Assembly (NCBI GenBank): GCA_036522635.1
Contig: DATDFM010000071.1
Location: forward strand, 1 to 63,559
From: Candidatus Udaeobacter sp.
GTDB lineage: Bacteria > Verrucomicrobiota > Verrucomicrobiia > Chthoniobacterales > UBA10450
Direction: 5' to 3'
DNA: 63,559 nucleotides
Both the position numbers and the translations under genes were made by a program. The notes beneath the pieces were generated by a model. It ran no database searches. It saw nothing but the letters and a program-made list of their open reading frames with translations, and was not told the DNA's origin. Below are positions 1 to 63,559 of the stretch, in pieces (within the stretch, counting starts at the first letter, position 1; every line of letters starts with the position of its first letter).

Positions 1-279
1 GGGATATTTCCCATCTGAAAAGTAATCGGGCGGAAATACGAACTCCGGCGAAGCGTAAGGAACAATCCAGTTCAGCGTTTCTTCCTTTGGTCGATCGAAA
101 CTATGCGGAATCTGGCCATGCGAATATTGGGTGATGAGATCGAAATGCAGATTCTCATCAATGTTGCTGAAGAATGGGAATGCTGCCGAGAAAATGAAAA
201 CACGGAATGCAGCGACGGCGCAGAGCATCAGAATGAGAAATCGCTCATTCCTGGACGAATTTGATTCTGCAGACGTCAT
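1..279 (-). CDS. Partial CDS (N-terminal part, runs off the left window edge): hypothetical membrane protein
   Basis: Own translation of the minus strand: ATG at 279-277, then MTSAESNSSRNERFLILMLCAVAAFRVFIFSAAFPFFSNIDENLHFDLITQYSHGQIPHSFDRPKEETLNWIVPYASPEFVFPPDYFSDGKYP, open through position 1 (93 codons). Hydrophobic segment near the N-terminus. Absent from the ORF track because no stop lies inside the window. Confidence 0.4.
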   Translation of the reverse strand, partial: MTSAESNSSRNERFLILMLCAVAAFRVFIFSAAFPFFSNIDENLHFDLITQYSHGQIPHSFDRPKEETLNWIVPYASPEFVFPPDYFSDGKYP

Positions 280-417
280 CGCAGTTGACCTGCAAGATAA
301 AAGCGGCGCAGCAGCGCCGCACTCCAAAAGCTTTCGCGAGAACTAAACGGCTTATTCAGATTTCGCACGAAGTGGTTCGAGAATGCAACGTGTCCTCGCG
401 TCGCTTTGATTTTTCCC

Positions 418-452
418 AAAAAAAAGCGGCGGTCGCGTTCGACCGCCGCTTT
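418..452 (-). terminator. Rho-independent terminator downstream of the redoxin gene (A-run on one side and T-run on the other, so possibly bidirectional)
   Basis: GCGGCGGTCG (425-434) / CGACCGCCGC (439-448) form a perfect 10-bp GC-rich stem with a 4-nt loop. On the minus strand the stem is followed by TTTTTTT (424-418). Confidence 0.8.
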
Positions 453-477
453 GAAAGTTTCAAATTCTGCCAGGCTG

Positions 478-1092
478 CTATGACGATTTGTATTTAACCG
501 AGCAACCGTACGGCTTTGTCTCTGGAGTCGCGACGGATTTGCCTGCTAATGATTGCTCCAGCGCCGCCTTCACGTAATTCGTGGAGCTTGGGATATCAGA
601 CGGGTTTGGAGTGGCTTTGCTGTCAATTGCACCGTGATAGACAATTTTTCCGTCTGGGTTGATGACGACCATGTTTGGGGTGTTTTTCGCACCGTAAGCG
701 CGGCCCGCATTGCCTTCGGGATCCAGCAGCAGCGCGGTTTCATGCGTCTTCCAAGACGTCACGATTTTTTGCGCCTCCTCCGGCGTCAGACTTCCTTCCG
801 TGCCGGGGGCATTGGAATCGATAGTTAACCAGACAACACCTTTGTCGGTGAACTCCTTCTGCAGGTTTTGCATGTTGCTGCTGCCGTAATGCTTTTTCAC
901 AAACGGGCATTGCGGATTAAACCATTCGAGCACGACGTACTTGCCCTTGTATTGCGACAATGAATGCGTTGTTCCTTTTGCGTCCGGCAATGAAAAATCC
1001 GGCGCAGAGCTGCCAACCGATGGTACATCGGCGGCAAAAACAGCGGTTCCAATCAAGGATGCAAGAGTGGTTAAGAATATTTTCGTGTTCAT
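478..1092 (-). CDS. Secreted thioredoxin-fold redoxin (AhpC/TSA-TlpA-like family)
   Basis: 204-aa ORF with signal peptide MNTKIFLTTLASLIGTAVFA. Thioredoxin-fold active-site region EWFNPQCPFVKKHY has a single Cys. Lies next to a DsbD/ScsB-type reductase. Confidence 0.75.
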   Translation of the reverse strand: MNTKIFLTTLASLIGTAVFAADVPSVGSSAPDFSLPDAKGTTHSLSQYKGKYVVLEWFNPQCPFVKKHYGSSNMQNLQKEFTDKGVVWLTIDSNAPGTEGSLTPEEAQKIVTSWKTHETALLLDPEGNAGRAYGAKNTPNMVVINPDGKIVYHGAIDSKATPNPSDIPSSTNYVKAALEQSLAGKSVATPETKPYGCSVKYKSS

Positions 1093-1200
1093 ATGAGCTA
1101 TTAGAAAACGGAGTTGCTAAGACGTTTAATGTTCTTGATTCAAAAACATCGTCGCGGCGGCAAAAATTTCAATGTGAACGCTCGATTGTGGGCGCTTCGG

Positions 1201-3354
1201 CTATTGTGACGCGACTTTACTCGCGATAGTTTCAAGCTTCTCCAGGACCATGCCTTTGGTGAGCACTTCCGGGAAAACAATGGGTTCTTCGTTTTTCGCA
1301 GGATAAAGCACGTAGAGCGGAACACCCGGGCGCCCGAACTGCTGCAATATTTTTGTGATCACGGGATCGCCGTTGGTCCAATCCGCTTTCATTTTCACAA
1401 TGCCGTGGCGTTTGAACGCCTCTTGGACATCCTGGGCTTCAAGGACACTGGCTTCATTGAATTTGCAGGTAAGACACCACGCAGCAGTGAAATCAACAAA
1501 AACAGTCCGGCCTTGCTCCAGTTCGTTGTGCAGGCGTTCTGGCGTAAACGGCTGCCAGTCGCCGTGGATCTGCGAATTTGCGGAAGCAATTCTTGTCGAT
1601 TGGAATTTGCCGCCGATGAAGTAGACGCCACCGCCGAGCATGAGCGCGAGCATGAGCACAAGCACGATGCTCCGCTTCACAACTGTTGCGGTTGGAACAA
1701 TGAACGCGCCTTTCATCCAGCATGCGACACTGATCACCAGGAGAAAACAGCTCGCCCAAATCGCTCCTTCCAAGCCGCGTTCTGCGCCGAGCACGTAAAG
1801 CAAAAAGAGCAGTGTCGCCAGTAGCAGAAAACCCATGAACTGTTTTACGTGCACCATCCATGGCCCAGGCCTTGGCAAAAACCGTAACCACGCCGGCTGC
1901 GCGCTCAAAAGCAGATATGGAGCGCTCATGCCAGCAGCGACGGCGATGAACATTGCCAGAATGACCACCGCTGATTGCGTGAACGCGAAGCCCAGCGCGG
2001 TGCCCAGAAATGGTGCCGTGCACGGCGTTGCGAGCACCGTCGCGAACACGCCTTGGAAGAAGGAACCGAGCAAATCCTTGCGCTCGCTGGTCGAAAGCAA
2101 ACTGCGCGTAACGGATTGTGGCAACGAAACCTCAAACACACCGAAGAGATTCAAAGCAAATACGAGCACAATTACGCTCAAGACGAGCACGAAGTATGGA
2201 TTCGTAAATTGAAAACCACCCCAGGTTACGTCACGTCCAGCGCCCTTAAGCGCGATCAGCAGGACCGCCAGGGCCATAAACCACGCAAAAATTCCAACGG
2301 TAAACGCAATGCCACTACGAAAAATTTTTCGACGGCTTTGCCCTGCTTGTTGAACAAAGCCGAAAATCTTCAATGAGATCACCGGCAATACGCACGGCAT
2401 CAAATTCAAAATCAACCCGCCGAGAAACCCAAAGAGAAGGAACATCAAGATTCCGTGCGCCTGTGTCGGCCGGGGCCCTGAAACAGGCGGTGCATTCGTG
2501 ATCTGCCATGCGGCGCGATCATCGCCGTTTGGTTGCTGCGCAAAGACTACGAGGCCTGCCATCGACGACAGGTTCTTCGGCGCCGACTCCAACGGAATAC
2601 GAAACACTATTTCATTATTGTTCCGCGATTGAACCGCGGGATGACCAACAATCGTCTCCTGCTCCGGCAGTGGGAAGAAATCGAGTGCGGGATATTTTGC
2701 CAACATTTCGCTTGTGATTTTCAAGCGAAGATCGGATCCAAACCGGCTCCAATCGACGTGCGCTATGTTCGGGGCCGGAAAGTTTTGCGGAAGCAAACGG
2801 CGATACCGTGCGAAAAGATCGGCGTTCGCTGGCTGATTCGTTGACGCTACAGACAGATCCAACTGCAACGTTGCCCCGCCTGGGATGCAAATTTTTTCGC
2901 AAACCAGCCAGCTTGCTTCAGTCGAAAACTTTACCGGGGAATTGTTCAGGTTCGACGGCGGCGTGATTTCCTGCATTAACAGGATCTCATTTTCGTAGCC
3001 GTAGGTTTCGATATCGCCCGGATCGACGGTTTTCAGCGGAATCGGCCATTGGATGTCGCCGATTTTCCAGCCTGGCGGCAGCTTCCATTTCAGTTCCGTA
3101 GGTAACCCTGCGTCGCCGGAAAATTTCCAGTAAGTGTGCCAGCCCGGAGCCATTCGCAGCAATAAGCCGACGGTGAACGGCTTGCCGGGAACTATCGCGT
3201 TTGTGTCGGCCAGAAGCTCTGACCTAACAACTTCTTTCCCCTGGTAGGTTTGCGCAAAGCCGTTTGGAGCAAGAGCAACCAGCAGCCAGCAGAGCAGCGA
3301 ATAAACAGAAAATGTCGACGCCATTCGCATGAGTTTACGTAACACTCGCCGCAC
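1201..3354 (-). CDS. DsbD/ScsB-family thiol:disulfide interchange (protein-disulfide reductase) membrane protein
   Basis: 717 aa. N-terminal periplasmic domain with LVCEKICIP. Central multi-TM core with PCVLP and TPCTAPF cysteine motifs. C-terminal thioredoxin domain with WCLTCK. The start may be one of the internal Met codons (MRMAST...). Confidence 0.9.
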   Translation of the reverse strand: MRRVLRKLMRMASTFSVYSLLCWLLVALAPNGFAQTYQGKEVVRSELLADTNAIVPGKPFTVGLLLRMAPGWHTYWKFSGDAGLPTELKWKLPPGWKIGDIQWPIPLKTVDPGDIETYGYENEILLMQEITPPSNLNNSPVKFSTEASWLVCEKICIPGGATLQLDLSVASTNQPANADLFARYRRLLPQNFPAPNIAHVDWSRFGSDLRLKITSEMLAKYPALDFFPLPEQETIVGHPAVQSRNNNEIVFRIPLESAPKNLSSMAGLVVFAQQPNGDDRAAWQITNAPPVSGPRPTQAHGILMFLLFGFLGGLILNLMPCVLPVISLKIFGFVQQAGQSRRKIFRSGIAFTVGIFAWFMALAVLLIALKGAGRDVTWGGFQFTNPYFVLVLSVIVLVFALNLFGVFEVSLPQSVTRSLLSTSERKDLLGSFFQGVFATVLATPCTAPFLGTALGFAFTQSAVVILAMFIAVAAGMSAPYLLLSAQPAWLRFLPRPGPWMVHVKQFMGFLLLATLLFLLYVLGAERGLEGAIWASCFLLVISVACWMKGAFIVPTATVVKRSIVLVLMLALMLGGGVYFIGGKFQSTRIASANSQIHGDWQPFTPERLHNELEQGRTVFVDFTAAWCLTCKFNEASVLEAQDVQEAFKRHGIVKMKADWTNGDPVITKILQQFGRPGVPLYVLYPAKNEEPIVFPEVLTKGMVLEKLETIASKVASQ

Positions 3355-3373
3355 TCGACGGCAATTGAGTCAA

Positions 3374-3455
3374 CTGTAGCCACTTCGCTGTGCGAAGCGC
3401 AGCACCAGTCTTTGTATTCACAAACATCACGTCGCCCATAAGGCGACGGCTACAG
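3374..3455. repeat. GTAG...CTAC REPIN-like structured intergenic element (82 nt)
   Basis: CTGTAGCC (3374-3381) pairs with GGCTACAG (3448-3455). Three internal hairpins: CTTCGC-tgt-GCGAAG, TTTGT-attc-ACAAA, GTCGCC-cataa-GGCGAC. Same architecture as 40087-40163. Confidence 0.7.
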
Positions 3456-3457
3456 CC

Positions 3458-3991
3458 CTACGGCACAATAAAAATCTTATCAGTCCAGGGATCTTTAACT
3501 TTGGTGCCCGGCGTGTAACCACTCACGTCAACGTATCTGCCGCTGGAATCAAATGGGCTAAACACGTATCCCGGCTTGTCTGGCACTGCCTTCGCTGTTG
3601 GGAATGCGGAAGTAGAGGACGCTTCCGACGGCGGTTTTGATTGGGACTGCGTGGTTTCACTGTAAGCGACCGGCGGAGTTCTTTTGGCAGGCTTTTGCGA
3701 CTTTATCGTCCCTGTTTTTGGTGGTGGCTGCGGTGCCGATGCCACCTGTGTCGACGGGGCAGAGTGACCGGGCTGGGTGACATCGGATTCGATTGCATCC
3801 GTCGTCCCGACCATGGTTGGCTCGTTACTATGGCGCCGCAGAGCGTAGTGCACCGGCGCGGTCGCAACGCGATAAGAACCAACCGCAACATCTCGTGTAA
3901 CATGGTACGAACTCACCGCCACATTGCGGGTAGTTCCGCACCCGGCGAGTAAAACCGCCCCTAAAACCGTTGCTCGTTCAAGTAGGTTCAT
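3458..3991 (-). CDS. Hypothetical lipoprotein
   Basis: 177 aa. Lipobox in MNLLERATVLGAVLLAGCGT. Pro/Ser/Thr-rich linker. C-terminal PGYVFSPFDSSGRYVDVSGYTPGTKVKDPWTDKIFIVP module. Confidence 0.7.
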   Translation of the reverse strand: MNLLERATVLGAVLLAGCGTTRNVAVSSYHVTRDVAVGSYRVATAPVHYALRRHSNEPTMVGTTDAIESDVTQPGHSAPSTQVASAPQPPPKTGTIKSQKPAKRTPPVAYSETTQSQSKPPSEASSTSAFPTAKAVPDKPGYVFSPFDSSGRYVDVSGYTPGTKVKDPWTDKIFIVP

Positions 3992-4028
3992 TTCGTTGGT
4001 AAGATCGTTCCTAGTGCAATTCGTTCAA

Positions 4029-5069
4029 TCATTTATTGGCCACAAGATCCCCAACCAGCATTGCAATGTCCGCTTTAGTGGTCGACCACGAGCACATCAA
4101 ACGGTAGATGTCCGGTTCCACGAATTTATAGAAACGCCAGCCTCGCGCGTGCAGACAATTTACGAGTTGATCCTGTAACTGCACGAACACGGCATTCGAC
4201 TCCACCGGAAATACATTTTCCACCTGTGCCTCCATTCGAAGGCGCTCAGCGAGCTCACGGGCCGCCTGATTAGCGTGCTGCGCATTTTGCAGCCAGACGT
4301 CTCGGTTCAACAATCCCAACCACGGAGCAGCCAGATAGCGCATTTTCGAGCCAAGATGCCCAGCTTGTTTCACTCGATATTGAAAATCGTGTGAGGAGTC
4401 TTTGTTGAAGAAAATAACCAGCTCGCCCGCCGCCAGACCATTTTTGGTTGCACCAAAACTGAGTACATCTACGCCCGCTTTCCAAGTGATCATCTTCGGG
4501 GCGCAGCGAAGCGATGCCACGGCGTTGGCAAAACGTGCACCATCCATGTGAAGCAACATTTTGGATGTGCGCGCAAACGCGCCAATCGCCTCAACTTCAT
4601 CCGGCGTGTAAACCGTTCCGAGCTCGGTGGCCTGTGCGATGCTGATAGCCCGCATCATGTGCCCGTGCAGCTCGACCTGTTCGGCGACGAGTTTTTTTGC
4701 CTCGTTCAAATCGATCTTTCCGTTGTTCGTTCTCGTTAGAAACAGTTTCGCTCCCCGCGTATAAAACTCCATTGCACCGGCCTCATCCGTCTGGATATGG
4801 GCTCGCTCATGACAGATCACGCCATGAAAAGGTTGACAAACCTGAGCGAAGCCGAGCGCGTTCGCGCCGGTGCCGGTGAACACAAAATAAACGTCGCAAT
4901 CGACTTCGAATAAGTCCCGAATGCGTTCGCAGACCTTCGCCGTCCACTCATCCTCGCCGTATGAGGGCGCATAATCGGCATTCGCTTGCTCCAAGGCTGC
5001 CCACGCCTCAGGACAAATCCCGGCCGTGTTGTCACTGGCAAACTGGTGACGAATCGTGTCGACGCGCAT
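4029..5069 (-). CDS. ltaE: Low-specificity L-threonine aldolase (beta-eliminating lyase/PLP fold type I)
   Basis: FASDNTAGICPEAW N-terminal motif and LSFGATKNG PLP-lysine region. The ORF is open up to 5111, but Met at 5069 (MRVDTIRHQF) matches the usual N-terminus. Confidence 0.8.
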   Translation of the reverse strand: MRVDTIRHQFASDNTAGICPEAWAALEQANADYAPSYGEDEWTAKVCERIRDLFEVDCDVYFVFTGTGANALGFAQVCQPFHGVICHERAHIQTDEAGAMEFYTRGAKLFLTRTNNGKIDLNEAKKLVAEQVELHGHMMRAISIAQATELGTVYTPDEVEAIGAFARTSKMLLHMDGARFANAVASLRCAPKMITWKAGVDVLSFGATKNGLAAGELVIFFNKDSSHDFQYRVKQAGHLGSKMRYLAAPWLGLLNRDVWLQNAQHANQAARELAERLRMEAQVENVFPVESNAVFVQLQDQLVNCLHARGWRFYKFVEPDIYRLMCSWSTTKADIAMLVGDLVANK

Positions 5070-5318
5070 CGGGGCTTTATTACGCTGGTTTTGCCGACTG
5101 ACAATTAGCACAAAGAGATTGCCTGACAGCGGAGCCCTGGGCCTCCGATTCTGCCAGGCAAATTCTTTCCCTTTTCGCTCCTTGAATTGCGTACAGTAGT
5201 TTCATTTTTATTTCGAAGTGGCCCTCCCGGGTGAGCGTGTTTCCCAGCAAATTTGCACCGAGAACATCATTTTCTCTTGCGTTTTGCCTAACGCGCGGCG
5301 GCAGACTAACCTTCGCCA

Positions 5319-8300
5319 ATGAGATCGCTCCAGAGCGACGTCGAGCGGCGCGGCACGCGTATTTTTGAGCTGGTCGACAAGCATCCGGAGCGACTTTTCA
5401 GCAAGGCCGGCTTCTATCAGCGTCTGATGTCGCTTTCGATGCATGACGAGCGATTCAAGACGCAACTGTTTCAATTTGTCGCAGTTCTGCCGTCACTGCG
5501 CCGATCAAGTGAGATTATTCAGCATCTCGAAGAATATTTCAGTGGTAGCAACAATGGGTTCTCCCCGCTCGTTGGAATGGGGATTCGTGCGGCGCGGCTG
5601 ATTCCATGGGTCAGTGCTCCCGTGCTACGCTGGAACGTTTCCGAAATGGCTCGCCAGTTTATTGCGGGACGAAATGGAAATGACGTCATCGCAACATTAC
5701 GCAAGCGACGGGGACAAAAAATTGGGTTCACAGTAGATGTTCTGGGAGAAGCTGTTGTGAGCGAAGCCGAGGCGGATGAACACGCAGCATTTTACGGCGA
5801 TTTATTGGAGAAATTAGCCCGTGAAACTAGCGGATGGACAGACCCACTCGGAAAAAGCGTGGAGCTTTTCCCGGTTGTAAATCTGTCGGTCAAAATTTCC
5901 GCCCTGTATTCCCAAATCAGTCCGGCTGCTCCCGCGGATGCGATTGCCCATGTCAGCACCAGGCTCACGCCGCTTCTCCGGCGCGCACGCGAGGTAGGCG
6001 CGTTTATCAATGTCGACATGGAGAGTTATGCGCTCAAAAATACCACGCTCGAGTTGTTCAAAACCATTTTGACCGAGCCGGAGTTTAAGGATTGGCCACA
6101 TGCCGGGATTGTGATCCAAGCTTATTTGCGGGATTCAGAAGCCGACTTGCGCGATCTGATCGAATGGGGACGTGCACGGGGTACTCGCTTTGCTGTCCGA
6201 CTGGTGAAAGGCGCATACTGGGATTACGAGACGACGAAATCGGGTCAGAATGGATCGACTCCTCCGGTCTTTCTTCAAAAGGCAGAGAGCGACGCGAATT
6301 TCGAAAAGCTTACGCGTGTGCTTTTTGAAAATAATTCTGTGGTCACCCCTGCATTTGGATCGCATAACGTCCGAAGCATCGCGCACGCGCAAGCGGTCGC
6401 GGATGAGCTTGGCATTGATCCAGGCCGATTCGAGTTCCAATTGCTTTACGGCATGGCGGGTCCAATCAAGCGCGCACTGGTGGATATGGGGTATCGCGTG
6501 CGGGAATATTGCCCGGTGGGCGAGCTATTGCCCGGCATGGCTTATTTGGTTCGACGCCTGCTCGAAAACACGTCGAACGAAGGATTTTTACGCGCAAAAT
6601 TTGCGGAGAACGTGCCGGCGAAAGAATTACTGCGCGATCCAAAAGAGCTCATCAAACCTGCTGTAACGCGGATCGATAATTCGCATCGCCTCAATGCATC
6701 GAATCAAAAAAATGATGCTTCACTTAACGCAACAGCTGGCCATAGTTTCCGAAACGCACCGCTTGTGAGCTTTATTTACAAAGATAATCAGGACAAAATG
6801 CAAGGCGCTTTGCGCGAAGTGCGAAAGCGCCTGGGCGAAAAATATCCCTTGTACATCGGAGGCGAAAAGATTTTAACCGATAATCTGACGCCTTCGGTTA
6901 ATCCCGCCGAGCCGACTGAGATTGTGGGCTACGGAACCGAGGCCGGCATCGACGAAGCCGAGCGTGCGGTAAAGGCTGCGCGCGCAGCATTCGAGAAATG
7001 GAGATGGACGTCAGTCGAGGAACGGGCCCGGTTGCTGGAGCGCGCGGCCGACATCCTGGAGCGCAGGCGCTATGAACTCTCGGCCGTAGAAGTCTTCGAA
7101 GTCGGAAAGTCATGGTCTGAAGCCGACGGCGACATCCGCGAAGCGATCGATTTCTGCACCTTCTATGCACAGCAAATGCGACGCCTCGGGCGCCCAAAAC
7201 TTACCCAGCAGGTGCCGGGCGAAGAAAGTTATCACCATTATTTGCCGCGTGGCGTCGCTTTCGTGATCGCGCCATGGAATTTTCCAATCGCGATTCTCTG
7301 CGGCATGGCGGCGGCTGGAGTTGTCACCGGAAACGCCGTCATCATGAAGCCGTCCGAGCAATCGATTGTCTGCGGCGCGATGCTCATGCAAGTGTTCGAG
7401 GAAGCAGGCGTCCCACCCGGCGTCTTGAATTTCTTGTCGGGGCACGGCTCGGTAATCGGCGCGCATTTGGTCGATCACAAGGACGTCGATTTAGTCGCCT
7501 TCACCGGTTCGCGCGAAGTCGGTCTGAAAATTTGGGAGTCGGCCGGAATCACTCGGCCCGGTCAACGAGAGTTGAAGAGAGTGATTTGTGAGATGGGCGG
7601 AAAAAATGCCATGATCGTTGACGCCGATGCCGACCTCGATGAGACGATCATGTATTCAATTTATGCCGCGTTCGGTTTTCAGGGACAAAAGTGTTCGGCG
7701 CTCTCACGCCTGATTCTGCTCGAGGAAAATTATGATCGCGTGATGGAACGTCTAATTCCGGCCGCAGCCAGTCTGCGAGTCGGCAATCCCGCGGAACCAG
7801 GCATCATGGTTGGTCCCGTTATCGATGAACCTGCATACCGGCGAATTCTGGAATACATCGAGATCGGGAAAAAGGAGGCCAAACTCGCGTATCAGGCAAA
7901 GGAAGTCCCGCCGCATGGATATTTTATTCCACCGACAATATTTACGGATGTAAAACCGAACATGCGCATCGCGCGTGAAGAAATTTTTGGTCCGGTGCTG
8001 AGTGTGTTGAAAGTGCGCGACCTCGACGAAGCTCTCGAAGTCGCGAACGGAACCGACTATGCGTTGACCGGCGGCTTTTTCTCGCGCAGTCCTGATAACA
8101 TCGACCGGGTAAAAGCCCGACTGGAAGCGGGCAACGTTTACATCAATCGCTCGTGCACGGGCGCAATCGTTGGGCGTCATCCGTTTGGCGGATTTAAAAT
8201 GAGCGGCGGCGGCACGAAAGCCGGTGGCGAAGATTATCTTCTGAACTTCCTTGTGCCGCGTGTAGTGACCGAAAACACGAGCCGCCATGGCTTGGCTCCG

Positions 8301-8354
8301 GAAAAATCGCCCGAGTACCGCGACGAGTTTCTCTGGCCTAAACCGCGGCAGTAA
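5319..8354 (+). CDS. putA: Bifunctional proline dehydrogenase / L-glutamate gamma-semialdehyde (P5C) dehydrogenase
   Basis: 1011 aa. N-terminal PRODH barrel (VRLVKGAYWDYE). C-terminal aldehyde dehydrogenase with VICEMGGKNA and FGFQGQKCSA (catalytic Cys). Confidence 0.92.
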   Translation: MRSLQSDVERRGTRIFELVDKHPERLFSKAGFYQRLMSLSMHDERFKTQLFQFVAVLPSLRRSSEIIQHLEEYFSGSNNGFSPLVGMGIRAARLIPWVSAPVLRWNVSEMARQFIAGRNGNDVIATLRKRRGQKIGFTVDVLGEAVVSEAEADEHAAFYGDLLEKLARETSGWTDPLGKSVELFPVVNLSVKISALYSQISPAAPADAIAHVSTRLTPLLRRAREVGAFINVDMESYALKNTTLELFKTILTEPEFKDWPHAGIVIQAYLRDSEADLRDLIEWGRARGTRFAVRLVKGAYWDYETTKSGQNGSTPPVFLQKAESDANFEKLTRVLFENNSVVTPAFGSHNVRSIAHAQAVADELGIDPGRFEFQLLYGMAGPIKRALVDMGYRVREYCPVGELLPGMAYLVRRLLENTSNEGFLRAKFAENVPAKELLRDPKELIKPAVTRIDNSHRLNASNQKNDASLNATAGHSFRNAPLVSFIYKDNQDKMQGALREVRKRLGEKYPLYIGGEKILTDNLTPSVNPAEPTEIVGYGTEAGIDEAERAVKAARAAFEKWRWTSVEERARLLERAADILERRRYELSAVEVFEVGKSWSEADGDIREAIDFCTFYAQQMRRLGRPKLTQQVPGEESYHHYLPRGVAFVIAPWNFPIAILCGMAAAGVVTGNAVIMKPSEQSIVCGAMLMQVFEEAGVPPGVLNFLSGHGSVIGAHLVDHKDVDLVAFTGSREVGLKIWESAGITRPGQRELKRVICEMGGKNAMIVDADADLDETIMYSIYAAFGFQGQKCSALSRLILLEENYDRVMERLIPAAASLRVGNPAEPGIMVGPVIDEPAYRRILEYIEIGKKEAKLAYQAKEVPPHGYFIPPTIFTDVKPNMRIAREEIFGPVLSVLKVRDLDEALEVANGTDYALTGGFFSRSPDNIDRVKARLEAGNVYINRSCTGAIVGRHPFGGFKMSGGGTKAGGEDYLLNFLVPRVVTENTSRHGLAPEKSPEYRDEFLWPKPRQ

Positions 8355-8375
8355 GCGCTCGGAAGAGCGGCAGAA

Positions 8376-8669
8376 TCAAGTCAACGGCCGGCCTTTGCTG
8401 AGCAACTTCACAACCGTCACGATCATGTAGACCACCGGCCAGGCTGAGGTGAGAACAATCACAGCAAACGCCGCCATTTCCCGTGCACGTTCACGCGCCG
8501 CTTCCATCCGGTATTCCCGTCCTAGATCAAAAAGATGCCTGAATCGCGACCTGTCTTCTCCGTCGGAAGACCAGAAATGGCCGCGCCATTGACTGAAACC
8601 CGAATGAAAAAAATAATCCGTTTGCGGAAAGCGTCCCTTGCCGCCCATGGAAGGAGTCCTCGGTTTCAT
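8376..8669 (-). CDS. Hypothetical small protein with C-terminal TM helix
   Basis: 97-aa ORF. Single hydrophobic segment AAFAVIVLTSAWPVVYMIVTVV. No recognisable family. Confidence 0.4.
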   Translation of the reverse strand: MKPRTPSMGGKGRFPQTDYFFHSGFSQWRGHFWSSDGEDRSRFRHLFDLGREYRMEAARERAREMAAFAVIVLTSAWPVVYMIVTVVKLLSKGRPLT

Positions 8670-8789
8670 AGACTCTGACCGAATAATTGGTTTGGAACCA
8701 CGAACACAATACCACGTTCAAAAATTCAATCAGCCTGAAAAAATAACTTTCCGATTGCAACGAACCCGCGACAAACTCTAGACGCAACG

Positions 8790-10553
8790 ATGAAAACGGC
8801 AGTGTATCGGGCTGGCAAGTTACTGGTGAGATTTGTGTTCGAGTCTGTCGCGCATATTCACGTAGTCGGGCGCGAGAATGCTAATCGTGCGGTTGGACCT
8901 GCCCGCAGTGCCGCAGCGTTGCAGGCTGGGTACTTGCTGGCGTCGAATCACATCAGCCATTTCGATCCGTTTCTCATAGGCCTCCAGGTACACCGCAAGA
9001 TCGATTGGATGACCATGGCCGAATTCTTTCGGCCGTCTGCACTTGGTTTCTTGCTGCGCTCAATCGACGCGTTTCCGGCGGAGCGGGATCGCGCCGATCT
9101 GAAAACAATTCGCACTGCAATCGACCGGCTAAAGACGGGACGGATTGTGGGAATTTTTCCCGAGGGCGGCATTCGGGATGGCGCGCGCTCTTTACTCGAA
9201 GGCGCGCCGCTCCGTGCCGGCGCAGCCACGCTCGCGCAGATTGCGGATGTTCCCATTGTGCCGTGCGTCATTCTTGGTACGGATCGCTTTTATTCCAAAA
9301 AACAGTGGCTGCCATTCCGCCGCACGCCGGTTTGGATCGCGTTTGGAAAGCCAATCTCAGCATTTCCAAGGGTGCAAAAATCTGATGCGCGCGAACAAAT
9401 CGAATCCGAACTGGCTGTTGCTTTCAGAAATCTCTACGCTGAATTGCGCGAAAAATTTCAGCTTACGACGGATGACCTGCCGAAGTCGCAGCAGGAACGA
9501 AAGGCGGGTATCTGCGCGCCGCGCCAATCGGACGCCGCAGCCCGGAGTCTCTACCATCGATTTGCCGCCAAGGGAGTCGATTCGCTTCTCTGCGCATCCA
9601 TCAATTGGCTTCATCGGCGTCACCCGCTGAATGGGCACAGTCGACAACAGATGGAGCGTTACCTCACCGCGTGCGAACGGCTTTCGCCACAGGAATATTA
9701 TGTTCTGCCCCAAACAAACGGCAGCAATGGTGACTCCAATTCAAAGCCAACGGTGAATGGGATGCCCGATGGGCGTATGACAACACTGTCATGGCAGAGC
9801 CCGATCAAAACAGCTTTCGAAGCAAACAATACTGCGCGCGCGGATTTCTTCCGAACGAATGCGCGGCTTTGGACGGGAGCGCCGACAGTGTTTTTGCTGC
9901 ACGCGCTGATGTCCTCCAGTCCCACCGGGCATCACCGCTGGGCAGAGAAATTCAATGAGCTCGGCTGGAACGCATGTTTTGTTCATTTGCCATACCATTT
10001 CTCGCGTGCCCCGACTGGTTACTGGAATGGCGAACTCGCGATTACGCCCGATTTGATTCGTAATGCGGAAGGATTGCGCCAGGGCGTCATCGAGGTCAGG
10101 CAAATAATGGAATCGTTGCGTGGACACGGTTGCCGCGAGTTTGGCGTGCTGGCCACCAGTTACGGTGGATGGGTTGGCGCTTTGCTGACGCTGGTCGAGA
10201 GCGATTTCCGATTCGTGGCGTTAATGTCACCGATCGTAAATGTCGAGCACGCGATCTGGCAAAGCCCGGCGGCGCGTCGCCTTCGACGCGAACTCGTTCA
10301 GGCAAACGTCGAGCGCGCTATGATTGCGCGTCATTTTCACTTGAGCTCGCCTTTACACAGCCGGCCGGCGTGCGATCCAACGCGTATTCTATTCGTTACA
10401 GGGGAATTCGATTCGATCGCTCCACCCGCGGAGATGGAGGCAATCCAGCGAACGTGGCGTGGCTCGGCACTGTTACGCGTACCACAAGGACATTTCGGTC
10501 ATCGCATGATGCCGGAAACAATCGCGCACCTGAAAAAACGCGGCGATCTGTAA
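8790..10553 (+). CDS. Fusion protein: N-terminal PlsC-type lysophospholipid acyltransferase + C-terminal alpha/beta hydrolase
   Basis: 587 aa. Acyltransferase motifs NHISHFDP (HX4D) and FPEGGIRDG. Low-complexity linker. C-terminal half has nucleophile-elbow-like LATSYGGW, GEFDSIAP (Asp) and PQGHFGH (His). Confidence 0.8.
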   Translation: MKTAVYRAGKLLVRFVFESVAHIHVVGRENANRAVGPARSAAALQAGYLLASNHISHFDPFLIGLQVHRKIDWMTMAEFFRPSALGFLLRSIDAFPAERDRADLKTIRTAIDRLKTGRIVGIFPEGGIRDGARSLLEGAPLRAGAATLAQIADVPIVPCVILGTDRFYSKKQWLPFRRTPVWIAFGKPISAFPRVQKSDAREQIESELAVAFRNLYAELREKFQLTTDDLPKSQQERKAGICAPRQSDAAARSLYHRFAAKGVDSLLCASINWLHRRHPLNGHSRQQMERYLTACERLSPQEYYVLPQTNGSNGDSNSKPTVNGMPDGRMTTLSWQSPIKTAFEANNTARADFFRTNARLWTGAPTVFLLHALMSSSPTGHHRWAEKFNELGWNACFVHLPYHFSRAPTGYWNGELAITPDLIRNAEGLRQGVIEVRQIMESLRGHGCREFGVLATSYGGWVGALLTLVESDFRFVALMSPIVNVEHAIWQSPAARRLRRELVQANVERAMIARHFHLSSPLHSRPACDPTRILFVTGEFDSIAPPAEMEAIQRTWRGSALLRVPQGHFGHRMMPETIAHLKKRGDL

Positions 10554-10599
10554 CGCGCGGCAGCTTGAGGTTGTTCTGACTTCATTAACTCTGATCTAA

Positions 10600-10706
10600 T
10601 TAACACCTGGCTTTAGCCAGGTCCGGACGCTTTGTACTCGATAAGCCGTTTAAACGGCTTTTGACAGTTAGGCTGGACCGCAGCACCGCGCTGAAGCGCG
10701 TGTTAA
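10600..10706. repeat. Structured palindromic intergenic element between convergent genes (probable terminator cluster or MITE-like element)
   Basis: Outer TTAACAC (10600-10606) / GTGTTAA (10700-10706). Hairpin CCTGGC-ttta-GCCAGG (10606-10621). GGTCC (10620-24) / GGACC (10675-79) enclose the perfect 18-bp palindrome AAGCCGTTTAAACGGCTT (10643-10660). Hairpin CGCGC-tgaa-GCGCG (10687-10700). Confidence 0.6.
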
Positions 10707-10712
10707 TGAGAC

Positions 10713-11729
10713 CTATCGAATGCGAAGAAATTCCAAGCTTGCTCGAAGATCGTTAAATACCGCTTCGCCTAGGACACTGTGCCCTTTCACGGACGCATGC
10801 CAGCCATCGATGGGATGCAATAGTTCCGCGCGACTGAGATCCGCCGTCGCCAATGCGTCGGAATATCGCAACTGAATGTGTTCGTCGCGCTGCACGAATT
10901 CGCGATTCAAGCTCCCCACCATCTCGCGCAGTTCTTCGTTCATCATCGATGCCAGTCGAATCAAATTACGTCGGTAAGTGGGATGAAATGAGACCAGATG
11001 TTTGTATGTCGTTTCCAGGTGCGGATACAAAGTTGTGTCTGATTCTCGAAGACGCTCGGCGGCCTCGCGACCATTGAAGTACGACCCGAAATTGATGAGT
11101 CCGTAAACGACAATCGCCACGCGATGTCTCTGAATACGCGCGCGCTCGAGCAAGCGTCGCAAATCGCGCGAATAATTCTGTCGGAATTCTTTGCTCAATC
11201 GTTGTAGCCGCGGCTCAGGTGTGTCGAGTTCGTGTGGCGGACAGCGCCAGGCCCAATCAACGTTGTTGTGTCCGATCGAAATCAGAGTCAGATCAGGAAA
11301 TCGCCGCGCTCGCACCAACTCACCGACTTGCCCTGAGAAATTGCGGGTCCCGAGAATCCGGCGGAAAAGATTTTGACGGCCATGTTCATCATCCACCAGC
11401 GCACCGATGCCCGCGCATTCGATCGCAACGAACGGCGTGATCCTCTCAAGCCCTTTCGAAACACTGCCAATGCCCGGAGCATCATCGCTGTGAAGAAACC
11501 AATTCTTCCCGCGGCACGTGCGCGCGCGCCACAACGTGTTCCATGGCGACGAGATGTAAATGCCCATGCAAGCGCTGTCGCCGAGCATAGCAACGTGCGG
11601 CAAGCGGCGAACCAGCTCCGCGCGGGTAATTTCGCCATTTCGGTAGGCCAAATACTCGGAATGAAGAATTGATTCCGGTTCAGCAACGCGCTCCAGAAAG
11701 TTCGGACTGACAAACGGAGAAGATTTCAT
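10713..11729 (-). CDS. SGNH/GDSL-type hydrolase (esterase/lipase family)
   Basis: 338 aa. Block I MLGDSACMG, block III SIGHNNVDW, block V DGWHASVKGH. No signal peptide visible. Confidence 0.75.
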   Translation of the reverse strand: MKSSPFVSPNFLERVAEPESILHSEYLAYRNGEITRAELVRRLPHVAMLGDSACMGIYISSPWNTLWRARTCRGKNWFLHSDDAPGIGSVSKGLERITPFVAIECAGIGALVDDEHGRQNLFRRILGTRNFSGQVGELVRARRFPDLTLISIGHNNVDWAWRCPPHELDTPEPRLQRLSKEFRQNYSRDLRRLLERARIQRHRVAIVVYGLINFGSYFNGREAAERLRESDTTLYPHLETTYKHLVSFHPTYRRNLIRLASMMNEELREMVGSLNREFVQRDEHIQLRYSDALATADLSRAELLHPIDGWHASVKGHSVLGEAVFNDLRASLEFLRIR

Positions 11730-11759
11730 CTCGTCCCGCCACAGGCAGGATCCCTGCTG

Positions 11760-13322
11760 TTATTCATCCAGCCAATCCATCGATTCAAGCAACCTGTGAA
11801 ATTGCGGATTGTCAGCTGACAACACAGGCAGCCATTCGCCGATCGGTTCGCGTTTCCACCACACTTTGTCGCCGATGGGCGCAAACTGATAGCGATAAAG
11901 TCGTGCTCGAATATAACGCGGAGGCGCATCGGGAAACGGGTTGTTCGCGATTAGCGATAGCGTGCCAGGATCGTTGTGGAGAAGTTTCCAAACAAAATGA
12001 AGCGTCCACGGATACTCGGAAGGTGATGACATTGCGGCGAACCAGATTTGCCAATCAATTCGCGGCTGATATGGCGCGACAAATGGCGGCCGGCGATTCG
12101 GATCACCGGGTTTGGCTTTGAACTCGTACTCTTTCCATTTCGTGTCACCGCTAATCAGTGCGTCATCCGTTCCCTCAAAGATAATTTCGTCACGTTCCCG
12201 GCCTACCGTGCCGAATGCGCCGTAAGTATTCACAAGATCAAGTGGATCGTACGAGTAATTCATCAGCTGCCGGCCGGACCCGAGATTGAGGACGGTCGGG
12301 ATGCTGAGCCAGATCACCATGATCGTTACCCCAACAGCAATACCGTTATTAATGCGCGATGGGTGCGATTCCTCAGCCGCGCGTTGCGCGCGTCTCACCA
12401 GCGGTCCCGGCAGAAAGCGCGCGAGAAAACTATCATCAAAGCACGCCAGAAACGGAATGATGGTGAGATAGTTGAGGAACGAAAGATTACCGCTGACGAT
12501 TAGAAAAATCTGGTACGTGATCAGCAAGACGCCGGCGATGTGGCGCGCCCTTCGCGGACCAAAAGAAAACCAGGGGACAATCAGCTCTAAGAAGTGATTC
12601 CAAAGTACTTCAAATTTATGGAACCAAAGCGGAGCAAAATGGAGATATCGGCTGATCGGGTTAGGGATTGGTTGCGTTTCGTAGTGGTAGTAGAGACACG
12701 TCAGATCGCGCCAGCAGGGATCGCCCCGCAATTTGATGAGGCCGGCGCCAAACATGATGCGGAACCCTAGCCACCGAAAAAGCCAAATCACCAGGATCGG
12801 GGGCCTGGACTTCGGGAAGGGTCGGCCATCGAGGAGTGGACAAAGAAAAATCGCCAGGAACCCCGTCTCGAGCAGCTGAATTTCCCAACCGTAGCCGTAC
12901 CAAATCTGGCCTATATGAACAATCGACATGTACATTGCCCAAAGAACCGCAAGCAGGATGGCGTTTGCGTAACCGGCGAGAACCACGAGTGACAACGCAA
13001 ATCCAATCCATGCGAAAATCGACAATCCATGGTCCGAAATTCCAAACCAGAAGAGCGTCGGCACTCGTAACATTCCGGCGCTTCGCGAACCAAGTTGTGT
13101 TTGAATTACGTCTAGAAAATGTGCGGCCGGTGTTAGACCACGCTCGCCAATGAGCGGGACGAGTTGATTTGCCGCTACCAAAAATGCGATTGCATACACG
13201 AATCCGAGTAATCGCAGGATAACAAAGCGCGTCAGCCAATATGAATTTCCGAGCGCGAAAAATCTTTCGACCAAATTTCGGAACTCATGCGGCCTCACAG
13301 GAAAACGTCGAACGCCGAACAC
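11760..13322 (-). CDS. Lipase maturation factor (LMF1/TMEM112-like) family membrane protein
   Basis: 520 aa. Multi-TM N-terminal two thirds plus a soluble C-terminal domain carrying YQPRIDWQIWFAAM, which matches my recollection of the LMF family signature. Apparent GTG start at 13322. Confidence 0.7.
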   Translation of the reverse strand: MFGVRRFPVRPHEFRNLVERFFALGNSYWLTRFVILRLLGFVYAIAFLVAANQLVPLIGERGLTPAAHFLDVIQTQLGSRSAGMLRVPTLFWFGISDHGLSIFAWIGFALSLVVLAGYANAILLAVLWAMYMSIVHIGQIWYGYGWEIQLLETGFLAIFLCPLLDGRPFPKSRPPILVIWLFRWLGFRIMFGAGLIKLRGDPCWRDLTCLYYHYETQPIPNPISRYLHFAPLWFHKFEVLWNHFLELIVPWFSFGPRRARHIAGVLLITYQIFLIVSGNLSFLNYLTIIPFLACFDDSFLARFLPGPLVRRAQRAAEESHPSRINNGIAVGVTIMVIWLSIPTVLNLGSGRQLMNYSYDPLDLVNTYGAFGTVGRERDEIIFEGTDDALISGDTKWKEYEFKAKPGDPNRRPPFVAPYQPRIDWQIWFAAMSSPSEYPWTLHFVWKLLHNDPGTLSLIANNPFPDAPPRYIRARLYRYQFAPIGDKVWWKREPIGEWLPVLSADNPQFHRLLESMDWLDE

Positions 13323-13348
13323 TCAACGTCCAACGCCGAATCGCTTGA

Positions 13349-13384
13349 AATATTGCCAGGGGGGAGATTCGAACTCCCGACCAA
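13349..13384. repeat. Left copy of a perfect 36-bp direct repeat (tRNA T-arm/3' acceptor plus trailer)
   Basis: AATATTGCCAGGGGGGAGATTCGAACTCCCGACCAA, identical to 13655-13690. Confidence 0.95.
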
Positions 13385-13410
13385 CCCCGAATGCTTTCGG
13401 GGCTGCTCTA
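13354..13410 (-). pseudogene. tRNA-like 3' fragment (D-stem 3' strand to discriminator) with a non-canonical hairpin in place of the anticodon arm
   Basis: Minus strand reads TAGAGCA-GCCCCGAAAGCATTCGGGGT-TGGTC-GGGAG-TTCGAAT-CTCCC-CCCTGGC-A. T-arm and acceptor are identical to the intact tRNA at 13660-13731. The 5' acceptor strand and D-loop are missing, replaced by the GIY-YIG ORF. Confidence 0.75.
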
Positions 13411-13650
13411 TTGTTGCAAATGATAGATCGCGACGGTCGGATTCTTCTTTGCTTTCAATGCGCGTTCAATTCTCCGCGCTTCTTGGAGTGTTGGCACCTC
13501 CTTGCTTACGACCATTTCGATTCTGTCGCCAAGCCGTTTGGTTGTGTGTGTATGACCTCGTAGGTGTTGTGCAAAACGAGCATCAAGATCTACAGCCGAG
13601 CCAATGTAATGACGCCCTGAAGACCCTCGGAGTATGTACACCCAAGCCAT
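13408..13650 (-). CDS. Small stand-alone GIY-YIG nuclease domain protein (UPF0213/YhbQ-like)
   Basis: 80 aa, [33 protein letters not shown]...[14 protein letters not shown]. Contains VYIL...YIG, a conserved Arg, and the Glu and Asn of the GIY-YIG fold. ATG lies 9 nt after the tRNA 3' end. The stop TAG is part of a tRNA-like D-stem. Confidence 0.85.
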
Positions 13651-13654
13651 AGAG

Positions 13655-13690
13655 AATATTGCCAGGGGGGAGATTCGAACTCCCGACCAA
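13655..13690. repeat. Right copy of the perfect 36-bp direct repeat
   Basis: Identical to 13349-13384. Overlaps the 3' part of the intact tRNA. Confidence 0.95.
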
Positions 13691-13731
13691 GGGCTTATGA
13701 GTCCCCTGCTCTACCACTGAGCTACCCTGGC
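13660..13731 (-). tRNA. tRNA with CAU anticodon (elongator Met, or tRNA-Ile2 read via lysidine); no CCA encoded
   Basis: Hand fold of 72 nt: GCCAGGG-TA-GCTC-AGTGGTA-GAGC-A-GGGGA-CTCATAA-GCCCT-TGGTC-GGGAG-TTCGAAT-CTCCC-CCCTGGC-A. Perfect 7-bp acceptor stem with a G1-C72 pair, so not an initiator. G27.U43 and an A31/G39 mismatch. The anticodon-arm and variable-loop layout resembles E. coli tRNA-Ile2 as I recall it. Confidence 0.85.
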
Positions 13732-13768
13732 GTGTAATCGGTGCGCAAAGCTAGCAAATTCCGCCAAT

Positions 13769-13820
13769 CGACCAACCCCGAACGCTTTCGGGGCTGCTCT
13801 ACCCACTGAGCTACCCTGGC
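13769..13820 (-). pseudogene. tRNA-like 5' fragment (acceptor 5' strand, D-arm, hairpin, variable loop; T-arm missing)
   Basis: Minus strand reads GCCAGGGTAGCTCAGTGGGTAGAGCAGCCCCGAAAGCGTTCGGGGTTGGTCG, then diverges (ATTGGCGG...). The first 18 nt are identical to the intact tRNA. Confidence 0.75.
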
Positions 13821-13857
13821 GTGTAATCGGTGCGCAAACCTAGCAAATTTCGCTAAT

Positions 13858-13907
13858 CGACCAACCCCGAATGCTTTCGGGCTGCTCTACCCACTGAGTA
13901 CCGTGGC
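13858..13907 (-). pseudogene. Degenerate second tRNA-like 5' fragment
   Basis: Same as 13769-13820, but with one G lost from the hairpin stem, one base lost in the D-arm and an altered acceptor strand (GCCACGGTACTCAGTGGG...). Confidence 0.65.
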
Positions 13908-14024
13908 ATTTAGTTCGGGAAGCAAAGTAACGAGTTTTTCGCGAAACAACCGTCCGCGACAAGCGATTTGCGGGAAAGGAAGATCCAACGCGTCACATTC
14001 CTGTCAACGCGCGGAAACGCGGGG

Positions 14025-14801
14025 CTATTTGCCGGCTGGTGGTGAAACGTACGGCGCCAAATCCTTGTCGCCACCTCGGATCGCGGCCATGAAGCAAACG
14101 CCGCTGTGTTCGGTCACTGCTCCGGTCCACCCTTCCTGATGAACATAGCGCCAGCCGGGAAACCTCTGCACGACTCCGGTCTTGCCGTCTCTCTCCGCCG
14201 GAAAAAGAAAGAACTGCATGCGTTTCTCAGAGACCCAAATTTGAGCGATCCGCCGCGATTCGTCATCTTCAAATACGCGACAACCAATGGTGGCAAAATC
14301 GGCGAACTCTGCCGGAACATCATAATGTTCCAACCCGTGTTTCATAAAGAACAGGTCGCTGAGCGTTCCTGCTTCAGCATTTACTGGATCCAGCATCACC
14401 GGTCGGGTCGAAGCAGCGACGCCTAACAATCTGCGAGCTGTCGTCGAACCGGGAAAATCGTTCAAATGACTAAAGAAATTGAACACAAACACTCCCGCAA
14501 TCACCGCAACAGCGATACTGATCGCCAGCACCGCGGGATTGCGCAGCGTGTTCTTCCACGTTCGCTTCGAGATTGGGGCCAGGTCTTTTTCCGAGAACCA
14601 CTCGGCAGATTCGGCCGGAATGGCGATGAGACGAACCAGGCGCGCGACGGCGCGATCGAAATTCTGTTGATCGGCAAATTCAGCGGAGCCGTCTGCACGA
14701 GACAGCGCTGCGCGCATCGGACGGTCCGCAATTTGACGCGCGCTTATCGGAGCGCAATTTAAGAGTGAACGCTCACGGCGCATCGACGACAATAGCTTCA
14801 T
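14025..14801 (-). CDS. Single-pass membrane protein, probable anti-sigma factor
   Basis: 258 aa. 4-nt overlap with the upstream ECF-like sigma gene. One TM segment, AVLAISIAVAVIAGVFVFNFF. No family motif recognised. Confidence 0.45.
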   Translation of the reverse strand: MKLLSSMRRERSLLNCAPISARQIADRPMRAALSRADGSAEFADQQNFDRAVARLVRLIAIPAESAEWFSEKDLAPISKRTWKNTLRNPAVLAISIAVAVIAGVFVFNFFSHLNDFPGSTTARRLLGVAASTRPVMLDPVNAEAGTLSDLFFMKHGLEHYDVPAEFADFATIGCRVFEDDESRRIAQIWVSEKRMQFFLFPAERDGKTGVVQRFPGWRYVHQEGWTGAVTEHSGVCFMAAIRGGDKDLAPYVSPPAGK

Positions 14802-15337
14802 ACCTTGTCAGATTGAGGAAATTTCGAATCGAGCCATGCCTGCAATTGCCGCCGGCCTTTAGAGAGGAAGCCCGAAAGCTCGCCTAATTTCAGTTCGGCT
14901 ATATCGAGAATTTCCCGGTAGTCGAACTCGTCGAGATAGAATAATGCCAGTGCGCTTCGCTGCGGATCGGGTGCAGCAGAAATCCAAATCGCGAGCTGCA
15001 TGGGATCAAGCCGCTGAATTTGGGATTCAGCACCCGAAACAACATCGCGCTCTTCCATTTCAACCGACTCGGGTTGCAAATCACCCTTGGTAGATTCCAA
15101 GCACCGCCAGCGCGCGTCGCGGAACAGCCAAAACGGTTCGTCCGGCACATCCCCACGCGCAGCGCGCACCGCGGCCTCACGCAAAGTCGCGTGAAAAACT
15201 TCCTGTGCCTTCCGCGAGTCGCCGAGCATCAGGAAACAAAAGCGATAAAGCTGTGGCAGATTTTGTTTTCGTTCCGGCACGCCAGATGGTCCCCGAAAAA
15301 CTTCGCGCACTCTACGCGACTGGGATGACGCAGGCAA
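14798..15337 (-). CDS. ECF-type RNA polymerase sigma factor (sigma-70 family)
   Basis: 179 aa. Region-4-like helix-turn-helix in QRSALALFYLDEFDYREILDIAELKLGELSGFLSKGRRQLQAWL. Confidence 0.7.
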   Translation of the reverse strand: MPASSQSRRVREVFRGPSGVPERKQNLPQLYRFCFLMLGDSRKAQEVFHATLREAAVRAARGDVPDEPFWLFRDARWRCLESTKGDLQPESVEMEERDVVSGAESQIQRLDPMQLAIWISAAPDPQRSALALFYLDEFDYREILDIAELKLGELSGFLSKGRRQLQAWLDSKFPQSDKV

Positions 15338-15379
15338 TCCTGTGTGCGTAAATTTGGTCCGCAGACACCATCGTCCGGG

Positions 15380-16621
15380 TCAAGAGCTTTGCAGCGTTTT
15401 CAAACGCCGCGCCACTTCCTGGGCGTTTTCCCTGCTATTGAACGCCGAGATCCGAAAATAACCTTCGCCTTGCGCGCCAAAACCCGCGCCCGGCGTGATA
15501 ACCACGTTCAGTCTGCGTAACATCCGGTCAAACAATTGCCAGCTTGTGAGGCCGTCCGGCGTTTTCGCCCAAATGTAAGGCGCATTGACTCCTCCAAAAG
15601 CTTCCAGACCCGCATCAGCTGCCGCATCGCGAAGGATTTTGGCATTCCCCATGTAATGATCGATGAGCTTACGAACCTGTTTACGACCCTCACCGCAATA
15701 CAAAGCTTCAGCGCCGCGTTGGACGGGATACGCAACACTGTTTGATTTCGTGCTCCAACGACGCTGCCAAAGCGGATGCAGCGGGAGCCGACGATCGTCG
15801 GCGCTTCGCGCAAGCACCGATTTCGGCATCACGGTAAATCCACAGCGAATACCGGTGAATCCGCCGTTCTTGGAAAAGCTGCGTAATTCGATTGCGCATT
15901 CAAGCGCACCGGGGATCTCAAAAATAGAATGCGGAACCTCAGGATCGCAAATGTACGCTTCATACGCGGCGTCGAAGAGCAAAAGTGCATCATGTTCGCG
16001 AGCGTAATCAACCCACCGCGCAAGCTGCGCACGCGACGCGACGGCACCGGTTGGATTGTTCGGAAAACAGAGATAAACGAGGTCGACATGCTCGTTCGGT
16101 GGTTCCGGCACAAAATTATTTTCCGCGGTGCATGGCAGATAGTAAATGCCTTCGTAGCTGCCATCTTTTCGCGCAGCACCTGTGTGGCCCGCCATCACAT
16201 TTGTGTCCACATACACCGGATACACTGGATCAGGGACCGCCACCTTGTTTTGGCGGCCAAGAATATCCAGGACGTAACCGCAATCGTTTTTTGATCCGTC
16301 TGAAACAAAGATTTCCTCGTCAGCGATATTGATATTCCGATCGCGGTAGTCGTGTTGCGCGATGGTTGACCTGAGAAACTCGTAGCCCTGTTCTGGACCG
16401 TAACCGCGGAAACTTTCGCGATGTCCGAGTTCATCGATCGCGCGTTTCATTGCGTCGATGGCTGCAGTTGGAAGCGGCTCGGTAACATCACCGATTCCAC
16501 AGCGGATCAATCGTTTGGCGCCTTCAGGATCCTCTTCACAGAAATCGCGTACGCGCCGCGCCACCTCTGGAAACAGATAGCCTGCCTGGAGCTTAAGATA
16601 ATTCTCGTTTAGATACGCCAT
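15380..16621 (-). CDS. dapL: LL-diaminopimelate aminotransferase
   Basis: N-terminus [24 protein letters not shown] and PLP-lysine region [15 protein letters not shown]. The ORF is open to 16678, but that extension is encoded by a repeat element, so the start is taken at ATG 16621. Confidence 0.88.
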
Positions 16622-16624
16622 GTT

Positions 16625-16689
16625 TGTAGCGGCGTTTGTGTTAAACGCCGAACGTAAAAAGACAGGCGCTTGGCACAAGCGCCTCTACA
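16625..16689. repeat. GTAG...CTAC REPIN-like element
   Basis: TGTAG-C-[GGCGTTT gtgtt AAACGCC]-GAACG...[AGGCGCTT ggcac AAGCGCCT]-CTACA. The 31-nt arm 16624-16654 is the exact reverse complement of 34337-34367. Confidence 0.75.
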
Positions 16690-16700
16690 CGCTTGCCTGC

Positions 16701-17294
16701 TCAGTAGTTCTTGGCGACCGCGTCCCAGTTAACCACATTCCACCACGCCTTGAGGTAATCGGCCCGGCGGTTTTGATATTTCAGGTAATACGCGTGTTCC
16801 CATACGTCGACACCGACGATCGGAGTATTGCCGTCCATCAACGGACTATCTTGATTTGGCGTGGACGTTATTTCAAGCCCACTCTTGCCCTTGATTAGCC
16901 ACGCCCATCCGCTCCCGAAGCGGCCCACACCGGCGGTACTCAGTTTTTCTTTAAATTGATCAAAGCTGCCGAACGCAGATTTGATGTCATCGGCGAGTTT
17001 GCCTTTTGGTTCGCCGCCGGCGTTTGGTCCCATGATCGTCCAAAAGAATGAGTGGTTCGCGTGGCCGCCGCCGTTATTCCGCACGGCCGTCCGAATGTTT
17101 TCCGGGACAGCATTTAAGTCGCTGATGAGCTCTTGTACACTTTTCTTTTCCAGTTGGGTGTCCTTGACCGCCTTATTCAGGTTATCGACGTAAGCCTGGT
17201 GATGTTTCGTGTAATGAATCTCCATTGTGCGCGCATCGATGTGCGGCTCCAGCGCGTCATACGCATAGGGTAATTTAGGTAATTCGTAAGCCAT
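16701..17294 (-). CDS. Fe/Mn superoxide dismutase
   Basis: 197 aa. [26 protein letters not shown] and [15 protein letters not shown] signature. Confidence 0.95.
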
Positions 17295-17376
17295 AATTAT
17301 TACTGTTAGATCGAATTACGCCGAACGATAGGTTTTATTTTCGTCGGGACCACGACAGCCGTTCCGGGCGATGTAT

Positions 17377-19368
17377 CTAAGCTTCGCAGCGATAAAATCC
17401 CGGGCGATGCCCGATCCCGCTGCGATGATTCACATACGTCGCCAGAGCTAAGAGTGGGAAATTCTGGCGATACATGTCGTACTTCAAGTAGAAGGTACGC
17501 GGGAAACCGGTGCCGGTGATTTCATCTTCGTTCCATGAGCCATCCGCCTGTTGCGTACGAAGGAGATAAAGCAACCCGCGCTGAACGCTCGGCCGATCAA
17601 GGTCACCGCAGGCGCAGATGCCCATGATCGCCCACGCGGTTTGCGACGCGGTGCTTGGGCCAATCCCTTTGGTAGATGGATTTTCATATGTGCCACAGGT
17701 CTCACCCCAGCCGCCGTCGGCGTTTTGGCAGCTCTCAAGCCAATCGCGCCCGCGCAAAACCCAATCTTGGGTCATGTCTTCGCCAATTGCGCGCAGACCG
17801 CGCAAGACCTGCCAAGTACCATAAATGTAATTCACTCCCCAGCGGCCGTACCACGAACCGTCGTCATCTTGAGTGGCGACCAGATACTTGATCGCGTCGC
17901 GAACGCACTTCTCATTGCGATCGAAACCGATGTAGCCGAGCAACTCGAGAGTGCGGGCCGTCAAGTCGCTGCAGGTCGGGTCGAGAATCGCATTGTGATC
18001 CGCAAACGGCATATCTTCCAACCATGGCGTTGTCACATCTTTATCAAACGCCGCCCAACCGCCGTCGCGACATTGGAAACTCAGCTGCCATCCAAGGGCG
18101 CGGCGAAACACTTCCTTGAGTGATCGTGAATCTTTGGGTTGAACGAGCCTCAGGGCCATCAGCACCATTGCCGTGTCATCTGTATCCGGGTAATAAACGT
18201 TGTTGTACTCGAATGCCCAGCCACTGGCCTCGGGATACGAATTGTTGACCGCCCAGTCGCCGCGGATCCGCACTTCCTTGTTGACCAGCCATTCGCCCGC
18301 TTTTTGCAGTGAGGGGTGTTCTGGTGAAAGACCGGAGTCTACGAGCGAAATAATCGTAATGGCTGTATCCCAAACGGGTGAGAGACACGGTTGAATTCTG
18401 AAATCTTCGGGATCATTAACGAATAACTCAGCGAAATCCTTTTCAGCCTTCGCGTAAACTGGATGTGTTTTTGAATAGCCGAGTGCGCGAAGAGCAATCA
18501 TGCAGTTCAGCATTGCGGGATAAACCGCAGCCAAGCCGTCGCTGCCTTCTCTAATGCGCTCGACCATCCAGCGTTCCGCTGCTTCCAGGGTACGTTGTCG
18601 CAGTAAACCGAGGCGAAGCGGTTGCAGAAATTTCAACGTGTCATCAAAGCGCAGAAAGAAATTACGCCAGGTCCAGAATTTTTCGCTGCGCGGCAAACGC
18701 AAATCTGCCTGCTCCTTACCAAGGGGATACAGCTCGTGGAGTTGCTTTTCGCCGGGCAAAATCCGCGTCGGTTTGAAATGATTGATAATGGAGAGGGGAA
18801 TAAGCATTGCCCGGCTCCACGACGACATCTTGTAAATATGAAAAGGAGCCCACCTCGGCAGGAGGACCATCTCCACCGGAATCGCCGGCAAATATTTCCA
18901 CGGGAACACACCGAGCAACGCGAGGTAAAGTTTGCTGAATGTGTTCATCTGCGGAATCCCGCCCAGGCGCATGATGGTTGCACGCGCTTCCTGCATGAAC
19001 GGAGCGTCAACGGAACAACCGGAAAGCTTTAGGGCAAAATACGCCTTCACTGAGGCATTAATCTCGCTCGGCCCGCCATGATAAATGTTCCAGCCACCGT
19101 CGGGCAGTTGGCGCTTAAGAATATGACGGATGCAACGGCGCTGCAGTTGCGCGTCCACTTCGCCGCACCAGTGCATAAACACGACGTAGTCAGAGCAGAG
19201 TGTGCTATCGACCAGCAGCTCGCCGCACCAATGCCCGTCAGCTTTTTGCTGGCGCAAAAGATTTTCCTGTGCGCGCGAAATCGCTTGTCCGATCTCGTCG
19301 TCTGCCGCCGAGTAGGCTTCGGAGGTTTCGGGCGAACTTGGTAGAACTATTAATTGCTTCGACGGCAT
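17377..19368 (-). CDS. shc: Squalene-hopene cyclase
   Basis: 663 aa. Repeated QW-type motifs and the catalytic DTDDTA motif (YYPDTDDTAMVL). Confidence 0.93.
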   Translation of the reverse strand: MPSKQLIVLPSSPETSEAYSAADDEIGQAISRAQENLLRQQKADGHWCGELLVDSTLCSDYVVFMHWCGEVDAQLQRRCIRHILKRQLPDGGWNIYHGGPSEINASVKAYFALKLSGCSVDAPFMQEARATIMRLGGIPQMNTFSKLYLALLGVFPWKYLPAIPVEMVLLPRWAPFHIYKMSSWSRAMLIPLSIINHFKPTRILPGEKQLHELYPLGKEQADLRLPRSEKFWTWRNFFLRFDDTLKFLQPLRLGLLRQRTLEAAERWMVERIREGSDGLAAVYPAMLNCMIALRALGYSKTHPVYAKAEKDFAELFVNDPEDFRIQPCLSPVWDTAITIISLVDSGLSPEHPSLQKAGEWLVNKEVRIRGDWAVNNSYPEASGWAFEYNNVYYPDTDDTAMVLMALRLVQPKDSRSLKEVFRRALGWQLSFQCRDGGWAAFDKDVTTPWLEDMPFADHNAILDPTCSDLTARTLELLGYIGFDRNEKCVRDAIKYLVATQDDDGSWYGRWGVNYIYGTWQVLRGLRAIGEDMTQDWVLRGRDWLESCQNADGGWGETCGTYENPSTKGIGPSTASQTAWAIMGICACGDLDRPSVQRGLLYLLRTQQADGSWNEDEITGTGFPRTFYLKYDMYRQNFPLLALATYVNHRSGIGHRPGFYRCEA

Positions 19369-19377
19369 TGCGATCGT

Positions 19378-20679
19378 TCAGGAGGCTTTGACGGCTGGCT
19401 CAGCGCGCTTGCCGGTGAGGTGACCGTTTCCCGAGCTGACGCCGTTATAGGCGAGCACTTCACTGCCACGTCCGGCCGCCTTCGGCTTCGCACCGAAATT
19501 AAATTTGATCGTTTTCCAAGTGTCGCCGCGGTGAGCTTCCAAGCCCAATGTTGCGGTGGGTTCGTACCCGCAATGCACCATGCAATTTTCGCAGCGGCTG
19601 TCACGCGCAACGCCATTAACCACTCCGTAGCGGTTCCAATCAGTCTGTTCCAGCAGCTCTGCATAGCTTGAATAATGGCCCTCGGTCATCAGATAGCACG
19701 GGGCCTTCCAGCCACGAATGTTTCGTGTAGGAATTGCCCAGGCCGAACAGGTCAGGTCCCGTTTGCCAGCAAGAAATTCAAAATAAACCGGTGTTCCGAA
19801 AAAGGTGTACCGATTCATCCAATCCTCGATTTTTCGGAATTTCTGAACCGTCATCGCGCGAGTGAGAAAGAAATCTTCCGGCCGGAGATTGAGCCGTGTG
19901 ATCATATCTCGCTTGGCCGCGTCGTAATCGTATCCGGGAGTAATGGTGTGTCCGTCAACGCCAAGATCCGCCAAGTAATCGAACATCCGTTCGATTTCCT
20001 GCATATCGGTCTCTTTGTAGATCGTTGTATTCGTCGCGACCTGGTATCCGAGCAGCTTCGCCATTTTGATCGCCAGAATGCATTCTTTAAAAACGCCCTC
20101 GCGTTCGACGATCAAGTCGTGTGTTCGCTCCAAGCCATCAAGATGCACGTTCCAGTACATCCATCTGCTTGGGCCGATCGTCGGCTTCGCCGGGTCTTTC
20201 GGTCCCTTGCGGATTTCAGCGGCGTCTTTTTCAGAAATCAATCCAGCCTTAACAAGCACGTCGATTTTCTCTTCAAGTTTTTTGCCGCTACCGTTTTGAG
20301 CGTTGCTCAATTGTTTGGCCAACCATTCGCGCATTTTTTTCCGCATGAACATGGCGTTGGTGCAGATGTAAACGATCCGTCCCTGCGCGATCACTCCTTC
20401 TACGAGCGCTTCGATATGCGGATAGATCAACGGTTCGCCGCCGCAGATTGAGACCATCGGCGCGTTGCACTCTTCCGCCGCAGACAAGCAATCTTCCAAG
20501 CTCATCATGTCCTTGAGCGACGTCGAGTATTCGCGGATCCGTCCGCAACCGGTGCAGGTGAGATTGCAGGTATGCAACGGCTCGAGCTGGAGCACCGTGG
20601 CAAACTTCTTGGTGCCACGCAGCTTATGCCCGATCACATACGCAGCGATTTTCGCTGTAAGCGGAAGTGGAAATCTCAT
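19378..20679 (-). CDS. hpnH: Hopanoid biosynthesis radical SAM protein HpnH (adenosylhopane synthase)
   Basis: CNLTCTGCG (CX3CX2C) cluster in LQLEPLHTCNLTCTGCGRIREY. Lies directly upstream of shc. Start taken at MRFPLPL (20679); the ORF is open to 20718. Confidence 0.85.
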   Translation of the reverse strand: MRFPLPLTAKIAAYVIGHKLRGTKKFATVLQLEPLHTCNLTCTGCGRIREYSTSLKDMMSLEDCLSAAEECNAPMVSICGGEPLIYPHIEALVEGVIAQGRIVYICTNAMFMRKKMREWLAKQLSNAQNGSGKKLEEKIDVLVKAGLISEKDAAEIRKGPKDPAKPTIGPSRWMYWNVHLDGLERTHDLIVEREGVFKECILAIKMAKLLGYQVATNTTIYKETDMQEIERMFDYLADLGVDGHTITPGYDYDAAKRDMITRLNLRPEDFFLTRAMTVQKFRKIEDWMNRYTFFGTPVYFEFLAGKRDLTCSAWAIPTRNIRGWKAPCYLMTEGHYSSYAELLEQTDWNRYGVVNGVARDSRCENCMVHCGYEPTATLGLEAHRGDTWKTIKFNFGAKPKAAGRGSEVLAYNGVSSGNGHLTGKRAEPAVKAS

Positions 20680-20777
20680 AAAAGCGAGGATTTTACCGGG
20701 AGGCCCTCGGAGTGTCAATGAGCCGGCCAGTTTGTACTGTGATTCGGCCTCCGGTCTTTGGTTGGACTTGCGATGGA

Positions 20778-20820
20778 CTGTAGCGCATCGGCCCAGAACC
20801 GCAAATAAACCTGCGACTAC
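20778..20820. repeat. Short GTAG...CTAC element (weak member of the REPIN-like family)
   Basis: CTGTAGCGCA...TGCGACTAC inverted ends in the hpnH upstream intergenic region. Confidence 0.35.
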
Positions 20821-20884
20821 GTTTGATTTGTATGGTTAAATAGTCGCAACTGGGTGTCTAAATCAAAGCAAAGAAAGCAAAAAT

Positions 20885-21295
20885 ATGAAAAGAATATTCT
20901 TAGCAGCATTTGCCGTTGGACTTATTGGCTGCGCAAACCAACCCGCACCCCCGCCCGGACCTGCCGTCACGGGCGGTTATCCGTATTCCCGATATGCTTA
21001 TACGGCCAACGTATGGGGCCATCGTAGCGCCGCCTACAAGGATTGGAGCACGGAGCAACTACAGAAACGCCGGCTCGATCTTTACGCAACCGTCCCGTTC
21101 ACCAGAACGCGCAATGAGGTCTATGCCCAGATCTACAACGGAATGGCTCTGCCACAGCAGGACGAAATCAAGGCTATCGAAGTCGAGCTGAATTGGCGAT
21201 ATGACCACGGCGATAAAAGCGCCGAGCTGAAGGACTTCTGGCCTAACGAGCGTCGGCATATTGCCAGCGGCGGGCGTTTCGACTCAGGGTTCTGA
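20885..21295 (+). CDS. Hypothetical lipoprotein
   Basis: 136 aa. Lipobox in MKRIFLAAFAVGLIGCANQ. Confidence 0.65.
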   Translation: MKRIFLAAFAVGLIGCANQPAPPPGPAVTGGYPYSRYAYTANVWGHRSAAYKDWSTEQLQKRRLDLYATVPFTRTRNEVYAQIYNGMALPQQDEIKAIEVELNWRYDHGDKSAELKDFWPNERRHIASGGRFDSGF

Positions 21296-21341
21296 CCGTC
21301 CTATTTTAAGCGGTGCGAATTGGCGCGATTGCCGGCAGCAC

Positions 21342-21914
21342 TTAGGCGCCGTGCCAGCCGCGGCGGATCAGACTGACAGCGATAGCAGCCAGCAGGAGCG
21401 CCACAATTTTCGACACCCCGCGTAAACCTTGTCTGCCCATCCAGTGCGCGACTAAATCCGCATTCCAAAACGCGATCACCACCAGCGCGAGATTGACCAG
21501 AAGCGCCGCGACCGTAAACACCAACCCGACTGTATCCACCAAGATCAGCAGGGCTGTCAGCAATGCCGGTCCAGCTATCAGAGGCATCCCAAGGGGAACC
21601 ACACCGAAATCGTCTGTCGCTTCGCGGCTGGCCGGTGCGACATTAAGCAACTCTCGTCCGGCAATGCCGAGCAAAATCAGGCCGCCTGCCACCTGAAAAT
21701 CGGCCACTGTAATTCCGAGCGCTGTAAAAATTATTTTTCCCAGGAATATGAACCCAATCGAAATGCAAAGCGCTGTAAAGATGGCGACGAAACCCTCTCG
21801 CTGACGTTGTTCGCGCGGCGTGTCGCCAGCCAAACCCAGAAACATAGCCACCAGGCCGATGGCATCGATCGAGACAAAAATCGGAATAAACGCAACGAAA
21901 AATTTGTGGACCAT
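21342..21914 (-). CDS. MarC/UPF0056 family integral membrane protein
   Basis: 190 aa with about 6 TM segments. N-terminus FFVAFIPIFVSIDAIGLVAMFLGL is typical of the MarC family. Confidence 0.7.
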   Translation of the reverse strand: MVHKFFVAFIPIFVSIDAIGLVAMFLGLAGDTPREQRQREGFVAIFTALCISIGFIFLGKIIFTALGITVADFQVAGGLILLGIAGRELLNVAPASREATDDFGVVPLGMPLIAGPALLTALLILVDTVGLVFTVAALLVNLALVVIAFWNADLVAHWMGRQGLRGVSKIVALLLAAIAVSLIRRGWHGA

Positions 21915-22050
21915 GTCTAAAGGGTTTTCTCCCGGAAAAAGCGCCTCGCGTCACAGATGAACACAGATGAAACAGACATTCACCAAAATTCCATCTGCGA
22001 TCGGTGAAATTGTGTGCAAATCTTTGGCCTATTTCTGCCTTTCCACTCCT

Positions 22051-24210
22051 ATGTCGAACGATTTCATTCAAACCGCATTTGTTCAGGTTTCACTCATCCT
22101 GCTCGCTTCGAGCTTGGTCGTTTCAGCTGCTGAAATGAAAACAGTCGATGATTTTCGCGTTGCCGCGGCAAAGGCCAACGCCGTGTTGACGATCCCGGAT
22201 TGGGAAAAAACACCGGAAGCGATTGAGACGGCGACGAAAAACGCGATCGCCAAGGCCAACGCCGCGTTGGACCAGATCGGTGCCCAGGATCCAAGCAAGG
22301 CGACTTTCAAGAGCACCGTAGTGGCACTGGATGATGTCACTTACGAGGCGAGTCTCGCGGCGAACAGAGCCGCCATCATCAAGGAAACAAATACGAATCC
22401 CGCGATGCGTACTGCTGCCGAGAGTGCGGTGAAAGCGTTCCAGGACTGGGCGGTCGGTGTCGATTACCGCGAGGACGTTTACAAGGCGATCAAAGCCTTC
22501 GCTGACACGCATCCAAAGCTCACTGGCGAAGACGAAAAACTGCTCAAAGAAACACTACGCGATTATCACCGGGCCGGGTTGGAATTGGCTCCCGACCAGC
22601 GCAAGGAAGTTGAGGGATTGCGCAAGGAGCTGTCGAAACTGGGCACCGATTTCGCCACCAACATCGTCAAGTCCAACGCTCCGGTCATGTTCAGCAAAGC
22701 CGATCTCGAAGGCCTACCGGAAAGCTTCTTCGCGTCACCCGGCATCAAAACCGGCGACGACGTCTACACCGTAATGGCGAATGTCACCTGGCAGTTCAAT
22801 ACCGTGCAGGAGAACGCCAAGAACGAAGCGACTCGCAAACAGCTTTACATCGTTCGGGAAACGCTCGCGAAAGACAAAAACGTTGCTCTTCTGAACCAAA
22901 TGCTGGCGCTCAGAAACGAGATCGCGCTCCGCCTCGGTTACAAGTCATGGGACGATTACCAAACCGAAGTCAAAATGGCCAAGACCGGCGTGAACGCGGA
23001 AAAGTACATCAACGATCTGGTCACAGGCATCCAGCCGAAATTCGACAGTGAGATTGCGGAACTGCAAAAGTTGAAAGCTGCCGAGAGCAATGATCCTAAT
23101 GCCAAAATTATGGTGTGGGATTGGCGGTACTATAGTAACCAGCTCAACAAGCAAAAATACGCGGTCGATAAGGAAGCATTGCGCGCGTATTTCCCGTTCC
23201 AAAAAGTTCTCGACGGGATGTTCAACATTTATCAGAGCATCTTCGGTCTGAAATTCGAAAAGATCGCCGCACCTTACAAATGGATTGACGATCTCCAGCT
23301 GTATCTCGTCACCGATTCCGCCACCGGTGAACCGCTTGGGATGTTTTATCTCGACATGTTCCCGCGCGAGGGAAAATTTAATCACTTCGCGCAATTCGAT
23401 ATCATCAGCGGCAAACTTTTGCCGAATGGAAAATATCAGCGGCCCACTGTTGCCTTGCTCTGCAATTTCCCGCCGGCGACTGGCGATGCGCCCTCATTAA
23501 TGACGCATCAGGATGTGGAGACACTTTTTCACGAGTTTGGGCATGCTCTGCATTCCATCGTCACTCGCGCCAAGTATGGCCGCTTCGCCGGAACGCATGT
23601 CCCTGGTGATTTTGTCGAGGCACCATCGCAGATGCTCCAAAACTGGGTTTGGGACAAGAAAGTGCTCGATACCTTCGCTGCCGATTACCGCGATCCATCC
23701 AAAAAAATTCCCGCCGAACTGGTCAAGAAGCTCAACGATGCCAAGCTGGCAAATGCCGGCGTGCTTTATCGGCGCCAGTTCGCCTTCGCGTCGCTCGATC
23801 TTGCCCTGCACGATCCGCATCCAGAAGAAATGGCATACGATTCGGTCGCGATATCGAACCCCATCCTGGAGAAGGTGTTTTTGCCAATTGATCCGAGCAC
23901 AACGTTCGTCTCCTATTTTGGTCATCTGAACGGGTACGATGCGGGTTACTATGGCTATGCCTGGGCAGACGCGATTGCTGCAGATATGGCGACCGTTTTT
24001 GAAAAGGCGAAGGAGGGTTATCTCGATAAACAGGCTGGAATGAAATTGCGGCGCGAGATTTACGAACCCGGCGACTCTCGTGATGTGAATGAATCGATTG
24101 AAAAATTCCTGGGCCGCAAACAATCGATCGAACCATTCCTGAAAAAAATCGGAATCGGCACGCAGGATAAGAAGAAAGCAGCAGCCGAACCATCACAAGA
24201 AACCAAGTAA
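22051..24210 (+). CDS. M3-family zinc metallopeptidase (oligopeptidase A / peptidyl-dipeptidase Dcp-like), secreted
   Basis: HEFGHALH zinc motif plus a downstream Glu region. Signal-peptide-like MSNDFIQTAFVQVSLILLASSLVVSAA. The ORF is open from 21967. Confidence 0.88.
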   Translation: MSNDFIQTAFVQVSLILLASSLVVSAAEMKTVDDFRVAAAKANAVLTIPDWEKTPEAIETATKNAIAKANAALDQIGAQDPSKATFKSTVVALDDVTYEASLAANRAAIIKETNTNPAMRTAAESAVKAFQDWAVGVDYREDVYKAIKAFADTHPKLTGEDEKLLKETLRDYHRAGLELAPDQRKEVEGLRKELSKLGTDFATNIVKSNAPVMFSKADLEGLPESFFASPGIKTGDDVYTVMANVTWQFNTVQENAKNEATRKQLYIVRETLAKDKNVALLNQMLALRNEIALRLGYKSWDDYQTEVKMAKTGVNAEKYINDLVTGIQPKFDSEIAELQKLKAAESNDPNAKIMVWDWRYYSNQLNKQKYAVDKEALRAYFPFQKVLDGMFNIYQSIFGLKFEKIAAPYKWIDDLQLYLVTDSATGEPLGMFYLDMFPREGKFNHFAQFDIISGKLLPNGKYQRPTVALLCNFPPATGDAPSLMTHQDVETLFHEFGHALHSIVTRAKYGRFAGTHVPGDFVEAPSQMLQNWVWDKKVLDTFAADYRDPSKKIPAELVKKLNDAKLANAGVLYRRQFAFASLDLALHDPHPEEMAYDSVAISNPILEKVFLPIDPSTTFVSYFGHLNGYDAGYYGYAWADAIAADMATVFEKAKEGYLDKQAGMKLRREIYEPGDSRDVNESIEKFLGRKQSIEPFLKKIGIGTQDKKKAAAEPSQETK

Positions 24211-24281
24211 CCGAATGTGCGACTGCACTTGCGCTACGGTGAATTAGATGATTCAATCGAAGCGCAGTTACTAAAATCTGA

Positions 24282-24386
24282 ATGGGCTCGCTTAAAAAAC
24301 GAAGAAAAGCAAAAATCGCCAAGCACAAGCGCCGCAAACGCATGAAGGCGCACCGCCATAAGAAGCGACTGCGATACAAGTTGTAA
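24282..24386 (+). CDS. 34-aa Lys/Arg-rich micro-protein resembling ribosomal protein bS22 (AURKAIP1/COX24-like)
   Basis: Own translation: MGSLKKRRKAKIAKHKRRKRMKAHRHKKRLRYKL, then TAA. Too short for the supplied ORF track. Lies in an otherwise empty 183-nt gap. Confidence 0.55.
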   Translation: MGSLKKRRKAKIAKHKRRKRMKAHRHKKRLRYKL

Positions 24387-24393
24387 GGTCCGA

Positions 24394-26298
24394 TTGCTTC
24401 TGCTGTCGAAGCAAGCGCACTGTTTGCCGAATCCGCGCCAGACGATAAAATTAAGCGTGAGGGAGCAGAAAAAGTGCAGCGTTCGCCGCGCCTGCCGAAA
24501 ACTTGTTTTCGCAGTTAGTGTTCTATTCGCGGTAACCGTCGCGGAGGCGCAAGCTCCCAAGGCTTCGCCGGTAAAGGTTCCTCGCGCTCGTCCTGGGAAG
24601 AGCCTGGGGCGCCATGACGATTCGGTCGTCTCAAAACCGACGGCAGATCTCGCGCTGCGACCGCAAGCCGCGCATAAAGCAGACGCGCTGGCGCATTTCG
24701 TTGAAGGAATGGGATTCGAGGAAAATGGCGAAATGGAGCGCGCCTTGGATGCGTACCGGAAAGTGCTCAATGTCGATCCGGGTCAGTCGGAACTCGCTTC
24801 GCGAGTGGCGGGTTTGCTGATACAGCAGGATGACTTTCCGCAGGCCATCGACGTCTTGAAGGATGCCATCAAGGCAAACCCAAAAAACGCCGAGCCATAT
24901 CAGCAACTCGCTTTCATCTACACGAGGTACTTAAAGAAAACGGACCAGGCGATCGATTACGCCAATCGCGCTATCGCTCTGAACCCAGGAGATGTGGAAG
25001 GCTATCAACGCCTGGTTGAAATCGAACTCGCAGCGGGACAAGAGAGAAACGCGATTGGAGTTCTCGATCGCGCCCTGAAAGTGAATAGCAGTGATCCGAA
25101 TTTTTGGACACGCCTCGGAAAACTTTACGTGGCGATTCTTTTTAAATCAGATTCACAGCCGAAGCCTGAGGAACTGAAAAGAACTAACGAAGTTTTCAAA
25201 AAGGCAGCGGAGCGCGCCGACGACGATCCAGGCATTCTCAAGGAGGTAGCAGATTATTACGCAGCATCGCAGCAGTTAAAAGAAGCGATTCCGCTTTATT
25301 TGCGCGTTCTCGAGCTCCAGCCCGACGATGCCAACGCACAAGAGAAATTGGCGACCGGCTTTGTCCTGACAAACCAAAGAGATAAAGCAGTTGAGATGCT
25401 CGAGCAAATCATCAAAGAACACCCCGAGAAATATCAGCCGTACGATTTACTGGCCCAGGTGCTCGACGAGGAAGCACGATCGCTTCAGCGCGCAAATCGG
25501 ATCGAGGAAGCGAAAGCGAAGTTCGCCAAGGTCGCTGTTAATTATGAGCAAAGCCTCTTAATTAATCCAAATCACGCGGGAACCTACGTGCATCTCGCGG
25601 AGCTGCTCCTGGGGCCTTTGAGAAACGCCGAACGCGCAGTGAATTTGCTGGGCGACGCACGCCGCCGATTTCCGGGAGCCCCGGAGATCGTCTATTACCT
25701 GGCGATAGCGCAGCGGGAAGCAAAACAAAGTCAACAAGCAGTGGCCACATTCGAAGAGGCATTGCACGAAGCTCAAATCGAAGAGGATGACGACTTTGTA
25801 AACGCGAAATTTTACTTCAATTACGGAGCGGCTGCCGAACAGGCAGGTTTGTACGACAAGGCCACCGATTTGCTTCGTAAGTCGATTGCGCTCGATCCCG
25901 ACAACTCAGCCGAGACCTGCAATTACCTGGGCTTCATGTGGGCCGATCACAACATGAACCTGGACGAAGCTGAAACCATGATCAGACGGGCGTTGCAGTC
26001 CGAACCAAACAATACTTCCTACCTCGATAGTCTGGGCTGGGTGGAATTTCGGAAGGGTCAGTATGATCGAGCGTTGGACAACCTGCTCCGCGCTGCCAAA
26101 ACCGCCGAGCGCGAAGATCCAGTCGTGTTTGAACACATCGGCGACACTTACTTGAAGTTGAATCGGACCCGGGAAGCATTGGAAGCGTGGCAGAAAGCAC
26201 TGACGCTGGATCCGAAAAACAAAAATCTCGTCGATAAAATCCAGGCTACGAAAAAGACCATCGGGAAGAATTTACCGGAAAAGATCAATCCCACCTAA
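24394..26298 (+). CDS. TPR-repeat protein with N-terminal signal peptide
   Basis: 634 aa. LVFAVSVLFAVTVAEAQA signal sequence, then many 34-aa TPR-like repeats (A..Y..AL.L.P....A). The true start may lie a few codons downstream. Confidence 0.8.
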   Translation: MLLLSKQAHCLPNPRQTIKLSVREQKKCSVRRACRKLVFAVSVLFAVTVAEAQAPKASPVKVPRARPGKSLGRHDDSVVSKPTADLALRPQAAHKADALAHFVEGMGFEENGEMERALDAYRKVLNVDPGQSELASRVAGLLIQQDDFPQAIDVLKDAIKANPKNAEPYQQLAFIYTRYLKKTDQAIDYANRAIALNPGDVEGYQRLVEIELAAGQERNAIGVLDRALKVNSSDPNFWTRLGKLYVAILFKSDSQPKPEELKRTNEVFKKAAERADDDPGILKEVADYYAASQQLKEAIPLYLRVLELQPDDANAQEKLATGFVLTNQRDKAVEMLEQIIKEHPEKYQPYDLLAQVLDEEARSLQRANRIEEAKAKFAKVAVNYEQSLLINPNHAGTYVHLAELLLGPLRNAERAVNLLGDARRRFPGAPEIVYYLAIAQREAKQSQQAVATFEEALHEAQIEEDDDFVNAKFYFNYGAAAEQAGLYDKATDLLRKSIALDPDNSAETCNYLGFMWADHNMNLDEAETMIRRALQSEPNNTSYLDSLGWVEFRKGQYDRALDNLLRAAKTAEREDPVVFEHIGDTYLKLNRTREALEAWQKALTLDPKNKNLVDKIQATKKTIGKNLPEKINPT

Positions 26299-26369
26299 CA
26301 AGTGCGCTGACATCGGGTACCGTTATGGGGGCTGCACATTTGCGGCTCGACATCTCGACAGGTTGAGAA

Positions 26370-27731
26370 ATGAAGGATTACCCCACACCGTGGCAACGCA
26401 AGATGATGTGGGCGGCGCTGACCGCCTGTTTCCTGGTCGTTCTCGTCGTCATCGTTGCCGCCGTGATCTGGGCTGGCGCCGGCATCATCAGTTTTCTCCA
26501 GCCCATTCTGATTCCAGTGGCGATTGCCGCAATTCTTGCCTATCTGCTCGATCCGCTGGTCACGAAAATGTCTCGCGGAGCTCTTACTCGCACCAAGGCT
26601 ATCGCGCTGCTGTTCGCAATTGCGTTCTTTGCATTGGGCGGATTAGCAGCATGGGTTGTTCCGACGATCTCCGTACAGAGTGCAAACTTCACCAGGCAAA
26701 TTCCCTCCTACACCGAACGGGCTCGGAATTATATCGTCGACTTTATCTATCGGTTTGATCAGACATTTGGCTTTCTTGGCGCAGGGCAGACCAAATCCGC
26801 TTCACGAAATCTTACCAATTTCCTGATCGGCCCGGGTCCGTCCCCTTCTCCGCACCGACCGACGACTGCGAGTCCGACCGTATCGCCGCAAGTATCGACT
26901 CCGACCACCGAGGTAATCGCACCGACCCAACCGAAGCTGAGCAGCGCCGAACGTCAGCGCATTCAAGCCTACGTGGAAAAACAAATGCCGAAACTGCAGG
27001 ACGCGCTTCCCATTTTGCTCGGAAAATTGTGGCACATTTTGAAGACCAGCATCGGTGGATTTCTCGGCGCCACAGGCTTCTTGCTGAGTCTTATTCTCGT
27101 GCCGGTATATTTGTTTTTTCTTTTGAAAGAAAAGCCGCGCATTGAGGAAAGATGGACCGACTACCTGCCGTTGCGCGCGTCGCCGCTCAAGAACGAGGTG
27201 GTGGAGGTAATATCACAAATCAACTCGTACGTTGTCGCGTACTTCCGCGGTCAGCTTCTTGTCTGTTTGATTGACGGCATTCTCATCGGTGGCGCGTTGA
27301 CAGCAATTGGTCTGAATTTTGCGCCTGTCATCGGTGCAATGGTGGTAGTGCTTACCATGATTCCGTATATCGGAATCATCATTTGTTGGGTGCCGGCTGT
27401 TCTTATCGCGGCGTTTCAATGGGGCGATTGGACGCACCCGATCATCGTGACGTTGATCTTCATCATTATCCAAAACCTGGAAGGGCTTTTTTACGCGCCA
27501 CGGATCGTTGGAAACTACGTTGGATTACATCCGATGACGGTAATTGTGTCGATTTTTGTCTGGGGTCTGATCATTGGGGGAGTCATCGGTCCGCTTCTTG
27601 CCGTGCCACTAACTGCAACGTTGAAAGTGCTTTTCGGGCGTTACGTTTGGGGCCGAAGTTTGCGAGAAGAGGCTGCGCCGATCAAAACCGTTCTCACTGT
27701 AGAAGAAATCGGGGTACCTACTCATCGTTAG
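26370..27731 (+). CDS. AI-2E family transporter (PerM/UPF0118)
   Basis: 453 aa, multi-TM. Family-typical MIPYIGIIICWVPAVLIAAF region. Carries a Pro/Ser/Thr-rich insertion at about aa 154-189. Confidence 0.8.
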   Translation: MKDYPTPWQRKMMWAALTACFLVVLVVIVAAVIWAGAGIISFLQPILIPVAIAAILAYLLDPLVTKMSRGALTRTKAIALLFAIAFFALGGLAAWVVPTISVQSANFTRQIPSYTERARNYIVDFIYRFDQTFGFLGAGQTKSASRNLTNFLIGPGPSPSPHRPTTASPTVSPQVSTPTTEVIAPTQPKLSSAERQRIQAYVEKQMPKLQDALPILLGKLWHILKTSIGGFLGATGFLLSLILVPVYLFFLLKEKPRIEERWTDYLPLRASPLKNEVVEVISQINSYVVAYFRGQLLVCLIDGILIGGALTAIGLNFAPVIGAMVVVLTMIPYIGIIICWVPAVLIAAFQWGDWTHPIIVTLIFIIIQNLEGLFYAPRIVGNYVGLHPMTVIVSIFVWGLIIGGVIGPLLAVPLTATLKVLFGRYVWGRSLREEAAPIKTVLTVEEIGVPTHR

Positions 27732-27748
27732 CACAGCAAAAACGTGCA

Positions 27749-29614
27749 ATGAAAAAGGGAAATGGATCGAGTGGCGTTGAAACTGCGCATGAAGTCCCAG
27801 GTCATTTCGAACAAGCACGTGGTCGGCAATCGTTTAGCGGAAATCATTCGAAATTGTACCCGAAGCTTACCAGAACTCGGCGTACAGTAGCGATTGCAGG
27901 ACTGGCAATCGCTTTATTAGTAGGCGTTTTCGTCATCAGTTACGGCTCAAAACTGTACGAGAACTGGCGCGAACGCGGCTTACTGCAAAAAGCCACTACA
28001 TTTTTACAAGAGGGAAAGTTCAGCAAAGCAGCGGAAATGGCGCTGGAACTCGCCCGCCGGCAGCCCAATTCTGTCGCAGCGCTGTCGGTCCTGGCAGACG
28101 CAGCGGAACGGCAAAATCTGGAGGAGGCAGTTGCCTGGCGCGAGCAGATAGCGCGATTGCTGCCAAAAGATCCGGAGAGTCAGCTCAACTTTGCCTCTGC
28201 AGCGCTCCGCTTTGGAAAGCTCGATTTCGCCCGTGAAGCGCTGAATCGAGTCTCTCCTGGTGATCGGGACAGCGCAGCATTTCATGTCGTTGCTGGTTGG
28301 CTGGCGCGCGCAGAAGGTAATTTTGCCGAACAGGAAGAACAATTCGCAGCTGCGGTAACAAAAGAACCGCAGAACGACCTGTATCAATTCAATCTGGCGG
28401 CACTCCAAATTCATTCCAAAGACACGGAAAAAAGTAAGAACGCACGCGACACGCTCGAGCGGCTTAGCACCATAGTTCAATATCGAACCGGCGCGCTGCG
28501 AGCCTTGCTCAATGATGCCGTGGATCGTAATGACCGCCCGGCGGCAGATAATTTTGCGCAACAACTCCAAATGTCGCCAGAGGTTACATTCGGCGATTAC
28601 CTGCTTTGCCTGAACTTTTATCGAAAGCTAGACGAAAAAAAATTCCGGCAACTGCTTGAAAAAGTGAAACCCTTTGCGGCACGTGATGCATCTGATCTCG
28701 CATCGCTGATCGAATGGATGAATGAGAACGGACTTGCCGGAGACGTTGTGAAATGGGTCGACAAATTGCCGGCAACGAAACTGAGCTCGCCGCCTGCCGG
28801 TGTCGCAGTCGCTGATGCTTATGCAACGTTGAAAGGTTGGTCGCGTCTAAAACGTTGGACGCGCGGTGGCGATTGGGGCGACGCCGAATACCTGCGTCTG
28901 GCGTACGATGCAATCGCAGAGCGGCACCTGAGATCAGGCAACACCTCCCAGTTCGAAGAGCTTTGGCGGTCTGCCGTCAGATCGTCAGCAGACGACCCGG
29001 AACAGACACTTACCCTCGCCCGACTCGCTACAAAATCGCAACTGGCGAACCAGGCCGAAGAACTTTGGGTGGGCGTCGAAGAAAATCCAACGATGCGCCG
29101 TGAAGCGCTCGATAATCTTCGCGAGCTGTATCGGGCCAGGAACGAAACGACGAAGCTGTATTCAGTTCTTGAACGGCTCCATGAAAGTTCGCCTAACGAG
29201 GCACCGATCACCGCCGACCTGGGGCGACTCGGCCTGAATCTTAATGAAAATATTGAACGCTCACATCAATTCGCAAGGGAGGCTTATGACCGCGCACCGA
29301 ATGACATTAGTTGCGCATTAACGTATGCTTTTTCACTTCATCGCCTCGGCAGAAACGCAGAGGCTCTTAGCATTGTCCAAGGTTTGCCCCCTGAACAGCT
29401 GCACGATGGCCACACAGCGGTTTACGTCGCCGTGGTGTTCGCCGAGGCAAATGAACTCGAGACGGCGAAGCAGTACATAACTGCTGCCGAGAACAGCAAA
29501 CTCTACCCGGAAGAGAAAAAGCTGCTCGAAGAAGCAAAGACGAAGCTCATCGCGCCGCCTGCAATTGCGCCTCCGACAGAGTCGGCGCCACGCAGCGGGA
29601 CACCACCACTGTAG
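27749..29614 (+). CDS. Membrane-anchored TPR-repeat protein
   Basis: Start taken at MKKGNGSSG (27749). One TM segment, VAIAGLAIALLVGVFVISY, followed by TPR-like repeats. The ORF-track extension back to 27383 overlaps the preceding gene. Confidence 0.75.
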   Translation: MKKGNGSSGVETAHEVPGHFEQARGRQSFSGNHSKLYPKLTRTRRTVAIAGLAIALLVGVFVISYGSKLYENWRERGLLQKATTFLQEGKFSKAAEMALELARRQPNSVAALSVLADAAERQNLEEAVAWREQIARLLPKDPESQLNFASAALRFGKLDFAREALNRVSPGDRDSAAFHVVAGWLARAEGNFAEQEEQFAAAVTKEPQNDLYQFNLAALQIHSKDTEKSKNARDTLERLSTIVQYRTGALRALLNDAVDRNDRPAADNFAQQLQMSPEVTFGDYLLCLNFYRKLDEKKFRQLLEKVKPFAARDASDLASLIEWMNENGLAGDVVKWVDKLPATKLSSPPAGVAVADAYATLKGWSRLKRWTRGGDWGDAEYLRLAYDAIAERHLRSGNTSQFEELWRSAVRSSADDPEQTLTLARLATKSQLANQAEELWVGVEENPTMRREALDNLRELYRARNETTKLYSVLERLHESSPNEAPITADLGRLGLNLNENIERSHQFAREAYDRAPNDISCALTYAFSLHRLGRNAEALSIVQGLPPEQLHDGHTAVYVAVVFAEANELETAKQYITAAENSKLYPEEKKLLEEAKTKLIAPPAIAPPTESAPRSGTPPL

Positions 29615-29635
29615 AGTCCGCTCTCCTCAGCGGAC
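29611..29635. repeat. Single GTAG + hairpin (REP-like singlet)
   Basis: GTAG (29611-14, which also supplies the TAG stop of the TPR gene), then GTCCGCT-ctcctc-AGCGGAC. Confidence 0.4.
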
Positions 29636-29680
29636 GAGCAGTGGAAATGCACTGAGGATAACGGATGCCACACTCTGCGT

Positions 29681-30496
29681 TCATTCTTGTTTCCCTATTG
29701 CGTCTGTCCAGTGAGCGATGTCTTTCTCGCTCATTCGAACACGTTCTTCCAAGCGTGCATCTTCAAAGCCCCAGTCCTGTACGTCCACCAGATACTGCTG
29801 CCGCGAGAGGAGCGTGCCGCGGCATAGTCTTTCAGGCCCTGCAGTCCTTGCTTCGCCGCGGAGCCGCTTAATTAGCTCCTCTATGATCTCCGCCGGGATT
29901 TGCGTGCGTTCGCCGGGATAGATGTAGCCGAACAGAACCAAATGGCTGAGTAACACCCGCCAATCAGCACCGAAGCGACGAACCAGGTGCTGCCAGTCGA
30001 TATCCGCCGCGCAGCAGCGAAGAATGTGTGCAATGTCGGCTCCATCGAATCGTTCGCGTTCCATGATGTACGCCTTCATCCAGATCATTTCCTCAGGCGC
30101 GCAAAGTTTCACCGGTACGCCCAGCAGCTCGTCGTCGCGCGCCCGGTCGAACCATGAATCATCCACTTCGCACAATCCATTGCCGGCGCGAAAAATCAGA
30201 TCAAGGATGTCTCCGTCACAGGTCGCTTTGGCCAACCAATGCGGGAATGTCAGTTCGGTTTTGTACCCCTCGCGCGCCAATGCTCTGAACGCAGGGTTCA
30301 CGTGCTTTGGCCGGACATACAGATCGAAGTCTTTTGTGCTACGCGACACACCTCCGCACACCTCCACCATGTATGCTCCGCCAATCAGGAACGGAACATC
30401 GGCAGCATGCAGCGCTGCAACTGATCTGCGATGGAACTCAGTAGGGCTGCCTTCGCCAGGCATAGCTGGAACTGCCGTTGCTGTGGTCACAGTCAT
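29681..30496 (-). CDS. Nucleotidyltransferase-fold protein (uncharacterised NTase family)
   Basis: 271 aa. Minimal NTase signature FLIGGAYMVEVCGGVSRSTKDFDLYV (G[GS]...DxD). Confidence 0.5.
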   Translation of the reverse strand: MTVTTATAVPAMPGEGSPTEFHRRSVAALHAADVPFLIGGAYMVEVCGGVSRSTKDFDLYVRPKHVNPAFRALAREGYKTELTFPHWLAKATCDGDILDLIFRAGNGLCEVDDSWFDRARDDELLGVPVKLCAPEEMIWMKAYIMERERFDGADIAHILRCCAADIDWQHLVRRFGADWRVLLSHLVLFGYIYPGERTQIPAEIIEELIKRLRGEARTAGPERLCRGTLLSRQQYLVDVQDWGFEDARLEERVRMSEKDIAHWTDAIGKQE

Positions 30497-30597
30497 TACT
30501 CATCAATTACGCAGTTGAACCAGTGCACGCGTGCATGGCCAGCGGTGTCGCTCAGGCGAAACGTCCATCCTTAGCGCCCCTTCCGTTTCTTAAAGCG

Positions 30598-31317
30598 ATG
30601 GCAAAAGGAGGATTGCGCATCGCTGCGACAGCAGATCTTCACTACGCGAAACATTCGCGCGGAAAGATGCACGATGCATTTGCCGAGATCTCAAGTAGCG
30701 CGGACGTACTGCTCCTGTGCGGCGATCTTACCGAGTACGGACTTCCCGAAGAAGCAGAAGAACTCGCTGCCGATATTCGCAGCGCAGTGAGAATCCCGTG
30801 TATCGGTGTTATTGGTAACCATGATTATGAATCTGGACACCCGGAAGCCGTTGCGAATATTCTCGATCAAACCGGCGTGACCATGCTCAACGGCGAAGCG
30901 GTCGAGATCGCCGGGATTGGATTTGCCGGCATCTGCGGATTCGGCGGCGGTTTCGGACGGAGGATGCTGAACGCGTGGGGCGAGCCGCTCATTAAGCAAT
31001 TCGTGCAGGAGTCAATCAGCCACGCCATTCGCTTGGAACAGGCTCTGGTGAAGCTGCAAACTGAACGCCGAGTAGTGGTCCTGCATTACTCTCCCATTCG
31101 CGAGACGTTGCAGGGGGAAGATCCTGAAATCTATCCTTTCCTGGGTTCGAGTCGTCTCGAAGAACCAATAAACCGATTCCGCGCCACGGCGGTATTCCAT
31201 GGTCACGCCCACAACGGAGTTACCGACGGCAAAACTTCGACGGGTATTCCCGTTTACAACATCTCGGCGCCTGTGCTGCACAAAACCGGAAAGCCGTACC
31301 GAATCATCGAACTGTAA
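30598..31317 (+). CDS. Calcineurin-like metallophosphoesterase
   Basis: Motifs ATADLHY, CGDLTE, GNHDYE, VLHYSP and HGHAHNG. Start taken at MAKGGLRIAA; the ORF is open from 30478. Confidence 0.8.
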   Translation: MAKGGLRIAATADLHYAKHSRGKMHDAFAEISSSADVLLLCGDLTEYGLPEEAEELAADIRSAVRIPCIGVIGNHDYESGHPEAVANILDQTGVTMLNGEAVEIAGIGFAGICGFGGGFGRRMLNAWGEPLIKQFVQESISHAIRLEQALVKLQTERRVVVLHYSPIRETLQGEDPEIYPFLGSSRLEEPINRFRATAVFHGHAHNGVTDGKTSTGIPVYNISAPVLHKTGKPYRIIEL

Positions 31318-31414
31318 CGTGTGTCGGATATTCGCCGTTCAAGGCTTGTCAGAGCAAGCGACTGGGATTTGCAATATTTAATCACATATTGTGATCAAAA
31401 AATTGAAATCGAGT

Positions 31415-32014
31415 TTATCGTAACCTTCTTGCCCCTATGAGCTCCCATGCTTCGACGTCTGTGCCGTTTTGAGTAGGTGAAAGACAACGGATCGCTTGGA
31501 GCGAATGGAAAGCGATCTCTGAAAATGGCACTTTGATTGAAGCCGCCAATTGGGTTCGAGTTGTGGCTGCCAAATTCTTGTAAAGCAAACTCAAGTGCGG
31601 TTTTAGTTCGTACTTCGACAAATCGTTCGCCGCCTCGCGAATGACATCATTGATGCGTCGCAGTTTTGCGTTCATGGCGAATTGTACAAACAACGTTTTG
31701 ACAAATTCCTCGGAATGATCAAGGCCAACCGGTTTCAACCCGATGGGGTCGCATTCGCGCGCTGCTTCCACGAGCGCGTTTTCGGCTGCACTAGCCTGAT
31801 CCGTTCCAACGTGAACTGTCACGTGCGGCTCGAAAACAGGCGCATCGTGTCGGCGCGCGAGATCGTCAATGATTCGCTGGAAGAAGCCATATGCCGGCTC
31901 GGACGGGATAAGCCAGTATGCGGTGACAGTTTGCCTGGTCACGAGGCTGCTACGTGCTCCCACTGGAAGTCCATTTCTGCAATTCGACGATGTTACCTTC
32001 AGGATCTCGCGCAT
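31415..32014 (-). CDS. 2H phosphoesterase superfamily protein (LigT / cyclic phosphodiesterase-like)
   Basis: Two H-x-T/S motifs, PHVTVHVG and PHLSLLYK. With ATG at 32014 it overlaps the upstream VOC gene by 65 nt. An alternative GTG at 31942 (VTRQTVTAYWLIP) would remove the overlap. Confidence 0.7.
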   Translation of the reverse strand: MREILKVTSSNCRNGLPVGARSSLVTRQTVTAYWLIPSEPAYGFFQRIIDDLARRHDAPVFEPHVTVHVGTDQASAAENALVEAARECDPIGLKPVGLDHSEEFVKTLFVQFAMNAKLRRINDVIREAANDLSKYELKPHLSLLYKNLAATTRTQLAASIKVPFSEIAFHSLQAIRCLSPTQNGTDVEAWELIGARRLR

Positions 32015-32420
32015 AGACGAGCCGGATCAGACCCGCGCCTCGCACTTCTCCGGTCGCTATTTCCCCCACTGTACCCCCTCCGCCTGCGATCACTGCTTGT
32101 AACGCTTCATCCACGTTGTCTACCGCGAACGCAATATGGCCGAACCCGCACTCGTTAGCTCTAGGCAGTTCGCGTTCGATCCACTGGTCGTAGCTGAAAA
32201 TCTCGAGCGTAGGCCCGTCGTTGTCGTATCCAGGTAAACGGAGATGAACCCCACGAAGACGCGCGTTCGGAACCGAATTGACTTGATCCAGCCATATTGC
32301 AGACAGATCGCGTTCCGGACCTTTGACTTCGCATCCGAAAACCTCGCGATAGAATTGGACCAGCCTTTTCCAATCTCTGGCTATCAGATTGGTGTGCACG
32401 TATTTTGCGCGAATTGGCAT
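31950..32420 (-). CDS. VOC (glyoxalase/bleomycin-resistance/dioxygenase) family protein
   Basis: Start taken at MPIRAKYVHTNLIARDW, preceded by AAGGA. Typical beta-alpha-beta-beta-beta VOC pattern (HIAFAVDNVDEA, GNIVELQ). The ORF is open to 32453. Confidence 0.75.
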   Translation of the reverse strand: MPIRAKYVHTNLIARDWKRLVQFYREVFGCEVKGPERDLSAIWLDQVNSVPNARLRGVHLRLPGYDNDGPTLEIFSYDQWIERELPRANECGFGHIAFAVDNVDEALQAVIAGGGGTVGEIATGEVRGAGLIRLVYARDPEGNIVELQKWTSSGST

Positions 32421-32468
32421 TCTTTTATCCTTGGTTACCCTTACAACTATCATAATTGATCTGCCGAT

Positions 32469-32554
32469 GTCATTCTGAGCGGAGCGAAGAATTTCTAATG
32501 ACTTCCCAATTGCTGGGATGAAAAATTGAGATGTTTACTTCGCTCAACATGACA
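32469..32554. repeat. GTCATTCTGAGCG-type inverted-repeat element, copy a (86 nt)
   Basis: Left end GTCATTCTGAGCGGAGCGAAGAAT, right end TTTACTTCGCTCAACATGACA. GCGAAG/CTTCGC pair. Confidence 0.75.
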
Positions 32555-32581
32555 GCAGGAAAAATTGACTGAACTTGCGGC

Positions 32582-32947
32582 ATGCCGACGAATGTTTTGG
32601 GAACGGAGTTGAAGTGTTGTTGTCGCGATCCGATGACCGGTTTTTACCGCGACGGCTATTGCCGAACAGGACCGGACGACGTGGGCCAGCACACTGTTTG
32701 CGTGCAAGTCACAGAAGAATTTCTGGATTTCTCCGTGCTGGACGGAAACGACCTGGTCACGCCACGTCCGGAGTGGGGTTTTCCCGGATTGAAACCCGGC
32801 GATAGGTGGTGTGTGTGCGTCACGCGTTGGAAAAGTGCGCTCGATCATAATCGTGCGGCGCCTGTCGATCTCGAAGCGACACACGCTTCCGCGCTCGAGT
32901 TTGTCACCCTGGAAGAACTAAAGGCGCACGCGATAATTAAGGCCTAA
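32582..32947 (+). CDS. DUF2237 family protein
   Basis: 121 aa. MPTNVLGTELKCCCRDPMTGFYRDGYCRTGPDDVGQHTVC...GLKPGDRWCVC matches the DUF2237 pattern as I remember it. Confidence 0.8.
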   Translation: MPTNVLGTELKCCCRDPMTGFYRDGYCRTGPDDVGQHTVCVQVTEEFLDFSVLDGNDLVTPRPEWGFPGLKPGDRWCVCVTRWKSALDHNRAAPVDLEATHASALEFVTLEELKAHAIIKA

Positions 32948-33005
32948 CAAACTTCGGCAGACCGCGGTTGAATCCAGCGGAGTTTGCCGCCACGCTAGGA
33001 ATGAA

Positions 33006-34298
33006 TTGAAGCTTCCTTTTAGTCTGTTTTTAGCGCTGCGGTATCTGAAACCGAAGCGCACATTTTTGTCGATCATCACGTTGATTTCGGTGATTGGCGT
33101 GATGCTCGGTGTGACTGTGCTGATCCTGGTGATCGCGGTGATGACGGGATTCGATCGGGAGCTACGCCAAAAGGTGATCGATTTCGACGCGCACATTCTC
33201 GTCACTTCCGAGGACGTGTTCCGCGATTGGCGACCGCTCAAGGCGAAAATCGATAAAACACCGGGCGTAGTCGCCACAGCTCCTTTTGTCCAGGGACCGG
33301 TCATTGTGGAATACCATAACCGCCGGCTCGCGCCGCTGATCCGCGGCATTGATCCCGCGCAGGAAGAGAAAGTCATTCCCCTCCAAAAGTTCATTAAATT
33401 CGGCAAGCTCGATCTCGAAGGTGAATCAACGGTACTCGGAATTGAGCTGGCGCGAAAACTCGGAGTCACGGTCGGCGACAAAGTGACAATTTATTCGCCG
33501 GGTAATCTTGGCCAGGTCTTGGACAGCATTAAGAGACTGGAGAATGCGAAGGGCGATGAAGAGAAAAAAGCGATCGATGAATTGCGGGATGTGATCCTGC
33601 CGAAAGAACTGACTGTCACCGGCATTTTCGAAACCGGACATTACCTGCACGATTCCGAGTTTTTGCTTGTGCCGGTTTACGTCGGCCAGGAGCTATATGG
33701 GCTGGGCGACGCATTGCATGGAATCACCGTCAAGACGGACAATCCTTACAGCGCTGAACGTGTGAAAGAGGAGATCCAGCGATTCCTTGAGCCACCGCAA
33801 TACGCACAGACCTGGATCGACATGAATCGCCAATATTTTGAAGCCGTGCGATTGGAACGCACGGTCATGTTTTTCCTTTTGTTCTTCATTGTCATCGTGG
33901 CGGCTTTTGGAATCATGAGCACACTCATCACCGTAACGGTGCAAAAGCGGCACGAGATCGGAATCGTGAAAGCGCTAGGGGCCAATATTGCGCAAATCGT
34001 CTGGGTGTTCCTTGGTCAGGGAACAATTGTAGGTCTGTTTGGAACGATGACTGGCTTGGGTCTTGGGATGACGCTGATTCGATACCGCAACGAGTTCAGT
34101 CGCTGGCTGGCGTCGACATTGCACATCGAGATTTTCCCACGCGAGGTCTATCAATTCTCGTCGATCCCAGCCGAAGTCATTCCGCACGATGTTGCCATCA
34201 TCTGTATCAGCGCCTTTTTAATTTGTTCGTTCGCGGCGCTAATCCCCGCGTACTTCGCAGCGCGGCTCGACCCGGTAAAAGCGCTGCGTTACGAGTAG
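33006..34298 (+). CDS. Lipoprotein-releasing system permease (LolC/LolE, FtsX/MacB-type)
   Basis: 430 aa. N-terminus (TTG start) KLPFSLFLALRYLKPKR, a periplasmic domain between TM1 and TM2, and a C-terminal FtsX-type 3-TM bundle. Confidence 0.88.
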   Translation: MKLPFSLFLALRYLKPKRTFLSIITLISVIGVMLGVTVLILVIAVMTGFDRELRQKVIDFDAHILVTSEDVFRDWRPLKAKIDKTPGVVATAPFVQGPVIVEYHNRRLAPLIRGIDPAQEEKVIPLQKFIKFGKLDLEGESTVLGIELARKLGVTVGDKVTIYSPGNLGQVLDSIKRLENAKGDEEKKAIDELRDVILPKELTVTGIFETGHYLHDSEFLLVPVYVGQELYGLGDALHGITVKTDNPYSAERVKEEIQRFLEPPQYAQTWIDMNRQYFEAVRLERTVMFFLLFFIVIVAAFGIMSTLITVTVQKRHEIGIVKALGANIAQIVWVFLGQGTIVGLFGTMTGLGLGMTLIRYRNEFSRWLASTLHIEIFPREVYQFSSIPAEVIPHDVAIICISAFLICSFAALIPAYFAARLDPVKALRYE

Positions 34299-34300
34299 CA

Positions 34301-34367
34301 TTGTAGAGGAAGCGCACCCCAGCGTGCGGCTTCATATCGTTCGGCGTTTAACACAAACGCCGCTACA
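34301..34367. repeat. GTAG...CTAC REPIN-like element between convergent genes
   Basis: TGTAG-AGGAAG-[CGCAC ccca GCGTGCG-type hairpin]...[GGCGTTT aacac AAACGCC]-G-CTACAA. The CTA at 34363-65 supplies the TAG stop of the minus-strand gene. Confidence 0.75.
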
Positions 34368-34827
34368 ACTTGAGGAAAGCAGCCAGCGTGCGCGACGCGT
34401 AATCGTACGATTCCGGCCATTCGCTTTGGCGTGGGCCGGCAACGTTAAGAACGCCAATCTTGTTCCTCCCCACAAAATCGGCGATCAACCTTGCTCCGTC
34501 TTGAGTCGCGACTCTTGACGCGTCGATCAGTTGGTAAGGCCGCTCGAGTTCAACACAGAAGCGAACTGTCTGCTCCGTGCCGCCGTGAAGTTGTGCCTGA
34601 TAAATGACTACAGTTCCATCAGAGTCTTTCACGTTCTCGAACGTGCGCTCGGCGAAGCCGCCGTCTGGTAATTCCTGGACCGGGTAGTGATCCGGAATTT
34701 TGCCGAACTCATCCAATCGTCCGGCTGGACACCATCCGCCGCAGTCAATCTCGTGCTCAAGTGCCACATCGAGCGCAGCGCGATCAACGCCTGTTTGCCC
34801 GCCTGAAATGATCTTGAGTCCCTTCAC
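34363..34827 (-). CDS. YpsA/SLOG-like 'putative molybdenum carrier' family protein
   Basis: 154 aa. IISGGQTGVDRAALDVALEHEIDCGGWCPAGR is the family N-terminal signature as I recall it. Confidence 0.65.
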   Translation of the reverse strand: MKGLKIISGGQTGVDRAALDVALEHEIDCGGWCPAGRLDEFGKIPDHYPVQELPDGGFAERTFENVKDSDGTVVIYQAQLHGGTEQTVRFCVELERPYQLIDASRVATQDGARLIADFVGRNKIGVLNVAGPRQSEWPESYDYASRTLAAFLKL

Positions 34828-34866
34828 GGTAGCGCCGGTCTCAGACCGCCGGGCCGTACCACGAGT

Positions 34867-35313
34867 CTAATCGCCAGTTGGAACAATGTCCGCACGCTCG
34901 ACCATTAGGATGACCGTCCGTTCCGGCGCGCGTGTTCGATGGCGCGCACCTTTCGGCACCACGAAGCCCTGTCGCGGCGTGAGATCGACGACGCGATCTT
35001 CGAGATCGATCAGAAAACGTCCTTCAAGCACAAAAAAAAATTCATCGATATCGTTGTGCTCATGCCAGTGATATTCGCCTTGGATCACCGCCATTCTGAC
35101 CACTGAATCATTCACTTTGCACAGCGTCTGGTTATACCATTTGTCGGTACAGGCGTCAGCGATCTTCTGCACGTCGATCACTTCAAGGGGTTCATGCAGG
35201 ATGTTGAGGTAGGTCTTGTACGGAAATTCGTGCGGCGGTTTCTTCGACTCCATAAATTCAAATTTGAATACAAAACAGCCTTGAGCAAAAGAGCGGAGGA
35301 CAGATTTACCCAA
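34867..35313 (-). CDS. Cupin domain protein
   Basis: 148-aa ORF (TTG at 35313; Met at 35253 is an alternative start). Cupin motifs GEYHWHEHNDIDEFFFVLEG and VPKGARHRTRA. Confidence 0.7.
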   Translation of the reverse strand: MGKSVLRSFAQGCFVFKFEFMESKKPPHEFPYKTYLNILHEPLEVIDVQKIADACTDKWYNQTLCKVNDSVVRMAVIQGEYHWHEHNDIDEFFFVLEGRFLIDLEDRVVDLTPRQGFVVPKGARHRTRAPERTVILMVERADIVPTGD

Positions 35314-35328
35314 GCATTCTCATCTTCC

Positions 35329-35414
35329 GTCATTCCAAGCGAAGTCGAGGAATCTCTGAGCTATTCCGAGTGGCGGAAAGATCAAGATGTGTCTCGACTG
35401 CATTCGACACGACA
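35329..35414. repeat. GTCATTCTGAGCG-type inverted-repeat element, copy b (86 nt, divergent)
   Basis: Left end GTCATTCCAAGCGAAGTCGAGGAATCTC, right end GTGTCTCGACTGCATTCGACACGACA. GTCGAG/CTCGAC pair. Confidence 0.65.
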
Positions 35415-35416
35415 AT

Positions 35417-35905
35417 TCATTCTTCGCCGTCGAAATAATCGGTCTCCTGTCCCTTAAGGACGACGCGATCCGCGGCTGACGACTTGTTCACCTTCCATTT
35501 ACCGCTGTCGGGATAATAACCCGATTCGCCGATCGGATTGTCGGCGATGACAAAGTAAATGAGGTCTTCCTCGCCGGAGTTTATAATCTGGTGCGGTTCG
35601 TCTGGACCGAAGATGAACGCATCGCCGGGTCCAACTTCCGTCTTTCCATCCTTATGGCGAACAGTGGCCTTTCCGGAAATCACCAAATACAATTCCCATT
35701 GCGCCGAGTGCGAGTGATAAGGGAAATTGGGTTTTCCTGCCGGCACCCGACTCCATTCCAAATCAAACGGATGCCGCTTCGATAGGTCGAGCGAGGTCGG
35801 CTCGCGGCCAAGTGCTTCCGAAATTCCTTTGAAAGAGACCACGTACTTTCCGCCAGGCGATCGCCACGGCTCTTCTTTGATTTCGGTAAGGTTAACCTTG
35901 CGCAT
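35417..35905 (-). CDS. Cupin domain protein (paralogue 1 of a tandem pair)
   Basis: 162 aa. PYHSHSAQWELYLVISG...PHQIIN cupin motifs. C-terminal tail TDYFDGEE is shared with the next gene. Confidence 0.75.
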   Translation of the reverse strand: MRKVNLTEIKEEPWRSPGGKYVVSFKGISEALGREPTSLDLSKRHPFDLEWSRVPAGKPNFPYHSHSAQWELYLVISGKATVRHKDGKTEVGPGDAFIFGPDEPHQIINSGEEDLIYFVIADNPIGESGYYPDSGKWKVNKSSAADRVVLKGQETDYFDGEE

Positions 35906-35920
35906 ACGAAAACTGTTGGG

Positions 35921-35947
35921 CTGGCGTCTGACACAAACGTCCTACAA
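35921..35947. repeat. Partial GTAG/CTAC-family arm
   Basis: CTGGCGTCTGACACAAACGTCCTACAA. Resembles the right arm of 57702-57760 (GGCGTCTGACAGAGGTTCTACAA) and of 34337-34367. Confidence 0.45.
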
Positions 35948-35954
35948 CTTGAAA

Positions 35955-36455
35955 TCATTCTTCGCCATCGAAATAATCAGTGTCCTTTCCTTTGACGATC
36001 AGTTCTTCCTGCCCATCGGTGGTGACCGCCCATTTGCCGCTGTCGGGGTAATAACAGGAGTCTCCCGTTGCGCCGCCGCTCCGCGGATTGTCGGCAATCA
36101 CGTAATAAACGAAATCTTCATCGCCTGCGTTGGTAAGCTGATGCGCCTCGCCTGGCTGAAACAGGAACGCGTCGTTAGGTCCAACTTCAGTTATTCCGTT
36201 CTTGTCGCGCACATTGCCGCGACCGGAAACAACGAGATAAAGCTCCGTTTCAGCCGCGTGCGCATGATAAGGACAAAGCGATTTGCCTTTCGGAATTCGC
36301 ACTAACGCGAGATCAAATGGATGCCGCTTCGAAAGATCGAGCGACTGCGGTTCGCGCCCAAGCGCAACGGAAATGTTCCTGGCAATGCGTCCAAACTTTC
36401 CTTTTGGCGATTTTCGCTCCTGATCGGGAACGTCTTTAAGGTTTACTTTCCGCAT
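35955..36455 (-). CDS. Cupin domain protein (paralogue 2 of a tandem pair)
   Basis: Start taken at MRKVNLKDVPDQ (36455); the ORF is open to 36494. PYHAHAAETELYLVVSG...AHQLTN. Same ...TDYFDGEE C-terminus. Confidence 0.75.
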   Translation of the reverse strand: MRKVNLKDVPDQERKSPKGKFGRIARNISVALGREPQSLDLSKRHPFDLALVRIPKGKSLCPYHAHAAETELYLVVSGRGNVRDKNGITEVGPNDAFLFQPGEAHQLTNAGDEDFVYYVIADNPRSGGATGDSCYYPDSGKWAVTTDGQEELIVKGKDTDYFDGEE

Positions 36456-36496
36456 ATCGGCAACCTTCGCATCACAAAAGCAAACGATATCCAATC

Positions 36497-36625
36497 GTTA
36501 TTCTGAGCGAAACGAAGAATCTCGGATCCGTTTTTGACCAATCCAGTGACGGAAACAGACCAGAGATTTTTGAAAGCCTGGCCTCATGCTTTGTATTTCT
36601 TTGCCGCGTTTCGCTCAACATGACA
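36497..36625. repeat. GTCATTCTGAGCG-type inverted-repeat element, copy c (129 nt)
   Basis: Left end GTTATTCTGAGCGAAACGAAGAATCTC, right end GCGTTTCGCTCAACATGACA. GAGCGAAACG/CGTTTCGCTC pair. Confidence 0.75.
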
Positions 36626-36645
36626 AAACAGTAGCGATGTCGGCC

Positions 36646-36900
36646 CTAACGAGACGAAACTCGTTTGTTAGTGGCGATTGTGAAAATGGCAATCGCTGTC
36701 CAAATGACGTTCACAAACGTGGAGGGATAAGCTCCATAAAAAATTGTGTTTGCCGCCAGGAGAACGCTGCCGCCGATGTTCAGCAGCTGAAAGACAGAGG
36801 AATGTCCTTCCCATTTCCTGGAGGAGACCATCGCATATGCCACAAGCAGAGCAGCCGCACCTACCCATCCAATCGCATCAAACCATAAGTGGTTGTTCAT
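36646..36900 (-). CDS. Small 3-TM membrane protein (resembles the CBU_0592-type family)
   Basis: 84 aa. FDAIGWVGAAALLVAYAMVS...FQLLNIGGSVLLAANTIFYG...VNVIWTAIAIFTI. Confidence 0.55.
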   Translation of the reverse strand: MNNHLWFDAIGWVGAAALLVAYAMVSSRKWEGHSSVFQLLNIGGSVLLAANTIFYGAYPSTFVNVIWTAIAIFTIATNKRVSSR

Positions 36901-36930
36901 TTATCATTGGTCGTTTTGGCACCGATCCAG

Positions 36931-37848
36931 TCATGTGTCCCATTTTTTTGGGAGCTTTTGTTTCAGTGTCTCCACCGGCTCGAACAGGTCGCCCTGTTTT
37001 TCCACACGCGCGAGGGTTTGGTCCGACCGAAATTTCAAGAGCTCGGCCTTTTTCTTTTTCAAACAGGTCTCGACCTCATTCCAGGTGACCGGAGTGGAAA
37101 CAGTGGGCTGTTCTTTAGCGCGCAACGAATAAACGCAAATAGTGGTTTTGTGTTCATCGTTCTGGCTCCAATCGACGAACACTTTTCCTTTACGCATCGC
37201 TTTGGACATGTTCGATGTGACACGATCAGGATGGTCATGTTCCAAACCTTGAGCTAAAGAACGCGACAGCCCTTTGGTTTGATCGTAGGTCACAGCCGTG
37301 TTCAGCGGCACATAGACTTGTAAACCTTTTGAGCCGCTCGTTTTCGCGAACGCTTTCAATTTCATTTTGTCCAGCAGCTCGCGCAGCCAGACGCCGACCT
37401 GGCAGCATTGAACCATGTCGGCTGGAGCACCCGGGTCGAGGTCGAACACCATCATGGTCGGACGTTCGATGTTGTTTTTACGCGATAGCGAAGTGTGCAG
37501 CTCGAGATCGGCGAGATTCGCTGCCCAGACGAGCGTGGGCAGATCGTTGGCGAGACAATAATGCATGATCCGCTGGTTGCCCTCGCTCCAGACTTTTGCC
37601 GTTCGCACCCATTTTGGCCGATGCACGGGGCAGTTCTTCTCGTAGAAAAACTGACCTTCCACGCCATCGGGATAGCGTTTCATTGTGAGGGGGCGATCTT
37701 TTAAGTGCGGTAAAAGAACTGGCGCGATCCGGATGTAATAATCAATCACTTGCGCCTTGGTGAAACCCGCCTTCGGATAAAGAACCTTGTCCAGGTTCGA
37801 TACCTGAAGCTTCCGATCGTCTACGATGAGTTCCGCCTTCTTGGACAT
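36931..37848 (-). CDS. Stand-alone NHEJ polymerase/primase domain protein (LigD Pol domain)
   Basis: 305 aa. LQVSNLDKVLYPKAGFTKAQVIDYYIRIAPVLLPHLKDRPLTMKRYPDGV and SGSKGLQVYVPL are typical of the LigD primase-polymerase domain. Confidence 0.85.
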   Translation of the reverse strand: MSKKAELIVDDRKLQVSNLDKVLYPKAGFTKAQVIDYYIRIAPVLLPHLKDRPLTMKRYPDGVEGQFFYEKNCPVHRPKWVRTAKVWSEGNQRIMHYCLANDLPTLVWAANLADLELHTSLSRKNNIERPTMMVFDLDPGAPADMVQCCQVGVWLRELLDKMKLKAFAKTSGSKGLQVYVPLNTAVTYDQTKGLSRSLAQGLEHDHPDRVTSNMSKAMRKGKVFVDWSQNDEHKTTICVYSLRAKEQPTVSTPVTWNEVETCLKKKKAELLKFRSDQTLARVEKQGDLFEPVETLKQKLPKKWDT

Positions 37849-37940
37849 CGATCTAACCCTCGCACAACGCCCACAAGGGACGCAAAGGTTCTAATTTTCT
37901 GTTATTGTTGCTGGGGTTATGCTCGTCTTGCGAGCTCTGA

Positions 37941-39128
37941 TCAAGCGAAGAAGCGCTCGGGCGGGAGCACCGGTTTAGGCTTACAAATTCGGGCGACGCA
38001 GTGTTGCCAGCTTTCGTGGCCGCTCAAAATGTCGATTTCTACCCGCAGAAAATAAATTGGCACTTTCAGATCCGCATCGGGGAGACGGGGCATTCGCACC
38101 GAGTCTTTTTCTGTCGTGACGATCATCGCCAAGTCTCTGCGAATACAACGATTGATGAAGCTGATCAGTTCCGCTTCGGTAAAATAATGATGATCGATAT
38201 AGCGCTTTGCCAGATCGACATGCGCACCAAGCTTGGTAAGCGCGCCCTCAAAACTTTCAGGGGCAGCAATCGCGCACAGCGAACCGATGAACGCGTCACG
38301 CAAGTCCTCCAGCGGCAATTGTTCGCCGGTAAAAACGTTCTGCAGGTAAAGCGGTTTGTGAGCGCATTCGATAACTTCCGCGGTCCGATTGTATTGACGG
38401 ATTCGTCGCATCAGCTCGAAATTCGGTTCACCGGTATTCTTGGTAATAAAGATATAACTGGCACGGCGAAGATTACGCGGTCTTTCACGCAAAGTGCCCC
38501 GGGGTAACATGAATTCGTTCCCGAAAGGTGCTTGTCGATCCACAAGCACCATGTCCAGGCGATGCTTCAGATGGAGATATTGAAATCCGTCGTCGAGAAG
38601 AAGTGTGTCGACGTGCCATTTATCGATGGCGAATCGGCCGCTTTTCACCCGGTCCTTATCCACCAGCACGATTACATCTTTCAAGTTGTGAGCGAGCATG
38701 TACGGTTCGTCGCCGGCAGTAAGTGAGTCGAGTAATAAGGATTTTCCATCAGAAACAACCCGTGGAGGCTCGGAATCTGCACTGAGCCACGTGCGCCACC
38801 CACGCTTGCGCGGGACGCTCTTGTAACCGCGGCTCAGAATTGCTACTCGCCGGCCTCCGGCCTGCAAAGCGCGGGCAAACTTTTCAACAATCGGCGTTTT
38901 ACCTGTTCCACCGACGGTAAGATTGCCGATGCTGATTACCAGGCATCCCAGCGTGCGTTCCCGGAGAACTCGTTTGCGATAGAGATAAAGTCGAAGTTGG
39001 ACCAACTTGTCGTAGACGAACGAGAGCGCATGAAGAATTCCGCGCAGGAGCGACGCGCGAGCGCCATGGCGCCGTTCGAGCACGACGTCGATTCCGAATT
39101 CTTCTAGTTGTTCAAGTCGGCGGCCCAT
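37941..39128 (-). CDS. lpxK: Tetraacyldisaccharide 4'-kinase
   Basis: P-loop [15 protein letters not shown]. Start taken at MGRRLEQ (39128), which removes the 47-nt overlap with thrB that the longest ORF (to 39191) would create. Confidence 0.88.
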
Positions 39129-39144
39129 GAAGAAATCTTGATCA

Positions 39145-40050
39145 CTATTTGGTGATTGGTGATCGGTGACTGCATACCTCCGCGCCATCATTATCGGCGT
39201 GGGTGATTATCGCGCGTGCCGGCGCTCTCGCGGCACGAAGCATGGCGGCGGCAACTTTTGTCGGCGCGTCCAGTGCGACAGCCGCTATCGTAGATCCGCT
39301 TCCGCTAAGAAACGCACCGAGCGCGCCGGCTCGCTCTGCGGCCGCGATCACGCGCGGAAGAAACTTGATCAGTTTGGCGCGGAACGGCTGGTGAAGGTTG
39401 TCGGAAAACACTCCGCGCATTGTTTCGTAATCCTGCGACGCAAACGCTGCAGTAATTGCACACGCGTTGGCACAGTTTTCGACGGCAGCAACGCGCGAGA
39501 TTTTTGAGGGCAGGATTCTCCGCGCGCGCGTGGTTTCGATTTCGAGCTCCGGGACCAGAAGAACTAAGAACAGGCGCGACTCAACATCGAAGCGCTGCAC
39601 AGTGACGCAAACACTTCGCTTTCTCGGCGCAGGCAAGGCGTTCCTACTATTCTGTACAACAGTGAAGCCGCCAAAGCTGGCCGGTGCAGAGTTATCAGGA
39701 TGTCCTTCCAATTCGGCACATAATCTAAACAGGGTGAGTCGATCCAGTGGATCGCCGGTGAGCCGGTTCAGCCCAAGCATCACGCCGAGACGAACCGTTG
39801 CACTACTGCCGAGGCCGCGACACCGTGGAATCTGTTCCGCAATTGAATACGAAAACGAGAATGCACGCCGCCGCGCCTGCTTGAAAAATCGTTCCGCCGC
39901 ATCAGACACAATTTGTGGATGAGAAGTTCCAGGCGTGTTGCCGCGAATAAGCGAAACGGAGTTATAGAGACGCAGCGCCAGGCCCAGACAATCGTAGCCA
40001 GGACCGAGATTGGAAGTGCTCGCTGGAATACGAACAGTGATCTTTTGCAT
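39145..40050 (-). CDS. thrB: Homoserine kinase (GHMP kinase family)
   Basis: 301 aa. N-terminus IPASTSNLGPGYDCLGLAL and GHMP motif PRCRGLGSSATV. Confidence 0.88.
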   Translation of the reverse strand: MQKITVRIPASTSNLGPGYDCLGLALRLYNSVSLIRGNTPGTSHPQIVSDAAERFFKQARRRAFSFSYSIAEQIPRCRGLGSSATVRLGVMLGLNRLTGDPLDRLTLFRLCAELEGHPDNSAPASFGGFTVVQNSRNALPAPRKRSVCVTVQRFDVESRLFLVLLVPELEIETTRARRILPSKISRVAAVENCANACAITAAFASQDYETMRGVFSDNLHQPFRAKLIKFLPRVIAAAERAGALGAFLSGSGSTIAAVALDAPTKVAAAMLRAARAPARAIITHADNDGAEVCSHRSPITK

Positions 40051-40086
40051 AGTAAACAGTCGCCTTGTCTGACCCAGTCACGGTCC

Positions 40087-40163
40087 CTGTAGCCACGGCC
40101 CTGTGGGCCGTTTTCCAACAATGCCTGCTAGTGGAAGTACCGGCCACAGGCCGGTCGCTACAG
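40087..40163. repeat. GTAG...CTAC REPIN-like structured element (77 nt)
   Basis: CTGTAGC (40087-93) pairs with GCTACAG (40157-63). Internal hairpins: ACGGCCC-tgt-GGGCCGT, TTCCA-14 nt-TGGAA, CCGGCC-aca-GGCCGG. Same heads as 3374-3455 (CTGTAGCCAC... / ...GCTACAGCCC). Confidence 0.7.
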
Positions 40164-40255
40164 CCCGATTGTAGCAATACGCGCATGAGCGGCAACCCAT
40201 CCATTGCGCCATACTGATTTCGAACTATCCCCTTGGAGCGCAGAAACAAACGATT

Positions 40256-41161
40256 ATGGGATGGGTTGATCCAAGCTTGCTCCGCGATTTCCAGTCGGAA
40301 GGCACTGATTCGCACAGGCTTTGCACAATTGACGATGGCTGGGTCGAACGATTCGGCAGCGACATTCTGATCTCCTTCAAAAAAGTGTTTGCCCGCGAAC
40401 GGCTGCTGGAAGAGCTGCAAACCTGGGCCGACTCCGTCGGCTTGTCGGTCCGACGCGTTTTCGCCCGATTCATTCCGACGAAAAGCGAACATCGCGAATC
40501 ACCAACTCTGGTCGTGGGCGATCCGAGCGAAAGTTTGCAGAGCGTCGCAACCGAATGGTGTCTAAGGTTTGGAATAGACTTCGCGACGGGCTATTCGCCG
40601 GGTCTGTTTCTGGACCAGCGAGAAAATCGCCGATATGTCCGTCATATCGCGCCTGGCCGACTGCTAAACTGCTTTGCTTATACTTGTTCCTTTTCGGTGT
40701 ACGCGGCATGTAGCGGAGCGAGCACTCTCAACATCGACTTGTCCAAAAAATATCTCGGCCGTGGACGTGAGAATTTTGCGCTGAACAACCTGTCAACAAT
40801 CGATCATCGTTTTATCGCGGACGATGTCCGATCCGTGCTGCCGCGGCTCGCCCGGAGAGGCGAAAAATTTGATGCCATCGTTCTCGATCCGCCGACTTTT
40901 TCGCGTTCTTCCGAAGGAAAAACGTTCCGGGTCCAGCATGATTTCGAAGCGTTGCTCATTAGCGCCCTCGCAGTCGCAGAACGTGACGCCCACGTTATGA
41001 TCTCGACAAACTGTTCTGCCTTAGGCGAACGCGCACTGGAAGTGATGGCCCGCTATTGCCTGAAAAAAACTGGTCGAGCTGCCACGTTTCATCGATCGCT
41101 GCCGTTGCCTGATTTTCCACCGCGCACCGGCGCAAGCTCAATCTGGCTTGCATTGCGGTGA
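40256..41161 (+). CDS. Class I SAM-dependent methyltransferase (RlmI/RlmK-like rRNA methyltransferase family)
   Basis: 301 aa. LLNCFAYTCSFSVYAA (SAM-binding strand) and AIVLDPPTFSRS (DPPxF catalytic motif). Confidence 0.8.
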   Translation: MGWVDPSLLRDFQSEGTDSHRLCTIDDGWVERFGSDILISFKKVFARERLLEELQTWADSVGLSVRRVFARFIPTKSEHRESPTLVVGDPSESLQSVATEWCLRFGIDFATGYSPGLFLDQRENRRYVRHIAPGRLLNCFAYTCSFSVYAACSGASTLNIDLSKKYLGRGRENFALNNLSTIDHRFIADDVRSVLPRLARRGEKFDAIVLDPPTFSRSSEGKTFRVQHDFEALLISALAVAERDAHVMISTNCSALGERALEVMARYCLKKTGRAATFHRSLPLPDFPPRTGASSIWLALR

Positions 41162-41190
41162 CAGTTCCATGCGCGCAGGAAGGGTTCAAA

Positions 41191-41508
41191 ATGCGAATCA
41201 TTAACGTGATGGATCAGTTATCTCCTGAAATGGTTGCTGAGTTTCCCGAACGCGGAATGCAATGGGTGAAAGACCGAGTCGAGACTGTTGTCAACGAAAC
41301 CGGTGAGTATGTGCGTGAAAAGCCGACGCAATCTCTCTTCTATGCGTTTGCGGCCGGATACGTCTTAAATCGTCTGCCATTAGGGCGAGTGGTTGCCGGA
41401 TTTCTTCGTCTCCTCTTTATGGCGCTAAAACCCGCGATCCTGATTTACGGCGCTGCCAAGTTGTACCGATCAGCGCAGGAAAAAGAAGAGTCGCAGAGCC
41501 GAAGCTAA
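41191..41508 (+). CDS. Hypothetical small membrane-anchored protein
   Basis: Start at MRIINVMDQ, preceded by AGGAAGG. One C-terminal hydrophobic stretch. No family recognised. Confidence 0.5.
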   Translation: MRIINVMDQLSPEMVAEFPERGMQWVKDRVETVVNETGEYVREKPTQSLFYAFAAGYVLNRLPLGRVVAGFLRLLFMALKPAILIYGAAKLYRSAQEKEESQSRS

Positions 41509-41531
41509 AACGATTAGGCGAGCGCTGAATA

Positions 41532-41741
41532 TTACTCTTCCAGCGTAAAGCCGATCTTTAACGTCACCTGCCAGTGTTCGATTTTGCCGTCATCGATATA
41601 GCCGCGGGTCTCGGCGACCTCAAACCACCGCATGTTACGAATCGTTTTGCTCGCGCGCGACAGCGCATTATGGACCGCTTCCTCCATTCCGTTTGGCGAG
41701 GAGCCGACGATTTCAATTTTTTTGTAAACATGTTCAGCCAT
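41532..41741 (-). CDS. Dodecin family flavin-binding protein
   Basis: 69 aa from [69 protein letters not shown], the typical dodecin sequence pattern. The longer ORF (to 41846) is probably an artefact. Confidence 0.8.
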
Positions 41742-41870
41742 GCACGCATTGTCTGTCGCGCTCCCGGGTAAAACAACAAAAACCGCTTGCGGTGGCGGCA
41801 AGGCGGCGCCGCCGGTCATCCCACGGGAATTTGCTTTACAAACCAACGCTCGTTCCGGCAGCCTCGCAAT

Positions 41871-42389
41871 GTGCGGACTCCCCTTGCAGTCTGGGCCTTA
41901 ATAACAGCTGGTTTGTGCTGCGTACACGCTCAGGACCAGGAGAAAAAACTGATGGATCGGCTTCTCAAGCCAGACATGACGCTGCAGAACGATGCGCAAA
42001 ACAAGAAGTTTGTCGGAGATGGATCGGCATCCGTTAATAAGCGCGCACACGTTGCGGCTTTCTTTGTCCACCAGAAACCCAGTTCGAAAAGCTTCTCGGG
42101 AACACGAGACTTCTCGACAACGCAATTTTATTCTCAGACCTACCACGGCAAAAGGACCGCTTACGAAGTTTCGTCACAGCAAACGCTTGCGAATTCAAAG
42201 GCGACTTATGCAAGTCAAACCGCCCGCGGTGTTCATGACGCCTCTCAGTCAGGAAAAAAGGTCGGCTCACATGCGTATGGAGGTAACCGGCCGTTTCTCG
42301 GCCAGGGCACAAATCAGAAGTCACTCAACAAAAAGAACGAGCCGCTCACGATCGAGCAGGTGCGCGAGTTGCTGAACAAAAACAAGTAG
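41871..42389 (+). CDS. Hypothetical secreted basic protein
   Basis: GTG start proposed at [21 protein letters not shown] (signal peptide). The ORF is open from 41787. No family recognised. Confidence 0.45.
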
Positions 42390-42432
42390 CGCTCGTCGGG
42401 GCGAGGCGCGTGCGTTATTCTCTGACCGGATT

Positions 42433-43608
42433 ATGCAGCCGGACGAAGCTCTTGCCTTATTAAAACGAGGCTCCGCGCAAATCATCAATGAAAGCGAACT
42501 GCGCGAGAAGCTCACGCTGGGCCGACCGCTGCGCATCAAACTGGGAGTGGACCCGACGACATCCGATATTCACCTTGGCCACACGATTGTCTTGCAAAAA
42601 CTGAGGCAGTTTCAGGACCTCGGCCACCAGGCAGTTCTCATCATCGGCGATTTTACCGGGATGATTGGCGATCCGAGCGGTCGATCCGCTACACGGCCGC
42701 ATCTGACCCATAAGGAAGTGATCGCGAATGCGGCGACTTATCGCGAGCAGGCGTTCAAGATTCTTGATCCCGAGCGCACCGAGACGGTCTGTAACGGCGA
42801 CTGGTTTCGCGTTATGTCGTTCGAGGACGTTATTCGCCTGAACAGCCGCGTGACGCTGCAGCAAATGCTGCAACGAGAAGATTTCAAAACGCGAATCGAA
42901 CAACAGCAGCCGATCCGCGCCCACGAGGTTCAATACCCGATTATGCAAGGGTGGGATTCGGTGATGGTGAAAGCCGATGTGGAGCTCGGAGGAACTGATC
43001 AACTCTTCAACATCCTGATCGGGCGTGATTTCCAACGAGAAGAGGCAATGCCACAGCAGGTCGTCTTTTTGCTCCCGATTCTCGAAGGCTTGAATGGCTC
43101 TAAAAAGATGAGCAAAAGTCTGGGCAACTACGTCGGGATCAACGAGTCCCCGTCAGAAATGTTGGGGAAACTGATGAGTATCTCCGACGAGTTGATGCAG
43201 CGGTACTACGATTTGCTCCTGCAACGTGCAGCGCCGAGCGACCTGCATCCCCTGGAAGCAAAGAAGCAGCTCGCCTTCGAAATCGTGAAGATGTACCACT
43301 CCGCGGACGCCGCGAAAAAAGCACTGGATGAGTGGAATACGCGCTTCAGCAAACGTGACTTGTCGCGCGCAGATCTGCCAGCCTACTCACCGGCTAAAGG
43401 TGAAGACCTAACAGCCGTCGTTCTCGTTTCCGACATATATCGGGACGTCTTTCAACTGGAGAAGTCGCGTAGCGAAGTCTCGCGACTGCTTAGACAGGGA
43501 AGCGTGGAAATCGATGACAAAAAGCTCACCAATCCCAGCGCAAAAGTCACCCTTCACCCGGGCCAAATCCTTCGCCTAGACCGTAAACATGCCGTTCGGA
43601 TAGGGTAG
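42433..43608 (+). CDS. tyrS: Tyrosine--tRNA ligase
   Basis: 391 aa. HIGH-type motif TSDIHLGH, the KMSKS motif, and a C-terminal S4-like domain. Confidence 0.93.
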   Translation: MQPDEALALLKRGSAQIINESELREKLTLGRPLRIKLGVDPTTSDIHLGHTIVLQKLRQFQDLGHQAVLIIGDFTGMIGDPSGRSATRPHLTHKEVIANAATYREQAFKILDPERTETVCNGDWFRVMSFEDVIRLNSRVTLQQMLQREDFKTRIEQQQPIRAHEVQYPIMQGWDSVMVKADVELGGTDQLFNILIGRDFQREEAMPQQVVFLLPILEGLNGSKKMSKSLGNYVGINESPSEMLGKLMSISDELMQRYYDLLLQRAAPSDLHPLEAKKQLAFEIVKMYHSADAAKKALDEWNTRFSKRDLSRADLPAYSPAKGEDLTAVVLVSDIYRDVFQLEKSRSEVSRLLRQGSVEIDDKKLTNPSAKVTLHPGQILRLDRKHAVRIG

Positions 43609-43660
43609 CCCGGGTGACCCAAATTCCCGATTAATCTGTTCAGTAGTGAATGCCTCGTGG

Positions 43661-44137
43661 TCAGGCGTGGGCCGCTTGGAGCACGGGCATGACGCGGGCA
43701 CGTTCCAGGTAGGTTGACCTGATACCCTCGAAATGCGCGCGAATACTACGCAACTCGGCATTCATAAAGCTGTCTACAAAATGTAGACGGCGGTCCAGCC
43801 ACGCGAAGAGCTTGTTCTTGATTTCGTAATGAATCGCGAGCGTCACCTCGGTGCACTGCGGTCGGATCTCAGCAAAATCGACGATACCCATGAGGGAAAT
43901 GTTTCCACCCACGGACTCGAACGCATATTGGTCTGGCGAATCGCCGTCGACCGACAACAGCACAGTGTGCGCCTCGAAACCGAACGGGCCGCGAAAGCTG
44001 AAATCGACGGTCTTGGATGATGTCACGGTCGCCCGCGTCACCATCAGAAACTGTCTTCGATAAGATTGGATACTGGCCAAACGTGCTTTGCACTCTGCCA
44101 CCGGCTGGCTCATGTGTAAGGTTTTTTCTAGGAGCAT
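43661..44137 (-). CDS. Hypothetical protein (possibly SRPBCC-like fold)
   Basis: The ORF is open to 44263. Start guessed at MLLEKTLHMSQ (44137). No motif recognised. Confidence 0.4.
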   Translation of the reverse strand: MLLEKTLHMSQPVAECKARLASIQSYRRQFLMVTRATVTSSKTVDFSFRGPFGFEAHTVLLSVDGDSPDQYAFESVGGNISLMGIVDFAEIRPQCTEVTLAIHYEIKNKLFAWLDRRLHFVDSFMNAELRSIRAHFEGIRSTYLERARVMPVLQAAHA

Positions 44138-44320
44138 AGACTTGAGTTGGTTTTGACCTCTTCTAAAGCAATACCGATGCCAACTCGTCACCGAAGGGGA
44201 AATGCAGGCCTTGGAGCGACTGTAGTGTTCGTTTTTGCTACAGCGTTGTAATGATCGCGACACCCCTAAACAGGGCGCGATTTGGGGGTGATTATCAGCT
44301 TTTCTCTTAGGCGGCGGATC

Positions 44321-45061
44321 TTACGCCACCTGTTCGACGCGCTCGAGTGTGTGAGTTGAGCGCGTCGTACGGATTGTTTCCATCATCGACAGAAAAATTT
44401 TCGCGCCGTCTGCACTGCCAAGTTGCGCATCCGAGGCCCGATCGGGATGTGGCATCAAACCGAAAACATTCCGTTCGCGGTTACAAATGCCTGCGATGTT
44501 TTCGATCGAGCCGTTTGGATTTGCTTCCGGAACGATCCGGCCCTCTTTGTCAGCGTATCGCAAGACCACTTGTTTATTTGCGTTGAGCTCACGCAATGTT
44601 TGCGGATCAGCAAAAAAGCAGCCTTCACCATGTGCAACAGGCAGGCGCAAAAGTGTTCCTCTCGGACAGCCGTGTGTGAAGAACGAATCATCTACCTCGA
44701 CACGCGTGATGACCACGTCACAAACAAACCGAAGTGAACGGTTTCGCACGAGCGCGCCTGGCAACAAGCCAGCCTCGCACAATACTTGAAAGCCATTGCA
44801 GGTGCCGAGCACCAGCTTGCCGGCGCGCGCGTTGCTGATTACTGCGTCCATAATCGGCGAAAAACGAGCGATGGCTCCACAGCGGAGGTAATCGCCATAG
44901 GCGAATCCACCAGGCAGAACGATCGCATCGAAAGCATCGAGCGACGTTTCCTTGTGCCACACGTATTCCGCTTCTAATCCGTCGAGCCCATTAATCGCTC
45001 GGACACAATCCTGGTCGCAATTGGAGCCGGGGAACTGAATGACCGCAAATTTCATGTTCAT
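44321..45061 (-). CDS. purQ: Phosphoribosylformylglycinamidine synthase, glutaminase subunit
   Basis: 246 aa. [23 protein letters not shown], catalytic GTCNGFQ, MPHPDR. Confidence 0.93.
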
Positions 45062-45250
45062 CTAGTGTGCAACAGCAGCTGCGCGTTGTTCGGCGTGATA
45101 ATCGTTCACCACGAGACAAGCGTGAATGACTCCCGGGATCCAGCCAAGTAACGTCAAAATCAAGCTCAGGAAGAAACTCCCGATTCGGCCGGTCATCAGC
45201 ACCGCCAGCGGTGGAAAAACCACGCAGAAAAAATATCGCAGAGCTTTCAC
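45062..45250 (-). CDS. Pmp3/YqaE (UPF0057) family small hydrophobic protein
   Basis: 62 aa with two TM helices. FFCVVFPPLAVLM...LLGWIPGVIHACLVV family pattern. ATGA overlap with purS and directly abuts the purQ start. Confidence 0.75.
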   Translation of the reverse strand: MKALRYFFCVVFPPLAVLMTGRIGSFFLSLILTLLGWIPGVIHACLVVNDYHAEQRAAAVAH

Positions 45251-45546
45251 GACGCACTCTTCTCCTTCGCTTGAGTCTTTGGCTTCTTCTCTCTATTACT
45301 TCCCAGTTCGCCTTTCAACAATTCGTAGTCTTCAATGACCGGATTTGAGAGCAGATCGCGACAAAGCTGGTGCAGCCTCGACTCGAGCTCGCCGTTTTGG
45401 CCTTCGATCTCGATCTCCATGTATTTTCCAATTCGCACGCTGCGCACCTCCGGCATTCCCAGGTGACGCATGGCGTCACGGACCGCATTCCCTTGCGGAT
45501 CCAGCACCGCGGCTTTTGGCATGACGATGACTTTGGCGTTCATCAC
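45247..45546 (-). CDS. purS: Phosphoribosylformylglycinamidine synthase subunit PurS
   Basis: 99 aa. AKVIVMPKAAVLDPQGNAVRDAMRHLG is typical of PurS. Has a basic C-terminal extension. Confidence 0.88.
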   Translation of the reverse strand: MMNAKVIVMPKAAVLDPQGNAVRDAMRHLGMPEVRSVRIGKYMEIEIEGQNGELESRLHQLCRDLLSNPVIEDYELLKGELGSNREKKPKTQAKEKSAS

Positions 45547-45593
45547 GGCACAATATTGCGGTGATCTGCGGCGACAAGGGCAATCGCCACGAT

Positions 45594-47771
45594 TTACTTC
45601 AACACGATGACGTCCAGACCGCCGTTCCGTCGAAGAACATTGACCCCTACATCTCCTTCGTCGTGTCTGGTGAGTAGAAGATCAACGCTTGCATCTCCGA
45701 CCTTCAGATCACGAATGCTGACTTGCGGAAGAAATTGCGGCAAGAATGGCTTCGAAAACACCAGCCTTCCTTCAGGCGCAAAAATTTCGAGCCCGAGACC
45801 CGCCTGCAGCAAAAGAAATACGGCGCCAGAAGCCCACGCCTGCGGAGCGCAGGCGACCGGATAGGATGTGGGCGCTTCACCGGGCCGTCGCGGGAACCCG
45901 CAAAATAGTTCCGGAAGACGATGTAAATCGAAGAAGATGCTCGCGTCCATCATACCCGCGAGCACCATGGCCTCTGATCCCTTCAGGTCGTATCTCGCGA
46001 ATCCAGCAGCGATGAGGGAATTATCGTGCGGCCAGATCGACCCATTATGATATGACATCGGGTTGTACCGCGCCTCGCTGCTGGCTACGGTGCGAATTCC
46101 CCATCCAGAAAAAGATGTGTCGTCGGTCAACGTGGTCGCAACGCGCCGCGCGTGTTCGTCGGTCGCAATACCCGCAAAAAGACAATGTCCCGCATTCGAC
46201 GTTCGCACACGGCATGGTCGTTTACTGCCGTCCAAAGCGAGGGCGTACGTCGAAATGTCTTCGCACCAGAACACCTCCTCGAACCGGCGACGCAGAGTCT
46301 TGGCCTGGTTCTTTAGCTCTCGTGCAGCTGTGGCATCGCCCAATAGCACAGCTAGTTCGCTCGCCGCGAGCTTCGCGGCGTAGACATAGCTTTGCACTTC
46401 GCACAGAGCGATCGGCGCCTCCGCAAGAGTGCCGTCGCTGTGAAAAACCGAGTCATGAGAATCTTTCCAACCCTGATGAATAAGACCGTGCTTCGACCTG
46501 CGACTGTATTCGACAAATCCATCGCCATCTGCATCGCCGTAACGGTTAATCCATTCCAGCGCGCGCTGGACGTTCGACCAAATCGACTCGATAAACGCGC
46601 GATCGCCTGTGCGCTGATAATATGCGCCCGCCAGCATCACAAAAAGGGGCGTCGCATCGATGCTCCCGTAATAGCGCCTGAATGGCACCTCACCCAGGAC
46701 CGACATTTCATCATCGCGGAATTCATGCAGCACCTTTCCAGGTTGCGCATCTTGCTCGGGTTTCTCAGCGTCGGCTTGATTGGCAGCGAGATACGCGAGG
46801 ACACCGCGCGCCATGGATGGATCGAACCACAAACATTGTAGTGCCGTGATAATTCCGTCGCGGCCGAACACGGTGCTGAACCAGGGAACACCAGCATACG
46901 GATAAGGGCCGTACGACGTCTCCGTTCGCATCATGTGAAGATCGGCCAACGAACGGTTCAGCCAGTCGTTAAACTGTTCGTTGTCGGCGAAGATCTGCGG
47001 TTCGCGCGCACGAGTGTGTTCAAGGGCACAGCTTGCTTCCTGCATGATCTTTTCATAAGACGTGCTCTCGGCGTGCGAATCGCCGTCGACCTCGCATGCG
47101 ACTGCCCATTGATAACTGGCATTCTCGCCAGGCTCCAAATGGATCTGGCAGCTGACAACAGATTTAGTCACACGAGTGGGCTTGGGATCGAACATGATCC
47201 GCGTCCGACGAAGCCGATGGTCCAATCCCTCATATCCGAGCACAAGTCCGTCGTGCGTGATCTCGGGTTCCAAGTGACGACCATGATGCTCCCGATGCAT
47301 GCCACGGAGTTCGAAAATATCGGCAAAATCGGCATCGAAATCGATCGACAAAACAAAATCGACAGCGGCACGCCCGTAGTTATGAATGCGAAGCCGTTCG
47401 TGACACGCTTTGTCCCACAAAATCTTTGAGCGAAACACGTGTATCGTCCCTCTTGGAACTACTATTTCGCTGTCGCGCCAGACATCAGGGTTTGTAGCGT
47501 CTACAGCAAGGACAGCGTTGTCCTCCCGCACAGTCGAGCTGAGTAGCAGGGGCCGATCCTTTCCGATTTTCAAAGTCTGCCGGGACAAGAACCGTGTGTC
47601 TTGGTAGTACAGTCCGAGTTCGCCGGTCCCCAGCGACTCGATGTCGCCAAATCGATCGAACACAGCGTACATGTCTCCCTGTTTCAAAACCCGCGTGCGC
47701 ACATCCACGCGGGCTGAAGAGGAACGAATGTAAAACTCGTTCCGGACACGAATCACCTCTCCCCTGGCCAT
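45594..47771 (-). CDS. Amylo-alpha-1,6-glucosidase / glycogen debranching enzyme-like protein (GDE_N + GDE_C)
   Basis: 725 aa. GVPWFSTVFGRDGIIT motif and the (alpha/alpha)6-barrel C-terminal half (HNGSIWPHDN). Confidence 0.85.
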   Translation of the reverse strand: MARGEVIRVRNEFYIRSSSARVDVRTRVLKQGDMYAVFDRFGDIESLGTGELGLYYQDTRFLSRQTLKIGKDRPLLLSSTVREDNAVLAVDATNPDVWRDSEIVVPRGTIHVFRSKILWDKACHERLRIHNYGRAAVDFVLSIDFDADFADIFELRGMHREHHGRHLEPEITHDGLVLGYEGLDHRLRRTRIMFDPKPTRVTKSVVSCQIHLEPGENASYQWAVACEVDGDSHAESTSYEKIMQEASCALEHTRAREPQIFADNEQFNDWLNRSLADLHMMRTETSYGPYPYAGVPWFSTVFGRDGIITALQCLWFDPSMARGVLAYLAANQADAEKPEQDAQPGKVLHEFRDDEMSVLGEVPFRRYYGSIDATPLFVMLAGAYYQRTGDRAFIESIWSNVQRALEWINRYGDADGDGFVEYSRRSKHGLIHQGWKDSHDSVFHSDGTLAEAPIALCEVQSYVYAAKLAASELAVLLGDATAARELKNQAKTLRRRFEEVFWCEDISTYALALDGSKRPCRVRTSNAGHCLFAGIATDEHARRVATTLTDDTSFSGWGIRTVASSEARYNPMSYHNGSIWPHDNSLIAAGFARYDLKGSEAMVLAGMMDASIFFDLHRLPELFCGFPRRPGEAPTSYPVACAPQAWASGAVFLLLQAGLGLEIFAPEGRLVFSKPFLPQFLPQVSIRDLKVGDASVDLLLTRHDEGDVGVNVLRRNGGLDVIVLK

Positions 47772-48826
47772 TAGGCGGCCTCCGACACTTCCTGGCTTCT
47801 GGCGATCAAGCGTTCGAATTGCTGAATGTAGTCATGTGCCATCCGCGTCGCGGTAAAGCATTGTTCGAACACATCGCGACAGTGTTTCCGGCTCAATTCA
47901 GCTACTCGACGAACCGCCTCGACCGCATCGGGCATTGTTTCAACGACGAAGCCGGTGTGACCCGTCTCTACCAGTTCGGGTACTGCACCGCCACGATAAG
48001 CGACAACGGGAGTCCCGCAGGCCATTGCCTCAATTATCACCAACCCGAACGGCTCCGGCCAATCGATCGGGAACAGCAACGCATACGCATTTCCCAGGAA
48101 TTCATCTTTGTCCATATCCCCGATTTCGCCCACGAATTCCACGAGTGAATCACGCAGCAACGGTGCGATCACCGAGTCAAAGTAATCTTTGTCTACCAGA
48201 TCGACTTTTGCTGCGATTTTCAGTGGCATTCCGACCTGCTTCGCAATTTCAATCGCGCGGTCGACTCTTTTCTCGGGCGAAATTCGTCCCAGAAAAGCAA
48301 GATAACGCCCGGCCCCGGGGCGAAATCGATAAAGGTCACGGGGTAAACCGTGATAGACGGTCGCTTGCCAGTTGGCCCACGGCAACGGCTCCCGTTGTCC
48401 ATTTGAGATCGAGATCACAGGCATGTCGCGAAACTCCTGATACAATGGAACTAGATCTGGAATATCCAGCCGCCCATGTAAGGTCGTTACTTGTGTAATC
48501 GCCTCTCTTCGGCTGAGTGGGAAATGCAGGTAATCGACATGAAAATGAATGATGTCGAACTCGTCTGCGTGCTGGAAAACACGTTCCAGCATCACAAAAT
48601 GGTGCGCCATTTGGTTTTGACAATCTTTGTCCAAACGCAACGACCGTTGGCACGGCGCCATCAAACTTGCGTTTGTCTCCGAATCGCCGCTCGCAAATAG
48701 GGTCACTTCGTGGCCCTGTCGCACCAGTTCCTCGGTGAGATATGACACAACCCGTTCTGTTCCCCCGTAATATTTTGGCGGCACGCTTTCATAAAGCGGC
48801 GCCACCTGTGCAATTCTCATACCCAA
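47771..48826 (-). CDS. Glycosyltransferase family 4 (GT-B, GT1 clan)
   Basis: 351 aa. EPFGLVIIEAMACGTPVVA (E-x7-E region). Its TAA stop overlaps the ATG of the downstream GDE-like gene (TAATG). Confidence 0.88.
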   Translation of the reverse strand: MGMRIAQVAPLYESVPPKYYGGTERVVSYLTEELVRQGHEVTLFASGDSETNASLMAPCQRSLRLDKDCQNQMAHHFVMLERVFQHADEFDIIHFHVDYLHFPLSRREAITQVTTLHGRLDIPDLVPLYQEFRDMPVISISNGQREPLPWANWQATVYHGLPRDLYRFRPGAGRYLAFLGRISPEKRVDRAIEIAKQVGMPLKIAAKVDLVDKDYFDSVIAPLLRDSLVEFVGEIGDMDKDEFLGNAYALLFPIDWPEPFGLVIIEAMACGTPVVAYRGGAVPELVETGHTGFVVETMPDAVEAVRRVAELSRKHCRDVFEQCFTATRMAHDYIQQFERLIARSQEVSEAA

Positions 48827-49031
48827 ATTAAACCCTCCATCGTTGAAATTTTTGACCCAGCCGGGTCAATCATCGCCGTGTGCACGGCAGAATTACTATC
48901 GATGCGCCACCCCGTCCGCGCGACCAATTTTCCCGGCCCCTTATGTTCGAGTACGCGAATGAAAACGCGTGCACATTTTGGCGTTCGTTTTTCGACAGAA
49001 GCGTCGGCGTAGGCAGCACCGCACGCGGCCA

Positions 49032-50765
49032 TCAACGGGTTGGCGCTTCGCGAACAACTTCGCCCGGCTTTTTATCGTCGCGCAATCCCATGAAAACCGG
49101 TGCACGCAATTTTCCGTCTCGCGTCCACTCGGCAAATTTGATCTCGGCCACAAACTTTGGATTGATCCAGTGTATCTTTTTCATCATCGAGGGTGTGATG
49201 CCCAGCACCCATTGGCCGTTTTGTTTTGATGGGAGATCGACAAACGGACAGTCGGTACGCTCCTCGGCGCGGAATTTCTTGTGCAATGCATTTAATGATT
49301 TTGTCGTGAATCCAGTCCCGGCCTTACCGGCGAACACGAGATCGCGATGCTTGTAGTAGCCTACGAGAATTGCGCCGAAATGTTTGCGCGCTCCTTGCGG
49401 CGGCGTGAATCCGCCAATGACAAATTCCTGTTCGTTAAGGCATTTGAGCTTTATCCACGCGCCGCTTCTCCGGCCGGGTTCATAAACTGAGTTGCGCAAT
49501 TTCCCAATGATTCCTTCCAGGCCGCGGCGTTGCACTTCCCTGAGAAGTTGGTTGGCATCTCCATCAATCGCGCCCGAGTAGCGAATCCGTAAGTCCGCGG
49601 CACTCGCACACAGATTCTCTAAAACGTTCTTCCGCGCCTGTAACGGCAGCGAAACGAGACTTTTGCCATCGAGCTGAACAAGGTCGAACGCATAAAAATA
49701 AACGGGCGATTTTCGTCCTTCCATCTCGCGCGCTTGCAAAAGTTGAAACGACGAACGGCCCTCTTCGTCAAGCGCGACTACTTCGCCATCAATCACACAT
49801 TCATCCACGGTCAAATTTTCGACCGCATCGACGATCTCGGGAAAACGCGCGCTCAAATCGTTTTGATTTCGCGAGAGTAGCGAAACTCTTTCATGGTCTT
49901 TGATGGCAATCAGGCGGATGCCGTCGAATTTGAGCTCATAAATCCAGTCGCCGGCAGCCGGCGGTTTTTCCACCAGTTTCGCTTTCATCGGTTCGACGAA
50001 ACGGGGTTTTGCCGAAGGCAATTTTGGTAGGGATGACTCGTTGAGCCGTCCGCGCGCTTCCCCTGAAACAGTGTCCCGGCGTGTGCCGCGGTCTCGCTTT
50101 ACCGGCTCATCTTTTACTTTTTTTTTAACCGCCTCGCGAATTCGCGCCTTGAATTGTGATGTCGGACTTTGGTCTTCAACACGATTTGATTGCCACTCAG
50201 CATCCCGTGCATCCGCGATCTGTTTCATCGTGCGACCGGTCTTAACCGATTGGTCGTCGAGCTTGCTTGAAATCGCTTTGATGTCGTGGCCGGTCTTTAG
50301 GATCAACCACTGATTCTTTTCGCCCTCGCGGCCACGGATCCGTACGAGGGTCCATTCGCCTTTCGCCTTTTTGCCATCGAGAACGAGGTGCAGCTTTCCT
50401 TCCTTCAGCGATTTTACGGGTTGCTCGCCGTAAACGTAGTACGCGCCACGATCCCAGACCATCACCGTACCCCCACCATACTGACCCTCAGGAATCACTC
50501 CTTCGAACTCTTCGTATTCAATCGGATGGTCCTCGACTTCGACGGCAAGATGTTTCTCGCCGCGCTTCCAGGGAAGTCCTTTTGGTAGCGCCCACGATTT
50601 CAATACGCCTTCCATTTCCAGGCGGAAGTCGTAATGCAATCGACGCGCGGCATGTTTTTGAATAACGAACCGCGACGCGCCTTTGATTCTCTTCGGCAGC
50701 GGTTTGCCTGCAGGTTCAGCGGTTTTCCCGAAATCGCGTTTACGTTTGTATTCGGTTAATCCCAT
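49032..50765 (-). CDS. ligD: ATP-dependent DNA ligase LigD, 3'-phosphoesterase + ligase domains (no Pol domain)
   Basis: PE domain RFVIQKHAARRLHYDFRLE. Ligase adenylation motif YELKFDGIR. Start taken at MGLTEYKRKRDF (50765); the ORF is open to 50807. Confidence 0.88.
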   Translation of the reverse strand: MGLTEYKRKRDFGKTAEPAGKPLPKRIKGASRFVIQKHAARRLHYDFRLEMEGVLKSWALPKGLPWKRGEKHLAVEVEDHPIEYEEFEGVIPEGQYGGGTVMVWDRGAYYVYGEQPVKSLKEGKLHLVLDGKKAKGEWTLVRIRGREGEKNQWLILKTGHDIKAISSKLDDQSVKTGRTMKQIADARDAEWQSNRVEDQSPTSQFKARIREAVKKKVKDEPVKRDRGTRRDTVSGEARGRLNESSLPKLPSAKPRFVEPMKAKLVEKPPAAGDWIYELKFDGIRLIAIKDHERVSLLSRNQNDLSARFPEIVDAVENLTVDECVIDGEVVALDEEGRSSFQLLQAREMEGRKSPVYFYAFDLVQLDGKSLVSLPLQARKNVLENLCASAADLRIRYSGAIDGDANQLLREVQRRGLEGIIGKLRNSVYEPGRRSGAWIKLKCLNEQEFVIGGFTPPQGARKHFGAILVGYYKHRDLVFAGKAGTGFTTKSLNALHKKFRAEERTDCPFVDLPSKQNGQWVLGITPSMMKKIHWINPKFVAEIKFAEWTRDGKLRAPVFMGLRDDKKPGEVVREAPTR

Positions 50766-51114
50766 CTGATTAAAGAGTAACCACAGATTGGTTAAGGCCA
50801 ACAACAAGCCTTCAACAAGTCTAAGGACGACTCAGGAGATTTCATGGCCGAGTACCGATGGATTTAGGACCTGAGACCGAAAAGCTAGGCACACTTCAAA
50901 TTTCGCCGTTTACGTAGTCAAAAAAGCCGCATTCGCGCCGACGAATCCGCGTGGCGAGAAATGGAAAGCCGCAGCCGATTCGAAATAGAAGAGCGAGGAG
51001 ATTTGAAACCTGCGCTGCCATACAGCGTGACTAAAACAATTCGCCGCCATTGCGCTGCGTGACAACAAAACAGCATAGTGATACAAACAGTGGGCGAAAT
51101 TTGCGACTGGCCGC

Positions 51115-52716
51115 ATGAAGTCCACCTTTTCCATTTTCTGCGTCCTCTTTGCCGTGTTCTTCAAGCCGGTAGTTCCAGCGAGCGCGCAAGTCAATGTCAC
51201 GCAATTTCATAATCACCAATCACGTGACGGCCTTTACATTGATCCCGCGTTTACCAGAAGTGCAGCGGTCAATCTGGCACGCGACCTGACTTTCGACGGC
51301 ACCATTCTCGGCAACGTTTACGCTCAGCCGCTTTACATCGAGAACGGACCGGCCGGCAAAGCGCTGATCATTGTGGCGACGGAATCAAATAATGTCTATG
51401 CGCTTGATGCGGGTAATGGCACCGTTGTCTGGCAAAGAAATGTGGGCGAGCCAGTATCGGCTGACGATCTTACATGCACCAAGCTTGATCCCATAGGAAT
51501 CACTGGCACGCCTGTTGTCGATCTCGCATCACGTGCGCTCTTTTTCGACGCGATGATCACGCCCGATGGTGGCACCACTAAAAAGCACCTTATCTTTTCG
51601 CTGGATGTGGATACCGGCGACATCAACCCAGGGTGGCCCGTGGATGTAGACGCCATTACATATAACGGCATACATTTTGATGCTTCGATCCAGCAGCAAC
51701 GACCGGCGCTCGGCATCGTAGGCAAGGTTCTTTACGTTGGCTACGGGAGCATGAGAGATTGCAGTGCCTATCATGGCTGGCTTGTAGGCGTGCCGATTGG
51801 GGATCCGGCCAACATAACAGCGTGGGCCGCGGCGACTAAAACCCGCGGCGGCGCCATATGGGGAGTCGGCGGCATCGCCAGCGATGGCAAGAACCCGTTT
51901 GTTACCACCGGTAACACTTTCAATCCGCCAGATTGGGAAGGCGGACACGCCGTGATTCGCTTCCTGCCTGGGCCGATTTTTAGCGGCTCGCCTAACGACT
52001 ACTGGGTGCCTGAAAACTGGCCCGTGCTTGACAATATCGAGGCGGATTTGGGCAGCTCCGGTCCATTGTTGCTGGACGTGCCCGGCGCCACCCCTTCGCA
52101 TCTCGTCGTCGCTTTGGGCAAGGACCGCAACATGTATTTGGTTAATCGAGACAATCTCGGCGGAATCAGTGCGCCCATAGCCAGATCTGTGGTTGCTAAC
52201 AATACTATCCTTCAGGCCGGCGTCGCCTACCGCACCGAACAAAGCACCCATGTCGCGCTCCGCGCTAACAATGACGGGAACACTTTTCTTTCGGCGGTGC
52301 GCATTACTGCGACTAACCCGCCCAGGATTGTCAGCGCTTGGGGCGTGAACCGAAATGCCGGCGGTTGCGGTTCACCCTTTGTCACCTCAACTGACGGCAC
52401 CAATAACATGATCGTATGGGTAGTCGGCACGGAAGATCATCTTACAAGAGGGGACCAGCGGTTACACGGTTATGATGGTGATACGGGAGCCGTCGTTTAC
52501 GATGGTGGCGGGCCAAACGAACTGATGGCCGGAACACATTACTACAGCACCACGGGTATTGTGGCTCGCGGACGCCTCTATGTCGCCGGAGACAATAAAG
52601 TTTATGCCTTTGAGATGACCAGACCAAATCCGACTCCGAGACCTGCTCCAATCCCGAGAAAGCGCCTCGCCCACTCCGACCGCGCTGAAACAACGCGATC
52701 TGTACCGAATCGGTAG
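51115..52716 (+). CDS. Secreted PQQ-like beta-propeller repeat protein
   Basis: 533 aa. Signal peptide MKSTFSIFCVLFAVFFKPVVPASA. Repeats of the type NNVYALDAGNGTVVWQ. Pro-rich C-terminal tail. Confidence 0.75.
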   Translation: MKSTFSIFCVLFAVFFKPVVPASAQVNVTQFHNHQSRDGLYIDPAFTRSAAVNLARDLTFDGTILGNVYAQPLYIENGPAGKALIIVATESNNVYALDAGNGTVVWQRNVGEPVSADDLTCTKLDPIGITGTPVVDLASRALFFDAMITPDGGTTKKHLIFSLDVDTGDINPGWPVDVDAITYNGIHFDASIQQQRPALGIVGKVLYVGYGSMRDCSAYHGWLVGVPIGDPANITAWAAATKTRGGAIWGVGGIASDGKNPFVTTGNTFNPPDWEGGHAVIRFLPGPIFSGSPNDYWVPENWPVLDNIEADLGSSGPLLLDVPGATPSHLVVALGKDRNMYLVNRDNLGGISAPIARSVVANNTILQAGVAYRTEQSTHVALRANNDGNTFLSAVRITATNPPRIVSAWGVNRNAGGCGSPFVTSTDGTNNMIVWVVGTEDHLTRGDQRLHGYDGDTGAVVYDGGGPNELMAGTHYYSTTGIVARGRLYVAGDNKVYAFEMTRPNPTPRPAPIPRKRLAHSDRAETTRSVPNR

Positions 52717-52725
52717 CAGTGACTG

Positions 52726-53343
52726 CTAGCTCTCGCTCGGCAGGGGCTCGCCCACCAGATACCGAACGAAGCGGCGAATGACGATGTTTTCCCCGAGTTC
52801 GGCAATCTTGGAATTCAGCAAGTCGCTAATGGTCACATCGGGATTCTTGATAAAGGCCTGCTCGAGCAGGCAGACTGTGCTGTAGAATTTCTCGAGTTTA
52901 CCCTCAACAATTTTGTCCGCCACGTGCGCCGGCTTGCCTTGCACCTGTGCCTTGTAGATTTCCCGTTCCGCCTCGATCAGATTGCCCGGAACATCGGCGC
53001 GATTGACGTAGAGCGGATGCGCAGCCGCGATATGCAGTGTGATATCTTTTACGAACTCTCGGAAATTGTCGTTTCTCGCCACGAAATCCGTCTCGCAATT
53101 CACCTCTACGAGCACACCAACCTTGCCTTGAAGATGAATATATGAGGCAACGATTCCTTCCTTTGTCGCGCGGGTGGCTTTTTTCGCGGCACTGGCGATG
53201 CCTTTTGTGCGCAAAATCGTTTCGGCTTTCTCCAGGTCGCCGCCGCTCTCGACGAGAGCGCGCTTGCAATCCATGAATCCGGCGTTGGTCTTTTCACGGA
53301 GTTGCTTGACGAGTTTTGGATCTATTTCAGTTGTTGCGTTCAT
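52726..53343 (-). CDS. tsf: Translation elongation factor Ts (short form)
   Basis: 205 aa. LVKQLREKTNAGFMDCKRALVESGGDLEKA UBA-like N-terminus. Lies downstream of rpsB. Confidence 0.93.
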   Translation of the reverse strand: MNATTEIDPKLVKQLREKTNAGFMDCKRALVESGGDLEKAETILRTKGIASAAKKATRATKEGIVASYIHLQGKVGVLVEVNCETDFVARNDNFREFVKDITLHIAAAHPLYVNRADVPGNLIEAEREIYKAQVQGKPAHVADKIVEGKLEKFYSTVCLLEQAFIKNPDVTISDLLNSKIAELGENIVIRRFVRYLVGEPLPSES

Positions 53344-53399
53344 TAGATTCTTAGAGCCGTTAAAGCGTCAGCGCGTTGAGTCGCCGACCTGGTGTGGCT

Positions 53400-54131
53400 T
53401 CAGGCCGATACGCCTGCCATTTCCACCTGTTCGCGGATGCGGGCCTCGCTGCTGGCAGAAACAATCGCGTCAACGAGTTTCTGCAAAATCACTCGGATCG
53501 CGCGGATGGCATCGTCGTTCCCCGCAATCGGATAATCGACGAGTTCAGGGTCGGCGTTGGTATCGACAATGGCGACCACCGGGATCGCTAGCCGACGCGC
53601 CTCATTGACGGCGTTTTGCTCCCGGAGCGTATCGATCACCACCAGTGCATCGGGTAATTCTGACATTTCGAGAATTCCTTCGAGATTGCGCCTGAGTTTT
53701 GCAGCCTCACGGTTTAGCGCAGCCAGTTCTTGTTTTCCCATCTTCTTGTATTCCGGGGACTGCTCGATCTGTTCGATGTATTTTAATCGGCCGATGCTCT
53801 TGCGGATTGTGGCAAGATTGGTCAGCGTGCCGCCCAACCAGCGTTGGTTTACGTAGAATTGTCCGCAAGCCAATGCGGCTTCTTTTATGGCTTCCTGCGC
53901 TTGCTTTTTGCACCCGACGAATAGAATCCGGCCGCCGCGGCGCGCGATTTCTTGAAGGAAATCGGTGGCTCGCCGGAGCTGCCTAACCGTTTCATCAAGA
54001 TTGATGATGTAAATCTGATTGCGTTGTTCAAAGATGAAAGGCTTCATCTTCGGATTCCAACGCTTCGTCTGGTGTCCAAAATGAACACCAGCTTCCAATA
54101 ATTCAGGCACTAATTCTGTTGTTTCTGCCAT
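53400..54131 (-). CDS. rpsB: 30S ribosomal protein S2
   Basis: 243 aa. LLEAGVHFGHQTKRWNPKMKPFIF. Confidence 0.95.
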   Translation of the reverse strand: MAETTELVPELLEAGVHFGHQTKRWNPKMKPFIFEQRNQIYIINLDETVRQLRRATDFLQEIARRGGRILFVGCKKQAQEAIKEAALACGQFYVNQRWLGGTLTNLATIRKSIGRLKYIEQIEQSPEYKKMGKQELAALNREAAKLRRNLEGILEMSELPDALVVIDTLREQNAVNEARRLAIPVVAIVDTNADPELVDYPIAGNDDAIRAIRVILQKLVDAIVSASSEARIREQVEMAGVSA

Positions 54132-54224
54132 AAGCGAGATTCCCGAAGGCGGGACACTCCCAGAGCGGGAGGGTGAAGATGCTATATCAGACGCCTGTTC
54201 GCAACATGAAATTCGCTAGCCAAA

Positions 54225-54710
54225 CTATGTCAATTTTGCCAGCCGGGAAGAACGGTTCCGCAGCTGCGGCGACGGCCTTGTCCGTTTTCCGAGCCAAATG
54301 TGAATGATCAAAAGCAACGGCAACGCTAATCCCGCTGCCAGATGAATCCAGCTTGCCCACGCACGCAAGCTTTCGCCTCCAGCATAGTAAAGCCCATACC
54401 CGGTGACGGTAAGAATACCGAACACGCCAAGGAACAGCGATCCGTTCCCGCGGTTCCGACGCACGCGCCAAGCAAAACGCACGTGACTGGTGAGAAGCAT
54501 TCCTATCAGCACCAATATCGCCATCGCCGCGCCGCCATGGACCTTCATCGCCCACGCTTTTGCGCTCAACTCGAAATCGCGGGCCTCCGGAACGAAATAA
54601 TTCCAGTATGCCCATGCCGTTCCAGTGAGAAAAAGCAGCGCGAGCACGGCGTAGAGAAAACATCTCTGGAAACGCTTCAATCGAATTGGGTCCGGTCGGG
54701 GGTATCGCAT
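54225..54710 (-). CDS. 4-TM membrane protein with conserved histidines (DUF4405 / cytochrome-b-like)
   Basis: 161 aa. Four hydrophobic helices, each carrying a His (KVHGG, TSHVRF, WIHLAAG, IIHIWLG). 34-nt overlap with the apbE 3' end. The overlapping alternative-frame ORF 54187-54741 was rejected. Confidence 0.6.
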   Translation of the reverse strand: MRYPRPDPIRLKRFQRCFLYAVLALLFLTGTAWAYWNYFVPEARDFELSAKAWAMKVHGGAAMAILVLIGMLLTSHVRFAWRVRRNRGNGSLFLGVFGILTVTGYGLYYAGGESLRAWASWIHLAAGLALPLLLIIHIWLGKRTRPSPQLRNRSSRLAKLT

Positions 54711-55588
54711 GATGAATTAAACCTCCAGGACGCCGCAGCATCGCGTTCCAATATCAGCGCATCTGCGCGGTATTGCTGGAGCAAGCCGGAAGCTCGTTCG
54801 CGTTGGGCAAATACGATTTTCGTCAGCGCATCGGCAACCATGCATTCGGCGGCAGCCACGCTAACGCTGATCAGTTCCCGAGCGGATCGACCGGTGCATC
54901 CGTCTATTAATGGACTCACACACCGTCCGCGATGTCTTCGATGAGAGAAATAGATGCCAGAGGTTGCCATCGCGCGTTCGGCCAGGCGGACCGCACCTGC
55001 CGCGATCGCCGGCTCCGCCGGATGCCGCACATGAATAATTCGTGGTATCGGTCCGAACACGCGCAGGTCGCCGCCAGCGTTGACAATACCTGCCTTGACA
55101 CCGCTCGCTTTCAAGGCAGCTACTGCGCGATCGACTGCGAAACCTTTGGCGATTCCGCCAAGATCGATAACCAATTGTCGACGAAAGAAGACGCGGCAAT
55201 TTTGGCGAAGAAAAATGTCCCGCCATGTTGCGGCGTTATCAGGTTGATGTTGGCATTTGGGAAGATAGCCCCGGCTCGCCAGAAATTGAGCGGTCGCGAT
55301 ATCAAACACTCCGTTGGTTTCTTGAGCAAGATGTTGCGCGGTTTCGAGCACCTTCCAGGTCCACGGGTGGACGATTACGCTTTTTGGAAATGCTTCACGA
55401 TTCATTCGGGAGACGTCGCTATGGGGATCGTGAAAACTCATCAACCGATGTACTTTTTCAATAGCGGCGAATGCCGCGGTGATGGCACGCTCCAAACTGG
55501 CCGAGTTGGTCCCAGAAGTTGCGACTTCCACAAATGTGCCCAGCAATGGTCGACATCGGCGAATTTCGATTTGTCGATTCGTCTTCAC
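54677..55588 (-). CDS. apbE: FAD:protein FMN transferase (ApbE family)
   Basis: 303 aa. RRCRPLLGTFVEV N-terminus, DLGGIAKGFAVDRA and NAGGDLRVFG family motifs. Confidence 0.85.
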   Translation of the reverse strand: MKTNRQIEIRRCRPLLGTFVEVATSGTNSASLERAITAAFAAIEKVHRLMSFHDPHSDVSRMNREAFPKSVIVHPWTWKVLETAQHLAQETNGVFDIATAQFLASRGYLPKCQHQPDNAATWRDIFLRQNCRVFFRRQLVIDLGGIAKGFAVDRAVAALKASGVKAGIVNAGGDLRVFGPIPRIIHVRHPAEPAIAAGAVRLAERAMATSGIYFSHRRHRGRCVSPLIDGCTGRSARELISVSVAAAECMVADALTKIVFAQRERASGLLQQYRADALILERDAAASWRFNSSCDTPDRTQFD

Positions 55589-55595
55589 TCGGCGA

Positions 55596-56123
55596 TCAGT
55601 TGCGTTTCAGCGCGATTTCATAGAACGCGAGAAGACGTTTCACTCCGTCGGTGATGTGGCGGCAACTGAGAGTCGCGCCGCTGATGTTTCTAATATCCCT
55701 GTCCAGTTGCAGCTGCGACTGGCTCGTCTTGCCCACGAATTGAGCGCGCCAGTTTTCATTACGAATTTCGCCTCCATAAGTTTCGCGATAATCCATCACC
55801 TCAATTTGTTTGACCGAGCCATTGGCATTCAGGCCAACTGCATAGGTAATAAACTCGTGTTTGCCTACGACTTCATCGACTATGAACCAGCCGCCACCGT
55901 TGACGCGCCAGACTTGTTGGTCATCGTGCAAGACGCGTACGCCGCTGGCCTTCTCAATGGCTTTGCGTTGAGACGGCGCCAGCTTCACCGGCGCGGCGCT
56001 CAGCGATTTGTTAGGAAAAATCGCGCGCTGCGCCTGATCAACGCTGAGATATTGAACTGCAAAAGTGGATGGAGCGACCAGCGCAGAAATGGGTAAAGCG
56101 ATGAAGGCAAATTCGGATTTCAT
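55596..56123 (-). CDS. Secreted FMN-binding domain protein (probable ApbE substrate)
   Basis: 175 aa. Signal peptide MKSEFAFIALPISALVAPSTFA. Flavinylation-type motif DIRNISGATLSCRHI near the C-terminus. Confidence 0.75.
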   Translation of the reverse strand: MKSEFAFIALPISALVAPSTFAVQYLSVDQAQRAIFPNKSLSAAPVKLAPSQRKAIEKASGVRVLHDDQQVWRVNGGGWFIVDEVVGKHEFITYAVGLNANGSVKQIEVMDYRETYGGEIRNENWRAQFVGKTSQSQLQLDRDIRNISGATLSCRHITDGVKRLLAFYEIALKRN

Positions 56124-56129
56124 CGTGGG

Positions 56130-57041
56130 TTAGAAATTGAAGCCGACCCTTAGCCGCACGTAATATTTCTCGTGCTCGTCACCGAAAATGTAGCCGTCGT
56201 GCGCCGCGAACTCTTTGTTGTCCTGGCTGTAAGCCGACCCGATTGGTAACTGATGAAGGAATCCAAGAGTGGCCCACCAGCGTTCACCGCCATAGTGAAT
56301 CGTCGGTCCCATGAAGTAGGCTGAATGCTCATGGATCGTGGCATCGGCGAATTCGTGATGATTCCAAAATTCCAAACCTCCTGACCAATTGCGCATAAAG
56401 CGGTAGGAGAGTCCGGTGAACCACTCGAACATGCCATCACGCTCGTACTCTCCTTCTTCCTCCTTTTCGTATTCGAGTTCGTAATTAACGTTTAAGGCCC
56501 AAACGAGCCGGTCTTCGAGCCAGTTCTTCTGTAGCAGGATTTTCCATTCCAGCTCCGTTTCCTGATCGCCAATCGCAGGTTCAAAATAAAGTGCGAGACC
56601 AATCGGATCCTTATAAGGACTCAGAAGCCGATAAATCGCTTCGAACGAAACTGATTCAAAGTGATAGCTGTCGAATGGTGTAGCTGGATCGTGGTCCGCA
56701 TGAACATCCTCGCCGCCGGTTTCGTAAACACCACGAAGCCGTCTTTTGGGGTGTAGTGGATCTGCCACCGGCACATCGTTATCCGCATTGACGTAATGAT
56801 GATTCAGATAAAGCGCGATTTGAAAATTATCTGTGACTCCGTATTCGAGCTCTTCGCGAAAATCGAAGACATTGTAGATGCCGTGCTCTTTTTCCCACCG
56901 CGCAGTCATCCATTGCTCAAATTCCCATTTGCCTTTGGGGAGCAAATCGGTGGTGTAAGTCCAGGCGAAGATTGCTTCGTCGGCGCGCGCAACTGAAACA
57001 CAAAACGAAATTGCTGCGATTAATGTGATCCGAACTCTCAT
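56130..57041 (-). CDS. Outer-membrane beta-barrel protein (hypothetical)
   Basis: Start at MRVRITLIAAISFCVSVARA (signal peptide). Alternating amphipathic strands. C-terminal VRLRVGFNF ends in Phe, typical of OM barrels. The ORF-track extension to 57293 overlaps the next gene. Confidence 0.65.
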   Translation of the reverse strand: MRVRITLIAAISFCVSVARADEAIFAWTYTTDLLPKGKWEFEQWMTARWEKEHGIYNVFDFREELEYGVTDNFQIALYLNHHYVNADNDVPVADPLHPKRRLRGVYETGGEDVHADHDPATPFDSYHFESVSFEAIYRLLSPYKDPIGLALYFEPAIGDQETELEWKILLQKNWLEDRLVWALNVNYELEYEKEEEGEYERDGMFEWFTGLSYRFMRNWSGGLEFWNHHEFADATIHEHSAYFMGPTIHYGGERWWATLGFLHQLPIGSAYSQDNKEFAAHDGYIFGDEHEKYYVRLRVGFNF

Positions 57042-57145
57042 CGCCACTATTTCTAGCAACAAGCGATGACTTCTGCTGCCGGACCGTTGCCAATTTTTGA
57101 TGCCGGATTGCAGCACAATCCGGGGCGCCTGACAGCAATACGCCG

Positions 57146-57691
57146 TTAGCTGGACGATTGCGCCTGTTTTTCCGCGTATCTCGCAAGGATCCAGCAAAGA
57201 TCTGAAAGCCGGTTGAGATAACGCAAGATCTCGAAGTTGAAATCTTTTGCTTCGGTGACGGATGCAGTGATGTGCCGCTCGGCCCGGCGACATGTTGTGC
57301 GAGCAAAATCCAACGCAGCAGAAACCGGCGTTGAGCCGGGCACAACCCAGTCTTTGGGATACAGCGATTTATCTTTCTCAAGCTCGAAAACAACCGCGGT
57401 GATCCGATCGACCATCTCAGTGGTCGTGAGAGTAAAGCCATCCTTAGTATAGCGTTCGTGATCGGATGGCGCCGTGGCCAGCTCGCCCATTACGATGATC
57501 AAATCCCTTTGCGCCGCCAGGATTTGATCGGAGAGGAACTTATCGGCCGCAATGGACCGGGCCAAACCAAGCGCGGCGCTCAACTCATCAACGCACCCAT
57601 AGGCCTCCACACGCGGATCGGCTTTCGACAGTCGCCGTCCGTACATCAGCGACGTTTCGCCTTTGTCGCCAGTTTTTGTGACGATAGACAC
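57146..57691 (-). CDS. PduO-type ATP:cob(I)alamin adenosyltransferase
   Basis: IVTKTGDKGETSLMYGRRLSKADPRVEAYGCVDELSAALG signature. GTG start proposed at 57691 (VSIVTKTG). The ORF-track N-terminus up to 57727 is encoded by a repeat element. Confidence 0.85.
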   Translation of the reverse strand: MSIVTKTGDKGETSLMYGRRLSKADPRVEAYGCVDELSAALGLARSIAADKFLSDQILAAQRDLIIVMGELATAPSDHERYTKDGFTLTTTEMVDRITAVVFELEKDKSLYPKDWVVPGSTPVSAALDFARTTCRRAERHITASVTEAKDFNFEILRYLNRLSDLCWILARYAEKQAQSSS

Positions 57692-57701
57692 GAAGCCAAA
57701 C

Positions 57702-57760
57702 TGTAGGGCGTTTCTATGAAACGCCAATTCATGAAAATGGCGTCTGACAGAGGTTCTACA
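57702..57760. repeat. GTAG...CTAC REPIN-like element
   Basis: TGTAG-[GGCGTTT ctatg AAACGCC]...GGCGTCTGACAGAGGTT-CTACA, between the rpoC stop and the adenosyltransferase start. Confidence 0.65.
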
Positions 57761-57767
57761 ATTCGCC

Positions 57768-60700
57768 TTAACCGATCGCGGGTTGCGGCTCGGCTTCTTC
57801 CATCACCGGCGCGCCGACCGGCTCACCTTTTTCCACTAGCTTAAGCTGGCGGTGTTCAGGGAATCCGGTTCCGGCAGGAATTAAGTGACCCATGATCACG
57901 TTTTCCTTAAAGCCGCGCAGTCTATCGATCTTGCCGAGTGTAGCCGCTTCAGTCAGAACACGGGTCGTATCCTGGAACGAAGCTGCAGAAATGAAGCTGT
58001 CGGTTTCCAAGGAAGCCTTGGTGATGCCGAGCAACACCGGAACAGCCTCTGCAGGCTTGCCGCCTTTCTCCACGACCTTCTTGTTCTCTTCTTCGAAGTC
58101 GAGTTTATCAACCTGATCGCCCCAAAGTAACGACGTGTCGCCCGGATCGGTGATCTTCACCTTGCGCAACATTTGGCGCACGATGATCTCAATGTGCTTA
58201 TCGTTGATCTCCACACCCTGAAGCCGATACACCTCCTGTACTTCGTTCACCAGGTGCTCCTGCAACTCCTGCGGACCGCAGACTTCCAAAATCTCGTGCG
58301 GCACAATCGGGCCCTCGGTGAGTTGTTGACCTTTCTTCACGTAATCGCCTTTGAAAACGATGATGTGCTTTGTAAGCGGAATCAGATGCTCTTCTTCAGC
58401 ACCGGTATCCGGGTCCTTTAGAATCAAACTCCGTTTGCCCCGTACGGTTCCGCCCAGCTCTACAATGCCGTCAATCTTCGCGATCTCAGCGGCGTCTTTT
58501 GGCCGACGAGCTTCGAACAATTCCGCAACTCGCGGCAGACCGCCCGTGATATCCTTTGTCTTTGCGACTTTACGTGGGGTCTTCGCAAGCAACGCGCCTG
58601 CGCGCACTTTCTGGCCTTCCTCGACAATGACGTGAGCGCCGGCGGGAATTGAATAGCTCGCGAGCAATTCCTTTTTGTCATCAACGATCACCACCTGGGG
58701 ATGCAGATCTTCCTTGTGCTCGATCACCATGGTGCCCATGAGACCAGTCGCTTCGTCGACTTCGCGTTTGATGGTCACTCCCGCGATCATGTCGCGGAAT
58801 TCGATCTTGCCGCCTTTGTCGGTAAGGATCGGCACGTTGTATGGATCCCATTGCACGAAGGTTTCGCCCTTCTTCACACTGGCGCCGTCTTCCCTGGAAA
58901 TCACTGAGCCGATAACAACGTTGTAACGCTCCAGTTCGCGGCCCTCATCGTTATTTACGCTGATGGAGCCGTTTTTATTCAACACGATCCAACTTCCGTC
59001 GAGCGCCTGCACGGTGCGCAAATCATTGAACTGCACTGTGCCGTCGTTCTTCGCTTTAATAATCGGCTGTTTAAATGTCTGGCTGGCCGTTCCTCCAATG
59101 TGGAACGTGCGCATCGTTAGCTGCGTTCCCGGCTCACCGATGGACTGCGCGGCAATGATGCCGACAGCTTCACCGAGTTTGACGAAATCACCGGTGGCCA
59201 GATTGCGACCGTAGCACTTTGCGCAAACGCCGCGCCCGCACTCGCAGGTAAGCACCGAGCGGATCTTCAGTTGTTCGACACCTATGCGTTGTAAATCGGC
59301 TGCGATCTTCTCGTCGATGTATTGGTTTGCCTTGACGATTTTTTTCTTCTTGTCGACCGGATCGGCGATTGTTTCGCAACTCACACGCCCGATGATGCGC
59401 TGACCGAGATCGACGACTTCTTCATCGCCTTCATAAATCGAGCGAACCACGATTCCGTTTACGGTACCACAATCGTCCAAAACGATGATCACATCTTGCG
59501 CCGCATCCACGAGTTTGCGGGTGAGATAACCGGAGTCGGCGGTTTTTAGCGCCGTATCAGCAAGACCTTTGCGCGCCCCGTGAGTGGAAATGAAGTACTC
59601 CAACACGGTCAGTCCTTCACGGAAATTTGAGGTAATCGGACGCTCGATGATTTCGCCGCTTGGTTTGGCCATCAAACCGCGCATGCCGGCGAGCTGCCGC
59701 ACTTGCTGGCGATTGCCGCGCGCACCTGAATCGACCATCAAATGAATCGGATTGAACTCCTTGCGATCCTGGTTTTCCTCGATCTCGCGGAACATGACGT
59801 TGGAGATTTGATCACCCGCGTGTGTCCAGATATCGATGATTTTGTTGTACCGTTCTCCGTCGGTGATAATGCCGCGGCGATACTGCTGGTCGACCTGTTT
59901 GACTTGCTTGTACGCATTCTCCAACTCGGATTCTTTCCGCTTGGGAATGATCATGTCCTCGATACCAATCGAGATGCCCGCCCGAGTAGCTTCCTTAAAC
60001 CCGAGTTCTTTCAGTTTATCGAGTGTCTCGACCGTAACTGATGGACCGGCGATCTGATAGCAACGCCAGATGATGTCGCTCAGTTGTTTCTTGCCCGCGG
60101 CTTTATTGAAGAAACCAAGTTCTTTCGGCCAAATCTGATTAAAAATGACGCGACCGGCTGTGGTCTCGATTACCGTGGCGTCGGGATTTCCAAGGTTAGT
60201 TTGCCGCCCTCGATCGGGGTTCTTAAATAAAATCCGATCGTGCGTTTTGATCGTGCCCTCAATCATCGCGAATTCAACTTCTGACGCATCCGCAAACAGA
60301 GGCAGATGGCGACCATCTTTCTTTGGCGCCCGCGGATTTTGCGTGATGTAATAGCAGCCCAGGGTGATGTCCTGGCTTGGCGTGGTGATCGGCTTACCGC
60401 TCGAAGGCGAGAAAATATTATTCGGGGCGAGCATCAGCATCCGCGCTTCCAACTGCGCTTCAACCGACAACGGCACGTGCACTGCCATTTGGTCGCCGTC
60501 AAAGTCGGCATTGTAAGCAGTACAAACGAGCGGATGAATCCGAATGGCTTCACCCTCGATCAACTGTGGTTCGAATGCTTGGATCGAAAGGCGGTGCAAA
60601 GTCGGCGCACGATTCAGGAGCACCGGATGTCCTCTCGTTACTTCGTCGAGAATATCCCATACTTCGGGTGTTTGACGCTCGATCATCTTCTTCGCACTGC

Positions 60701-61886
60701 GCACCGTGTGGACGTACCCAAGATCTTTCAATCGACGAATGATGAACGGTTCGAAAAGAACCAATGCCATCTTCTTAGGAAGACCGCACTGGTTCAGCTT
60801 TAGCTCAGGGCCAATGACAATCACCGAACGGCCCGAGTAATCGACGCGTTTGCCTAACAAATTCTGACGGAATCGGCCGCCTTTTCCTTTGAGCATGTCG
60901 CTCAGCGATTTGAGTGGACGATTACCGGCGCCGGTGACGGCACGACCGTGCCTGCCGTTATCGAACAAAGCATCCACCGCTTCCTGCAACATGCGTTTCT
61001 CGTTTCGGATGATGACATCCGGCGTCTTCAGCATGAGCAGATTCTTGAGCCGGTTGTTGCGATTGATGACGCGACGATAAAGATCGTTCAGATCGGACGT
61101 AGCAAAGCGTCCACCTTCCAAAGGCACCAGGGGACGCAAATCCGGTGGAATTACCGGCAGCACCTCGAGAATCATCCACTCGGGTCGTGCGCGCGAACTC
61201 TGGAAACCTTGAACGAGCTTGAGGCGTTTCGCTAGTTTCTTGCGAATCTGCTTGCTCTTTGTCGCACCCATTGCCTTCTCCAGCTCTTTGTTAAGCTTGT
61301 TGAGGTCGATCTCGGAGAGAAGTTTCTTAATCGCTTCAGCCCCCATTCCGGCGACAAAATCTTCACCGTATTGTTCCTGCGCTTCGCGGTATTCGACTTC
61401 GTTCAGCAATTGTGTTTTCTGCAACGGCGTTTTGCCGGGATCGATGACAATATAGTCCTCGTAGTAAATCACCCGCTCAAGCTGACGCGCGCTCATGTCC
61501 AGCATGAGCCCGATGCGTGAAGGCATACATTTGTAGAACCAGATGTGCGAAACCGGTACCGCCAGCTCTATGTGCCCCATCCGTTCACGACGAACACGCG
61601 CCAGCGTGACTTCCACACCGCAACGGTCGCAGATCACCCCTTTATGTTTAATGCGCTTGTATTTTCCGCATGAACACTCCCAGTCACGGGTCGGACCAAA
61701 AATTCGTTCGCAGAAGAGTCCGCCCTTCTCCGGTTTGAAAGTGCGATAATTAATTGTCTCCGGGTTTTTGACTTCACCTTTGCTCCAAGAGCGCATGGTA
61801 TCGCTCGAGGCGATACCAATTGCGACTTGATCAAAACCGACTGGGCGTTCTTCGCCCACTAACTCACGCCAGGAATGTTCGTTCAT
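57768..61886 (-). CDS. rpoC: DNA-directed RNA polymerase subunit beta'
   Basis: 1372 aa. Zinc-binding CSCGKYK...CDRCGVEV and catalytic NADFDGDQM. Confidence 0.98.
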
Positions 61887-61918
61887 GATGTCTCCGATTA
61901 AGTGTGTGAAACTAAAAT

Positions 61919-63559
61919 TTAAGCGACGCTCTCCATAAAGGTGGGCGCCTGACTGCCGACCTTCACGTCGAGACCAAGGCTCTGCATTTCCTTGATCAAC
62001 ACGTTGAAGGATTCCGGCGTTCCCGCTTCGAGCGAATTGTCGCCCTTAACGATTGACTCGTAGATGCGCGTCCGGCCCTGCACGTCGTCGGATTTCACTG
62101 TCAGCAATTCCTGCAACGTGTAGGCAGCGCCGTAAGCTTCCAGCGCCCAGACCTCCATTTCGCCAAAGCGTTGGCCGCCATATTGCGCCTTTCCGCCTAG
62201 CGGCTGCTGAGTAACCAGCGAATACGGTCCCACCGCCCGCGCGTGAATTTTGTCCGCCACGAGATGGCCAAGCTTCATCATGTAGATGTGACCAACCACG
62301 ACTTCCTGATCGAATGGATCGCCAGTGCGACCATCGAACAGACGCGCTTTTCCGTTTTCTTGGACCCACGTAAAACCTTCCTTCTTTCTGGCCTGATTCA
62401 GGTAATCGCGGATTTGCTTTTCCTTGATTCCGTCGAAGACGGGGGTGGCCACCCTGAATCCAAGTGCTTTGGCAGCAACACCGAGGTGGGTTTCCAAAAC
62501 TTGTCCGACATTCATACGGCTCGGAACGCCTAATGGATTAAGCACGATGTCGACTGGAGTTCCGTCTGGCAGGAACGGCATGTCTTCCTCGGGCACGATG
62601 CGCGCCACAACGCCTTTGTTCCCGTGACGGCCCGCCATTTTGTCGCCAACACTCAGCTTGCGCTTGCTGGCAATGTAAACTTTGACTTGCTTTATGATCC
62701 CGGGTTCGATCTCCTCGCCGCTTTCGACGCGGTCCGTGGCGCGATCTCGTTCGAGCTCCAGCTCGGCAAACTTATGTTCGTATCCGCCAATGATTTCCCG
62801 GATCCGGTTCCGAATCGGGCTCGGATCGATTTCGATGTGATCGTGAGCTGTCGCCAGTTTTCGCAAAAGCGTTTTCGTGATCTTGCGATTGGCCGGGATG
62901 ATGATTTCACCGCTCTTGGCGTTTACCACGTCGAGAGGAATTTTTTCGCCCAACAGGACGTTGGAAAGTGAATCGGTGAGCTGCTCAATGAGTCCATCTC
63001 TCTTACGCTTATGGTCTTCTCCGATGCTCTTGAGCTGTCGTTTGGTTTCGGCGGGAGTGAGTTTCTCTCGCGAAACTTCGCGACGGGATGACACCTTCAC
63101 ATCCATCACGATTCCGTAGGTGCCGGATGGGACTGTGAGAGACGTGTCTTTTACGTCGGCGGCTTTCTCGCCAAAGATGGCCCGAAGTAGCCGCTCTTCC
63201 GGAGCCAGTTCCGTCTCGCTCTTTGGCGTGATTTTCCCAACTAAAATATCGCCGGGCTTCACCTCCGCACCGACCCGCACGACTCCGTCCGGACCGAGGT
63301 TGCGCAAAGCTTCTTCGCTTACGTTGGGGATGTCGCGCGTAATTTCCTCGGGACCGAGCTTTGTATCGCGCGCACCGATCTCGAACTCATCGATGTGAAT
63401 GGAAGTGTAAATGTCTTCCTTCACTGTCTTCTCCGAGATCATTATGGCGTCCTCGAAGTTGTAGCCGTTCCACGGCATGAACGCGACGAGCACGTTGCGA
63501 CCAAGCGCCAGCTCTCCGCGATCAGTGTTCGGCCCATCGGCGATAACCTGGCCGCGCTT
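61919..63559 (-). CDS. rpoB: DNA-directed RNA polymerase subunit beta (C-terminal part; gene continues beyond the right window edge)
   Basis: The frame stays open to 63559 (own translation ...[39 protein letters not shown]...). Conserved [14 protein letters not shown] and [35 protein letters not shown]. Confidence 0.97.

Follow-up and report, generated by a model that had tools for sequence, protein, structure and literature searches.

Group I introns that carry homing endonucleases occur in bacterial tRNA-Leu, fMet, Ile-CAU and Arg genes; they are selfish, they target the tRNA gene, and they preserve the function of the tRNA. A GIY-YIG ORF at the atp6 gene of Allomyces was reportedly described by Paquin et al. 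in 1994 as a mobile endonuclease ORF that carries a replacement gene end. In arrangements of this type the ORF sits where an essential gene ends, the 3' part of that gene has been duplicated so that function is kept, and the displaced partial copy is found downstream; the genes concerned are mitochondrial protein genes and the ORFs are in-frame fusions. Single-domain GIY-YIG proteins of ~80-100 aa are also known, namely the UPF0213/YhbQ-like proteins (BH0048, PDB 1zg2; EF2693, PDB 1ywl) and the Slx1 domain. We know of no tRNA-tail context for YhbQ, and a literature search for such a context found none.

SegB, a GIY-YIG homing endonuclease of the T-even phages, is located in a tRNA gene cluster and cleaves tRNA genes internally, at RAWTSGAAC (PMC13096335; PMC2330249), a motif that on our own reading is the T-loop on the other strand. 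Progeny preferentially inherit it along with its flanks, and it provokes tandem segmental amplification of the tRNA and endonuclease genes (PMC2330249; PMC13096335). SegB is a phage-borne protein of ~220 aa with a DNA-binding part, and it does not need a duplicated tRNA tail. In integrase islands and prophages, an intact tRNA gene is followed by the inserted DNA and then by a direct repeat of the 3' part of the tRNA (10.1101/2022.07.05.498093).

The locus described here lies in a window of 63,559 nt, the whole stretch of Candidatus Udaeobacter DNA that was analysed, and it resembles each of these systems in part. Like SegB, it has a GIY-YIG gene lodged among tRNA genes, and the tandem ORF copies and amplified partial-tRNA units of its relatives recall the segmental amplification that SegB provokes; unlike SegB, its protein has only 80 aa, is encoded on Verrucomicrobiota chromosomes and is always accompanied by a hairpin-swapped tRNA tail. 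The likeness to the Allomyces atp6 type is in the duplicated gene end, whereas in the present case a bacterial tRNA gene is the host, the ORF is unfused and the displaced copy bears a conserved, engineered-looking hairpin. The intact tRNA followed by a repeat of its 3' part recalls an integrase island, but no integrase is present, a single 80-aa ORF makes up the cargo, and the second member of the repeat belongs to an altered tRNA copy that starts from the D-arm. In contrast to the group I introns, no ribozyme is detected, the tRNA is uninterrupted, and its function is kept by duplication and not by splicing. The UPF0213/YhbQ-like proteins and the Slx1 domain are the best sequence and fold matches, although the similarity is weak and the clade examined here is defined by its tRNA-tail context. 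Full-text searches of the literature found no description of an arrangement of tRNA, GIY-YIG ORF and hairpin tail. The hairpin-tailed tRNA/GIY-YIG unit, recurring across soil Verrucomicrobiota, looks like an undescribed and very small selfish DNA element.

Anatomy of the locus

A perfect 36-bp direct repeat, AATATTGCCAGGGGGGAGATTCGAACTCCCGACCAA (family D4 of the repeat search), is present as identical copies at 13349-13384 and 13655-13690; chance alone would not be expected to give an exact repeat of this length within 63.5 kb. It corresponds to tRNA positions 43-73 plus 5 nt of trailer, and the copy at 13655-13690, upstream in the direction of transcription, lies within an intact tRNA gene and its trailer. 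This tRNA, with anticodon CAU (CAT in the DNA), occupies 13660-13731 on the minus strand and was found by both ARAGORN and Rfam (RF00005, 69.4 bits, E = 1.1e-14). CCA is not encoded, there is a G27-U43 pair and an A31-G39 mismatch, and the identity of the tRNA may be either Met or Ile2. A pyrimidine-rich spacer of 9 nt read in the sequence, ATATTCTCT (13651-13659, minus strand), leads from the discriminator to the ATG of an ORF of 80 aa (13408-13650, minus strand) that consists of the catalytic domain of a GIY-YIG nuclease and is held within the 270 nt separating the repeat copies. In the repeat, the intact tRNA(CAU), the GIY-YIG ORF between the repeat copies and the position of the ATG, 9 nt past the discriminator, our analysis agrees with the initial annotation of this DNA.

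The TAG stop codon of the ORF (13410-13408) forms the start of TAGAGCAG, an 8-mer equal to tRNA positions 20-27, and so does fall inside a tRNA-derived fragment, as had been claimed. This fragment (13354-13410, minus strand, read from the sequence) had been called a truncated tRNA-like copy. It is indeed derived from the tRNA, but it is not just truncated: between TAGAGCAG and positions 43-73 (TTGGTC, T-arm, 3' acceptor strand and discriminator), the anticodon-arm positions 28-42 are replaced by a hairpin, CCCCGAAAGCATTCGGGG (13402-13385). With neither a 5' acceptor strand nor an anticodon loop, its cloverleaf is incomplete; the hairpin and T-arm have a predicted fold of -28.5 kcal/mol (z = -3.4). 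ARAGORN and Rfam call no tRNA in the fragment or in the units upstream of the intact tRNA, the only call being 13660-13731.

Tandem-repeat and motif analysis places two such units upstream on the minus strand, with an 89-nt tandem period, 2.3 copies and a 93% match. Unit A (13821-13907) comprises a degenerate tRNA 5' half, GCCACGGTACTCAGTGGGTAGAGCA, a hairpin that is one base short (13882-13865), TTGGTCG and a 37-nt spacer. Unit B (13732-13819, with its start, G1, at 13820) comprises tRNA positions 1-27, the hairpin CCCCGAAAGCGTTCGGGG (13793-13776), TTGGTCG (13775-13769) and a 37-nt spacer, U' (13768-13732). The hairpin motif has three sites in the window, all at the locus, against 0.01 expected by chance. 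We also considered that the hairpin might be a genome-wide REP element, and rejected this on the confinement of the motif to the locus within the window.

A consensus scan of 13200-14200 found no promoter and no sigma-70-like site, and with only 9 nt between tRNA and ATG the earlier claim that there is no room for a promoter of the ORF holds. A terminator scan of the same interval gave a single terminator-like site, which is on the wrong strand and inside the ORF. The probable native promoter of the tRNA was read on the minus strand at 13980-14007, as TTGACA (14007-14002), a 16-nt spacer and GATCTT (13985-13980). This candidate fails the strict consensus scan; TTGACA-N16/17-(G)ATTGAA/ATCTT precedes the tRNA in ~30 empty alleles and in occupied alleles that have no upstream units. 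The neighbouring genes are an anti-sigma/sigma pair and LMF1.

The GIY-YIG protein

The 80-aa protein matches the Pfam GIY-YIG family PF01541 over residues 1-71 (E = 5.4e-13; 49.5 bits, cutoff 22.6). The catalytic domain spans the whole protein and, unlike I-TevI and the Seg proteins, there is no DNA-binding domain. Residues Y5, Y15, G17, R25, H29, E62 and N70 do not vary among 28 sequences and show at least 95% conservation across 47 intact ORFs, and a dN/dS of ~0.13 indicates purifying selection. An AF2 model with a pLDDT of 92.5 has the beta-beta-alpha-alpha-beta-alpha order of the GIY-YIG fold (E2-9, E14-19, H22-31, H35-39, E44-52, H55-68). The selection on the ORF, the invariant catalytic residues and the confident model suggest that the protein is functional.

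Within the superfamily, its size and single domain would fit a UPF0213/YhbQ-like protein. The top Foldseek matches are all GIY-YIG domains, but with E-values of only 6e-3 to 0.7, and the structural neighbours include the UPF0213 protein BH0048, Slx1, the UvrC N-terminal domain and I-TevI. The best sequence matches in the PDB are BH0048 (E = 8.7e-5, a weak match at ~30% identity) and EF2693 (E = 0.021). No NCBIfam family reaches its own cutoff with the protein, TIGR01453 scoring 24.9 bits against a cutoff of 56. The clade itself is small: a search of 1.84 billion proteins gives 157 representative clusters at E <= 1e-10. The gene calls of relatives are recurrently over-extended at the N-terminus, so that the tRNA is translated, and spurious 'tRNA-???' predictions are found at these loci; the element explains both.

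Recurrence at tRNA genes

At all 80 of 80 related genome loci the ORF comes shortly after a tRNA on its own strand, a non-random placement that strongly bears out the link between ORF and tRNA put forward in the initial annotation. The tRNAs are tRNA(CAU), tRNA-Lys(UUU) and tRNA-Lys(CUU). In 72 of 79 loci no more than 24 nt separate tRNA and ORF (median 9 nt), and in the remaining 7 only an extra tRNA-derived remnant intervenes; T-rich spacers of 5-15 nt, equivalent to ATATTCTCT, are present in 70 of the 79. A stereotyped tail follows 74 of the 79 ORFs: first AGAGCAG, next a GC hairpin of 18 nt where positions 28-42 would be, and after it TTGGT. Beyond this, the tail agrees with the local tRNA in its T-arm and acceptor strand, whether this tRNA is of Met type or Lys type. 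The repeat in these relatives always begins at TTGGT, that is, at position 43/44, and has a median exact length of ~29-31 nt, extending 1-7 nt into the trailer at some loci (5 nt in the window and 4 nt at L023). The cassette is thus tied to tRNA 3' ends, and its parts are a short U-rich spacer, the 80-aa GIY-YIG gene and the tRNA-derived tail with a GC hairpin for an anticodon arm.

More than 100 loci share this 306-bp content. Some loci have cassettes in tandem, spaced 306-330 nt apart, with ORF copies that are 72 to 100% identical in nucleotide sequence. Half-tRNA/hairpin units lie upstream at 49 of 79 occupied genome loci, compared with 3 of 83 empty sites, and form arrays of up to 6.3 units with 96-99% identity. 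Most cassette copies in the genome set are intact. In the ORF tree, cassettes from different tRNA hosts are nested and at least four tRNA genes are occupied; the cassette has moved among tRNA(CAU), a second tRNA(CAU) type, tRNA-Lys(UUU) and tRNA-Lys(CUU). The occupancy of tRNA-Lys genes, the conserved exchange of the anticodon arm for a hairpin and the upstream arrays had been missed in the initial annotation. The element is distributed in soil Verrucomicrobiota (Chthoniobacterales/Udaeobacter and Pedosphaera-like). Exact scans of viral contigs for the tRNA core and the hairpin fragment gave no matches, and a tblastn search of phage and plasmid collections with the protein gave none either. 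PADLOC returned no defence-family match and PHROGs no meaningful family.

The hairpin is conserved in structure, whereas its sequence can vary. In a distant lineage (L101 and L150, 50% aa identity) a different hairpin, CCCCGACAC..GTGTCGGGG, occupies the same place, and loop position 11 varies freely. In its commonest form the hairpin is a perfect 18-bp palindrome, and a dimer-binding site in double-stranded DNA was therefore considered. The free variation at loop position 11 and the other hairpin of the distant lineage argue against this idea and favour a stem-loop.

Empty, decayed and exchanged sites

Occupancy was also surveyed without reference to the ORF, by scanning metagenomes with a 33-nt core of the tRNA, which was found in at least 120 contigs; 83 of the sites were empty and 25 occupied. 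At the syntenic anti-sigma/LMF1 site this sample contained 36 empty sites, 11 intact ORFs, 9 pseudogenes and 2 remnants, so that related genomes differ in whether this one chromosomal site carries the cassette. L088, which is empty, and L023, which is occupied, have their flank in common. Comparison with such orthologous empty sites, the existence of which had been anticipated, shows that the cassette and the duplicated tRNA tail have been added at the tRNA 3' end, and the earlier proposal that a cassette inserted into or duplicated a tRNA gene stands. The cassette degenerates into pseudogenes and remnants, and it can also be lost without a scar, so that the site is simply empty. At L174 only an upstream scar is left, L151 has a remnant with no ORF, and L155, L143 and L183 have decayed ORFs.

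The history of the ORF is uncoupled from that of its hosts. Across 43 syntenic occupied loci the rank correlation (rho) between ORF divergence and host divergence is 0.11, while between two host marker genes it is 0.84; in the pair L001/L030, the hosts are 92% identical and the ORFs 65%. Between L182 and L148, divergence begins exactly at the tRNA 3' end and ends ~35 nt before the stop codon. At L079, the T-stem and acceptor strand of the fragment are unlike the local tRNA and carry compensatory changes, as in a foreign tail. The pair L017/L032 was examined as a possible horizontal replacement. Here the divergence is confined to the ORF body between identical ends, which gene conversion between tandem copies explains equally well, and the pair is not counted as evidence of transfer. 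No immunizing tRNA variants specific to occupied alleles were found, empty and occupied alleles carrying the same variants.

Proposed mobility and its alternatives

We consider that the locus is probably a selfish, free-standing cassette of ~306 bp, like a homing endonuclease gene, which uses the tRNA and the duplicated tail as portable homology arms and rides on the tRNA transcript; its cleavage target and mode of expression we infer as follows. The ORF would have no promoter of its own; it would be transcribed by read-through from the tRNA promoter, and tRNA 3' processing would free it as an mRNA with a short leader, a course that agrees with the anatomy. The nuclease would break the DNA in or beside the tRNA gene, as the phage enzyme SegB does at a T-loop motif, and repair from the occupied allele would copy the cassette, homology being supplied on the left by the intact tRNA and on the right by the duplicate of positions 43-73. 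Since both arms match the target tRNA itself, the cassette would not need homology in the flanks. Precise loss could take place via the same repeat, and the upstream half-tRNA/hairpin arrays may be by-products of break repair or of unequal recombination between the tRNA and the fragment. The hairpin would interrupt the homology with the tRNA and keep the tail from being a second tRNA, and it may also cap the 3' end of the mRNA.

Several points count against this reading. It is unclear how an 80-aa protein with no DNA-binding domain would achieve site specificity, and the presence of the same tRNA variants in occupied and empty alleles means that there is no visible self-immunity if the cut is made inside the tRNA. 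Presence and absence alone could reflect ancient presence followed by easy loss, and differential loss of old tandem paralogues could account for part of the uncoupling of ORF and host. A more far-reaching version of the cassette reading is possible but doubtful. According to this version, a GIY-YIG nuclease reduced to its catalytic core recognises and breaks tRNA-gene DNA, either through the T-loop sequence or through an extruded stem-loop as with Slx1, and is copied by way of its twin arms into any matching tRNA gene; the hairpin swap is adaptive, giving immunity or insulation from the tRNA and possibly an mRNA cap, expression depends wholly on how the tRNA is transcribed and processed, and the whole forms a new class of minimal homing element.

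The same ORF could alternatively be a vertically inherited host gene, that happens to be operonic with the tRNA and encodes, for example, a defence factor or a small nuclease of Slx1/UPF0213 type with a repair or structure-specific function; it would have been acquired once, by an ancestor of these Verrucomicrobiota, and often lost through recombination between the repeats, the tail being a one-time duplication. Strong purifying selection (dN/dS ~0.13), the mostly intact copies of the genome set, solved relatives that are nearest to UPF0213 proteins and Slx1 and not to homing enzymes, and searches that found no phage or plasmid copies are all in keeping with such a gene; the repeat also eases loss, and absence is therefore no proof of gain. 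Nevertheless, a host gene seems unlikely, given that two host markers concur in their divergence and the ORF does not follow them, that at least four tRNA genes are occupied and nested in the ORF tree, and that L079 has a foreign tail. Tandem copies are divergent, pseudogenes are about as many as intact copies in the ORF-blind sample, and PADLOC gives no match to a defence family. Homology-free, transposon-like insertion, in which staggered nicks ~31-36 nt apart at the T-arm/tRNA 3' end are filled in to give a long target-site duplication, would account for the constant start of the repeat at 43/44, for its extension by 1-7 nt into the trailer at some loci and for the match of the tail to the new tRNA after a switch of tRNA host. 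Penelope-like retroelements that bear GIY-YIG domains do make long duplications of variable length. We regard such insertion as quite unlikely here: transposase, reverse transcriptase and terminal inverted repeats are all absent, target duplication could not produce tail positions 20-27 or the hairpin, and the L079 tail, since it mismatches its own tRNA, did not come from target duplication. The boundaries of allele swaps also fall inside conserved sequence, as homologous recombination predicts.

It might instead be the RNA product that matters, the units and tail giving tRNA-like RNAs with no anticodon that partner the nuclease or RNase P/Z in the role of a guide, decoy, antitoxin or processing signal; in one variant, the 5'-half RNA could pair with the 3' acceptor strand of the tail to make a split substrate resembling a pre-tRNA. 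The hairpin keeps its structure while its sequence is changeable, and the units are recent, amplified and found almost only alongside the ORF, all of which would suit such a function; in other systems, tRNase Z can be guided to targets by 5'-half tRNAs. This explanation is very unlikely, as upstream units are missing from 30 of 79 occupied loci and so are not required, no Rfam family matches the units or tail, and the unit boundaries resemble recombination junctions rather than designed genes. A repeat of the 3' part of a tRNA beside the intact gene is the classic signature of an island (10.1101/2022.07.05.498093), and the repeat could be read as the attL/attR scar of an integrase island in the tRNA 3' end, shrunk to one gene. 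We judge this to be exceedingly improbable: there is no integrase in the window flanks or at the syntenic loci, the same 306-bp content occupies more than 100 loci, with tandem copies at 306-330-nt spacing, and the tail has the conserved hairpin swap and positions 20-27. A group I intron or ribozyme in the tRNA was rejected, since the tRNA is continuous and Rfam at E <= 10 matches tRNA alone, a weak YrlA match (E = 1.2) reflecting the tRNA-like module.

Biological significance

If the selfish-cassette reading is right, the unit would be among the smallest self-contained mobile units known from bacteria, at ~300 bp with one 80-aa protein, and it would move without a DNA-binding domain, an integrase or a ribozyme. 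It would represent a third way into an essential gene, in which the tail is duplicated and the spare disabled by a hairpin, as against the splicing of introns and the intergenic parking of the Seg genes. Small GIY-YIG proteins that stand alone, for which no role had been available, would gain a candidate one; if the minimal-homing-element version were true, a clade of the long-enigmatic UPF0213/YhbQ-like proteins would for the first time have a concrete role in biology. For the abundant uncultured soil Udaeobacter, these tRNA loci provide a natural example of nuclease-linked tandem amplification and of an inversion-prone architecture.

A nuclease cassette attached to a tRNA gene

An intact tRNA gene with anticodon CAU (13731-13660, minus strand; ARAGORN, and Rfam RF00005 at 69.4 bits) is followed on the same strand by a 9-nt spacer (ATATTCTCT) and an 80-codon GIY-YIG ORF (13650-13408; PF01541, E = 5.4e-13). 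Directly after the ORF lies a minus-strand tail, TAGAGCAG-CCCCGAAAGCATTCGGGG-TTGGTCGGGAGTTCGAATCTCCCCCCTGGCA, which copies the tRNA from position 20 to its 3' end, with an 18-nt GC hairpin substituting for the anticodon arm (positions 28-42, 15 nt). A perfect 36-bp direct repeat (13349-13384 and 13655-13690) corresponds to tRNA positions 43-73 plus 5 nt of the trailer. The initial annotation had read the repeat, the layout, the ORF and its GIY-YIG domain directly from the sequence, and was correct on each; the ARAGORN, Rfam, repeat and PF01541 matches agree. Two 89-nt tandem units lie 5' of the tRNA, and in each, tRNA positions 1-27 lead into a copy of the hairpin, then TTGGTCG and a 37-nt spacer. 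A motif search found no further site for the hairpin in the 63.5-kb window beyond the tRNA/ORF locus. The upstream units (13769-13885, minus strand) also give a sub-threshold Rfam match to the Y RNA-like family YrlA (18.2 bits, E = 1.2), probably due only to a common tRNA-like module.

The tRNA(CAU) itself (13660-13731) pairs G27 with U43 and has, at the foot of its anticodon stem, an A31-G39 mismatch that is kept in more than 100 loci. The context of its anticodon arm is as much like tRNA-Ile2 (lysidine) as like elongator tRNA-Met.

The tRNA-ORF-tail layout is a family trait and not peculiar to the window. The 80-aa protein has 918 close relatives, the named ones from Verrucomicrobiota and Candidatus Udaeobacter; some of their gene calls are over-extended at the N-terminus, translating the tRNA or the hairpin variant. 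Among 80 loci from species-representative genomes, nearly all Chthoniobacterales, Udaeobacter, "Spartobacteria" or Pedosphaera MAGs, every one has a same-strand tRNA just 5' of the ORF. The gap is at most 24 nt in 72 of 79 loci (median 9 nt), and the other seven carry an additional hairpin remnant there. ORFs 66-88% identical to that of the window follow the same tRNA(CAU), and those 56-65% identical follow tRNA-Lys(UUU), apart from one at tRNA-Lys(CUU) and one at a different tRNA(CAU). Directly 3' of the ORF, (T)AGAGCAG, the hairpin and TTGGT follow in 74/79 loci, and then a T-arm and 3' acceptor strand that match the local tRNA at Met-type and Lys-type loci alike. Upstream half-tRNA/hairpin units number from one to six in 49/79 loci; the arrays of L017 and L060 reach 6.3 units, which are 96-99% identical. 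In about 15 loci the ORF recurs 306-330 nt downstream, and this second copy has 72% to 100% nucleotide identity to the first. The protein belongs to a small clade: among 1.84 billion proteins, 157 representative clusters reach E <= 1e-10, many of them with a partial representative, consistent with frequent decay.

The MAGs that hold three contigs with a Verrucomicrobiota-type cassette (L050, L053, L080) are assigned to Alphaproteobacteria, Nitrospirota and Bifidobacterium. Mis-binning is likely, since the LMF1 and anti-sigma genes of L053 resemble those of Udaeobacter (81-85% identity).

The protein and its expression

The catalytic Tyr, Tyr, Arg, Glu and Asn are invariant across the aligned relatives, and dN/dS is about 0.13 (106 informative pairs). 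An AF2 model is confident (pLDDT 92.5) and has the GIY-YIG fold, the only domain in the protein, with best matches to UPF0213 BH0048, Slx1, the UvrC N-terminal domain and the I-TevI catalytic domain. The protein scores under the cutoff of the group-I-intron endonuclease family profile and has no match in PADLOC or PHROG; searches of phages, plasmids and viral contigs gave no match to protein or cassette.

The gap between tRNA and ORF is too short to hold a promoter, and a consensus promoter scan of 13200-14200 found none. Reading of the sequence identifies a conserved promoter-like TTGACA-N16-GATCTT (14007-13980, minus strand) that matches the promoter directly 5' of the tRNA in empty alleles, those lacking the cassette. 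The simplest reading is that the ORF would be co-transcribed with the tRNA and freed by 3' processing. As the tRNA has no encoded CCA, an RNase Z-type cut is expected after the discriminator.

The hairpin in place of the anticodon arm

The 7-bp stem CCCCGAA/TTCGGGG is kept across 258 hairpin instances, with rare changes that are compensated (CTCCGAA..TTCGGAG), whilst position 11 in the loop is free (AGCT, AGCA, AGCG or AGCC). The L101/L150 lineage has another hairpin, CCCCGACAC-NNN-GTGTCGGGG, at exactly the same place. Together these features argue for selection on a stem-loop in place of the anticodon arm; the free loop and the different L101/L150 hairpin speak against selection on a particular hairpin sequence or on a double-stranded palindrome. 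The tail is predicted to fold as hairpin plus T-arm, and no U-tract follows the hairpin. The hairpin may split the tail's match to the tRNA into stretches of 8 nt and 31 nt, may keep the tail from being a tRNA, or, since it is placed 5 nt after the stop codon, may cap the mRNA.

Another GC hairpin, CCGCGAAA(A/G)(C/G/T)TTTCGCGG, occurs near an aminotransferase gene in several loci (near 5179 in L019, L025 and L043, 3932 in L030, 5143 in L022 and 5195 in L037). It resembles the cassette hairpin, but its flanks hold no tRNA-derived sequence.

Empty sites, decay and exchange

A metagenome scan with the invariant 33-nt tRNA core, a query blind to the ORF, gave 108 hits with enough downstream sequence, 25 occupied and 83 empty. 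At the same syntenic site, defined by the order aminotransferase, sigma, anti-sigma, tRNA, LMF1, there are 36 empty alleles, 11 intact cassettes, nine pseudogenes and two remnants. Empty and occupied alleles have common flanks: the empty locus L088 reads tRNA|GTTTTTTATCTCGCG, and L023 has the same flank 3' of its cassette. Hairpin pieces occur in just 3 of the 83 empty sites, all three relics: an ORF-less remnant (L151), a decayed ORF (L155) and an upstream scar alone (L174). The upstream units are therefore part of the element and not of the tRNA locus. The 31-36-nt repeat allows clean loss of the cassette.

Between the cassette and the LMF1-like gene lie imperfect tandem repeats, TTCGGCGTT(C/G)GACGTT (13296-13347, minus strand). 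GTTSGACGTT is repeated one to four times at this place in many related loci (L003, L024, L047, L122, L133, L188 and others), empty and occupied alike, and is thus a feature of the region upstream of LMF1, not of the cassette; the repeats are perhaps a regulator-binding array. Within 13290-13322, the longest LMF1-like ORF begins at a GTG (13322) inside the repeat region, and alignment with relatives suggests that the true start is an ATG near 13292 (GCCGCATGAGTTCCGAAATTTGG). In closely related genomes the tRNA and its promoter lie in opposite orientations between the same anti-sigma and LMF1 neighbours, a small inversion seen at occupied sites (L004, L007, L011, L019, L021, L025, L030, L031, L043 and L046 versus the window, L001, L003 and L005) and empty ones (L092, L115 and L118 versus L086, L096 and L130).

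The history of the ORF is uncoupled from that of its hosts. Across 43 syntenic occupied loci, anti-sigma and LMF1 identities are strongly correlated (rho = 0.84), and ORF identity is correlated with either host protein at a rho of only 0.11. The hosts of L001 and L030 are 92% identical and their ORFs 65%; L023 and L030 have anti-sigma proteins 50% identical and ORFs 82.5% identical. Old tandem paralogues that were lost differentially could account for part of this uncoupling. Between L182 and L148 the flanks and tRNA are near-identical, and divergence runs from the exact tRNA 3' end to about 35 nt before the stop codon, a pattern that would be the expected outcome of exchange passing through the tRNA at one boundary and through the conserved ORF end and tail at the opposite one. 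In L051 the native -10 region and leader, present in L148, are replaced by an upstream hairpin piece and spacer, which must therefore be imported. The tail of L079 has a T-stem and acceptor strand unlike those of its own tRNA, with compensatory changes, indicating that the tail can travel with the ORF. A neighbour-joining tree of the ORF, weakly resolved on 80 residues, places the main Met clade inside Lys-associated lineages, with L079 and L101/L150 separate, and would imply several switches of tRNA host. For one other pair, L017 and L032, gene conversion between tandem copies is a better explanation than horizontal transfer.

Proposed mechanism and relation to known systems

The nuclease would break DNA inside or beside the tRNA gene, and the cassette would be copied from an occupied allele during repair, with the tRNA as left homology arm and tail positions 43-73 as the right. 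Homology of both arms to the target tRNA itself would make the cassette independent of genomic context, and re-entry behind its own tail would yield tandem copies. Upstream units stop where the T-arm starts, at tRNA positions 48-54; this would be consistent with breaks near the T-loop and a subsequent aberrant repair that copies the hairpin from the tail.

A direct precedent is phage SegB, a GIY-YIG homing endonuclease whose gene lies among tRNA genes. SegB cuts within tRNA genes, prefers the motif RAWTSGAAC and through its nuclease activity causes recombination-dependent tandem amplification of tRNA and segB (PMC13096335). The motif can be taken as the opposite strand of the T-loop GTTCSAWTY. 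The element appears to work like free-standing homing endonuclease genes, but the characterised homing families carry an attached DNA-binding domain that its protein lacks; for this reason, and with a cleavage specificity that is only inferred, it is not filed as a member of the Seg or I-TevI family. How a protein of 80 aa would achieve sequence specificity is not obvious, and comparison of occupied and empty alleles shows no immunizing change in the resident tRNA; both are weak points of a homing reading. Slx1-like structure-specific cutting and tolerated self-cleavage are possible ways round them.

Integrase islands have the same signature of an intact tRNA plus a repeated tail, but the element has no integrase. 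Organelle endonuclease ORFs that supply a replacement gene end are similar, although the element sits at a bacterial tRNA and its spare copy is hairpin-swapped. A full-text literature search found no description of the element. The cassette is exchanged horizontally and is specific to tRNA tails; it shows presence/absence polymorphism, decays and is amplified, and its invasion, decay and loss are the classic life cycle of selfish endonuclease genes.

Follow-up and report, generated by a model that had tools for sequence, protein, structure and literature searches.

Organization of the tRNA-nuclease locus

The window, by which we mean the whole stretch of 63,559 nucleotides analyzed here, belongs to contig DATDFM010000071.1 of Candidatus Udaeobacter sp. 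and carries on its minus strand a compact cassette. In order, this is composed of a 5′ tRNA piece with a hairpin and a spacer (both present twice), an intact tRNA with the anticodon CAU, the gene for an 80-aa GIY-YIG nuclease, and a 3′ tRNA piece that also contains the hairpin (Table 1). The intact tRNA is not an initiator tRNA, because its first base pair is G1-C72. The 36-bp direct repeat that brackets the nuclease gene consists of the 3′ part of the tRNA and 5 nt of its downstream flank, and the TAG stop codon of the nuclease (13408-13410) is at the same time the start of TAGAGCA in fragment A. Sequence of ORF origin and sequence of tRNA origin meet at junctions that are clustered 6-15 nt 5′ of the palindrome. 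Apart from the nuclease, the DNA between the tRNA-derived ends has no credible ORF, and the insert contains no gene for a site-specific recombinase. The GCGTTGACA box upstream of the unit is invariant in six loci, in which both orientations are represented, and a scan with the sigma-70 consensus called no promoter at this box. A protein-mode search of a plasmid collection gave no match.

Table 1 Features of the cassette on contig DATDFM010000071.1
Feature	Position	Strand	Remarks
Fragment A, 3′ tRNA-derived arm	13354-13410	-	tRNA positions ~20-73; hairpin replaces anticodon arm; abuts native downstream flank
Hairpin core of fragment A	13385-13402	.	CCCCGAA-AGCA-TTCGGGG on tRNA-sense strand; CAG before, TTGGT after
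80-aa single-domain GIY-YIG nuclease ORF	13408-13650	-	ORF list, Pfam PF01541
9-nt linker, tRNA 3′ end to nuclease start codon	13651-13659	-	
Intact tRNA, anticodon CAU	13660-13731	-	ARAGORN; Rfam tRNA 69.4 bits
37-nt spacer, fragment B to intact tRNA	13732-13768	-	Conserved in many tRNA-Met cassettes
Fragment B, 5′ tRNA-derived arm	13769-13820	-	tRNA positions 1-49 with hairpin, core 13776-13793
Second spacer copy	13821-13857	-	Belongs to 89-nt tandem unit
Fragment C, 5′ tRNA-derived arm	13858-13907	-	tRNA positions 1-49; decaying duplicate of fragment B
36-bp perfect direct repeat	13349-13384 and 13655-13690	.	Pair brackets nuclease gene
Conserved GCGTTGACA box, -35-promoter-like	14002-14010	-	Upstream of whole unit

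Origin of the tRNA fragments

The initial annotation had described three minus-strand pieces that copy parts of the neighbouring tRNA-CAU, and their coordinates and sequences are as it gave them. Between GAGCA and TGGTC the fragments carry GCCCCGAAAGC(A/G)TTCGGGGT (20 nt), in place of the GGGGACTCATAAGCCCT (17 nt) of the intact tRNA. We also recovered the common breakpoint of fragments B and C (TTGGTCG, then ATT), the decay of fragment C, which has lost one stem base and is changed in its acceptor and D-arm, and the 76-nt cloverleaf-like sequence that results when a 5′ and the 3′ fragment are joined in silico. Fragments B and C have, in addition, one extra G in the D-loop relative to the intact tRNA.

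The first of its two readings took these pieces for what is left of a separate tRNA-like RNA gene, unable to decode and fragmented by rearrangements. The cloverleaf-like join would agree with such a gene, and so would a near-complete hairpin-bearing tRNA copy (positions 2-76) in one relative (L075). The claim that the paralogue exists only as three fragments thus holds for this genome, which has no intact copy, and fails for that relative. However, the copy in L075 still lies within the same kind of cassette, and no free-standing hairpin-tRNA gene was found in the genome itself or in 60 relatives. What is found instead, in more than 100 loci and at three different tRNAs, is a constant arrangement of the pieces about an intact tRNA and a GIY-YIG gene. 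No RNA-family model matches them either: ARAGORN, and Rfam at the gathering threshold, match the intact tRNA alone, and Rfam in E-value mode over 13300-13950 adds to it a single YrlA match, which scores 18 bits (gathering score 69) and which we rejected as a chance match.

Cassette-free alleles are informative about where the fragments come from. Two such alleles (L123 and L124) have identical native flanks, and in L124 the downstream flank that abuts fragment A here follows the tRNA itself, so that the fragment arms sit exactly where native tRNA ends meet native flanks. At the level of sequence, this empty-site comparison shows the fragments to be duplicated ends of the resident tRNA, and makes their descent from a separate RNA gene extremely improbable. 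The fragments are the tRNA-derived arms of a nuclease-hairpin cassette inside a tRNA gene, and not relics of a separate RNA gene.

The GIY-YIG nuclease

The nuclease is a bare catalytic domain of 80 aa, below 100 aa in length, that matches PF01541 over residues 1-71 with 49.5 bits. The catalytic residues expected for a GIY-YIG enzyme (Y5, Y15, R25, H29, E62 and N70) are invariant in 17 homologues, and among solved structures, UPF0213 proteins are the closest (E = 1e-8). The median dN/dS is 0.12, the same value for Met and Lys cassettes; as judged from such comparisons the gene is under purifying selection, and its product looks functional. In the nuclease tree the sequences group by tRNA identity. 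A tmRNA-like design, with base pairing between the beginning of the ORF and the acceptor 3′ strand of fragment A, was also considered and rejected, since the ORF start ATGGCTTGGGT is identical in Met and Lys cassettes despite their differing acceptor stems.

Host tRNAs and distribution of the cassette

The same layout is present in Candidatus Udaeobacter and in other Verrucomicrobiota, with three host tRNAs: a CAU tRNA of the GCCAGGG type, a CAU tRNA of the GGGCC type, and Lys-UUU. The linkage between hairpin and nuclease holds across orders and at all three tRNAs. Framing of the anticodon arm by AGAGCAG and TTGGT is found in 3 of the 54 tRNAs of this genome, which are exactly the three host tRNAs; tRNA-Phe has AGAGCAG but lacks TTGGT. 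The host tRNA appears to be predicted by these 12 framing bases.

The fragment-type hairpin motif occurs in 25 of 36 genomes of the genus and in one genome of another family, and the loci examined from these genomes have the layout, whole or partial. Among 80 public loci with the nuclease, a tRNA lies within 60 nt upstream in 67; in these tRNA-adjacent loci a hairpin-bearing 3′ arm follows the nuclease gene in 63 cases, and at least one 5′ arm is present in 42. Other GIY-YIG clades of the genus are located directly after the initiator tRNA, tRNA-Asn, tRNA-Pro and tRNA-Val, and those at the first three tRNAs each have their own palindrome, inside a partial tRNA copy. We found no description of this layout in literature searches on GIY-YIG proteins in connection with tRNA genes, Verrucomicrobia or UPF0213.

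The hairpin module

The complete module, AGAGCAG-CCCCGAA-N4-TTCGGGG-TTGGT, occupies the anticodon-arm position of the partial host-tRNA copies. As single-stranded DNA, the hairpin of fragment A has a folding energy of -15.5 kcal/mol (z = -4.4). With at most one mismatch, the 18-nt core CCCCGAA-N4-TTCGGGG has 36 sites in the 4.05-Mb genome, compared with 0-2 matches for five of six control patterns and 12 for the close variant GCCCGAA-N4-TTCGGGC. Three of these copies flank the nuclease gene and 33 are elsewhere in the genome. The gene-bracketing hairpins are in direct orientation, and the dispersed copies lie in both orientations, inside other repeats; in 19 of the 33, a CAG precedes the hairpin on just one of the two strands, where chance would give about 1. 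The hairpin is thus an oriented dispersed repeat as well, with 1-53 copies per genome across the genus, and in one genome (G046) there are just two copies, both in the cassette. The number of hairpins loosely follows the presence of the nuclease, with a mean of ~20 in genomes that have it and ~8 in those that do not, a trend that we did not count as evidence, because the 36 genomes compared are related and incomplete.

We compared 236 hairpin copies located next to Met or Lys tRNAs, which were picked with up to two mismatches. Identity is 96% or more at stem positions and 62-89% at loop positions. The stem CCCCGAA/TTCGGGG is kept at all three host tRNA species with one variant (L091), and is conserved as a sequence, with no covariation apart from this variant.

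These properties bear on whether the hairpin could act at the RNA level, as a terminator, 3′-end stabilizer or processing signal of a tRNA-nuclease transcript or as an upstream insulator, with its tRNA-like context being incidental. Its strong fold would suit such a role, as would its locations, right behind the stop codon of the nuclease and ahead of the tRNA, and the hairpin copies that follow two other tRNA genes (contigs C66 and C75). A 172-nt RNA-library contig spans 13554-13725 with zero mismatches, covering the tRNA, the linker and the start of the ORF, and the 5′ fragments are covered separately by other such contigs; however, the RNA and metagenome runs were available as assembled contigs, and those from RNA libraries are compatible with DNA carry-over. 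An intrinsic terminator was rejected, as the hairpin has no T-run and a terminator scan makes no call there. The near absence of covariation in the stem, the dispersed copies, which have an oriented CAG on their flank and lie either way round within other repeats, and the separate hairpins that other nuclease clades carry embedded in tRNA copies also argue against a function in RNA, which we consider quite unlikely.

Another possibility is that the hairpin is a REP-type repeat that Y1 (RAYT-like) transposases of the genome moved into spare tRNA copies, with no part played by the GIY-YIG gene. The genome has nine Y1_Tnp matches, some of the dispersed copies are found in GTAG...CTAC contexts, and the tRNA D-arm provides GTAGAGCAG beside the hairpin. 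On the other hand, none of the nine contigs with Y1_Tnp matches, which are short, contains the hairpin, the hairpin of G046 is confined to the cassette, and the linkage of hairpin and nuclease extends across orders and three tRNAs, which makes this origin very unlikely.

The second reading of the initial annotation, which tied the hairpin to the recognition site of the nuclease, is the one that the evidence favours, since the stem sequence is kept across orders, the hairpin brackets the gene, the only copies in G046 are those of the cassette, and other clades have other hairpins. It also has a precedent in the Ssn enzymes, single-domain GIY-YIG proteins of ~94 aa such as SsnA of Neisseria meningitidis (Chenal et al. 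2025, PMC11893778). These cut single-stranded DNA just upstream of a hairpin repeat (NTS/SRM) whose stem sequence is important, unlike its loop; copies of the repeat flank the gene and are scattered through the genome (PMC11893778). Recognition of the hairpin by the nuclease would be in line with this comparison.

History of the locus

The tRNA-Met cassette is found at one syntenic locus throughout the genus, where empty, full and decayed states all occur. The cassette is intact in many loci and decayed in others (L121, L122, L003, L018 and L029), and the nuclease has decayed or been lost in L003, L016, L018, L029 and L121. Persistence of the cassette is mostly vertical, and because it occupies a single syntenic locus, the empty sites could also represent precise losses.

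Copy number and orientation are unstable. A soil-metagenome contig joins position 13713 to 13803 and therefore has one 89-nt unit fewer, L021 contains a tandem copy of the whole unit, and the orientation of the unit has flipped at least eight times. Inversion through the two palindromic hairpins was rejected, because the inverted segment also takes in the outer tRNA arms and the upstream GCGTTGACA box. The whole-unit inversions are left unexplained by the model proposed below.

The persistence of the cassette could alternatively reflect domestication, in which the host would keep the nuclease and the hairpins for its own use, for example in tuning tRNA gene dosage or in the control of recombination, or of incoming DNA, at tRNA loci, and not as a consequence of selfish spread. 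Long vertical persistence at one syntenic locus, the low dN/dS and the presence of the hairpin at dozens of other sites in the genus are compatible with this proposal, and Ssn of Neisseria is known to modulate natural transformation (PMC11893778). However, decay or loss of the nuclease is frequent in the genus and cassette-free genomes exist, a pattern that is better described by the cycle of gain, decay and loss of homing genes than by an essential host function. We therefore regard domestication as unlikely, and the cassette as probably selfish; as one complete tRNA copy is always kept, there is no loss to the cell.

Proposed mechanism

The best explanation for these observations, to which we assign a probability of about 0.6, is an Ssn-like cassette, formed by a single-domain GIY-YIG nuclease and its cognate hairpin, that has settled in a tRNA gene, with shared tRNA sequence as the basis of the recombination. 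By analogy with Ssn and the NTS/SRM hairpins, the nuclease would bind the hairpin in single-stranded DNA and nick a few bases 5′ of it. The break would promote recombination between a hairpin-plugged tRNA copy and the resident tRNA gene, in which tRNA positions 1-27 and 43-73 would serve as homology arms. With one crossover in the 3′ arm, the core of the present locus would result: the intact tRNA, then the nuclease gene, then a hairpin copy. The repeated tRNA parts could afterwards have recombined unequally to produce the upstream 5′ fragments and the 89-nt arrays, and the same process could give rise to tandem units and to the loss of either half.

More tentatively, the cassette may be a self-propagating parasite of tRNA genes, in which the 80-aa nuclease would read the DNA hairpin together with its AGAGCAG and TTGGT frame. 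In the three tRNA genes, the anticodon-arm DNA would then be a weak natural version of this site, and hence the point of entry, and the hairpin-plugged tRNA copy would supply the homology arms for integration. In Udaeobacter the escaped hairpin would have seeded the genome-wide family of oriented repeats, and parallel lineages with other hairpins would occupy the genes for the initiator, Asn, Pro and Val tRNAs. We consider this extended scenario possible, rather than probable.

If the Ssn-like mechanism is right, minimal Ssn-type GIY-YIG nucleases do more than lie scattered beside dispersed hairpins, and can also build compact cassettes in essential tRNA genes without harm. This would account for many of the GIY-YIG genes annotated beside tRNAs and of the puzzling "tRNA pseudogene fragments" in genome annotations, and each cassette lineage would represent a natural nuclease-hairpin pair for single-stranded DNA applications. 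The cassettes would also be a cause of local instability of tRNA loci in very abundant soil bacteria, through arrays, inversions and possibly new dispersed repeats.

Comparison with known systems

In homing endonucleases of the Seg type, the nuclease domain is joined to separate DNA-binding modules, and the proteins are typically larger than 200 aa. SegB of phage T4 is a free-standing GIY-YIG homing endonuclease encoded in a tRNA gene cluster (PMC2330249). The present locus resembles SegB in having a GIY-YIG nuclease gene among or beside tRNA genes, and resembles Seg loci more generally in the occupied, empty and decayed alleles found at one locus and in the amplification of segments near the nuclease (compare PMC13096335). 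In contrast to SegB, the nuclease described here is a catalytic domain alone, and the cassette is bacterial and chromosomal, not part of a phage; the hairpin-plugged tRNA copies are a further difference from Seg loci.

Islands and prophages with tyrosine integrases target tRNA genes as well, and bring with them a replacement for the 3′ end of the tRNA. As in these elements, the host tRNA is left whole, and the insert is bounded by a direct repeat, here of 36 bp, that comes from the 3′ part of the tRNA. In the cassette, however, there is no integrase, the insert is only ~0.3-0.55 kb, 5′ tRNA parts are duplicated too, and a hairpin replaces the anticodon arm.

REP/REPIN repeats with their RAYT transposases, and the hairpin-guided single-strand transposition of IS200/IS605 elements, share with the present system the short dispersed palindromes, some with GTAG heads, and enzymes that would recognize DNA hairpins. 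The linked enzyme is here of the GIY-YIG type, whereas theirs are HUH/Y1 enzymes, and no hairpin-flanked Y1 gene was found in this genome.

A different parallel is provided by the mobile endonuclease ORFs of fungal mitochondria, which carry a duplicate of the gene end that they displace. There, as here, a nuclease ORF inserts at a gene and supplies or duplicates the displaced part, so that function is kept, but the hosts of the fungal ORFs are protein-coding genes, the enzymes are larger LAGLIDADG or GIY-YIG proteins, and a hairpin module is absent.

The closest published system is Ssn/NTS. The hairpin departs from the published degenerate search pattern for SRM, which has no match in 13200-14100; its 14 matches across the whole genome were taken as background. 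The word tRNA is absent from the text of the Ssn paper (PMC11893778). Common to both systems are a single-domain GIY-YIG protein of less than 100 aa with intact catalytic residues, a gene bracketed by copies of a hairpin repeat that is also dispersed in the genome, a repeat that is oriented by a short non-palindromic flank (here CAG) and has a conserved stem and a free loop, and the pairing of different nuclease lineages with different hairpins. What sets the present cassette apart from Ssn is that its hairpins reside inside partial tRNA gene copies, at the position of the anticodon arm, and that an intact tRNA lies within the hairpin bracket.

Organization of the tRNA–nuclease locus

Three segments of the minus strand (fragments A, B and C) are partial copies of the neighbouring tRNA-CAU, and in all three the 17-nt anticodon arm is replaced by GCCCCGAAAGC(A/G)TTCGGGGT, which forms a hairpin with a CCCCGAA/TTCGGGG stem. 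On this strand, which is the sense strand of the tRNA, the order is C, spacer, B, spacer, tRNA, linker, ORF and A, with the stop codon of the ORF, TAG, supplying the opening three bases of TAGAGCA in fragment A. The ORF is enclosed by two direct-repeat copies of 36 bp, identical in sequence, at 13349-13384 and 13655-13690. The hairpin has a strong fold as single-stranded DNA (−15.5 kcal/mol, z = −4.4); it has no T-run, and a terminator scan makes no call on it. ARAGORN and Rfam, permissive thresholds included, detect the intact tRNA as the sole match and call none of the fragments. The initial annotation, which had described three minus-strand tRNA fragments carrying a hairpin in place of the anticodon arm, was correct in every detail of this observation.

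Features of the locus, in order along the tRNA sense strand
Feature	Position	Strand	Remarks
Fragment C	13907-13858	minus	first on the tRNA sense strand; copies tRNA positions 1-49
Spacer, 37 nt	fragment C to fragment B	minus	
Fragment B	13820-13769	minus	copies tRNA positions 1-49
Spacer, 37 nt	fragment B to intact tRNA	minus	second occurrence of the same spacer
Intact tRNA, anticodon CAU	13731-13660	minus	ARAGORN and Rfam
Linker, 9 nt	intact tRNA to ORF	minus	
ORF, 80 codons (GIY-YIG nuclease)	13650-13408	minus	
Fragment A	13410-13354	minus	copies tRNA positions about 20-73

A conserved nuclease–hairpin–tRNA cassette

Of the 36 genomes sampled from the genus, Candidatus Udaeobacter (Verrucomicrobiota, Chthoniobacterales), 25 have the motif GAGCAG-hairpin-TTGGTC, as does one genome from a different family; the copies are typically paired and about 390 nt apart. 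Annotation of 36 loci from relatives and of 80 public loci that a search with the nuclease brought up showed a constant order, in whole or in part: a hairpin-bearing 5′ arm, the spacer, the intact tRNA, about 9 nt, the nuclease gene and a hairpin-bearing 3′ arm. A tRNA lies within 60 nt upstream of the nuclease in 67 of the 80 public loci; 63 of these carry the hairpin in a 3′ arm, and 42 have one or more 5′ arms. The copies can be longer or more numerous: the 3′ copy is almost full length in L075 (positions 2-76), 5′ copies extend into the T-arm in L066, L091 and L102, arrays reach four or five 5′ arms (L051, L102), and the whole unit is present in tandem copy in L021. The fragments are thus one part of a conserved cassette, and the earlier suggestion that they are remnants of a separate, non-decoding tRNA-like RNA gene broken up by rearrangement is unsupported. 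Two cassette-bearing contigs (L076 and L101) are labelled Alphaproteobacteria and Bifidobacterium, which may reflect mis-binning or transfer.

The cassette is hosted by three tRNA species, namely CAU of the GCCAGGG type (as in the window), CAU of the GGGCC type, and Lys-UUU, and the stem is identical at all three. In the source genome, AGAGCAG directly 5′ and TTGGT directly 3′ of the anticodon-arm core are found together in only 3 of the 54 tRNA genes (tRNA-CAU on contigs C71 and C162, and tRNA-Lys(UUU) on C239), which are exactly the host species found in relatives. None of the five tRNA genes of this genome with the 5′ frame alone (Phe, Ser-GCT and three Thr-UGU copies) is a host. The frame predicts the host range.

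The nuclease and its hairpin

The ORF product is a GIY-YIG catalytic domain alone (PF01541, 49.5 bits, residues 1-71), in which the expected catalytic positions Y5, Y15, R25, H29, E62 and N70 are unchanged in 17 homologues, and the closest solved structures are UPF0213 proteins. Pairwise comparison gives a dN/dS of about 0.12, with dS near saturation, for the tRNA-Met-linked and tRNA-Lys-linked sets alike. Nuclease phylogeny mirrors the linked tRNA: the 41 Met-linked sequences fall into a single cluster embedded within the Lys-linked ones.

Across 236 hairpin copies beside Met or Lys tRNAs, identity is at least 96% at stem positions and 62-89% at loop positions; the stem value is partly by construction, because the copies were selected at no more than two mismatches, but the contrast between stem and loop is not. 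One copy, in L091 (Pedosphaera), has a compensated stem change. The hairpin is kept at the sequence level, beyond pairing. It is also dispersed, with 22 exact matches in the source genome and 1-53 per genome in 36 genomes of the genus, and 19 of 33 dispersed copies have CAG 5′ of the hairpin on just one strand, which makes them oriented. The cassette hairpin is linked to this genus-wide oriented repeat. In the other families of the order, 23 of 24 genomes lack exact matches; the one exception (G046) has two copies genome-wide, both in a cassette.

Across the source genome, for example at C25:4048, C53:56342, C132:12239, C224:6005 and C241:10795, the hairpin core also lies inside longer repeats, a family of about 80 nt with the form cattctgagcgaagcgaagctgcaacgcag-hairpin-cgaggccaggctttcaatctc, and in REP-like GTAGGGCAG...TTGCCCTAC contexts. 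The same genome has nine matches to the Y1 transposase family (RAYT/IS200-like), on contigs C5, C116, C244, C6 and others, several of them ORFs of about 153 aa. The hairpin occurs in none of the nine contigs bearing these matches, which are short, and is probably not linked to the Y1 transposases.

More distant GIY-YIG clades of the genus have their genes directly after other tRNAs. Three of these tRNAs have a partial copy that encloses a palindrome specific to the clade: TCCGGCAGCTGCCGGA or TCCCGCG-N3-GCGGGA at the initiator tRNA (L131-L135, L137), TCCCGAC-N3-GTCGGGA at tRNA-Asn (L136, L141-L143) and GTCGCCGCGGCGAC at tRNA-Pro (L138, L139). At tRNA-Val, a possible longer imperfect hairpin was read by eye in L134. 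The source genome itself has a distant paralogue (40% identity; C73:12661-13050) that starts 14 nt after tRNA-Val(GAC); after it, 28 nt of the tRNA 3′ end are repeated, with no hairpin at this copy.

The stem conservation, the G046 cassette and the clade-specific palindromes indicate that the hairpin goes with the nuclease. They favour the other earlier proposal, that the hairpin is a variant of the site recognized by the enzyme; recognition itself we infer from the Ssn nucleases.

History of the locus

Almost every genome of the genus has the tRNA-Met unit between the same pair of genes, one for an LMF-like membrane protein and one for a 258-aa protein. In cassette-free alleles (L123, L124) the tRNA adjoins native flanks that meet the outer fragment ends in the window, while other alleles are full, have the 5′ half only or the 3′ half only, or are decayed with a frameshifted or truncated nuclease. 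Between these genes the unit can lie either way round, together with a conserved promoter-like GCGTTGACA box upstream that moves along with it, and a phylogeny of the flanking proteins requires at least eight orientation flips. The flip breakpoints at 13270-14040 of the window and in the counterparts of this stretch at 57 loci yielded no inverted repeats. In the soil metagenome holding this strain, one contig joins 13713 to 13803 and therefore has one 89-nt unit fewer, revealing copy-number variation at the population level. The history of the locus is thus an active one of gain or loss, duplication and inversion.

Short repeated motifs resembling CGTTSGACGTT are present at 13304-13340, in the stretch that separates the tRNA unit from the beginning of the LMF-like gene, as well as downstream of the tRNA in L124, L122 and L020; they are kept across species, with the cassette present or absent.

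In RNA libraries, one contig (13554-13725, zero mismatches) bridges the tRNA and the ORF start, and another (13753-13871) corresponds to the 5′ fragments. These contigs, in which DNA carry-over is possible, give only a hint of co-transcription.

Proposed mechanism

By analogy with the Ssn family, the predicted nuclease would nick DNA 5′ of its own hairpin. The points where ORF-derived sequence gives way to tRNA-derived sequence cluster 6-15 nt 5′ of the palindrome. The break would stimulate recombination between the hairpin-plugged tRNA copy and the resident tRNA, via two short homology arms. A single crossover in the 3′ arm would yield intact tRNA, nuclease and hairpin copy in that order, with the 3′ part of the tRNA repeated directly at the two ends, and this product would be the core of the window locus; a crossover in the 5′ arm would yield the mirror layout. 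The upstream 5′ arms and the arrays may be later products of unequal recombination between repeats. The repeated inversions of the whole unit fall outside what this model explains.

Comparison with known systems

We found no published description of a mini GIY-YIG gene surrounded by tRNA copies whose anticodon arm has given way to a hairpin. What this locus brings is the host-tRNA frame rule, the link between the hairpin and a genus-wide oriented repeat, the five parallel clades within one genus, the inversions and the copy-number variant. Seg-type homing endonucleases share with the cassette a tRNA neighbourhood and a pattern of empty, occupied and decayed sites, but they are larger, multi-domain phage enzymes, unlike the 80-aa nuclease. 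The initiator-tRNA clade and the Neisseria NTS have the same palindromic core, TCCCGCG-N3-GCGGGA; in the clade it follows the anticodon-loop bases CTCATAA, and in the NTS it follows GTCAT.

The Ssn enzymes are single-domain GIY-YIG proteins of about 94 aa that bind their hairpin repeat solely in single-stranded form, cutting the DNA a few bases upstream of it; what matters is the sequence of the stem and not the loop, a short upstream flank determines orientation, and the repeats flank the ssn gene on both sides and are scattered through the genome (PMC11893778). The published SRM search pattern is not matched by the window hairpin, and the word tRNA is absent from the Ssn paper (PMC11893778), and for these reasons we do not file the cassette as an Ssn member, although it probably works like an Ssn/hairpin pair.
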